A DNA stretch of 64,000 nucleotides, from contig CM102285.1 of NCBI GenBank assembly GCA_046563655.1, forward strand, positions 11,718,001 to 11,782,000, in the 5' to 3' direction. The translations under genes were made by a program, and so were the position numbers. This document shows positions 1 through 64,000 of this stretch, one piece after another. Every line of letters starts with the position of its first letter. Within the stretch, counting starts at the first letter, position 1. The stretch comes from Yuukianura sp. NJ FZ-2021. Taxonomy: Eukaryota. The notes under the pieces were generated by a model. The model was not told the DNA's origin, ran no database searches, and saw nothing but the letters and a program-made list of their open reading frames with translations.

Positions 1-1002
1 TAATCGAAAAGAAGACCAAGAATGCAATCCAGTGGAAGTGAGTTTGACTGTTCTAAATAATAAGATCAATTGAATTGAAGTGTTAAACACTGACTAATTA
101 TCATTTTCGTTTCTTGCAGGGGAGCTAGTCCTGGTACAAATACAGAAGAATTTGTGGCGAGAGTAGAAAGGCTAAAAGATGAAGTTCGAAAATTAGATGT
201 GATAGAAAAAGATATAGACAAGCACAGAAAGGTAAATAAGCACAAGCAGTGATTACTTTGCTGCAAAGCTGCAATCTTTCAAAAACCAATCATTCATGAT
301 TTAGAATGTTACAAACATTTTGTATTTGTTCACTACTAGTGGCTGGAGCAAAGTCTAAAAAATGTAACCGAAGAGCCTGACAACATGAGGTTCGCGTACA
401 TTCGAGAAGAAGATATGATCGAGGCGTTTCCAGACCAAACAATCCTCACTGTAAAACTTCCAAAAGATGTCCAGATGGAATTACCTCCAGGAGAAACAGT
501 AAGGAAAACAAAAATCACAATTGCTCGATTGCCACATTGATTTGTTTAGCTCAGGATTTACTTGCCCTTGTTTCAGGTTGGTGATGTTTCTAAGTACAAG
601 ATTCGATTTAAAGCCACGAAAGAGCCAATATTCGCCTACCTCGTGAATCCTGAATTAGAACCTCCAGGAGTAACACTTGAATTTGCTAAAAATCAAAGTT
701 CAAACCCTGCCACTGATCCGAATTCGGAAGAACCGATGGAGGAGGATGATGTAGCCGCAGAACTTCCAGATGGCTTTACTTCAACTTCGCGTAAGTTTAA
801 CTTCATTTTCAGCTATTTCATCTAAAAACTGATAATTTGAGGCACAACACATCTAACCCATAATAATTTTTCAGTTGTCGGTCCCATCCTGCGCCTGAGT
901 CCACCTCCAACTGAATTAGACTACAGCTTTACTTTGGCAGTACATGAAGGGCTCATGGATTTATATGATCTACGGAAACCAATTAGTTCTACAAGTGGTT
1001 GA
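1..1002 (+). CDS. E2F: E2F transcription factor (E2F4/5-like), 3' part; the gene starts upstream of the window
   Basis: Spliced exons 1-37, 120-231, 340-498, 577-790, 875-1002, all GT-AG. They give IEKKTKNAIQWKG (end of the DNA-binding domain), a coiled-coil/marked box (WLEQSLKNVTEE..FAYI) and a C-terminal pocket-protein-binding motif LRLSPPPTELDYSFTLAVHEGLMDLYD. TGA at 1000-1002. Confidence 0.9.
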
Positions 1003-1943
1003 CGTCTATCACAATATTTCCATCTTGCGCGACCTTCTGAATTACCTTAATTGTTAACTCTATAAGGCACAACTTCTAGCGTGATCTTCGTAACCTGCGG
1101 GTTGAACTATTTTCGAATCAAGATGAAAGTAGCTGGAAGGAAACAGCGATTGGTTATCCAAATTCTTCCAGAACCGGAATCAAGAAGATCGGTACATTTT
1201 CCCAGTCCTTCTCGGGTTTAGGGATTGTCTTTGTCACCTCACACAGCCAATATTACGCTAGTATCTAAGTTTTATTTAGAATGTTCTCATAATGCTTTCT
1301 GTCCTGTTAACTTTTGTAAACAATTAATTTATCTGTTTTAAAAATTTAGAAGAAGAATTAAATGTAAGTTGAGATTTCACAACTTCGCACTTGGAGGTTC
1401 GTTGAACCCAATAATTCAATAATTTTATAGCTAGACAATATGACGCATTTTGTCTTATTATTACAAGTTAGTCTGAAAACCTACATTAGTAAAAGTATTA
1501 TGATAATCTTAATTGTAATTAACTGTTAATTAAATCGTGGTGATAATGAATTATCTCAGGCGTCTTTTAGTTTGGCGCGAGTGGAGTCACAGATGATGAA
1601 GTTCAAAAAGAGCCAATGGGATTTCAACGCATGTGTTAAGCCTTTTTTCTGCATGAATTTGTGACACGACACACAAAACTCATTTTAATTGTCATTTTCA
1701 CACTCAGCCGGTCAGTATCAGTAATTCAATTACTAATCGTAGTTTCTGACGGTCTCTCATTTCCTTAGTCTACAAAGATCTAAATTAAAAGGTCAATCAG
1801 ATATCCAACTACCAAGTTTCGTTACATTCTGTTGGACGGGAAAATATTTTTTCAAGACCCAAGATCTCTCTTGTCGTGTACCGGTCTCATTGAATACTGG
1901 AATTTGAAACGGAAACGACGTTAATCGATTGAAGGAATTCAAA

Positions 1944-2762
1944 ATGAAGCACGTTAACTTTGTATTATCGATACTAGCCGTAACGTATGTCGGATTTGCA
2001 GCTGGTACCCTCAAAGGAGATGATTGTGAAGGTAAATTTGAGCGGCTACTACATTAATTTCCTGCGGTGGTTATTAATACTAAGGATTAAACATACTCGT
2101 TAGTGTTTAATCATACTTACATAGTTTTTAATCGTTACTTTCTTTGTTTGCAGTGTGCATAAAGACATTAGAACACTTTGTGGAAACACTGACGGATCCA
2201 GAAAAGACAAACCATGAAAAGATAGAAAATAAGTTCAAAAAGTTTTGCAAGGACACCAAAGGAAAAGAAAACAGATTTGTAAGTTACGCCTTTCTCCTTA
2301 TTCACCGATTAAGCTACGTTCCTTACTTAAAGCATCACGAATGTTTAACATTGACAACGTATTATAGTGCTACTACTTGGGCGGACTCGAAGAATCGGCT
2401 ACAGGGATTCTGAATGAAATGTCCAAACCACTGTCCTGGGGAATGCCTCCGTCGAAAGTCTGTGAGAAACTGAAGAAGAAGGACAGTGCTATCTGTGAGC
2501 TTCGATTCGGTATGGCATCCAGTCCTTTAGTTCTTCTAAACTAAATTGTTTTAATTACGTTTCCCGTAATTAACAACTGAATTATCCTTTATCTCTAGAC
2601 AAATCCATCGACCTCAAGACTGTGGACTTGAAGAAGCTGAAAGTACGAGATTTGCGCAAGATCCTCAGTGGGTGGGACGAAGATTGCGATGGCTGTATTG
2701 AGAAAACCGATTTCATCAAACGTATTGAACTTTTGAAGCCTAAATACGTCCGAGATCTATAA
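1944..2762 (+). CDS. MANF: Mesencephalic astrocyte-derived neurotrophic factor (MANF/ARMET) homolog
   Basis: Four exons (~1944-2031, 2154-2278, 2369-2509, 2599-2762). Signal peptide, [58 protein letters not shown] and a KDEL-like C-terminus VRDL*. Confidence 0.95.
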
Positions 2763-3607
2763 TTTCATAAACCTAAAATCCGTTGTTCCTCGACCTCGAA
2801 ACAACTTTCACATTCTCTTGTTTCATTTCCCAATTCGCTCATGATTTCGGTGTACACTGCAAATGGTCTGGTGAAGTGCTTAAATTATTAATAATTACAT
2901 TTTACGTTAGTCAAGAACTAAGTTTCTTTCAGCTAAAGCCTGGAATTAGAACGTAGCTGGAGAATTGGTGAACATCAATTATTTATGGTCTACTTCTAGG
3001 TTTTGCCTCTAAAAGTATTCTTTGTTTACACAGGAATCATTGGTTTTCATTTTTAGTTAACTCTTATGCAGATTATTTGGTGTACTTAGCTAATTCAAAC
3101 TGTGGTATTAGTCACTAAGGAATAAGAACTGTTAAGTCTGGATTAATTACTCGATGCATTTTTTAATCTAATGTAAACCAAATTTGGTTTCGAGTCTGTT
3201 TGCCTAAACTAAATTAGCTAAACACGTTAAACATCAAAACTTATTTAGAAAGCATTATTGTAGTGCTTGCGTTGATTTCCTTGGTGTTTAGGCAATTCCT
3301 TTATGCTTTAGTGTCGTTGAATTGAATTTCTGTAATGAGGCGAGAAAAGTTAGCCATTGTTAGGTTTCAACTACCCTTGCATAGTGTTAGAATTAGTTCT
3401 AAATTGGTGAAACAAAGTTTAGAGAGTCAGAGGTGAAAGTTTCAGGGAAAAAGAGAAAGTTAGGAAAAAGAGCGGAGGCTGGTAGGTGGTGAAAGTCTGG
3501 TTTTTCCTAAATAAGGCCCTTTGGCATCCCACAGAACACATTTAGTCGGGGTTTTGGTTCTGGGAGGATCACATCTTCCGGTTGCTTTCTCTAATCCAAA
3601 ATCTACG

Positions 3608-13688
<10,081 letters not shown>

Positions 13689-16600
13689 AACCGACGTCTG
13701 TTGCCAGAGCTGACCTCGGACCTGATTCTGATTTCTTTTTGAATTCATAAACATACGAAGAGAGTTAGTTTGTTTCCGGCAACTGGATGAGGCAAAAATT
13801 AAAAAAGCTTTATAGAGTAACCGAGTAACCGAAAAACTTCACTACGCTTATACCCTTCAGTTGCTTTCCTAAACACCTTCGTGCGATGTGTCCTGTTTGG
13901 TTAAAGATGTTAAATATTTTAAAAACGGTATTAAATTATTTTGCTGTGTACTCAACATGTTGGTGGCATTGATTAAATGTTAAAAAATTCGAAATTATAA
14001 TAATATCTTGAGACATCCTTGTCACAATATTGTCTTAACTTCTCTTACCTCAAGCATTTTGGACATTTTGAAGTTCGGAGAAAGCTCCTGGCGAAGAGTA
14101 AACCAAAATGAATAGATCAAAGGAATTTGGAAGATAGAAAATTAATAAGATCCGAACAACAACAGAACGAACAAAGCAGTTGTCTATGTAACAAAAAGAG
14201 TTACCGTTTCATGTATATTGAAAAAAAAATACATGGACAAACAACCGATGTCACGAATTCTTACAAAATTATTTGAGTCACGTTGTTCCCAACATATTTG
14301 AGTCACGTTTTTTTAACTCCCTTGGAATTTGGAAGTCTATCAGACCTATAGTCTAACACGCAACGCAGGATAAAGCTGACAACGCAAACGTTCCAATCAG
14401 TACAATTGCAAAAAACAACAACTATCCAGTTGCCAAAATTTGGATGTAGCAAGATGCAGTTTAGTACACCTTGTATTTCACAATTTCAAGTTGAGCTCAC
14501 AGATTCTAATGTTGAAGGATTTTATTTTCTAGTACAAGAGCTAATCCTTGTTCTTAACGAATCCAGAAAATCCAGAATCCTGTGGAGATAGCTTGACTCT
14601 GCTGACAAAGCATGGAGAAAGGAGCTTTAAAAACGAAGAACTGACTTCTGTTCTAACAGACTCAAAATGAAGAAAATATAAAATGTCAACGGAAGAGGAT
14701 TGCTGGCCATGTCAATTTCGTTTTCTCGTTTTTGTTATCTTTGGTTTTCTTTTTTGTACCCACAGTAGTTGAATTGAAAGACTTCCAGCGTAGCTTGTTC
14801 CTTGGTGAAAGTGAACGATAAGGAAGAAAGGAAGTGGAAAGTGTGGAGAGGCCACTTCAGAAAAGCCACTGGCATTTTCCTTTGGCTTCCAGAAGAAAAG
14901 CTTCCTTAGCTTACAAGGGAGTCCACAAGAGACAACTTAACTATGAAGAAGATCGAAATAAAATTTTGTCATTTCCGCAATTCCCTCCAGGAAGAAGAAA
15001 GTGATGTCCAGGATAAAGGGAGCTTCCTATGTGTGGTCATAAAGAGAAAAGTTTTTGTGAGAAAAGCGTCGAGTGAAAGCAGTGAAGCGTTATGAAAGCT
15101 TTCATCTTCATTTAACTTTTTCCCATTTCAAATCTGATAACATCGCATTCAGTATAGAGTCTGTTAGTCCAAAAGGAGTAAAATATGAACTTTTCGGACT
15201 AAAGTAGTCCGAATATAAGCTCTAACCAAGACTAATATCGATCTTAAACAAAGTTTAAGGACAAGTTCCGGCATCTCATCAAGTGAAAGTGGGAGGTACT
15301 TAAAAGTGAAGTACTAAAGAGTAATGAAAATGGACATTTTCCAAGGGAAACTATAAAAGCAATAAAATAGTGCACTGAAATGAAAGTGAATTCTGATGAG
15401 TTTCTTATGGGAGTCGATTTTGATGAACCTTTGAAATGAAGGGTTGTGAACTAGGGCGGAACGGTTTGGCAATTTCCATCAGCCTTTGAGTGCTGTTTGG
15501 AAGTGATAATCATTCAGTCGAAAGTTCAGATTTTAATTGCGTTTCAGCTTCACTTGGCTTCACATTACTAAGAAATCGTAATTACAATTTTCGAAAATTT
15601 CGGACTTTCGCAACTAGTGCTCAATCCATAGCTTCAGGCAGAAGCATGATGCGCATTTTGTTTAGAAGATAGTGCAATAAATGTTTAAACAACAAGTAAA
15701 CTGCCCCCTGTCATGAATTTCAATTTTTTGCTTTCTCTCAATCGATCACTTTAGAAAGTAACAAGGTTGTTCCGCCGACTGTGATTTTTGTATGAATTTG
15801 AGAAGGCAAAACTCGTTTTTGAACAAAACTAGCAAACTTTCCTTTGGATATTTTCCAGGAAAAGCACGTAGCATTGGACAACAGCAGCAGAAGGCCACCC
15901 GCCGTGCTTAAGGAGATGCAATAGACTGAAAAAACATGTTACAGAAATCTTTGTCAAAAATACGGGATTTACTTCCTTCTCAACTTTTGATGTTCTGGGA
16001 ATAAAGTTTTCATTCCATAAGCTGAATGAATGTCTCAAAACTTCAAAAACTTTTTCAGAATGACGAAAACCTTTTGGCTCGAGCCCAAAATTTTCAATAG
16101 AAAGAGGACGACACGAGTGAAAATGATAGGAAATGTTGCAGGAGTTGACAAAAACTGATTTCATCAAACAACTTCTTCGAATCTTATGTTAGTCATTGTA
16201 TGTAAAAAAAAGTTTTCACTTTTAGACAAATTTTTCAAAATCTCGAAAAAAAAATTTCGGACTAAAAATTAAGAGAATTTTTGAAAACTGCGACAACGAG
16301 CAATAACTTTAAGAATATTTCACTGAGATTGCCGAGCTAAATTTCGTATTTACTCTACCCGGCTTCGAGGCTCATCAAATTTTCAAAATTCATAAAATAA
16401 AAAAGCAAAATTGAAAAATAAACTTTTGAAATTTTGAAATGTGATTTATGTCAATTTTTTCAAGAGGATGTAGCGGAAATGAATAATGGTATGATCCTGT
16501 ATTCCGTTTCATTGGCTTGGAAAATTGCAAACTGTACTGGCTGTTCACAGCAACCCAAAGATGAACTACAAAACGCGTTTCAATTTCAATTTTGATATAA

Positions 16601-16970
16601 AATCCCTGCAGGAAGGCTGATACGATTATTTGGCAACATTTTCTAAAAACGTGCGGTTTTCCAAAATAAAATGAAGAGGGATGAATCGAAGTGAAAGTTC
16701 GTAGGAGGCATAAAATCCTATGCGACAACTCTGACGCTTCCGTTAGCCAAAAATCCCATTTCGTAAAATCCTTCCAACTGGAAAACAAAACCCACGACAT
16801 CAAATTATTTTTGGCTTTGGTTTTGCTGCAGTCAAAATCAAAACAAGGCAAAAACTCCATCGTATCCTTGTAAATCAAGTCTTTGCTTTACTGGTTGTTC
16901 ATTAGAACTAATTACAGGAGAGGAATCCAATAACCTTGACAGAACTTATGTTTTGTGTGGGATTAATTAA

Positions 16971-19900
16971 CTAAAGTGGATTTGGAGGACGTGGGATGCT
17001 GCGCAAGTAACTTGAAACTTTTTTTTGTTCATATCCAGGAGGTGGTTTGACAATTAGCAGTTCATGGTCATCGTCATCGGAAGATTTTTGGTTGTTCTGT
17101 TTTCCGAGGTCGCCTTTTCCTGCAGAAGCTACGTCACCACCGATCAAACAGAAATCGGAGCTTGCTGGCTTCCAAAAGTTATCATCCCAACCACGTTCCC
17201 GGGCATCCAAGTTTTTGGTAGTGAGCTTAAGGACTTTTGGGCGTGGACGAGGGCCCTTGGGTGTCTTTGGCTTGGATTCCTTCAAAATCTTAAACCGAAA
17301 TGGAACTTTTGCTGGACTGCAAGCTGTAGGAGCCAATGGCTTGTCCTTGTTTGGAACTTGAACAAGACAAGGAGTCTGTGAATTTTTACCACGAAATTTT
17401 TCTGAATCTCTGACAGGACTCTGGTATTCCGCTTCTTCTGCATCAATTGAATCGTTTGGTGAAAAATCAAATTTCTGATGCCTTTGTTCAAGCTTTTCAA
17501 CTTCCCCTGCGGGTCCACTTCTAGGCTGATTTTGATCTTCAGAAAATTCTATCGACGATTCTGAAGCCAAACGTTGAAGAAACATTCCATTTGTCCAGAA
17601 ATCCTCTTTGGATTCATGTTTACTCATCTCCGACTTGCGCGGACCTACAACTCTACCGTACAAGTTATTTTGAGTAGGTTTTCGGGTAGTAGAAGCTGCA
17701 ATCTTAGTTTGAGGATTTGGACAACCTTGATTTTGAACTGGCTTTTTGATTTCTCCGACCGTTGATTTCAAAATTTTGGGTGGGTTTTTGTCTCCAGTAG
17801 GATTTGTGTCAGCTATAGCTTGAGTTTGCATTGAAATCAACTTTTGGAAATTTGAAAGTGGTTGAGTATGCTTCGGGGGTTGGACTTGAATTTCCTTGGC
17901 AGATGTTGACAAAATTTGCAAATGGGAAATCTTTGGTTTTTCAAGAGAAAGTTGAGGTGAAATCGAGGTCTTCGCAAACATTTGCGTCGAAGTAAATCTA
18001 TTTTGGAGAGAGTCAGGTTCTATTTTCGTTTTGGTTCCTACTTTTTGTTTGCCAGAATTGACTTCTGTTCCAGAATTTACTTCAGCCTTGATGGTCTGTT
18101 CTACTTTGACTAGCGGCTTTGGCATAGCTTCAAATGTTCTGGTTTTCGGCTGCGCAGCATCTTTAGCTATGCTTTTGGCAAAGCGTTTTTGGTCATCGGC
18201 AAAGTCTTGAACGGGTTTCGGGTCAGAGGTCACCGAATTTTGTTTTCGCTCTTGACAAGGATGCGAAGATTTTGAAACGATAGATATTGGAGTGCAGGAT
18301 ATTTCCGGCGAGTTTTTCATTTGGTTTTTGTAATTTTTAACACACTTTTTCTTCCGTTTCTGCAGAACTTTTTTCACGGGAATTACAAATTCATCTGTAG
18401 AAGTTGCAGTAAGTGGCGGAGTTAGTGGATTTGAAAATCCACTTCTATTTACAACTGAAATTTCAGGCGGTTCATCATTTTTTATAGTATCCGGTGTATC
18501 AACTTTTGTAGTTGGGCTTGCTATAGTCGGTTTCATGTCCTCGGAAGTGGGTTGTGTTGTTGTTTTGTTTTCGGCTTTTGACAGTCTTGAATGACCATTC
18601 TCACAACTTTTCAAAGCAGCGGGTGAAAGCTGTTTTTCTGGTGGCGACGGGAGTGACCTTGAAGTGACATTTGGTTGCTTTCGCAGCAGTTCAACTAACT
18701 CCGCTTTGTTATTGTTAATATTCTTGAAGTTCGGAAGGACTGCAGATTCCTTCTGAGCAGATTGATCTCGTTGTCTTCCGGAGTTTCCCATCTCCAACGA
18801 CCCAAAATAATCCGGTTTGGTTACATAATCCGATTTGTCTTTTCTTTCACATAATAAGATTTTCTGAGCCGGTTTTCTCCGAGGTTTCCCCTTTGGCGGC
18901 CTCTTCGGTTTGTCTTCATTTGACGATGAATAATTTGAGTGATACCGCTGCTGTTCATATTGAAATTGCGGTTTTCGGTTTGCTTTTACCGGAACTACGA
19001 CTTTAGTAGAGTAGGTTGTACCACTTTGTGTTTCGTCAAAAGAAACTTGCTTTCCAAAAAGTTCCGGAACTTTGTAGGCCGGAACAAGGTTACGACGACA
19101 GGCTCGTGCAGAACTTTTCTTGGCAGTTTCGTTTTGTTCGTCGCGTCGACGGATCGAAGATGATAATTCTTCTCGATGATGCTCAAAGTCACAGACAACT
19201 TGATTGTTGATACTTGCAGGAACTTCTTTGGCACTTTCACTGGAAGTCTCACTTTCACTTTCAGAACTTGAACAGGAAGGCTCTTCAAACGTGTTCAAAG
19301 AACTTTCTTGCATATCAATTTCATTGTAAAGTTGAGCCGCTGTTTCAAGACTTTCAGCTAGAGATTGAGATTCGGTGTCGGGACGATCAAATTCCACCAC
19401 CGGATTTCTAATCATCTATCCAAAGAATAACAAAATTCAAAAAACTACAAAAGTTCAGTATAGAGAAAGGTAAAACTAAGGGAAAATGAAAATTTTGAGG
19501 TTAATTTAAAAAATATTGACCTGGATCATCTGTAGAACTGATTCGTGACTTGGAAAATCAGGTTGTTCCTCTAATAACTCTTCCATACTTTCACTGAGAA
19601 CAAGATCAAATAGGTTTTGAAGGTGGAGAGTCTTGCGTTTCCTATTTGGAATCCCATGCTTTTGCAGAACTTTCTCCAACGTCTCTGAAAATTGCAAGGT
19701 GTCACGGACAAGGAATTCTCTTTGAAGAAGCTCATTCAAAATTCTGTAGGAAATTTGTTGGTTGAAGTTGGCAAGCCGTTTTTGAGTTCCAAGTTCTCGT
19801 TCCAAATTTTTGTAAAATAAAAATTCAGCAAGAGTTACTGTAAGAAACGGTCTATCTTCGTTGAGCATATGAAGAAAATTCTTTTCTATTAAATCGATTT

Positions 19901-21934
19901 CTTTATCATTGAAAGCCAGAAGCGTCCTTGTCAATTGGACTTGCTCTATGCAGCGTTCGTAGTCGGCTAGGAGTGTAGTGTAATCGCTTTTCAATTTGTC
20001 GAAGATTGACGGAATTCTGCTTTCATTACTTTCTTCTTGTTTGAGAAAAGATAGAAAATCTATTTTCCACTTCTGCCATAGCAAATTCCATTCGGATTCT
20101 TTCGCTAACACGCTAGCATCCACATGAGCTTCTTCCAATTTCTTCTTTTGGCCTACCAAAAATTTCGAAATTCAATTTCAATTTTTTTTTTTGAAGTAAC
20201 TTAGACTTTGAAGTGAGTACATGCAAGTTTTTCAATTTCAAAAATTATTGAAAAATTATCGATGTTTGAGGCTCCTAGTCCTACTCACCAAGTAATTGCA
20301 CAAAATTTTCTAGGGCCTCTGGATTTTGAATTGCTGGAGAAATCGAGTCAAACGAAGGTCCAGTTGATCCAAATCGTTGAAAAAATGGATGCATTTTGTT
20401 TTGTTCCCGTAAAACCATATTTGCTTCCCGTTCCGTTTGTAGTAAAAGTTTCAATTGATGCAGTTCTGCCCGAAGTTCAGCAAACATCCTCTCGTTTTGC
20501 AAAAATGCTGATTGAATTGTCACATTTTTCTTGATTGCGACTCGGATCTGCTTGGCTCTGTCAGCATATCTCAACGTATTGTAACAGTCAGTATAGTTCA
20601 GTAACGTTGGAGCCACATTTGCAATCATCACAGTTTTGCAGTTCCCACCAAGAGAGTCTTTGAGAAGTCGAGTTAACTTGGAGTCACGATATGGAATATG
20701 TTTCTTTCCATCAGCCAAAGCATTAATGCAATTTCCAAGTGCAAACAAAGATCTGTTGATGCTTCGACCTTCACGACATCTTTGACAATCGGAAATTGTT
20801 GTGGTAGAACCGCGTTCACTTCCAGCAAGGTCAACCATAACGAGTTTTGCTTTCACTATTTTGTAATTCAGAGACAAATGAGTAATTCGTTTCCTCAGAG
20901 TCACAAAAACTTGAAAAACGGCATGAGATCGACTAGATTCGGCATTGTGATCTGTAGGGTGTTGCGTTCTGGCGCTGTTTCCAAATGACAACATTCTCAA
21001 AAGGTCACAGGAATCGTTGATTTTGTGCATTGTCAAATTCGGAACGTTGACCCCGCTGAGACCATCTTCACAAATGGACAATTGTCCTGAACACGGGTAG
21101 AGCAAATCTTTGATTGTTTCATTGTAAACTTCAAGGTAAGACACGACCAGTTCCGTTTCAAATTCATTGGCCATTTCCCGGATCCGCTGAGAAAGTTCTT
21201 TTGCCATGAGGAAAGTTAACCCAGGATTTTCTGCTGAGCCAAGCATCGTATAAGTTTTGCCTGACCTAAATTTGAAAACTAAATTAAAAAAATTTCATTT
21301 TTTCGAACTTTCATCTTTTGTCTTACCCTGTACTGCCGTAAGCGAAAACGGAACAATTGAAACCACGTATGACATGGCTAACAATCGGCTTCAGAACGGT
21401 ATCAAAAATTTCCAAATTTGATTGACTTGGAGAAAAGACGTGATCGAATGCAAATCGAAGATTTTTGTTTGGGCGTTGCTTGTAATAGTCAAAAACTTTT
21501 TGGCGCATTCCATGAAAGAAGAATTCAACCGTCTCTTGTTTAGGATCGAACATGAGCGTGCTGGAATCCAGTGCTTTGAGGATTGTAGTCGCTTTTAGTT
21601 CTCGTTCCTGGTCATTCTTTGGTCGTATTCGCACGAGAACTTGGATGTTGTCACGCTCTCGAGGACTCCGTCGTCCATGATCTCCATCGTTGTAGACTGT
21701 ATTTGGGTCAGGAATATTTTCTAAGGACTCTAGACAACATTCATCTAAAGATGATGGGCGCCAAGAGACTTGTTCCTCAAGGGATAAGGGAACTGGACCA
21801 CTACTTTGATCCCCACAGTCACAGATTCTGGAGTTTTTCTTATTCGGTTTGGCACGATTGGGATGACGACGCTTCTTGGCTGCTTTCTCTTCTTTTTTCT
21901 TGACTTTTCTACGACCCATTTCTGCATTATTCAT
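16971..21934 (-). CDS. Kinesin-8 family (KIF18/Klp67A-like) motor with a very long low-complexity tail (~1550 aa)
   Basis: Exons 21934-21327, 21265-20289, 20152-19521, 19415-16971 join in phase. P-loop GSTGSGKT, switch I NAESSRSHAVFQV, switch II DLAGSER and HIPYRDSKLTRLLKDSLGGNCKTVMIAN. RTQHPTD is typical of KIF18-type motors. Linkage of the last exon relies on a weaker GTCAAT donor. Confidence 0.85.
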
Positions 21935-22599
21935 TCCAATTTTGAATAACTCCAAGTCGTCAACACGTCTTCCTTTATAAGCAGCATGGGTCCATAATAG
22001 TAAAAAAATATAACTACGAGGTCAGAGGTCAAGGTCCCCTTCTGTACTTCAAAATATTGTGACCCGTTTTCTGTCAAATAATTTAGAAAAAGAAAGTTAT
22101 TTGATGAGATGAAAGGCTTACAGCTAAAGCAAGTTGCGATAAAAACAAATTTTTTTGGGTCCCGTTTCCATAAGAAAGAGTTTTTCCTTTTGTAAGGCAC
22201 CATTTGTTTGGATTTTTCAAACGATAAAGACGCCAGTTGAAAATTAAAATAAATCGATCGACTTTTGTTTTATATTCTGACATCATCTCAGAAACATAAT
22301 TTTTCATATGGCGTGAAGATAATAGCAGATTTTTTTTTCAGCAGATCAATTTTTGATGTATTGTTTTTATCAAATTTTTGCACTAGTAATGTATGCGAAT
22401 TGGTGTTTTGTAAACTTAAAATGCTCGATAGAGCCGCAGAAATTCAAGAAAATTGAATTTTTTCGAATTTTAACTAAGAATTTAGAACAATAAAAAATAT
22501 GGCTATCGTCAGATTCCTTGCACTGATCCGCCATTTTCTAAAAACTGATTTTCAAAATTTTTGAAAATTCATACAGGAGGAAACGAGTGGTTAACGATT

Positions 22600-24230
22600 C
22601 GGTTTTAATTGTGTTGAAAAACGAAGCGTTCGCTGCGCCTCACAGGGGCAGCAATTTGCGAATTTATGAGAAAATGTTAAGGCGAGATGCAAGGATTAAA
22701 TTGCGAATTTTTGGAGCATTTGATTCCCATAAGACAAGGGAAGCCGCCGCTGGTTGCTTGGAAGAAGTGACAGGATATTCCACAGCACGAGAAGGCTCCT
22801 CTCCCTCCTTTGCCAACGAGAGAAGCTAGTGCGGCAAAATAAAAAAAAAGTTGAGGTGGGCAGGGAGCCTTTCTGGGCCGTAGGATCCCCTTGCAGCTCC
22901 GGTCACTTTTGAAACAGACTCCTCTACTTCTCCATGTTAAATCTCTCTCAGAAAATTTCAAAAAGTCAAAATCTTAAAAAATTCATAACTTTGGAACAGA
23001 AAGCGATAGAAAGCTAAACTCTTCGTGCCACAACTCAGAAAAACATGAAGTATTTTCAAAAACTTAAAAAAAAAATTTGAAAACAAAGATTGAAATTTTG
23101 AAAACTTTGAAAATTCATAACTCGGGAACGGAAAATGACAAAGAGGAAAACTCTTCGGGCGTAAACTCACAACTGCAAGTAGTATTTAATAAAATTTTAA
23201 AAACGTAGCCTAGAAATTTGACCAAATTTCGAAAAAAGATGATGGACTATAGTCCAGGGAGTTTTTTTCCAATTTTTTTTTCGTTTTCGGGATTTAAATA
23301 ATTTTAGAAGGTGCTTCATATCTATAGATGTTCTGACGTGAAGGACGAGTGCTGCAGCATCATCCAGTCCAAAGTTATAAATTTTTGAGATTTTGAAAAT
23401 TCATATCTCTGGAACAAAAACCAATAGAAAGGTAAAGTCTGCCTGACCATCATATGAAGAATCGTTTGAAATTTTAAAACATCCGAAAACTAACAAAAAG
23501 AAATTGGTAAAAAAAGTCCCTGGACTATGGTCATGCTTTTTTTTTTCTTTTTTTTTTTCCAAATTTGGCCAAAATTTTAGGGTACTTTTTTAAATTTTAA
23601 AAAATACTACATCCTTTTATGAGTTCAGACCCGGAGAGCTTACCTTCCTATCGCTTTCCATCCCAGAGTTGTGAATTTTCAAAGTTTTTGAATTTTTGAA
23701 CTTCAGTTTTCAAAAACCATTTTTTTTCAAATTTCATCAAAACTTTGATGGTGCGTTTCTTTGCAAAATTTTTACACTATATTATGTAAAAAGATGTTTT
23801 GCAACTTGAATCGAGCGATAGCGCAGCAGAAATCGCTGCAGAATTGAAATTTTTAGAATTTTTAAAAAAGGGAAGAAATTAGGAATTGTGCTTGAATTTC
23901 TGGAAGTTTTTGAAGAGTGTTTTCCATAGGAAGCCTTCGAGAGAGCAGAAATTTAGATCGGAGATTATGCGGCCCAAAGAGGCAGATAGGAAGGCTCCTC
24001 TGTAGAATTTTTTTTCCCACAAAAAGTCCAGCGGCGGCAAAAGGTTGAAAAAGGTGAGGAGCCTTTTTGTGTCGCCTAATCTCCGCATAGCTCCGCACAG
24101 TTTTCAAGCAAGCTCCTCTGCCTCTCACAATGGAAAATCTCTTTCACAAAATTCAAAAACTTTAAAAATTCGTATCTCAGGAACGGAATACTTTAAATTG
24201 CCATTTTTTTCGCAAATTGATTCACAATGA
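22600..24230. repeat. Degenerate repeat cluster: diverged direct repeats plus a ~200-bp-arm inverted repeat (old MITE/foldback-like)
   Basis: ~22860-23000 resembles ~24055-24190 in the same orientation. ~23095-23270 is approximately the reverse complement of ~23510-23690. A motif like AAAATTCATAACTC.GGAAC recurs near 22978, 23110, 23397 and 24165. Confidence 0.65.
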
Positions 24231-25368
24231 TTCAGAGAATATTTTGAGCATAAAAGCAGAAATTTTAAATCTGGCTGATTTTGAACCAAATTTTCAATAC
24301 CATAGTCCACCATTTTTTTCTTGGAAAATTTGGCAAAATATTTAAACTTTGAACCTTTGTGAAAGTTATTCTGGAACATGAAATGAGCAATGGTCGTAGG
24401 AGACTTATGGCTGGATAGACATTTCAAAATTATTTTATTTCCTTCAAAATTTCGAACCTTTAAAATTGGAACTGAAATTTTTATTGCTACAACAAGACGT
24501 CACATGAAAATTAATTTATTTCTTTTTAGGTATTTTGAAGCAAAACTAAACTGAAAATTTTTCATCCGGCGTAAAGAAACGGCAAGAAAATTCCCTTGCT
24601 TCTAAAATTCTATTCTAAATTCTTCTATTCCTTTATAAATTTAGAAATTTATACTTAAAATATCAAGTCAATTAATCAAAATAAATGATTTATTAGGGCA
24701 AATAATTAAATCAGTTTTTAACTTAAAATGCATTCGTTACAAGGTTCTAAAAAAAACCTAAAAAAGCGACAATTATTAACAATTTTTTAAAATTGACACT
24801 GACAACTATTTTTACTGTTCTATGTGTCTGTAATATGTTGTGCTACAAGTTGAGCACCATCCCGAGGTCAAGTGGCTTCGAACAACAGTTCATTTAATTG
24901 ATTTCGACCAAACTCTGCTAACCGAAAGTTGGTTTTCTCCATAACTTTTCTACCCTTTCACCAACGCCCCACCCTAACCACTAAAAAGTTAAAACGAACC
25001 GGAGAATGACGATTTTCATGGTGAAAGCACCAAAGTCTGGTGAAACTTGATCCAATTTTGAATTAGGTCCTATCACTTTTCAACACCCATTCCGCCTTCT
25101 TTCTTGTTCGTCTAGTATGGAGAATAGGCAATTTAATTTTTCTGTTACCCCCACGCAGAGTGAAAAGCAGTGTACTGTTAAGAGCGGGATATTGAATTAC
25201 TTTCACTCCTCGCCTTCGAACGCCAACTTTTTCCTGGAAAACAAGAACCAAAACTTAGTACTTACTTTGTTCGAAAAGTCTACAAATTCAATCATTTTAA
25301 GAAATATTAGCTGTCTCATCCTCCCTTACCCACTTTTTTTTCCAACTGGTTCCACACTGTCAAAAATT

Positions 25369-28300
25369 TCAAACCATTTTCTCCACTTCGTAGTCCTCTT
25401 CGTACATTCTCTCATGTAGTTCTTGTACCGCAATACAATAGAGACATCGTTCGTCCAAGTCTTCGTAACACGGTTGACAGTAGGAAAAGTTACACTTGGG
25501 ACATCTAAATGCTTCCCCTGACAATTTACACAACACGCATTTCCTTTTACCGGCTCCAAACCAACGGAAACAGGAACACAACCTTGGAAAAGTTTCAGCC
25601 AGGGCCAAAAGTGCATTGAAATCTACCTGGAAAACAGAAAACGAAACTTTTCACTTTCTCTCTAGTTTCGCTATAAACTTGAATTAACGTCAAGTTTATA
25701 ATTGCATTTAAAAAACACATAGCCCTACTAACACCACCAGAGGAGGCCAATACCAGCTTTCTCCTAAATTAAAATTATCCTCTGTTCTCAAAATCCCTGT
25801 GCTGTATATCTTTCTTACTGTTTTCCTAAGTTGGTCTGCATTTTCTAGTACTTGCTCCTTTAGTTGAATTAGTTTTCCAACTCGTTTTCTTCTCGTTTCA
25901 TTGTAGAGCCACAGGATCCTCTCCTTGGATCTCTAGAAAATCGTTAGAGTTAGAAAAAACTATGAAAAGAAAATTAGAAAGGGGATCTCAAAGTTAATTA
26001 AATGAAAATAAAAGGGAAGCCGTGGGAGTTAATGGACCAAAGAGGCTTTACCTTTGGATAAAAGAAATTAGCAATACAATGGCGCGTCCTCACTGAAACA
26101 GCTTCAATGTAGCAAGTCAGCAAGAGGAAACTGAAGAGGAGTAGTGTCCGCTCCAGGTAGCTTTTGTGAAGATGACGTGGATTAGGAAGACAAGCTATTT
26201 TCAAAAATAAAGAAGAAGTTTTTAGAACCGTTAGAAGATCAAGTTAAAAACGAGAAGATACGAGCTCATAGCAAATAATCCTAAAGTACACTTCAAAATG
26301 TCTACAAACTTTCTTCAAATTAAAGAAAAATCGATGGGAAAAATAAATTTCTGCCGTTTAACTTCTAATTTACGTTTATGTGCTTTCTCCTCTTGACTTG
26401 ATTTAGTTCATGGCCTCAATTTCAATAAGTGCTTCTTTCCCCCAGGAGAAAGTAAAGTAAACTTAACCTCATTTCGAGCCCATTTCTTTCTGCTGTAAGT
26501 GACTCGAAGTGTCCACATCCTAAGATTTAGCACATTCTACCACCCGAACTAATTTCATTTCCTTAATAGTGATGCATTTCCTTCACATCCGGAGCAGAAC
26601 TAAAGTTTTTGACTTCAAAGGAGATTTTATGAATGAAAAACTACTTTTGAAATGGAATCCGGACTTACGTTTAGTAAAATGAAGAATGTCGATGTCCTTG
26701 TGGACATTGATGTCTTTTACGACTGAGCGCAGCAGTTGAGCCAAGAATCCTACTCCATCAATATTGAAATGGATTCCGTGAGATCCTTTTTGTCTAAATG
26801 TTATGTCCACATGATTCTTGACAAGTTGGAGTAATCTCGTAAAGAGGTAGTCAAAGACGAACAGGACCATGGCCAGCAGTCCTTGGACAAGAGTAATAAG
26901 CAGTTGACCAAAGAATCGTCTTTTCTCATCTCCCCGCAATCTCAGACGAAAAACGACCGTAAAGTGAGTCTTCTCAAAGCTCTTAAGTGGAAGTAATGTG
27001 GACTTCCCACCAACGTCTCGTCGAGCATCAAGGAGACGGAAGTACTTCGTGAGGTAGCAGTTGTCGTAAGAAAGTCTTTCCAAGTACTTTCCATGGTAGT
27101 TGAGAGCACTGGAAACAAAATGCAAAGAAAACTCAAAGGTCATCAAATTTACTCCCAAGTTCATGGCCCATAAACCTCCTCTCTCTTTTGTTAGAAATCT
27201 GGAAGAAGTTAGCACATAGAGGCAGAGAGTAAAAAAAAAACTTGAATTTTGAAATTAAAAAGTAAAGCATTCTGCGAAATTCTAAAAATCTGTAATGGAA
27301 ACTAAGCAACAGTTTCAGTTATACGATATTCAGAAACAGAAACTTGTGGGCTGAATTTTTCTTGAGAAAGCTAAAATCTGGGTTGCGTAAAAGGGATTGA
27401 ACCAGAAAAACTAACTTTTGGAGAAGGAAGTTTTTAGAATTAAGCGGGTAACTCGGCGGTGCCAGAAAAAACTCTCTGAGGTTCTCGTTTAGCGTTCAAC
27501 TGATTTCCTTTTCGCCTTAAGCATACTCTAGGGTGCCGTAGGAGCTTTGGGATTGGAAAAAAGAAGAAGAAAGTTAGTGGAAAGACGGAATTACAAGTAA
27601 AAGAAAGCTTTCTCATCCGTCTGCTTTCTCCCTTCGGCATTCAATCATACAGTAAATAAGTAAATACAATCCGCCTCTAATTCCCTGGGGAAAACAACCT
27701 AAAAGCAGGTTCTTCCCTCCAATTTCTTTAGAAAGAACAAAAGTAAGAGATGCTTTTTACCTAAAAACCATCAAAAGAAAACTGAAAGCCAGAGTGCGCT
27801 TGACCAAGTCCATGTAATACTCGATATAGGCCCGGCCACGTTGAAATGTTTCCAGAGCTTCTTCTTTCGATAAGTAAATACTATCCACATTCACCTGGAA
27901 AACGAAAGTAAAAGTTAGTTTTCAAACTTTTCAAAATGGAAATTGAAAAAAGTTTGATTAAAAACCCTCGTGCTGAGTCAGAATTCAATGGAACTCAATT
28001 TTCCTTTAAAAAAGAAGTTCCCTTACTTACAAAATTTGTAATTCCTTGGTAGTCAATTTTCACTTTGAATTTTTGTGTGAATTCGCTGATGCCCTTCTTA
28101 GCTCCGACGTAGTTTTCTCCAAAGTCCTCCGGGAGAATTCCAGTCAGGTCACAAATTTGATCTTGAGCAAACACTGGACACAGAAAAAAATTGTTGAATT
28201 AAACATATGTACGTTTGTAAAGTAAAATTTTCCTAGAATTATGTATTGAAATTTCGAATGTACAGAATCAAAGAGACGAGGAAATCAAAGGTTTTCGGTC

Positions 28301-29859
28301 AACACGAGAGTGAAAGTAAACAGAAAAATGTTTTATGCATGTTCAGGATGAAAAAAAAAACTCCTCAATCACTGACCAAACTGAGAGATCTTAGACAGAA
28401 GCTGAAAAAACAGGGTCTTTCGAAAAAACAAAAGAAAGTAGAAGCTTAGCTACACGGTAAAAGACGTTGGGAAACGAAAACACGTTTCCTCGGATCTAAT
28501 TACAACAGAAAAGAAACCCCCCGCTGACGACTTACTTCCAATAATGTCACAGATGTAAGTGATTTTCATTGGCCAACATAACGCCCATGCCACGTATTTG
28601 GTCACAGCTTCGTAACAGTCGTCATACTTGGCTCCAAAGACTTTCTTACACTTCTCTGTTCCTTTACTAAAAATATCTGCAAAAAGAGAAGAAAGAGAAA
28701 GTTTTAGCAAAAATTAGCTTTGTCTGTGGACTAGAAACTTGAAACAAAAGTGGATTCAGACCTTCACAACGGTAAGCAATTTTCCTTTTGTAGTTCTTTT
28801 GAACTCTTTCGGCTTCCGTGTCTTCATCTTTCACCTTACTTTCACTTTCAATTTTCCGAGATCTCTTGCCATGCCCCTATGAAAAAGGAAATTGCTTTCA
28901 CTCCAAATTATTACGTTAAGTTCTAGCCCACGAAATCCATTAAAATAATTGGAAGAACAAAGAAAGCTTTTTCACTCCTTAGCAATTACTGTAGCTTTCA
29001 GAAACTTGAAAATAAAAAGTGAAAAGTAAAACGAAGAGTTTAACTTTACCATTTCTGCATCAAGGTCATCACTTTCAGCTTTCATTTTATCCACATCACT
29101 AAGATCTTCAACTTCAGACAAAACAGGAGCAACCATTTTCGTCAATTCGGTAAAATTGTGTCTTGAATTTTCGTTTCTTTCTTCTGTCTGCAAATTGCAA
29201 GAAAATTACAAGATTTTTATAAAAACTCCAGAATCAATTAATTAATCGTCGTTGCTAAATTCGCTAAATTACTTTGAGGTCAAAGATGATATGCTGAATG
29301 GGGGCCAAAAGCAAGTCCTTGCCAGTTAGTGTGATGTTGAGGGTCAAATCTTTCAAGCAAATGACCAGACGAATGACCTCTTCTCCATTTCGCCCGATGT
29401 TCTCCACTGGTCCAGACAGAAGTAAAATCATTATACAAGCTTGAAGAAAACGTTTTCCCGAAGTGCTTGCAAATTCCGGAACAGTCAGGCAAGTTATGCA
29501 TCGAATCTGTAAACAAAGAACAAACAAAATTGAAAACAAAAATGTAACAAACGAAAAGATATCTAAAAAACATCTAAAACTAAAATAATACAACGTAAAT
29601 ATAATAATATAAAAAGCAATAAACTAATAAAATATGCTAAGACAGTAGTCCAACAAACCTGATCGGAAACAGCAAATCCAAGACAGAGAAAGATTGCAAC
29701 ATTTGCAAAAATAATTATTTGGTACGCATCACTTAAATGAAGTTCTACAATTACGAATTCATAGAATACGAAAGAACATATTCCACCAATTCCTAAACCG
29801 ATTACTCCAAGTATCACACTTTTTAAGAACCTCAAGTACTTTGGGTTAAGTTTGGCCAT
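25369..29859 (-). CDS. DC-STAMP domain protein with C-terminal RING-like C4C4 (DCST1 / sneaky / spe-42-like)
   Basis: About 11 exons. N-terminal TM helices, IRCITCLTVP..GK..L....LLSGPVENI, C...Y..C......LCWPMK...IC, Y...YL....YDNCYLTKYF..LDARR..G...LLPL, R...IANFFYPK and a terminal CVLC..CPKC...YCQPCYEDL..RCLYC. Confidence 0.88.
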
Positions 29860-30347
29860 TTATAATTCAAAAAGCCAAAATGAAAGAACAAGCACAAGAA
29901 AAACAAAACTAAAAGGTTAAAAATCTAAATAAGAAAGTCACAACTAACTTTACAAACTTTACGGAGTTTGCTAATGGTAACACCCATTCAGAATTTTCAA
30001 ACTTCTATCCCTACTCAATTTCCTAAACTGAAAAAAGTTTTTAATTCGATTGGCGCTTAACTATTGAAAATTTATTCGTAAAAGTGCATTTGCGATGTTT
30101 CTTTTGAAAAGAGCTCGGGAAATATAATCATTTTCGAATTTAAAATTATGTATTTAAATTATTACAATTAAAAAGCACAAGAGAAAATACGCGTTCGAGT
30201 TACTTAGCGAATGGAGCACCATCAGAGGCACGGGGAAAGAATAATATGGCGGATCTTTGATCTCAAACTTGTGAAGCAGCGTTTTTAAAACAAAAACGCT
30301 GCAATACTCAAATACATTATAAAAAGTAAATCGATTAAGTTACGTAA

Positions 30348-33300
30348 TTAGGCGGAAGGCACATTCTCTGAAGGACCGGGAGCCGCTGACGCTGATGCCG
30401 TTTTAGTCCACTCTTGAAGCGTCACAGCAATGTCTTCGAAGTACCTTTCTTTGGCATATTCAAGTGCCGTTTTACCACCGTTTGTTGATCGAATACCGGC
30501 ATCAATTCCATATTTCAGTAAAATTTTGACTAGAGTGTGATTGTTGAAAATGACTGCCAAATGGAGAACTGTGAATCCATTGGGAGTCATTACGTTTAAG
30601 TCTAATCCTAGCTTAGCCAGTATCCCTGCACTCTTGGCAGTACATTTGACACAGGGACATAGAGGATGACATTTCTCTGATTCTGACGAATTTCCTGGAA
30701 GAATAGCGTCAGCATTTTCAAGTTCTTCGCTGGGAATTCCCAAGTAAAACAGCGCTAGCGGCATGTCACCAACCTCGATGGCCGAAAATAGCTTCCTTAA
30801 CTCGCGAGCTAAATGACCAGCCAAAGTAAAATGTTTGTTTAGGAAAATCAATTCAGAATATACGAAATTTTAAACTTACCTTGATATTCTTTTCGTCGTC
30901 GCACGCCGACATGAGCCATGGCTGCCAAAACGTGTGGCGCATGTTCCAAATTGTCCACTGACACTTTTCGAAAGTTTTCTGGATCTGGTTCAATGTCAGG
31001 CACGATATTCGAAATATGAAACACCATGTCATCATCGTCATCTGGAAAATCCGGATCTCCATCGGAATTTGTAGAAGAATCAACGTTTCGCTTTTTTCGG
31101 CGCGACATTTGTTCGTCTCCGTTGAAATTGTCTTCAATTTCTCGTTCCCGAATTGTTGGAGTAAAAGACGGAGTGATGACGGAACTTGTTCTTCTTGTAA
31201 GCGTACCGCTGTTCGAGACAGTCGAACTTCTACGACTTCTGGAAATAGTCGGAGTTGGACTCGACTCTGTGACTTCTATCACATCTCTAACACTACCAGC
31301 ATCTTCATCCGGTTTGTCAATCGACGTAACGGAGCTTGGTCTTGGATCGCTGATTAACATTAGGACACCTTCCGTTGTACCATTGGGAACCATCTCTACA
31401 TTGACAAAGTCTCCATGAGACTTTTGTATCAACGATCTACGGTGGATGGAGCTGAAATGCAAAACGAAACTTCAAAATCTCGCAATCAATCATTGTTCTT
31501 GTTCGGAGTGCAAAGAACTTACCGCTGTAAAATTCTTGTGACATGATGATCATGGGCCACATCCATAGGATTTCGTTGTCTAGCATTTAACACGGTAATT
31601 GACGCTCCACTCTCCACCAGAAGTTGAACAATTGACAAGAACCCGTACCTCGCAGCAAAGTGTAGACTCGTATCTCCATTACAATTTCGAGCACTGACGT
31701 CTAAAACTTGTTTTGAATGTTCAGCGTAATAAATCAAAGCTTTCACACAAGATTCATGACCGTTCAAACTTGCTAAATGAAGCGGAGTATTCAGCGAATG
31801 GTCCCTAGAATCAATGGGACATCCAGCGTGCAGAAGCAGTAACAACGCGTTTTGGTGTCCTCTGGAAGCAGCATAATGAAGTGCCAGTCGACCCTGAACC
31901 AAGAAGTAAACATGAACTCAGGAACTCAGGTCAAACAATTTTTAGATTCACAACTTTCATGTTAAATTACCTGACTATCTGCAGCATTAATCGGTGCATC
32001 CGAAGCTATGAGAAAGTCGACAATTTTCGGTCTTCCGTAAATACACGCAACGTGCAGCAATGTCACGCCTCCACAGTCTTCACTTCGAAGTTGAGCCGCG
32101 GATTCGGTGTGTGGAAGTGCTTGAGGAGTTGTAAGCGCAGAGCAGTTGGGACAGTTGCAAAGTGGATGGCATAGCGTCGTAATTCCCTCGTGATGGACAA
32201 TTTTCTCCTCCTGGTTGGCTCTATTCATATCGTAGTCCATCATGAGTTGTTCTAATTTCTCCTTATTTCCTTGCCGAATTGCTGAAAACATTTCCCCAAG
32301 GATGCTCTCATTATGTAGGCTATTATTAAACAAACATCGCAGCCAGAATTCGCCAACATAATCCTGGTAAGGTGTTCCAACATCACGCTCAGACTCTGCT
32401 AATCCGCCAGATATTTTTCCAGAAGTGAGAAACAGCAAAGACGCTTCAAGAGTGACTACGAAAAAGGAATTTTCATTGTCTGGTGTGTCGATTGCCGAAA
32501 AACGAAATTGCTTCAAAAACTGAAGTTGAGCCATCCAATTTCCAATGTTCGTCTTGATAATCAAGTACACCCAAATTGGCAGTAGTTCATCCGTAGAAAT
32601 GATACTTTCATGTTCTACAAGCCTGTAGAAAAAAATATTAGTAAGAAGACATTGTAAAATACAAACTAAAAACCTCATTCTTTTCTCCACTCCCTCTCAT
32701 GGGTCCTCACACAAAACTTAAAGGAGGCCTCTGGAGGGAGTGGAGAAAAGGCTGAGGTTTTTAGTTTGTATTTTACAATGTCTTCTGTAATGAAAAACAT
32801 GGACCTCATGCGTTTTAATAGTTCATATTCTAAGCTTACTGCACAAACGATTGGTCACTTTGTTGTAAATGTTTCATTGTGGTGCGCAGACATTTTAGTT
32901 TTCCAAGTGGTGTTGGATGCATTGGAAGACGAGCCAATTCTTGTCTTGCTCTTGACAAGTTTTCCCAATGGATGTTGCTAATCCCAAGGTCTTGAGGATG
33001 AATGTCAGCTAAGTTTCTCATAATCTGCAATTGAAATTTTGAAATGCATAAAAAATCTAAGACACTTCATCTTAAGTATTTCAAATCTTCAAAAACCACA
33101 CCTTGTTGACCGCCGAATCGTCAAAGGACACGGAAGACGAAAGTCCAGCAATGAGTTGGGGGTAGATTCCGTTTAGAACATAAGTTTCAGTAGCCAGTCG
33201 GAAGTTTTGAATCGAATGATTTGAACGTGGAGTTCTTGATCCGGAAGATCCTGAAGATGAGTTTACAGTTTCAGTAGATGAGTATTGTTCTCTTGTACTT

Positions 33301-34288
33301 TTGAAGCTCGGTCTGCGTTTCATATCTGATTTGAGTGCACAAGTAATGCAACGATTGTACAAATCGTAGACTATATCTCGTTGAACCGGTAGCGGTAAGT
33401 CTTCTAGAGATCGATGGTTGTGTAGAAAAAGTTTGATGTAAGCGTCAAAGGTTTCAAGCGTTTTGGGCCGCCCGTTGATCCAAAGGAAGTCAATACAGTC
33501 TCTAAGCGAAGCCAAATTCCACATTCCAGGATGTGTTTCATCTTCCAACCGATTCTCTATTTCAACTTGTGAATTTAATGGAGACGAGATGCAAAGAATC
33601 TTGTACTTTCGCTTGTCCCCCGTATAAAAAGTTTCATCGAAAAGGACCGACACGGAGCGCTGAGTGATCGCACGTTGACTGGTGTGTTGAATCGCTTCAC
33701 CGGTGAAAATGTCAATCGGCATCTCCGAAGTCGTGTCCAAGATGAGAGTATTTTCGTTGTACTCGACATTAATCTCAGTCAGTGTTCTGAAATTCCATTT
33801 AGGGTGAAGCTGATTGACTTGCAAGTAGTTGCTGGAAGATGTGTTTGCATGAATGCTCAAGTTGCTACAGGAAGAATCTCTGCTCAGACTTCGATTTGGA
33901 CTAGTGGAGCTTGCTATTGACCTATCGTCAGCCTCAGGAATGCTGGAGCAACGTGTAGCAAGTTCTTGACTCGTTCGTATCGGTTTCAAAATGTGATGAG
34001 TAAAATCTTCGAGGGTGAATGTATGTTTTGGTAGTGATTCCATCCGTGGAACACAAATTAGCCATTTTTCCTCGACACACTTGCTGAACAAATCCAAGTA
34101 ATTCTGTAGAAATGCTTTGAAAAATGGATTTTGATTCAAGTCTTCATCATATTCATGTGTCATCATTGGCGTGTCACTGGAAAACCAGAAAGAAAATCAG
34201 CATTTACTAAGCTGGGAAATAAAAAATGTACACCTTAATCCAGAATAAGGAACCAATAAACCAACCTATTCGTCAGTAAACTTGCCAT
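30348..34288 (-). CDS. ANKRD27: ANKRD27/VARP (VPS9 domain, ankyrin repeats, two Zn-fingernail motifs)
   Basis: N-terminus YDEDLNQNPFFKA; VPS9 core (TPLGKLKCL..., ISTDELLPIWVYLIIK); HPLCNCPNC and CHPLCPCVKC motifs; ankyrin repeats (ALHYAASRGHQNALLLLL, TPLHLASLNGHESCVKALIY). A short in-frame first exon at 34288-34266 (MASLLTNS) is plausible. Confidence 0.92.
32644..32786. repeat. Intronic inverted repeat, 53-bp arms (51/53 complementary), 37-nt loop
   Basis: Arm 32644-32696 AGAAGACATTGTAAAATACAAACTAAAAACCTCATTCTTTTCTCCACTCCCTC pairs with arm 32734-32786. Confidence 0.9.
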
Positions 34289-34933
34289 TTTGCAGGTTTA
34301 ACGCGAAAGCTACTTAATAAAACGCTTTACACAACTTTCGTGAGATGGTTCTTCACATTTGCGCTGGAAGACGCTGAACGACACTGATAACTGCGCTTCA
34401 GTGTCAGAGTCTACTTAAGTTTGAATTTGAGCCAGGTTTTATGTTCAAAAATCCAGATTAAGTTATATTGCAGATGTCTGAAATGCAATCAAAATAGAAC
34501 AGAACAGACAAGACAAAAGAAAATGAGACAAGCGTTGACGTTGATGCTGGTTCTGGAGGGGATTAAGTCCAGATACACAAATAGATCTTAAGAGGGTGAA
34601 TTTTGTCACAAACTGAACTAACAAACTCCAAAGATAACGTTTGGTCCATGCATGGTGAGAATGACCTACGTATCAGCGATACAGTATTTACCTAGCACAA
34701 ATTAAATAGTAATAAAGTTGAAGTTATACAGACACAGAGTGATGTTGATGTAAAAGCCTCCAATCTCTGCTGAACAAACAACACAATTGAGAGATTGAGA
34801 CCGCATGAATGACATGGATTTCAGGACGTAAAACATGCCAGATCTGAAAATATTTATTAACAAATTAATCATATACCAAAAACAAGTAACGAATTAATAT
34901 GTAAACAAATCAAGATGAGAATACTCAGCCTTC

Positions 34934-35593
34934 TTATTTAGCAACAATGTGTTGGTTCTTCAGAAACCAAGGGTAGTATTGTCCACGGCTGTCCTCTTCT
35001 GGTAATTGCGTTTCAAATGTGTTACGAATCACGTCGGCCAGTCCTCCATTTTTAGCTGCCTCTTCGAGAAGATTAAGATCAACTGTCAGCATCTTGATTA
35101 GCCCGACGTAAACTCCAAGTAAATAGGACTCTTCACTTTCAGTCTTGCATTTAGAAAATCCAAACGTGTTGTAACTCATTGACCCGACAGCGGGGAGATA
35201 GTCATCAACAACGCATTTCACCAATTCATCAATTGGTCTTTTCGGATCTCTTGAATTCTTCCAGATCTTCTTGTTGCTTTTCTCGATAGTGCGAATGCAA
35301 TGGGGTTGGTGAGTAGGCCAATGTTCGGCTTGATGTTCCTTTCCACAGTAAAATGGAACGGATGTTCCTGGAATTATGCTACAATCCCGACACTTTTTGG
35401 TTGTTTTCACCTTGCAGATCATGCATTCACCCTAGAAAAGAAATACAGTGTTAAATTAATTCAGGCTCAAACGACACTTTAAGTGGATAATGTTAAGTAA
35501 TATTCTGTGAATCCTTACCAATTCCTTTTTGTCTACTTCGATTGTTTTCTTCACTCCTTCGGTATCATCGACAAGCTTGAAATTAGCATCCAT
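34934..35593 (-). CDS. Small MYND zinc-finger protein (~190 aa, 2 coding exons) with a fungal-like C-terminal domain
   Basis: Exons 35593-35519 and 35431-34934 (phase 0, GT-AG). MYND pattern CMIC-x7-CRDC...YCGKEHQAEHWPTHQPHC. C-terminus FGFSKC...ESYLLGVYVGLI...RGQYYPWFLKNQHIV. Confidence 0.85.
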
Positions 35594-36547
35594 GTTGTAA
35601 AACCGTGGTTTTCTAAGGAAGATAACCAATGGTTGACTAATAATCTCTAACTGCCTAAGATGGTTTAAGCTGACACGTTTGAAGAATTTACACTTGCAAA
35701 TTCAGCATATGTCAACTAAACTTGATAGTTGGATAAATACGAAGTTTTGTATGTAACACCCTTCCTAACTAAACGAACACTGAAATGTCCTCAGTGTCGT
35801 CACTCGTCAGATCAATAACCCCTTCTCCCCTTCCCTTCCCTATCAATATCGCTTCGAGACACCACTACAGTTTGTAATGTTATTACTAATAATTAGGGAA
35901 CTGCCTTACCGTAAATAAGACACAATTTTTGCTACAATTTAATTTGGAGAATGAGAATACGTACTTACCGCACCGTTGGTCTTCACCGCCGAGTACTAGC
36001 TGTTGTTCCGGAGTTGAAGTAAAGTGACCTTTTTTGACCGTATACGTTTACAAGAAATGCAGAACTTGAATTACGTATGAAACAGCTGATGTGCGGAGCA
36101 GACGGAGCGCAGAGGAGATGACAGAAGAATGAGCCAAAAGCGAGAGTCCGAGTTGAGTTGTTGCATTTGTGGAGACTGTGGAGAAGCTGCCCATAGATGC
36201 ATGACATTTAAACACTGGGAGCGACAGATGACCTTGAGGGTGACAGGCGACTGACCAAGACGAGTTGGGGCATTTTCCTGTTTCCTGAAAAGAAGGAGAA
36301 AAGAAGGATTTTAGGTAGATGCTCAACGATAATGAAGGTGTAAATTATGCTTAACTTTGCGCGATCAAGATAGTACATGTTAATATGGCTAGCAGAATCA
36401 CAAGGATCATGGAAAATACGAAACCTTCATCAGCTGAAATACCGATTTATTTACAAACGAAGACGAAAAGAGTAACGTTATTTACAAAGTGAAATAATGA
36501 AATAACACGTCCAGAGGGAAAAACGATTTAGTACCGAAGATTGCAGA

Positions 36548-37771
36548 TCAAAGTGGGTATGGAGAATATCGCTTGGCTTTGGAATTCGGTATTCCACCCT
36601 TCATCCTAATACGTCTCACGGCTTCTCGTATATGTTTCGGTTGTACTGGACCGGTTTCGCCAATTCGCTCCATTACATCAAGACCTTCAATTTACAAACC
36701 AAAGTCAAAGGTAAAACGGAATCAAATTGTTGAAAAGTAAGGCTCGAATATAGAAGCTGAAGCTGAAAACAGCTCTATCGAGAGCATTTTTCAAAGATTA
36801 CCCTCTTCTACAATTTCGCCAACAAAAACCTTCGCAATGCCTGCCATAGCTATCACAGCATTCTGTGAGACTGAATTCCCAGTTATGGTCTGCATCAACT
36901 GTGTAAAAAAAAACAGTGAATTCAATTCGATTTGATGTTCTGTTCGTTAATTCATACCCGTTTGATGGAACTTTTGGGAAAGGCGGCGCGTCGAAACATT
37001 TCATAGCGATCTAGCTGATCTTCCGTGAAGTTGGAGACTAGTACTCTAGAAAAAATATGCAGAATTAAACTAATTCGGTTCTTATTTTCAATGCTTTGAT
37101 AATATTGTTTTAATAGACTGACTCCACTGGAGTCACTCCAGCTTCAATGTACTTACTGCATCTTTTCTCGTTCTTCTTCTTCCATGTCTCGCTTCTGTTT
37201 AGCTGCTGCTTCCTTCATTTGAGCAGCTTTAATCGCCAAAGAACTCGTGGGTTTCTCTGGTGCTGTGGATGTACCAGGAGTCGGGGTAACAATGCCCAGT
37301 GATATTTCAGTCGTCTCACTTAGAGATGTACCTTCGATTTTGATTAACTAAAAAATTCAGCTTAGTTAACTCTCATGCTTACGTACACAGTTAAATGACC
37401 TGAGCCCGAAACAGCACATTAAACGGACTGGGAACTACTACACAGACACAGCACAACGAAAAAGAATAACCAAATAAACCAATGAAAGTACCACCTACAT
37501 CGTTGTCACTTCACAGTGGTCGAACGCGACCTTTTACATTCCTTCTGTCAGTATGACTTATCATTCGCTAAACGAATCGCAACCGATGACTTGAATCCTA
37601 ACTTAATGAACTTACCGAATCGGTGTTTGTTTCAAGCAGATGATTAGTCTTCGGTAGCAAGATGTCGTCGTCCTCTCCAGCAATTACAACATTCTCCGCG
37701 ACATCCGGAACATCAACAATTCCATCGTAGTCGTAGTCGTCACCTTCGCTCTTGATATCACTAAACTCCAT
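36548..37771 (-). CDS. TAF11: TFIID subunit 11
   Basis: Spliced exons give [92 protein letters not shown] (TAF11 histone fold). ATG at 37771, TGA at 36550-36548. Confidence 0.95.
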
Positions 37772-38050
37772 GATTTAGAAATCGTTCGTGCGTAGAATTT
37801 AGTTGAACTTTATCAGTTAAGAGTTAAACCCGCAATCAAATGTGTGTCTCACACTCACACTACTGTATTGTTGTACTGCTTATCAAGGCCCTTACTTTAC
37901 CAACTTTCGGTAGTTAACTACCGAATTTAAAGCAGGAGATTGGACTTGATTCTCCGAATTCCTACTCAATCACAGGTGTTTTAGGTGTAAAAACTGTTAT
38001 CTGTATTAAATCTGTGTTGTTCCGCAGTTGCTTTTGTTTACAAAGCATTA

Positions 38051-38874
38051 CAGTTGCTGCCCACCACACTAAACTAGGTACCGTAGACTCATCTGCTAAC
38101 TTGAAAAACTTTTTTCTCCTTTAAAATGAGTACACGGTGGAATCATACTAAACTCGGTACCCAACTGAATTAATATGTATTTTATATTAATATAGTACAT
38201 TAAACATTACCATTACAGTTTAGTATACCATTACAGTTTAGTATCCCAGATACGGATCCTTCCTTGTTGTATGTTAAAATTTGACATTTTTCAATTAACT
38301 TTTCCATGCCCCCAGAACACTAAAGTCTATAGCCTTCGCGAAAATCTTAAAGGATACAGATCCATTTGTGTACCTTTCGTACCAGGAATTGCATCTTGGA
38401 TACAAAACTCGGTATGCAATATGGCACTAAGCCTAAACTTAGTTATCTAAGATTTGTGACGAAACTGTGAAGTTGATTCTTAATGTAATTTGGCGTTACA
38501 CATGGTTAATTGAGATATGTGAAAACTGGGTTTTCAAGAAAGGTTCATGTACTAGGTGTTATTCAACTACAGTCGGCTATTTAGTACCCTTCAAAATCTA
38601 AAGTTAGCACGTCCAGGAGCACGACTAAGCCCCCAGACAAAATTTCGAAGATCCCCACAGTGAGATTTTTTAGCGCAGGATCGATTAGAGCAAGCCGGAG
38701 CGTTGTTGGACGAACGGTACGCCTGCGTGAGGGGTACCAAACTGGCTATCCGAGGATATAATCTTAGGTATCCTGTATACAAACTTAGGTATCCTGGATA
38801 TTAAACTCGTTATCTGTCGAAGGTACCGGATTTATTATGCAGGCTACTGACTTTAGTCTGCTAGGCAGCAACTG
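38051..38874. mobile_element. Non-autonomous TIR element (MITE) flanked by TTA on both sides; PIF/Harbinger-like by TSD
   Basis: TIRs CAGTTGCTGCCcacCAcACTAAA / TTTAGTcTGctaGGCAGCAACTG. TTA at 38048-38050 and 38875-38877. Internal AAACT(C/TA)GGTA subrepeats; no transposase ORF. Confidence 0.7.
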
Positions 38875-39351
38875 TTAGAAAATCTCACTTTCTCACTTGC
38901 CACATTTTTTCTTAAGGAGAGAAGAGGAAGGAACAGCAAGAAAAATTCGGCAACCGGGCTTTAAGGGGCAGAATTGAATTTCTTGAGCTCATTTGCATAA
39001 GTCAAATTAGAGCAGCACAAGTTATTGAGTGGGTGGTCCACTTACATATTCCACTTAAAATGTGTCATACCGTATTTTCCCAAATAGTACACCCGGTGTA
39101 CTAATTTTGTTTTCGACTTCTGGGGGTGGTGTACTATTAGGGACCTGGTGTACTATTAGGGACGGTGTATTAATTCTTTTTTCCAAAAAGCATATTATTT
39201 TTTACTAACCTCTCATTGAAATTACGCACGAAATATTCGAATTTTGCTTGCAAAAATTTTAAAGAAGCCTCTAAATGATGTGTATTTTGTAGAATTATTT
39301 GTGTAGAAACAAGATAGAAAGAACATTAATGTTTTTTCTGTTGTATTTAAT

Positions 39352-39542
39352 AAGTGTTGGTGGATATCCACTTTTTGAGAATTTCGTACAGGACATATCC
39401 ACTGGATAAATGGATAAATCCGGATGAAATCCAGTTTCAGATGGACGAAATTGAGTTTCGTCCGGAAGAAACCAAGAAAATCCGGATATATCCACCACTT
39501 TTGAGGCAAGTGGAGAAGAATTTTATCCATCCACCAACACTG
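39352..39542. mobile_element. hAT-type MITE nested in the TA-flanked MITE
   Basis: TIRs (a)AGTGTTGGTGGAT / ATCCACCAACACTG. Perfect 8-bp TSD TATTTAAT at 39344-39351 and 39543-39550. Confidence 0.85.
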
Positions 39543-39591
39543 TATTTAATTAAATATAGCTAAACTTTTCCAGTAGGCAAAGGCATATACT

Positions 39592-39814
39592 CAGGGTTGC
39601 TGGAAATCCACTTTTTCGATATTTCGTCAATGGGTGCGCATATCAAGAGACGGTTTAAAATGCAAATAAATTATTTTATAATAGTTAACTTAAATTTATT
39701 TGAACTTCGCTGAATTTTTAATTTGTTGTATTCACCGTCCACTACAACCCCATTTATTCTACTGGATATCCGGATGGATTAAGCCACTGGATGTTTAAGC
39801 ATACAGCAACACTG
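39592..39814. mobile_element. Second, more degenerate hAT-type MITE nested in the TA-flanked MITE
   Basis: Ends CAGGGTTGCTGGA / CATACAGCAACACTG. Flanks GGCATATACT and GGCATACT form a degenerate 8-bp TSD. Internal sequence resembles 48833-49231. Confidence 0.75.
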
Positions 39815-40806
39815 GGCATACTCCTTGGGTGTATTACCAAAGACCAAATACCCGGTGTACTATTGGAGACCCGGTGTACTATTTGGGACGGTGTACTAAT
39901 TAATTTTTGGGGCCCCGACCCCGGTGTACTATTAGGGACCCGGTGTACTATTAAAGTACGGTGTACTATTAGGGAAAATACGGTATCTATCAACAAACAA
40001 ATTAAACTAAGTATAATATTAAAATAACTATCACTTTCACTCCAGTTAGTGTTGAACTACACATCGCTCACTATCAACTGCATCAATACTCACTTTATAA
40101 TAACCCCTTTTAATCTGTTTTTATATAGCACATAGCTCCAAAATTTATAAAAAGTCCTAAACCGGAAGTCGATACGCCGTCGCTCCTGTTCCACGTTCAT
40201 TTTGTTCTTTCTCACTCTCTGAGGTAACCCCTTCTTAAAAATCAGCAGGTTATTAGGTCATTGGTCGATTTCGGGATTAACGGTAGAGTTTTTTGAGTTC
40301 ATTCGTTTAAGTAATTGAACGTGACATAATTCTCAAATTATAATTCAAGGTTCTATTTCTTTTTGATTATCAGCTCAAACTCAAAGTCAAACAAAGTCAA
40401 TCCGGCCTGTAAAACGTTTCGTCGTCCCATTTTCATCTGCTGGAATACGCCATCCTAGCAATCTAAACGCGGCTAAATCTACGAAGACGGCCGACTGTCG
40501 CACGCCTAACTCACAGAAAGTAAATTGCAAATTATCAATTGAATCGAACGCCGATTTGGGTGATTTTTGGTACTTGTAAAAAACTGCAATTATGGAGAGT
40601 GGGACGGAACGAGTTTCCCATAAAATTTTTTACGGTCCATTGTTTGATAAGTTTGTTTGTAATTTTTCTTTACTTTTTCTTTTAAAGGAAGCCAGAGCAA
40701 GTGAAGACCAAAACTTCATTTACACTGCCGAATCCATATCAATAATTAATCGATTACTTCGCTCCAAGAAACTTCGTGCTCAAAAAACAACACAAAATCA
40801 CAAAGT

Positions 40807-42414
40807 ATGGGGAATTTGCTAAGGCTTTTGTCTCGAGAAGACTGTTGCTCTCCGCAGAAGTATGACATTTTTCTGGATTTTGAGAGTAAGTTGAAGTTAG
40901 TAAATACTTATGAGTTTAGTACATTGACAATGGGAGTTTCCCCGAATTTTAACTTAATGATTCCTTACAGATGCTCAACCTACTGATGCTGAGAAGCCAA
41001 TCTACGATGAGGCTCAAGTGGTTTTGGAACGAGCTCACCGAATACTACAGGAGTTGCAAGATTACAAAGGAGCTTCTCAGGAGATACGAAAAGCAATCGG
41101 GACACCAGGTTAGATTCGAAGATGCAAACTTATAAATCCTATATAAATCTGGAATGATTATCTCAGATGCTGAAACGGAGAGACACGCCTGGGAAGCTGT
41201 GTTGCCATTAGTCTCAAAATTGAAAGATTTTTACCTCTTTTCCAAGGAACTGGGTAATAACGTCATCTTCTTACAGATTTACAGAGTTCTTAGACGTATC
41301 TTGGCAATGTACCTCACATTTTAACATTGACTTTGCTTGCAGAAAAACTCGTACCTAAAATCTTGCTTGAGCTGTGTTCTGGTTCTTTGAGTGTTCACGA
41401 ACATTTGGAATCACAACAAGCGCTGGTAAAGCAGTTTGCAGAAATATTGGAATTTACCTTGAAGTTTGACGAGTACAAAGTAAGTTTAAGTTATAAAAGA
41501 CTAGAAGCTTCAGCCCCACCTATTTGAGTAATTTGTGAACCTTTTTTGTAATTTTAATTTTAGATGACAACCCCAGCAATCCAGAATGATTTGAGCTACT
41601 ATCGCCGTGCTCTCTCACGTCAGCGCTTAGATGAGTGCCCGCCAAATGTTCCAACGTTACCATTAATGCCATCTGAAGACATGCCCGTTAGCTCGGAACT
41701 AGGTAACTTTAATTCCAACTGGAGTAAATGTGCTTGTCGAATTTGGCAGGACGTTAACTCAATTAGTTGTTTTTTAGCCAACTGCATGTCGTTATTCTAT
41801 GCTCAAGCGACACCAATGCTCCGAGTCCTCAGTGATTCCACCTCGAGATTTGTTTCTGAGCATAAAGAAGTCGATGTTCAGCAAACCACTGAGACGTTGG
41901 GAATGATGAGCGCAGTTTGTCAAAGAATGTTAGAGACGACGGGTAAAAATCTAACTAACATGATTTTCACGATAATTCGAATGTAAGTTTTACTGGTTTT
42001 AAAAACTAATTCCAGGACTAATTTCACGTTACCAACGAGAAGAGACCCAATTGTTCGTGCTGCGAGTGATGGTGGGTCTTGTCATTCTTTACGACCATGT
42101 TCACCCTGTAGGAGCATTTGTTAAGGCCTCGGATGTTGATGTAAGTTGTTGGCATGATTGAAAAAAGTAACTTTCGTTTTTGTAAAAATTTCATTTTTGC
42201 GTTTCAGGTGAAAGGCTGCGTCAAGGTTTTGAAGGAACAACCGACATCTCAGTCAGAAGGACTTCTCAATGCTCTGCGGTATATACTTCTTTTTCCATTG
42301 TTTTTTAACATAAACATGATGATCATATTCTTGGAAAAACTTTATAGATATACCACCAAGCACTTAAATGATGACTCTACTCCGAAGCAAATTCGAACAC
42401 TTCTGGCTGCCTGA
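40807..42414 (+). CDS. FAM49: FAM49/CYRI (CYFIP-related Rac1 interactor)
   Basis: [26 protein letters not shown] (myristoylation/palmitoylation-type N-terminus), [56 protein letters not shown] and [22 protein letters not shown]. Multiple short introns. Confidence 0.95.
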
Positions 42415-43253
42415 ACCACAAATTCGAATCACAAATTGAAGTGACACAAGTTATATTAATTGCTTCTCAATAACTTCTCTTATTGTTAATTGTTATTATC
42501 TTTTCCTAACCATTTTGAGATTCCTTACTCCTTTCCCATAATATTAGCTTAAGAGTATCATCTTCAATGTGACCTTTGCCATAAACTTTTTCATGACGCC
42601 TTGCGCAATACGCCGTCACAGGCTTGATTGAAAACTGGCAGAAATACAAATCCGACATTTAAGTTCCTAATTTAACGGTTGTTTGCGCCTAAAGATAGCT
42701 CCCAGTTTAACTTAAATTGTTTGACCACCGTTTCAATCACAATTTGAGACGATTACTAAAAGTTAAGAGTGATGATAGCCAGTACTTTTCGTCCGCCTTT
42801 CTGCAAAAACATAAACTACTATTTAACAATAGTCACAATGCAAACAAAAACGTTTGAGTTATTTAGTCAGTTGTGGTGTCTTAAAATGCTAGAAGGACTT
42901 GCCTGTATTAGGTTTAAATTGTAATGCATTCCAATGTCAGTAATTACTAGAATTTTAGTGAAAATAATCCTTTTGTCCGATTTCTTTCCAATATTGCTTA
43001 TTTCAACAAAATTAAACCTATCCAATGTGATAGTTAAATTAACATCGATCCCTCCTACAGGAATGGCTTCTTGAGAAATTGACGTTACACGTTAACAATG
43101 CAATGTTGATGGGCGTTAATAAAATTATCATGCAGGAGTTCTACTGAATTGAACAGCATGGTGGAATTTTTTAATTTTGTTTTCAACCAAAACAGTGTTA
43201 CGAAATGTAGCCTATTTTGATTATGAAGTTGCGTAAAAAGAAGTACTTACCAC

Positions 43254-44404
43254 TTAAGTAGATTCCTCCGAGTCCGAAGTTGATGTTGGCGCAGTAGGTG
43301 CTGGTTGTCGAAAGGTTTTGGATCTGTAGTACTTGAGTTCATTGATGGAATCTTCCAAATCAGCGATTGTTTTGTGAATGTAGCGCTTTTCAGGGAGATC
43401 ATTGTACTCTTTGGGATACCAACGCCGTACCAACTCTTTAACAGTGCTGACATCGATGCTAAGATTCACAACGAACATATCAATAGTAACAAGTAAACCT
43501 GTAATTTGAGATAATTTGCTTGCTAACCTTCTGTAATGGATATGGTAGTAAGCCAGGGGCATAAACTTCTGTAGAAATATTCTGTCGTAGGTGAGAGAGT
43601 TCCCACCCAAAGGACAAACGCCTGTTGACAATCGCAGAAAGAAAATCAAGGACATGAAAAACCGAAGTTGACGGCATAATACGAGGTCATTTCGTTTCAT
43701 TTACCAGCTTCAGTATGTTGTTGCAAGAAGGTCAACAATGTGTTTTCAGCCTCAGAAGTAGTCAATGTACTATTCCTACAGGCTTCGGTGAGGCCACTCT
43801 GGAAATCATAAAAAATAGTTATGAAATTGGCAAGTTCCGGTCCAGAAAGTGTTCATCGTTTAAGACAGTGTCACTTACATCCCCATGATGTGAAGTACAC
43901 CATGCATCCATCGAATCCAACAGGGTTCCGGGTACATTGAGAATCAGTTCAGGAAGTCTAGCCACCTCATCCAAGTTGGGTCCAGTAATGATGCAGCCAA
44001 TCTCCATTATGACGTCTTTTGTTATATCTAGGCCTGTCATCTAGTACATCGAAAGAAAAATCGCTTAAACAAATGTTCTTTGATAGTTAATCAACTTAAA
44101 AATTAGGAGAATTTACTGGTAACTGCATTACCTCCAAGTCCATCCAAATGATCGGCGTATTACAGGGAGCGTTCGGTGCCATTTTTTCAAAGGGCTTCGC
44201 TGAAATTACGTTTGCGTCAGGAGTTAACATCTTTGAAATTAATGCGTTCTTCGGCCTCCTTGTGTACTTGTCGTTGTCACGCTGATTTTCCCCGTCGTCC
44301 TTTTCAGTTGGTGCTGTCACTACTGGTGAATGGAATACTACCGGTGAATTGGTTTTGGAAATGTTAAGTACCTTAAGCAAATAGGAAGGGATTCGCTTAA
44401 GCAT
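43254..44404 (-). CDS. REXO2: Oligoribonuclease (DEDDh exonuclease) with an N-terminal extension, possibly a mitochondrial targeting sequence
   Basis: IIWMDLEMTGLD..KDVIMEIGCIIT, MDAWCTSHHG, LGGNSLTYDRIFL, HYRSIDVSTVKELVRRWYP and H...DLEDSINELKYYR. Confidence 0.93.
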
Positions 44405-45374
44405 TGAAACAATTGGTCGCTGAACAATTAAAACCTGTTAATTGGTGATCTTCCTGTTTGCTTCTTCAGATGGAGGGGAGGTTATTTATTGACGTATTTG
44501 GCGTAAATTACACTGCGACTGCAGTCCGGACCTTTCTGATTAGTTCACCGGTTCACCCAAAAACGCAAACGATTATAAGCAAGGAAACGTGCCATGTAAT
44601 GGACTTCGGCACGCAAACTAATGACCTAATTAATCAATTCTCTTTCAATCAACCTATTCATTTAAACAACTTCAAAATTGTTTTACAAGTTTTTAAAAAT
44701 AAAAATATTTTGAATTAGTAGTCTTTCTTAAAAAAGCCCCATAGAAAACCAAGATTTAAAAGTTTCAAAAATTCAACTCTTGTTTTCCCTCTAATAAGAC
44801 ATTTTTGCGACTTTCCCTAGCCTTGGCATAACTTTACGTAACGGTAACGCACAGCGCATAGATATGACCTGAACTTGAGCAAGGACTAAAACTACTAAAA
44901 TAATTCCGAAGAATTCATGGGTTTTCACAATTTTAAATTTTTTTATTGGGTTTCAAATTTTTTTACACTGGATAATCTACATAATGCCCGATTGAAGGAT
45001 AGGCTTTCTTGGCTCTAGCTGGCTTTAAAATTAAGTAAATCACATAATACCTAATTTCTAAATAAGTTTGTTGTTACTGAAGCTAACATACAACTTCGCA
45101 ACAGGTAATGGTGAAAAGAAGAGAGCAATAGAATAGAGCAATATTATATTTACATCGATCGATAAGTAAGAAATACAGCGACAAGACAAACTTGTCCGGC
45201 AACATTCGAGTTGATCCAGCCCCATCTAAATGCCCTACAAAGAGAATATGTGAAATACTTCAATTTTTGATTTTTTTTTGATTTTTCGTTATTTTTTTCC
45301 CTTAAATTCTTAACATCCGAAGAATGAAGTATCCTAGAGCCAGCGAGCAATGCATGCATTAGATTGATCCAGTT

Positions 45375-47445
45375 TTAGTTGGACTGAGGGAACAGCGTGT
45401 TCAAGATGTTTTCAATGTTTCCGCCTTTCTGTACGACAAGACGAGCCAGTTCTCCATTATGATTCGAAAATCCCATGCTGAGAAGCTGATTCAAAACCTG
45501 AGTTTGTTGTTCATTCAGGTTCACGGGCGGGTACACAAACGGCTGTTGCACTGGACGCGCCGGAGCCCATGGCATGGAGGCAGGAATATTGCGAGCGACG
45601 TTCTCAACAACATTCGTGATGCCAGATACAATTGGGGCAAAAGCCTGAGGCAACGGTGGATACATTGCCTGTGGTGGCGATGGTTGCGGAGCAACTGGAT
45701 TTGGATGTGCAACCACGGAAACGGGTGCTGGCGCAGGAGAAAATGATGCAAGTTCTGGTTCTGGAACGACCTGAAGAACCGCTTGAGCCGGTACTGGTGG
45801 CTTCGGCGTAGCCTTGATGACCGGAGCCGGAGTCACAGCAGCCTGTGATGTATTGGCGACCGGCAAGTCGGCTTCAACAGAAATTGGAATTTGACGAAAT
45901 ACTTTCGTCTCACGCCCTTGTTCCAATGCTTGCCCAACATTCGAACCTTCCTTCTTGATCGTTTTGTCAGCATTGTCGTTCTAAAAACACAGACAAAATC
46001 ATGACTTATTTGTTGAATGATGAGATTTGACAAAAAACGTTACACTCACATTCTCCACCAGCGTCCAATCGGAGTCTCCTTCGCCTTCCGGAGTGCGAGA
46101 TGCATTAGTTCCAGATCCTGATGCAAGCAAAATCAAATCCTCGCTGATCGTCGAACCACTGTCACTGACATCTCGAGACAGATTCAATGGAGCTTCGCTA
46201 CGAATATTCAGTTCTTGGAACTGCTCCGTAATTTCTTCCTGCGTATTAGCGACACCATTAACCGTGGGATGTACTCTCTCCGATGGAGCAACTCCCTCAT
46301 TTCCATCAGTGGGGCCAGTAGTTGTTCCAGAAGTCGCGCCATTGACGTTGTCATTCGTCGGTGCCGTCTCTGCCTGTGACCCAGTCGTCCCGGTTCCAGA
46401 TCCACCCCATTCTTGGTATAGGGTTACAACGTCAATAGGTAATCCTATGAATCATTCACCGAAGGTTATCTTTATCGTGATTAGAAACTGCTGTCGCACT
46501 AAGTACATCACTGAGGTATTACCTCAGTATGCATTACAAATGTAATTCAGATGGGCGAAAGGCGAAACGTTAGTAAATTCTGAATTGTTTTATGGGATAC
46601 TTAATATTCATTCTGTCGGGACATACCAAAAGCATTCAAAAATTCTTGAATTTGCGAAGCAGCAGCGGTCATGTCCAAAGGCGCAGCACCACTTCCAGCG
46701 GCTGCTTGTCCACCTCCCGCAGAACTTCCCTCTCCTGCACAGCGTCCATGTGCCTGCGCAGTCTTCTTGAATGTTTTACTCCATTTCTTCCACTCTTTAC
46801 GCCCCATTTGGTATGGGCACCATGTGGGCTGTTTCGGCTCGTCACTGGATTCGGGTGAAGACTGGCTCTGGCTATGGCGTTGACGTCCTCGAAATCGACA
46901 TTGCTTCTTGTCATGCCGAAATCCTCCGCAAGAGTGATGGTTATCTCCACCCTCATGTTCATAGTGTTGTCCGAAAGGAAAATTCATTTCCGGGGTTCCA
47001 ACAGTTGGGATATAGCGCTGAAATATTTCGAATTCTCAGGGTAAATCTGCTACAATTACAATAACCTTGAAAATCCCAATATACAAAAGATTGAACATAC
47101 CTTGATCGCTTCAGCTGCCATTTCTGGGAATGGAATCCGCATCATAATATGCCCAGCGTGAAGCCCTCTGCGTTCGCAAGTCGAGCACAAGTCATAATCA
47201 ACACATTTCATGCACTTGTATCGGAATCCGAAGATTCCGCCATTACACGCATCACAAACGACTCCAAGATGCTCTATACGATGCGAAAAGGTAGCTCCGT
47301 CCCCCGAATTGATACTTCCAGATGCGCTTGGAGTTGGAGTTGGCGGTGCAGGTTGTTGACCTTGACCGTGATCCGTTTGAGTTTGTCCTTGAGACGTCAT
47401 TTGTCCATTTGGATTTTGATTTTGAACCCAAACACCAAAATCCAT
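45375..47445 (-). CDS. SQSTM1: Sequestosome-1 / Ref(2)P-like autophagy receptor (ZZ-LIR-UBA; ~578 aa), no PB1 seen
   Basis: Exons 47445-47101, 47017-46627, 46444-46050, 45980-45375 join in phase. ZZ finger HLGVVCDACNGGIFGFRYKCMKCVDYDLCSTCE..GLH..H, LIR DSDWTLV and p62-type UBA LNQLLSMGFSNHNG.LARL...GGNI..ILNTL. Confidence 0.85.
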
Positions 47446-48832
47446 TGTTTCTTGTTCTCTGTCGTTAAAACTGGCTGACCTCGAGATTAACCAATTACTA
47501 ATTTAAACCTAACCTCCCAAATATTGTTTTACATCCAAACGACTAAGGATTACCTGCTGTTAACTACCAAGTTAGGTTAGTTAGATCAGAAGATGTTATT
47601 CCGTCGAAACCAAAATTACAACTGGAGTGGAAAGCTTCAAGCCTTCAGCTTCTACTTATGCGGAACAGTGCTTCACTTTGTGTTCGGATCTCCTAATAAA
47701 GTGATTAAATTTTTAGTTCAAATATCCGCAGTGTCATTCTCTGTAAGTCGGGGAAACGTTCGTTTACCTGTGACTAATCAATCCCTGGCTGTGTCGAGTG
47801 TCTTCCTTCGACTTTCACGCTACTTGGCAAAGGCCCGTTTCGTCGTTTCCTCTTTTATTCAGTTTATTCCAATGAATTCGTTTTCTCACCAAAAACGCAA
47901 GTCATGTCCTAATATCCTCCTATTGCTGGCTAAATAGGCACATAACTCATAATCATATGACTGAGATGAGCAAACTTCGGCACTTCTCACTGCGTTCCAA
48001 TCTCATCATTAAGCATGTTTTCGACATATCGAGAAAATTTATTGCAAGCTGGGTTCCTTAGGAAAAACCAAGAATCTAATCCCCAGTCTTTGAGGAAAAC
48101 CAGCAATCAAATTTGTGTTCTCAGCAGTCTAACCAACCTAATCTCAATCTTAACTAAACCTTGATTATTACTACAAATTATTGCATAAATTCCCGTATTT
48201 ACTGGTACATTTAGTAACCTTGTAATCATAGGCCGTGAAACGTTTTTTTTTTTTTTGACAACTTACTTTTGAAGTAAGGGACACTGAGCAAACATATGTC
48301 TTGTCTTGTCAATATTACTTTGCGGCCATTGGATAAATCTATCATCCTAGTAATTACTAATAATGCCAAAAATATTTAGTTACCATGCGTGTAGTGTCAA
48401 CAAAATCAATATTCCAGGTCTTTTTGTTACTAAATATTTATTTATTTACTCAGGACTTTAATGTTAAGTTCGTAAATATTTTGAGCTTTTTGAGTAAATT
48501 TGTATTGATTGAAACATTTCCCTGATTTTTGGTTTTTAGTAAATATTTTTGGCATGTCTGGGTAACTGAACATTCTAAAAAAAACTAAGTCTGCCCTTTG
48601 AGATGAGAATCACAATTCTAGTGACACGTTTCCGAATCCTTCGCAAATCTTCGGATGGAAAAGTGCCGACGTCTGGAACCTCAACCCTATAGGCACGGCC
48701 AAATAGTATTAAGCATAGCGGATAGTTGGGTGCCGTACATTTACTACACACCTCCCTGATTCTGGTGGATTCGTCTTGTAAACAAAAACATTTTCATATG
48801 CGCCTGCGTTCATCACTACCGTACTTTGTACC

Positions 48833-49231
48833 CAGTGTTGATGGATATCCACTTTTTCGACATTTCATCCACGGCTGGATATCCAGTGGAAGAAATGGAC
48901 GAAACGGATGAATCCAAAGGGGCGGAGCTTTGCCTGCAGGGTATGCATAATTTGATAATAAAGATCGGGAAGAAATCAAAAACAAAACAAAAACAACCGG
49001 AAATTGTGGTAAAATAAGTTCTAATAACAACCCCAATTAAGTAAAAGCGGTTTAAATACTTAATTAAAGTGTTTCCTATTATTTAATTTAAATTTATTTG
49101 AAATTCGCGCTGAATTTTCAAACTCAGCTGATTTCTTCCATCCATCGTCCAGAAGGGCCCCATTTCATCCACTGGATATCCAGTGGAAATGGCAATTAAG
49201 CCACTGGACGTTTAAGCATCCAGCAACACTG
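48833..49231. mobile_element. hAT-type MITE (same family as the 39.3-39.8 kb copies)
   Basis: TIRs CAGTGTTGATGGAT / ATCCAGCAACACTG. Perfect 8-bp TSD TTTGTACC at 48825-48832 and 49232-49239. Internal TGGATATCCA palindromic subrepeats. Confidence 0.9.
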
Positions 49232-49819
49232 TTTGTACCCAGTGGCGATGCGTCATTGATCACTGATAAACAGATACCAAGCCAAACAATAGGAAATCTC
49301 ATGATTCATGAACACAAATAGCAGAACAAGCGAACTTCTTAAAATTGCTTCTATGATTTGCAAGTCACGTAACTTTTTTTATGAAACGTGTGGTGGCGTG
49401 GTGTACATTGTACAAACTCTATGAAATGGATACTATCGATTATTTTTCTTAATGCCAACTTGTGGCAGCTGGATTTAAGAAAGAGTAGATTAGTAATTCG
49501 CTGTAAGAATTCAAATAATATAATAGCACAATGGCAGTTACAGGTTGATCTCAGTAAGTAGTCCTGCAAGTTGCCGACCAGTTATTTCAATCCCTTTAGC
49601 TCCATAAGATGCTTCTACCAAAGAACAAAGCAGTGTCTCCGTTTGTTACTGTTTTATAATCATTTTTTTTTCAGTTACAAATAAAGCCGAGCTGGTGTTT
49701 CGCACACATCACGCACGCGCATCCCATTAAGAGTATTCGGCAATCGGCAGACGACAAAAGAGGAGCAACTAAAAATATCTGGCTAAATAAAGGCTAGGAT
49801 TAGGATTGTCTGTTATGAT

Positions 49820-50638
49820 CAGGCCTGTCAAAAATATGTGCTAAAAACCACCAAAATATTTATTTAAATATGTATCAAAAACCGTGAAATATGGACTAAC
49901 ATATTTACTAAAAGTTCAATATTTATTACTTTTAAAAAGGAATCGAAAAATTCCTGATGCTTTTAAGCCTGTGAAACTATGAATACACATTTATGTGTTT
50001 GTCGGATAAAGCATGTAGGGCACGGCAGAACAATGCACGACGTAACCGTGAATTGTATTATTCCTTGAACCTGAGCTATGTGCGTCAATATAGACTCAGG
50101 CATACTTGCCACCGACAAAATCGACACGGCAAATTAAAATGCGGATAATGTTTTTTTTTCGGATTCGGGTTTTGTTTCGGCTGACACGAACTCACATTCA
50201 TTGGTCTATGAAAAGTATAAGGGGATACTTAATACAAAAATTAAAACATTAAAACAAACCTAAAACAGGATTAGTTGGGGAAAAACATTTCTCATTGCAT
50301 CCGCTTTTCTCATTGCATCATTACAAATACTGTGGCGTACTTTCACGCGCTGTAACAGAACGGGCGAAGTTCTGGTTTACTTTGACCGGCTACCTTTCTA
50401 GAAACCGCCATTTTTACCGATCAAACGGATCGCCGCCCAGACATAGGTTAGGTTTACGAAAAAGTCCGAAAAGTCTTGACGAAAAAGTCCGAAAACTGTC
50501 ATTTTTCAGTTGTTTTTCACAAAAAAGCGAAAATATGTACGTAAATATTTACTAAAAACGTAAATATTTTTTTCCGTCGAAAGCGCCCGAATATTTAAAA
50601 AATATGTTGTATGTAAGTACATATGTTTGACAGGCCTG
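49820..50638. mobile_element. hAT-type MITE (second family)
   Basis: TIRs CAGGCCTGTCAAAAATATGT / ACATATGTTTGACAGGCCTG. Perfect 8-bp TSD GTTATGAT at 49812-49819 and 50639-50646. Confidence 0.9.
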
Positions 50639-53190
50639 GTTATGATTGATTATTGTCGTGTTGAAGTCGTTCGTGGGTGAGGAATCTCTGAGAAGTTGAC
50701 GCAGACCGGACTGCGTTACATCGAATAAGGTGAAGGAAATTGCCACAGCTAAAAGATTACAGAACAGAAAACATCAAATAAAGTTTCATTGTTGTCTGAA
50801 CGTATTGTTCTATACGCATTTGTATTTGTAACGCGACACTTACCAATTGGTCCCTCCCCCTCCCTCACCCAATTCATGGACAGGCCTTTGAACACACCGT
50901 GTATCAGTCCCTCTTCCCTGAGAAACAAACGTAATTTTAGTTACAGTATCCAGTAGATTAATCGATTACGTCGTCAAATGGGGTTAGAAACGTTTATTGT
51001 TAGGAATTACCCGTAGACTTTGACCAGAATCCTGAGAATTCCACCACTATAAGCTTCTCCTTTGTCCTTGGATTCCACCACCAACTTGCAGACGCCTGCT
51101 TATTACAATGTCCAAGGGATAGGAGCTCAATTCCAAATTGAAATTGCAATTAATTTGCAAATGAATTTTTTTGAAAACCGAAAGCAAAGTTTTTGCAAAA
51201 ATATTTTCCCGCTACAACTGATACAATTCGATTGATCACATGACTAAGTAGACAGCTGTTCGCTCACCCAAAGTATAGCACCAGTATAGCCATGCAGTAC
51301 AAGGTAAAGTGCAACAATCTGACCCCTTTTATTCAATTTCTAAATTATTTCCATGAATAGTATTCGTATAAACTAATTATTCTTCGTTTATAAAAATGTT
51401 CAAAAACTTAAAACATAATTTAAAGTAAGAAAAACTACTTAAGTTTGAGATAAAATAAGTATAATCTTATTATAGTAGCATAATTGGAAGAAATTGCATA
51501 CAGTTTAACTTCTCACTACAACGACGCTGTTAGGCGCAAATCCCGCCCATTCTCCCAGTCTTCCCCCAAAAATCCTTCCTATATCCATGGGAGTATAGCC
51601 CTCAAAAAACTTTCGCGAGTCAAAAATTTTTGCAAAAAAAAGACAAGAAGAGAGGAGGGAACGACACACGGTCGATATTCGACAAATTAATTAAAAATTT
51701 GCGCTTTACTGATTAAAAATTAAGTTTGAAACCCGGGAGGAAGCAAGTCCGACAGGAACCAATTGCATAAGGTAATTTCATCACCGACTAAACTTTCGTT
51801 TTCGCGGAAATGAGACGACCATAGTCTTCCCTGGCAACGAAATACCTGAGTCCAGTCCGACCACTTTGTTTAGATTCGACTAACGTAAGGTCAAAGAACT
51901 TTCAATTAAAATTGCGTTTGCGAATGTGAAATTGTGAATTTCCGCCGAAATTAAAGAGGTTTAGTATTTGAAACTTGAGAAAACTGTCCAGTCTCCACAT
52001 TCCAGACGGACCTGTTTCGAGCTGGAAAAGTGATCCATTTACGTAAGCCTCGTCATCGACTAACCGAACTTAACATCCATTTCTTTCGTATTTCTTAGCT
52101 ATTGACATGGAACACCTTCCTACCGGGGGTGTCTCTGAATCGATTTACATTATTCAGTATTTGAGGTCGAAGTGCAGGGGAAATGTTGTTTATGCAAACC
52201 TTAAATTTCAATCCTAGTCATTCTAGTTCCAGCCCGATTTGTAAACTACATGGTCATATTCATTCAAGATCCATCCTACCGAATGGCAATGGATACTCCA
52301 ACGATATTTTGTATTTGCTCTTTAACTACTGGCCGAGTGCAGTGCAGATTCTTATCAAACTGCTTGAATGATTACTGGGGGTGTCATTATCTACTAAAAT
52401 AATCTGTTCTGTGGGACATAGGATACTAACAATAAGATACCCAAGTATCACATTACACAAGTTCTGCATCGAAATAGTATTTAAAATAGCTATTTCAAGG
52501 TCACCCCGTTTCCCGTTTTTTTTATATCAAATTGACAGACTGCCAGAAAAACCGTAACTTAAGTAGGTCATAGAATTTTCTAGAATGTCACCACACATGC
52601 AAACATGGACATTCTTTTTAGTTTTTGGATTGCTTTAATTTCAAATTCCAAACAAACACCGAAACACCAACCAATCATTGAACCAAATGTTGGGTTACGA
52701 AAATTCGTAAATCTCTCAGCCGAAGTGAAACCGTGAAATCAAAAGAGGCATTGCGGGTAGGCGGAGATGTCAAAAAAAAAGTTACAAAAAGTTAGGATTT
52801 CTCATTCCGAAATTGAATTTTTCGAATTTTATAAAATCCTATTTCTGATCCCAAATTACCAAAACAAAATAGTTTTGTGTGAAATCCGAATCATTATGTG
52901 TTGCCACGTTGCTGCGACGACCAGTAACAGCGATGGCCGATGACGTGTTAAATAATCAAGAAGCGACAAGTGAAACAAAATTTTTCTGTTATTTTCCTGA
53001 CACCCTTTTTCCAGAAATGGTTGCAAATAATTTGAACAGTACTGTACTTGTCCACGATTTTTGTCTTGAACTCCTAATTAACACTTTGTTTTCTCCCGTT
53101 CCTATCCACAGATTGTCTCCCAAAATACCGAGAGTGAAGGATTTGTAGAGGATTCGGGAAGATCAGATCGATTGAGGACAGCACATCAAG

Positions 53191-56100
53191 ATGAGTGTCA
53201 TTATTCGTCTTCAGAATTTGCCATTGTCCGCTAGTGCCATGGACATTCGCGTATTTTTCCATGGTTTGTCCATTCCGGACGGCGGAGTTCACATTGTTGG
53301 GGGCAAAGATGGAGATGCATTTATAGCATTTAGCTCAGATGAAGATGCTCGTCAGGCTATGAATCTTTCAGGCGACACATTGAAGGATTCTACCATCAAA
53401 TTGCTTCTCAGTTCTCGAAATGAAATGTTCAAGGTTCTAAAAATCATTTTAACAGTCATCAATTTCGTTGTATTTTTAACCTCATTTTCAAGCGATGAAA
53501 CGTTATTCAGTACTTTAGAACAAAGTGGAGCAGAAAAGCTGATTTTACTTTACAATCCTAGTAGAATTGCGAAGAAAATTATGAATTTTGTGGTTGAAGT
53601 GTCACCAACCAGTTGTCGTGTTGTCGTCACTGCATATACACCCTAAGAAATTGATTATGTCGCCAGTGAGTCACTCGCAGTGGCAATCACAAACAAACAC
53701 AAACCCAAAAAGAATTCCAATCCAAAAACACATTTTTAGCAATTGATTTGAGCAATTCTAGGAGTAGGATTCAGCAATTTGACCTTGATGTTATACGATT
53801 CATAGATCATTCATAAGTGAAAGAAAGTTGGATAACATTTCGTCGCTTGAATTTGAGAGAATTTATCGATTAGTCTACACACTGTACACAAAAGTTACCG
53901 ATTTGAAGTATCCTGAGTTGTATTTTACAATTTATGTTTAAATATGAAGGTAATTGAACAAGCACGGCTAGCTGCAACTGGTGATGATCAAATTCAGACT
54001 CCGATTCTTAACACTGGAATTTCGCCAAGTTCCCAACCAGCTCAGAATGGCGAAAGTCGAGGAATTGTTTCTGCACCACCAGTTAATTCCTTGGATCAGT
54101 CAGCTTCCAATCAACTCCCAGCAATGAATAACACCAATGTTCTTCCAAATATGAATATGGGCATGGGCGGATTTGGGTCAGGGGTGGTCAATCCAATGGG
54201 GCTCCAGAATAACGTTATGCCCAATCCATTTCAAAATGCTAGCATGAAAGTTTCACCACAAATGAATCCGTTTATGGGCGGTGGAATGCCCGGATTTTTT
54301 CCGAATCAACAAAATCCAGCGATGAATCCCATGGGTCAACAACAACCAAATCCATTTGTAGTTCCCAATTTGCCATTCGGTCAAAATCCAATGCTCCAAG
54401 GGAATCCTATGGCTTTTTCTGGATTGATTCCCGGTGGTATGGGCGGATTGCTGCCAGGGATAATGCCTGGTATCATGAATCAACAACAAAATCCGTCACA
54501 ACAATTGACTCAAAATGGACCACCACAATTGGGGAATCTTCAGTCTCCGTTCAACCAAACTGCCAGCGGAATCCGTCCCAGCCTTCTTGGAAATCCAACT
54601 GGTTTCAGCAATATTCCCAATCCGAATCTGTTGCAAGGAGGTCACCAACCTAACCATAATAACAATGGAAACATGTTAGGTCGTCAAAACTTTTCTCAGG
54701 ACATGGATTTCAACCGTAATGCAAATGCTCGTTTCAACCAGAATCAGAACATGGAATCGGCTAATAAGTCACAACCTCGACCGCTTTTTCCAGGATTCAG
54801 AATGAATCCTGCACTTCAAAACAATCAGAACTCCGCAGTTGAATCGAATTCTGAAAGGGACAGAGGAATAGGAATGTCTAATCAGAATCGTGACCGCGAC
54901 AGACTAGGTGATCGCGATAGAGAACGCGATACCGACAGAGATTCAGTGGAGAAAGCTTCCAGTAGTTCTAGACGACGTTCAGAATCGACTGAAAGACGTT
55001 TGGCAGCAAAATCAGGAGAGAGGTCAGTAGAAAGTTGAGGTTTGAATTGTTTAGACTTTGGATTTAAAAACTGATGAGTATTTCTGGACGTTATAGGCGC
55101 AGGAGAAGTCGCAGTCGTGAACGTGATAGGCCACGAAAACGTAGCAGGTCACGCAGTCGCAGTCGTAGTCGTTCAGATCGTGATCGTCCTTCAAGTGGTC
55201 GTCGTAGGTCAACTCGAAGTAAAAGTCAAGAGCGGTCTTATGGAGACCAAGATTCTAGGAATGTTTCGATTTCAAGCGAACCGGATTTGATAATTGATGA
55301 GCCAGAAGTGATCCCTGATGCAGCCTGTGTCATGCTTACCAATGTTCCGAATCAAGCTTCATACCGTGATGTAAGAAACGTCACAACTAATGAAGTTCTT
55401 GCATGGAACATTTTACAAATGAGTTCAATGTTTTCAGGTTCGTGAATTTCTTCGAGCCGAGGCTCGTCTCTACGGTGTCATGCGAGACTATGAGAAGGGA
55501 ACGGCCTGTATTCGTCTTGATATTCCCTCGGATTTGGACAGAGTCGTTCGAAACAACGGGCGGAAGTTGAATGGGATACCAGTCGGAGTTGAAGTTGTGT
55601 CGCTGCAAGTATTCGAACAAGAATCGAGAAAACACGGTGCCCCAACAGAATATGCTTCAGCACATCGCGACAGTGCACCAGAGAAGGAACGTTTGCGTGA
55701 CGTTGACCACGACCGTGGCGGACGCAATAGAGACAGAGACATCGTCCGTCAACGTGAGCCGGACCGAGAAAGGCGACAAAGCAGCAACAGAAGTAGGCAA
55801 AAAGCTTTATCCAGGTTTAGTTTGACTCAGCACAGTTTTTGAATTTCTAATTTGGGTTTGAATTTGTAAAATTCCAGATACTGAGGAATGTTGTCTAATT
55901 ATCGAAGGACTTCCGGTGAGCTACACTGGTGCTGAAGTGTCCAAGATTACACTCGACGGCGTTATCCCAAGCGCCTACTCCGATATACATATTCATGAGG
56001 AACCAACAGATAAGCATGGTCGTCAGTATGCCACTGCCTTTGTCAAATTTCACTCAGTTGATGAGGCTGATCGAGCAGTTTCGATTCTCGCCAAGACCCA

Positions 56101-57197
56101 AATTCATGTCAAAGCAGAGGTTGCTGACATTGAGGAACTGAAGAAAATTCGTCAAGGAATCTTGCCACCATCAAGACGACCGTTGCTCAGTGATCCAGGG
56201 ATGAAGCCTTTGTTAGACTTTGAAATAATGGTATGCATGCGGTGGTGACTTTTGTACTTTTGTGATCTCCTCTAGAAACTAATAAAAGTCTTGATTTCTA
56301 GGAACTGGAGAGTTGCAATGTAATGCTCAAAGGCATTCCACTCACCATGACAGAAAATGACATCTTTGATTTCTTCGCCGACACTGGCCTAAGTCCCAAA
56401 CGAGTCAAATTCCTCAGTGATGCTCAGACGGGCAACAGAATAGCCAAAGCCATTTGTGAGTTCAACGATATTGCTCAAGCTCGTCGAGCAGTTAGCAAAG
56501 ATGGTCACGTGTTTGGCCGAAATCCCATTGGAGTTCGAATGTTGCCACCAAGAGATTCTATCAATCCATCAGCAGCATTGGTCGGTCCAGGAAGAAATAT
56601 GCCGCCTCGTCTGAGTCCGAACTTCCCTCCTCAAGGATTTCCTGGAAATCGTCCACAGGAAGAGAATCCATTTGTTCGTGCACTCAATGCCAGTGTTGGT
56701 CCACCACGAATGCCTGAACCCATTAGAGAAAATCAGCGTGGTGGGATAAGAGGCCGTGGAATTGTAATGACACTGGGACGAGGCAGAGGTGGCCTGACCA
56801 GACCAAATCACTTTCCAGCTGATTCAACAACTAATGACAACCATCACAATAATGAAGCTCCACCATCGTTTTTCGAACGAAAAGGTACTAAAATTTGACT
56901 TTCTTCAAACATTTTCCGTCTCAACATCACTTTTCAATTGAAGGTTGTGTGTTGGCCATTACGAATCTTCCATTTGGTGCAACTATGGACCAGATCATTT
57001 CGTTTTTGGCCGATACGACAGAAATGCAAATCCCACATGATCGAATCATCCGTCGGTTTAATGAGTTTCAAAAACCAACGGGTGACGCTCGAGTGGCTTT
57101 CAACAATCCATTTGAAACTAAACAGGCCTGCGACAAGCTCCAAGGATCTCGATTGTGGGGACGACTGCTGGATGTCGCCATTCTTAGTGAATTCTAA
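53191..57197 (+). CDS. RBM12: RBM12/RBM12B-like multi-RRM RNA-binding protein
   Basis: Diagnostic N-terminus MSVIIRLQNLPLSASAMDIRVFFHGLSIPDGGVHIVGGKDGDAFIAFSSDEDARQAM, then a P/G/N/M-rich region, an RS region and further RRMs ending ITNLPF..T..QIISF...PTGDARVAF. Confidence 0.9.
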
Positions 57198-57983
57198 TGC
57201 AATGCAGAAGTTACGGCTCAACACAAACCCTGCGCAGATACACCTTCTCGTCAGTATCGTCTTACCAAATGTTATGAATTTCCTTAAGTAGTTCATGTAA
57301 GTTCAAAGTAATTCAAAGTAATTTAGGCTAAGAACATAATTTTCCTAAGATTTCTCAGGATACTAAACTAGTGTAGTGTAAAATGGAAAAAATGTTTAGT
57401 AACCTCGGCAAGATCAACTGCAGTTTTCGTACTTTTTAATTTATACAAAAATGCTTTTGTATCTTATACTGGGGCAATGACTTTAGGAGAGTGATACTTG
57501 TTCAGTACACTTGGCAGTACGCACCAAGTATTTTTGTAGTAATAATGGTAAGATCCTGGCTAACCCTTAGGCTTAATTAGCTTAGTTTTAATTAACTTTT
57601 TAACTCAAACTGCCTGAAACTGAAGGTTCTTAAAGTAAACAAAACAAGGTTAGATGTTTTTTATAACCATTGTTTTATTCTGGAACTGAACAGGTTAGAA
57701 GTGTGTCTTTTTTTCGTTTGATCGAAAATAAATTAAAACTGAATTAATTGGACTAACACAAGAACTTAAATTTAACCAACCTTTTGCTTAGTTTGTTAAG
57801 GTTATCCCAACTATTAGAAATGTTGGTTCTGTTTTTAGCTAATAAATATCCTGGAAACTATAACCATTCAAAATGCAGACTCCAATTCGCAATAGAAAAT
57901 GACACCTTGAAGCGTCTTTGAATGATTGGATAATTTCGGACGGATTATTTCACATTTTATCATGCAACAAACGGATGAACTGC

Positions 57984-60900
57984 TCAAATCGTCCCAAAAT
58001 CCGCTGGAAAATCGTGAATCTCCTTAATTTTTTCTACTGGTGAGCCATTTAGAGCGTAATTGATTTTTAAACGAATCTTCAAAACTGCCTGCAAAACAAA
58101 AGCAAAAGAAGGAAGTGTCAGTCACAAGCGCATCAACTTTTTTCAAAAATCTGGATAAATATGGACGTCGTACCTTATTCGGATTTCCTATTATAATCTT
58201 TTGTGTGACGACTGTACTCTGACTGATGACTGTTCCGGAAGGAGGATCTAGTGTGAGCTGGAATGTCTGAAATTGAAAATGACATCAAAATCATGTTCAC
58301 GTCATAAGTATAAGCTGTGGTTACTTACCTTTGGAACGGCGGCTTGAAATATAAAATCTGTGATTTGACTATTAGGACTCTTACTCCCGGATCTCACTTG
58401 CATGGCAATACTTGTTGGATTGGAATATGCAAGGAGAGGTACAAAAATAATCCAAATATGTTCGTCATAGTAAGCTACAAAGGCTTTCCCATATTCTGAA
58501 ATTTTCAAAAATTCCAAATCAAAATTACAAGGTAGTACATTTTCATTTCAAGTTGTTACATTTTCCTAAACGAAATTATAAGACTGCGACTCTCACCTGA
58601 CATTATTCCATCTTGCTCCGCTCGTTTCCACAAAGTGGAATTTTGCTCCGAAACCGGAAGTGTGAAAAAGTTAAGCGGGAAAAACTGGCCTGGAAGCAGT
58701 TCGAATGGAGTCGGAGTTCCATGAATTCCACCGTTCAACGAACTTCCTCTTGGTTGAATTCCAGATAGTCCAGGAATACCAGCCCCCATAAACGAAGATG
58801 GGCCAAATAGATCTAATCCACCAAGTCCGACAGCAGGCTGTTGTGGTATTGTTGGTGCTGGACTGAATAAATCACCTCCAGTGGAGCCACCCAGTAAATC
58901 AAGTAAGTCATTGCTGAAATTGCCCATGCCACCACTGCTGGATGGTGACTGAACAGAAGCTCCGGATCCCAACAGTGAAGGTTCATTCCAAACGGGCGAC
59001 GGAATGACAACGTCGTGTTCACCCGTGTCCATGCCTCCGAGCAAATCCAAAATAGCGTTCTGAAAACATGTGAAATTTTTACATCTAAACAAATTCGCCA
59101 GATCGTAATATGAAACGAGAACTTACGGAATCACTGGAATGGTCAACTACAGTGGCATTTGCCTCTTTGATTGGGCTACCAAGAAGTGGTTCGTCGCCAT
59201 CTGGAGAACTGTCAGTTGTTGCCCCATTTCGTTTGGTGTCCATAGGCAATGGTAACATTTTCTCGAGAATTGGTCCACGTAAATGTTCATACGAACGACA
59301 CAGAGCTCCAAACTCTATCGCTCTCTGCTGTAAGTCTATGTTGAGGTGTGATCCGAAGATATCCACAATTGATCTGAGTGAAAAATGAAATAACTTTATT
59401 ATCCTGTATGACATTTCCAATAGAATAAAAAACGACTCGTTACCTGACACGTTCTAGTGTTTCTGGCACACGCGCTGACAACTTCTCCAACGCCAACATG
59501 CAATATTGTCTACAACATTAATTGAAGACACCAATCAATCAAGCATTCTTTGTAAAGTTAGTTTAGTTAATATCCATTAACGTACCTTGTAACTAAGGAA
59601 CCATGCGGCGACCAAAGCATTTGTTGAAAACCGTCAATGACTTGATTTGCTGTGACTTCCGTATTGGATGGCGTCAGAAGCAAGTCACCGTACTCCCCAA
59701 CGCACCAGCAGCAAACTTGAACCAGAGGTTGGAAGTCCTCCATGCTCTTCAGCCCTCTAACGGATTCCCAAAGGCATGCAACAGCATCTGCTTGAATACT
59801 TGGACAATTTGAAATCAACTGCAACGTAGAGGAAACGACATCTTCACGCACGTAGTTTCCGGTCTATAAACAGAAATAAACCATTGCATGACTGTCAAAG
59901 ACAATCCATTGCAAACACTTTCACTTACCGCTTGAAGAATGTCTAACAAAGTATGGAAATGCCATGACGGTGTAGGAGAATGCCTTTCGGCAATCGAAAC
60001 CAAGTTCGACGCACAAACAGATTTGACTTCCGGTTCCGATCTTCCAAGGAATGCAAGCAGTTCTCTCGTCATCACCTCCAAGTTGGATTCATTCACAAGC
60101 TGAAAGCAGAGCTCCATTGCACGACGACGGATACTCACATCAGGATCCTAATGACACAAAAATCAATCACTAAATACACAAAATTAAGCAGCATCGTAAG
60201 ATAAAATGCGTTCGAACCTTGAGGCAATCCAGAACAGTACATCTATGCCGCTGAACTGCATTCTGGTCCAAAGTGACAGTCTTCTGTAACGTTGTTAAAG
60301 CCACGTAACGGATATTTTTATCAGAATTTAGCAGAAATCTTCCTAAAATGTTCACAGCCAAAACACGAAGTCCTGACTCCGACTGGACATCCATTATTGC
60401 ATGAACCGTTTCGTATAAAATCGCATTTCCGACGTTCTTGCTGGTCTCGGTGTTGGTGGCAACCTGAAACAATGGAAACATCATGTCAGTAATTCGGATA
60501 TGTTTAAAGTTGATAAGATGAAGTTATGTTTAAGAGCAAGTTTTTACCTGTGCCAATAGATCATTCATAGCCTCCGCAGCCTCGGTATCTCCACGTCCCA
60601 GAACTCTGAGCAGTCTCAGAAGCTTGACTTGCAGGAATGGATCACTGACTCCTGAAACGTCGTGTTCAGGAGAGTATCCAGACAGAATAAGTGTTTTCAT
60701 CGTGCGAACCAGTGTCGGAATCATCTGAAAATTGAAAATAAGGAATTAGATTACTGCAATAATTTCAGAGCGATTGCCACCATTATGTTTGGGGAAGGAA
60801 AATATTTCCAGTTGCACACCAGAAGGACCACATCAGATGAGAAATGACAACGAAAAGAGAGCAGCACTGAAGAAGCATAAAGCTGCGACTGCGAACGTGA

Positions 60901-63390
60901 AATAAAATTTAGTAAGAGGCAAAAGTGTTTCAGCTGGTGGTACATCTCGTCACCAAGAAAATAAAGCATGTCACAGAAGGATTTTTCCCAAGAGAGATGA
61001 GAAGTGTCCGAGTTTTCACTGAACCAATCTTACCTCGTCAGCACTGCATTCCTTCATTTTGTTCATGTGAAAGTCACGGACAAAATAGAAACAAACAGAA
61101 AAGAAAACATGAAAACAATGAAGCTAAACATCTACTTTCTCGTGTTAAAATTAGACTACGAGTCTACCAAAGTTAAAGGCCATCAAAATCTTTTTGTGAC
61201 CCTTTAGCTGGCAATACAATTTAAAAATGTTAAGATTTTAGGAGACAACACAGGTTGATTATCACAAAGCTAACCTTCCTAAAGTAGTTGTAAGTATCCG
61301 GAGACTTTTCACACATTTCGGTAACAAGCGTCACAGCCGTGATTAAAACTGCATGATTCTTTTCCGCAATCAACGTTCTACAAGCTGGAAATCACAAGGA
61401 AATAGAGTTTGAAAAGTTATAAATTGAAAAACAGACATTTTTAACAGTTACGTTTCTTACCTGGTAGAAAAACTTCAATCAATTCTGGAGCTTTTCGAAC
61501 TATCCGAAAAGCACATAAAGCAGCCTTTTTCCTCAGGTAGGCATTGGACGATTTCAGTAACTTTTCTACTTCCGGAGCCAAGTCTCGAGACATTTCAACC
61601 GATGCAATCGTGCCAAGCGTACACAGAGCCAAGCCAACAACAAACTGAGCCGTGGAATTCAAGTCACTAAAAAAGAAAGTAGAATTTCAATTAACATTGC
61701 AAACTTGAGCATTTAAACCATCTTCATGTTTTCTTCAAATTTCAGAGTCATCACTTACTTTTTCAAGACGTTTGTAATAAGAAGATGGGTGTCCTGTCGC
61801 TCATCCAAAAGCAGCATTGCTCCCAAATACCCAATCCTTTTATCCGTAAATCTTGAAGAGGCGATCAGTTTCAAGCATTCCAGTTGTCCAAAATGTGCTG
61901 GATACCCTAGCATATGGATGTACAGGAGCTTTGCAACGGAGCGGCATCGCCAAACGGAGTCTTCATCACGGAACGTGTTCCGAATATTTGCACATTCCTT
62001 GTTTACGACTTCGCGTTCCTCTGCTGCCGTTCTTGCTGCCCGGATCATCCGAATGAGGTCACGAAGCCGCAAGGGAGCTGGCATCTTCACTGTTTTAATA
62101 AAATTAACAATAACGTCAGTTATATCTCGTATATCTTTTTCGAAATCCATTTCGGATCGTCACCAAACAAAAACTCCTTCACGTTTGGTTTTGTGGTAAA
62201 AATAACACGACTCAGCTTCAGTTTAACCCCGAAAATGATGTGTTTGTAATTTAGGCGAAAACTATACATTACCCATCTCCATCATTTTCGTGTTATCTCT
62301 GCCAAATGACAAATGAGCAGCGATATCTTAACGATAAGGTCGAGCCGCGGTGCAAACAATGCTGAGGGATGAAAAACAATGGTTTTGGCAATTTCAAAGC
62401 TCTTAGAGGAAGTAGCTAGATAACGGGACGGGAATCATTATCCAAATAAATCCCAGGCACAAATCAATTGGTGTGTTCTATTTCTTGTTTTACGGTTGAT
62501 CAGTTATCGCTTGCTCCACGCTGAGCGAGCAACGAAGAAAATCGATCCGAAACAATCCGCACTTAATTCATTAACAGTAAGTCTATCGTTTTGCAAAAAA
62601 TTGCCAAATTAAATACTAGGTTTAATAATTGATTTCCTCACAAATAAAATCCGGATTTGGCGATACGGGATAAAAAGGTTCATTCTCTTTACAAACAAAG
62701 TCAGTTAGAAAATTATTCGCGCTCTTTTTCAACCAAAATTTCATGAATGAAGTGGCTTACACATACGCATTAGAATCGCGGCTTCTGATTGGCTGCTGGA
62801 TTCCGAGGGAATGGAGTAGTACGCACTACGCACGTGCTTTTTACAACTTTTACTACGAGTACCGTTACATCCCGGAGAGTCCATTCTTAACTTAACGCAA
62901 TTTTCATTCATAGAAAATGAAAAGCCTCCCATTCATCAAATCCCCAACCTTCCTTGAAATTTAGTAGAACTTTTCTGATTTTTCAATTTCCAGGTATATT
63001 TAACGTTAACACGCTTTCAATAACAATTAATTAATTAATTAATTAACCCAGCCTCGCGTTTTCAAGCTCCGAAGTTGAATATATGTGTTAACTTACTAGG
63101 AGCTCCTGTCGGATTCAAAAGCATTTCGATCAACTGGAAATTGTAGTTGAACTTGATTAATTAAACCAAAATTCCGCAATTTTTGTATCAACAACACAGT
63201 TAAATAAGTTATTTCAAATCGATTACTATGTGTTGTTTAACGTAGTCCCGGCAGTACAGGGCGCAAGGAATTGCAACTTTTGCTCAAACGGGAACAAAGG
63301 AACGTAGTGTACCGACTGAAGTCTGTTTTTTGATTTACCTCTTTCAACCGCATCGTTGATAACTTGCTTGATGGTGTTGGCCACTTCCAT
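57984..63390 (-). CDS. AP1G1: AP-1 complex subunit gamma-1
   Basis: [67 protein letters not shown], clathrin-box-like LLDLL hinge motifs and an ear domain (FIFQAAVPK). TGA at 57986-57984. Upstream exon 63390-63339 ([17 protein letters not shown]) splices in phase to 62089 (VKMPAP). Confidence 0.95.
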
Positions 63391-64000
63391 TGTGGTAACT
63401 TTCTTAGATTTCTTGGTTATAGTAGACAGCCTGAATCCTTATGTTTAGCTACTTCGGTATAGTAATGTTGGGTGCTGCTGATTAGCTAGCAATAGAAACG
63501 AAACCGCAAAACGGACGTCACCGCAGTCTTTACAGCAGTGTCCAAGCTACCAAATCTGGAACAAGTGAAAGAAAAAATCAGTTATACATCAATGTCGAAT
63601 CGCTAAAATTTTACATTTAACTGAACCAATAGCTGTCTCTTCTTTACATACGGTGCTTAAGATTAACATTTTCCAAATTTTCTTTGACAAAATATATTCA
63701 AATTTACTACAGTCAAACAGTAAAACTTGTTTACTGCAAAGGAGTTAATGAAATTGGAGATTGAATGAATGACCTGATTCGATTCGATTAGATGGAGAAA
63801 GCACTCTTGACAAGTGTAACAGCTGACATGCACTGCTTGCCACTTTAGAATTCCGATAATTAACTTAACACAGTTTAAGCTGAAGAAAGTCAGTAAGAAA
63901 CGTATGGATGGATGGAAAGTTAAACAGTACAAACGGATTGTTGTGAAAAATTAGTAATCGATTGATACAGTTGGATTTATAGTCTCCGAATCACTTCTGA

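What the first reader, a model, noticed from the sequence alone, without database searches (positions are those of the whole stretch)
34934..35593. Fungal-type MYND-finger gene among arthropod housekeeping genes: candidate horizontal transfer
Seen: an intact ~190-aa protein with one spliceosomal intron, between VARP and TAF11. It consists of a MYND finger plus a ~110-aa helical domain (D.LP......FGF..C....ES.LLG.Y..L.....V....L....G.L...I...FE......RG.YYPWFL.NQHI). From memory, this domain pattern belongs to uncharacterised MYND proteins widespread in ascomycete and basidiomycete fungi; I do not recognise it from animal MYND proteins (SMYD, DEAF1, ZMYND, ETO). Inference: a domesticated fungal-derived gene that has gained host-style introns. 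The flanking animal genes argue against simple contamination unless the assembly is chimeric.
Basis: partly seen in the sequence, partly recalled or inferred. Interest (0 to 1): 0.72.

Follow-up and report, generated by a model that had tools for sequence, protein, structure and literature searches.

The report
Fungal-type zinc-finger gene in a springtail
A small gene among ordinary animal genes joins a MYND zinc finger to an unnamed helical domain otherwise known mainly from fungi, so it is probably an old gene transfer, a kind of event that is already well documented in springtails and whiteflies.

Summary
The gene is real as described: 190 aa, two coding exons, an 87-nt GT-AG intron, a MYND finger and an unnamed ~105-aa helical unit, between VARP and TAF11. 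It is not contamination. Contigs of public runs bridge it to both neighbours, and the genome holds two further intact copies, one with an intron at the same place. The unit belongs to a family of 619 representatives. Of 30 clusters looked up, 4 carried an organism name: three fungi and the springtail Folsomia candida. Transfer from a fungus is therefore likely but not shown. The gene has one unit, lies outside the fungal three-repeat clade, and its nearest relatives are unnamed, so an ascomycete or basidiomycete donor is not supported; a Mortierella protein has the same build. Probable role: a non-enzymatic adaptor. A nonsense allele and a transposon insertion in other individuals suggest that it may be dispensable. 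No RNA holder was listed. Fungal transfers in springtails and fungal MYND genes in whitefly are in print. The scan had not noted this family before, though it noted other fungal-type genes in this genome.

The parts
35519..35593 (-). coding exon 1 (25 codons, ATG at 35593)
   Evidence: strong donor GTAAGG follows; an in-frame weaker donor after codon 19 is possible
35432..35518 (-). phase-0 GT-AG intron, 87 nt, ending two codons before the first MYND cysteine
   Evidence: acceptor three codons before the first Cys also in paralogue L002 and in relative L004; indels in other individuals fall in it
34934..35431 (-). coding exon 2 (165 codons and stop)
35297..35425 (-). MYND finger, ligands C28 C31 C39 C42 C54 H58 H66 C70, with a 10-residue spacer after the fourth Cys
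34937..35269 (-). unnamed helical unit (single copy; fungal repeat-type proteins carry two or three)
34853..34858 (-). AATAAA, possible poly(A) signal 76 nt after the stop
   Evidence: inferred
35613..35968 (-). possible 5'-UTR intron (GTAAGT donor at 35968, TTCCTTAG acceptor 19 nt before the ATG)
   Evidence: read from sequence; inferred, no RNA
34974..34975 (.). TA site in codon 178 where run X2 carries the two ends of a ~404-bp MITE; empty in the window
35524..35524 (-). site of a nonsense variant at codon 24 seen in one contig of run X3

Best explanation
An integrated host gene of a springtail-like arthropod whose helical unit (probably with its MYND finger) came long ago from a fungus, most plausibly a soil fungus with the one-unit form such as Mortierella has. 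It then gained an intron before the finger, duplicated (three intact copies, two broken ones) and now turns over as an accessory gene. Mechanism (inferred, about 0.55 on its own): a non-enzymatic adaptor. The MYND finger grips a proline-rich peptide of a partner and the helical unit offers a second binding surface. Shown: gene structure, linkage, copies, homology to fungal proteins. Inferred: direction of transfer, donor, expression, adaptor role.
For: Linkage: X2 record 10 spans 34010-34975 (VARP coding exon to the stop of this gene), X2 record 12 spans 35406-36869 (this gene into TAF11), X3 record 21 spans 35252-36574. GC3 0.42 against 0.34-0.43 in 5 neighbouring frames. Paralogues at 39% and 33% identity; the L003 copy pairs with F. 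candida Fcan01_06589 at 53%, support 100/99, so at least that copy predates the split from F. candida. Named clusters 4 of 30: Tulasnella, Diversispora, Mortierella, F. candida. Atlas leads are fungal clusters (0.76-0.80 for the unit, lead only; 0.91-0.94 for relative P0083). With finger and unit, a 98/93 branch parts 25 rows (repeat type, Diversispora) from 10 rows that hold the window gene, L002 and Mortierella. Repeat-type genes in L010, L012, L018, L021, L022 and L023 lie in single open frames, whereas window, L002 and L004 have an acceptor before the finger. Adaptor role: conserved columns are mostly hydrophobic or glycine; solved MYND fingers bind PxLxP-type peptides (PDB titles 5hda, 9de2); 11 of 150 representatives carry an OTT_1508-like deaminase motif in front of the same module (Pfam confirms P0040 and L009), as a targeting module would.
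Against: The Mortierella row is a long branch, so its place is unsure. Several one-unit relatives are very K/N-rich and of unknown origin. The three own copies plus F. candida are rejected as one exclusive clade (p-AU 7e-5); against named or fungal-looking rows only they are not rejected (p 0.124), so one or several entries cannot be told apart. Only 150 of 619 hits were seen. Nonsense and MITE alleles argue against a strongly needed function.
Confidence: 0.6

Rival explanations
1. Horizontal origin, but from a non-fungal microbial eukaryote or a giant virus that shares the one-unit form with fungi.
For: 26 of 30 clusters looked up are unnamed; one-unit relatives P0061, P0071, P0088, P0117, P0138, P0018 have an extreme AT-type residue bias; P0138 groups near the window gene at 89/88 in one tree. 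The F. candida paper assigns 24.6% of its transfers to protists (PMC5490193, passages).
Against: No relative in viral contigs in 3 scans (pattern-based, so insensitive), none in the viral fold library beyond the MYND finger; all 3 named non-animal clusters are fungi; the P0138 grouping is absent from the larger tree.
Confidence: 0.2
2. An old eukaryotic family inherited vertically and lost in most animals.
For: The one-unit form mixes features of repeat 1 and repeat 3 of the fungal proteins (consensus lines), which suits an old form; trees do not nest the gene in a fungal clade; the His-type finger also occurs in host MYND genes such as L039 and L042.
Against: The only named animal cluster is a springtail (1 of 30); it would need many losses; 42% identity to a basidiomycete unit (P0006) is high for a fast-turning family split at the animal-fungal divergence (inference).
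Confidence: 0.13
3. The unit is a catalytic domain, for example a deubiquitinase as reported for the whitefly fungal-derived MYND protein BtUCH19.
For: BtUCH19 is 391 aa with a MYND-type fungal kinship (bioRxiv 10.64898/2026.06.01.728072, section 5); repeat-type proteins have a median of 400 aa (47 proteins). The unit has a Cys in 67% and a His in 71% of 78 rows.
Against: That BtUCH19 holds this unit could not be tested. No UCH/USP Pfam match in the window protein or in 12 further family proteins. The window protein has Glu at the His column.
Confidence: 0.08
4. Fungal contamination or a chimeric assembly.
For: No RNA support could be had; one of the two studies may be the source of the assembly; no single listed contig spans the whole stretch.
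Against: Bridging contigs on both sides, with haplotype differences from the window; 15.3-Mb contig; host-like GC; paralogues on another contig and in F. candida; a host MITE inserted in the gene.
Confidence: 0.02

Closest known systems
Uncharacterised fungal MYND + repeated helical-unit proteins (e.g. Diversispora epigaea RHZ63871.1; forms fused behind an OTT_1508-like deaminase)
   Same: MYND finger directly followed by the same unit (hhalign 99.9%)
   Different: two or three units, mostly Cys at the sixth zinc ligand, short spacer, often intronless; the window gene lies outside their clade
One-unit fungal forms: Mortierella sp. KAF9105772.1 (MYND + unit, 144 aa); Tulasnella sp. KAG8919626.1 (two units, no MYND)
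   Same: Mortierella has the same architecture; the Tulasnella unit is the best-scoring named match (42%)
   Different: 32% identity for Mortierella; no supported sister relation to either
Folsomia candida Fcan01_06589 (OXA57400.1)
   Same: springtail one-unit protein, sister of the own-genome paralogue L003 (53%, 100/99)
   Different: no MYND finger; 34% to the window unit, so not its orthologue; its status in the published transfer list could not be seen
Bemisia tabaci fungal-origin MYND genes (six rows of Additional file 18, PMC5157087; Bta10703 = BtUCH19)
   Same: fungal-derived MYND genes fixed and expressed in an arthropod genome
   Different: BtUCH19 is single-exon, 391 aa and very close to fungi (bit score 548 in the preprint), so recent; whether it has this unit is untested
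Animal MYND proteins (SMYD/Msta, DEAF1, ZMYND10/11, ETO, PDCD2)
   Same: the zinc finger itself
   Different: none of their partner domains is found; of 30 own-genome MYND loci fetched only 2 carry the unit

Membership tests
zf-MYND (PF01753) | profile score above the curated cut-off, eight zinc ligands | tested here: met
   31.7 bits against 22.7; C28 C31 C39 C42 C54 H58 H66 C70 read from the translation
Animal SMYD/DEAF1/ETO/ZMYND proteins | SET, SAND, NHR, bromo or PWWP partner domain | tested here: not met
   Pfam scan of exon 2 at E <= 1 gives only two MYND models; exon 1 is 25 aa
Fungal MYND + repeated-unit family | homologous helical unit after the finger | tested here: met
   hhalign 99.9%, E 2.7e-36, 122 columns
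Fungal MYND + repeated-unit family | two or three tandem units | tested here: not met
   one unit, then stop
Fungal MYND + repeated-unit family | placement inside their first-repeat clade | tested here: inconclusive
   outside a 98/93 clade in free trees; AU p 0.101 (unit only), 0.043 and 0.050 (finger + unit); groups were named after seeing trees
Horizontally transferred gene | physical linkage to native genes | tested here: met
   bridging contigs X2 records 10 and 12
Horizontally transferred gene | alien index / best non-animal score above best animal score outside the lineage | not testable with these tools
Horizontally transferred gene | supported nesting in a donor clade | tested here: inconclusive
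Horizontally transferred gene | transcribed and spliced | not testable with these tools
   no RNA holder listed
UCH/USP deubiquitinases | UCH or USP peptidase profile match | tested here: not met
   none
UCH/USP deubiquitinases | papain-like fold | tested here: inconclusive
   all-helical models; fold searches list no clear match for the unit
B. tabaci fungal-origin MYND genes (BtUCH19) | same C-terminal unit | not testable with these tools
   sequence not obtainable; preprint supplements closed

The most novel reading that the evidence does not exclude
The helical unit is an undescribed eukaryotic module that arthropods took from fungi more than once (springtails long ago in one-unit form, whitefly recently in three-unit form as BtUCH19), and it carries or recruits ubiquitin-removing activity without any known deubiquitinase fold.
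Probability: 0.08. Interest if true: 0.7.

Novelty: new member of a known kind. Interest (0 to 1): 0.3.

Why it matters
As one more probable fungal gene in a springtail it is ordinary: F. candida is reported to have 809 foreign genes, about a third fungal. What is of some use is the unit itself: a family of over 600 clusters with no Pfam model and no clear solved fold, found alone, tripled, or behind fungal deaminases. The 190-aa springtail form is the smallest version with a finger and folds with high confidence, so it is a handy object for finding what the unit binds, and for checking whether the whitefly 'deubiquitinase' belongs to this family.

Tried and rejected
Word-indexed homologue searches with the single protein found nothing; with a 27-row alignment 6 proteins. 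No match in phage records, viral contigs or prokaryote genomes apart from one 30-residue match judged spurious; these pattern scans are insensitive. No Pfam model for the unit in 25 members, no solved relative by sequence (best E 0.27). Fold searches of two confident models (pLDDT 92 and 91) gave only MYND matches and weak helical-bundle rows; retroviral matrix proteins recur at Z 4.0-4.6, rmsd 3.5-5.7, 5-12% identity, which is within the range of common arrangements and was rejected as a lead. A three-copy complex prediction of the unit gave no answer, score 0.00, neither support nor evidence against. No RNA holder listed. Fcan01_06589 was not found in the F. candida supplements, but files 1 and 3 were cut and the transfer list was not visible. 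In the O. cincta supplement file 2 (cut; file 1 not searched) the 7 MYND places were SMYD/Msta-like or C9orf172-like rows. The metazoan transfer compendium had no readable supplement. Paper searches for this family found no description; the library lacks most subscription journals. The idea that the finger was supplied by a host Msta-like gene was considered: the best other own-genome match to the finger is the L002 paralogue (E 0.006), the next E 0.14, and His-type fingers occur in 7 of 150 representatives too, so it is unsupported.

Full report
Observation. The gene lies on the minus strand: exon 1 at 35593-35519, an 87-nt phase-0 GT-AG intron, exon 2 at 35431-34934, 190 aa in all. Pfam finds a MYND finger above its cut-off and nothing else. 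Flanking frames carry VPS9 + ankyrin and TAFII28 domains. An AATAAA lies 76 nt after the stop and a good acceptor 19 nt before the ATG suggests a further 5'-UTR intron (inferred).

Is it part of the animal genome? The window lies in a 15.3-Mb contig. Five public runs of two studies hold the stretch; four were laid. No listed piece spans all 4.3 kb, but X2 record 10 runs from the VARP coding exon to the end of this gene, X2 record 12 from this gene into TAF11 with 16 other letters and 23 gap letters (another haplotype), and X3 record 21 covers 35252-36574. One study may be the source of the assembly. GC3 is 0.42 against 0.34-0.43 in five neighbouring frames. Contamination is very unlikely.

Copies. 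The unit finds 3 places in the genome: the window, L002 (finger + unit, 39%) and L003 (unit alone, 33%). Two broken fragments lie beside L003 in a tandem block. L002 reads ATG, GT-AG intron, then three codons to the first MYND cysteine; metagenome locus L004 has an acceptor at the same place. Window, L002 and L004 also share a long spacer in the finger (3 of 41 fingers parsed) and a motif found in 5 of 159 proteins. Of 31 MYND matches in the genome, 30 were fetched and 2 carry the unit within about 1.5 kb.

Family. A three-row profile finds 619 representatives at E <= 0.001, of which 150 were listed. Most bear two or three detectable units, often after a MYND finger (median 400 aa for 47 such proteins); 11 of 150 have an OTT_1508-like deaminase motif in front. 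Iyer et al. mention fungal OTT_1508-like deaminases fused to a MYND finger and suggest a chromatin-related role (PMC3239186, passages); they do not describe the unit in the passages I saw. I looked up 30 of the 150: 4 carry an organism name (Tulasnella, Folsomia candida, Diversispora, Mortierella), 26 do not. The F. candida protein is the sister of L003 (53%, 100/99), which is my own evidence for a springtail-like host; earlier notes of the scan use the same wording. The Atlas points to fungal clusters, a lead only. Of 21 metagenome loci, L004 is of the one-unit type, most others are repeat-type (several only partly on their contigs), one (L024) looks spurious; fungal identity of these loci is inferred from neighbours and composition, not tested.

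Trees. In the 108-row unit tree (105 columns; one row was entered twice) the window gene sits in an open fork outside a 40-row first-repeat clade (98/93) that holds Diversispora. With finger and unit (35 rows) a 98/93 branch parts 25 rows from 10 that include the window gene, L002, L004 and the long-branched Mortierella protein. Forcing the gene into the repeat clade gives p-AU 0.101, 0.043 and 0.050: borderline, and the groups were named after the trees were seen. The own copies plus F. candida are rejected as an exclusive clade (p 7e-5), which is expected if some unnamed rows are animals; against four named or fungal-looking rows alone they are not rejected (p 0.124). Best BLAST matches of exon 2 are unnamed (L004 42%, P0019 46%, P0078 48%), the best named non-animal one is Tulasnella at 42%. 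So kinship with fungal proteins is shown, while direction and donor are inferred. Rows left out: most repeat-type hits (29 chosen by hand for the large tree, fewer for the small ones), units covering under 60 profile positions, and the 469 hits not listed.

State of the gene. Of 200 letter differences 40 were shown; 5 fall in the coding part: three silent, one Ile to Val, one nonsense at codon 24 in a single contig of X3 that X1, X2 and X4 do not show. A weaker in-frame donor after codon 19 would make that site intronic. In X2 two contigs end at codon 178 in sequences that are reverse complements of each other; these are the ends of a ~404-bp TA-flanked MITE with at least two full copies elsewhere in the genome. 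The X2 segment that bears it (34010-35435) has a head-to-tail joint and about eight times the depth of its flanks, which may be a tandem amplification or an amplification artefact. Together with the broken tandem copies this suggests an accessory gene; the evidence is thin, one contig each.

Mechanism. The model is confident (pLDDT 92): finger, a long linker helix, and a small all-helical unit. No clear fold match was found. Conserved columns are largely hydrophobic, aromatic or glycine; the one Cys/His pair is kept in about 70% of 78 rows and the window protein lacks the His. MYND fingers are peptide-binding modules (PDB titles; general knowledge). The best reading is a two-part adaptor that tethers a proline-rich partner to whatever the unit binds; in fungi the same module would aim a deaminase. 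This is inference, about 0.55. A catalytic role as reported for whitefly BtUCH19 is the rival; I read the abstract, section 5 and the first part of the discussion of that preprint; its supplements are closed and its sequence could not be compared.

What is known. F. candida: 809 foreign genes, 32.8% fungal, 24.6% protist (PMC5490193, passages; the gene list was cut from the supplement, so Fcan01_06589 may already be listed there). B. tabaci: six MYND rows among transfers of fungal origin (PMC5157087, Additional file 18; 8 of 20 files not searched). Seven paper searches gave no description of this unit or of this gene family in springtails. The scan's own notes hold nothing like it.

Verdict. 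A real, integrated, probably fungal-derived gene of a known kind of event; donor unresolved; function untested. New member of a known kind, interest 0.3.

Noticed in passing
G000:C2:8230611-8231014 (L025:1501-1904) and C4:13948443-13948846: A ~404-bp near-palindromic MITE with TA target-site duplication, Tc1/mariner-like by that sign (recalled); the same ends appear inserted in the MYND gene in run X2, so the family is polymorphic.
   Followed up: partly
window 34010-35435 in run X2: Head-to-tail joint 35435 to 34010 with depth about 52 against about 6 outside; tandem amplification or amplification artefact; the joint forms a short inverted repeat.
   Followed up: no
L064:7061-9827: Three tandem genes for a small secreted cysteine-rich protein without a Pfam match (one copy scanned), interleaved with broken copies of the helical unit.
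   Followed up: partly
window 35969-36284, minus strand: Exon-like stretch with good acceptor and donor between TAF11 and the MYND gene, rich in indels among individuals; probably a non-coding 5' exon with a short upstream ORF.
   Followed up: no
L009:2-5279 and L008: Fungal-looking locus with a long WD40 array next to OTT_1508 deaminase + MYND + three units, a context that recalls NLR-like loci.
   Followed up: partly
proteins P0083, P0159, P0051, P0088: A second unnamed ~100-aa domain without Pfam match accompanies the unit, C-terminal in three and N-terminal in P0088 (seen by eye).
   Followed up: no
window 10914-11706: Long 15-bp tandem array giving open frames on both strands.
   Followed up: no
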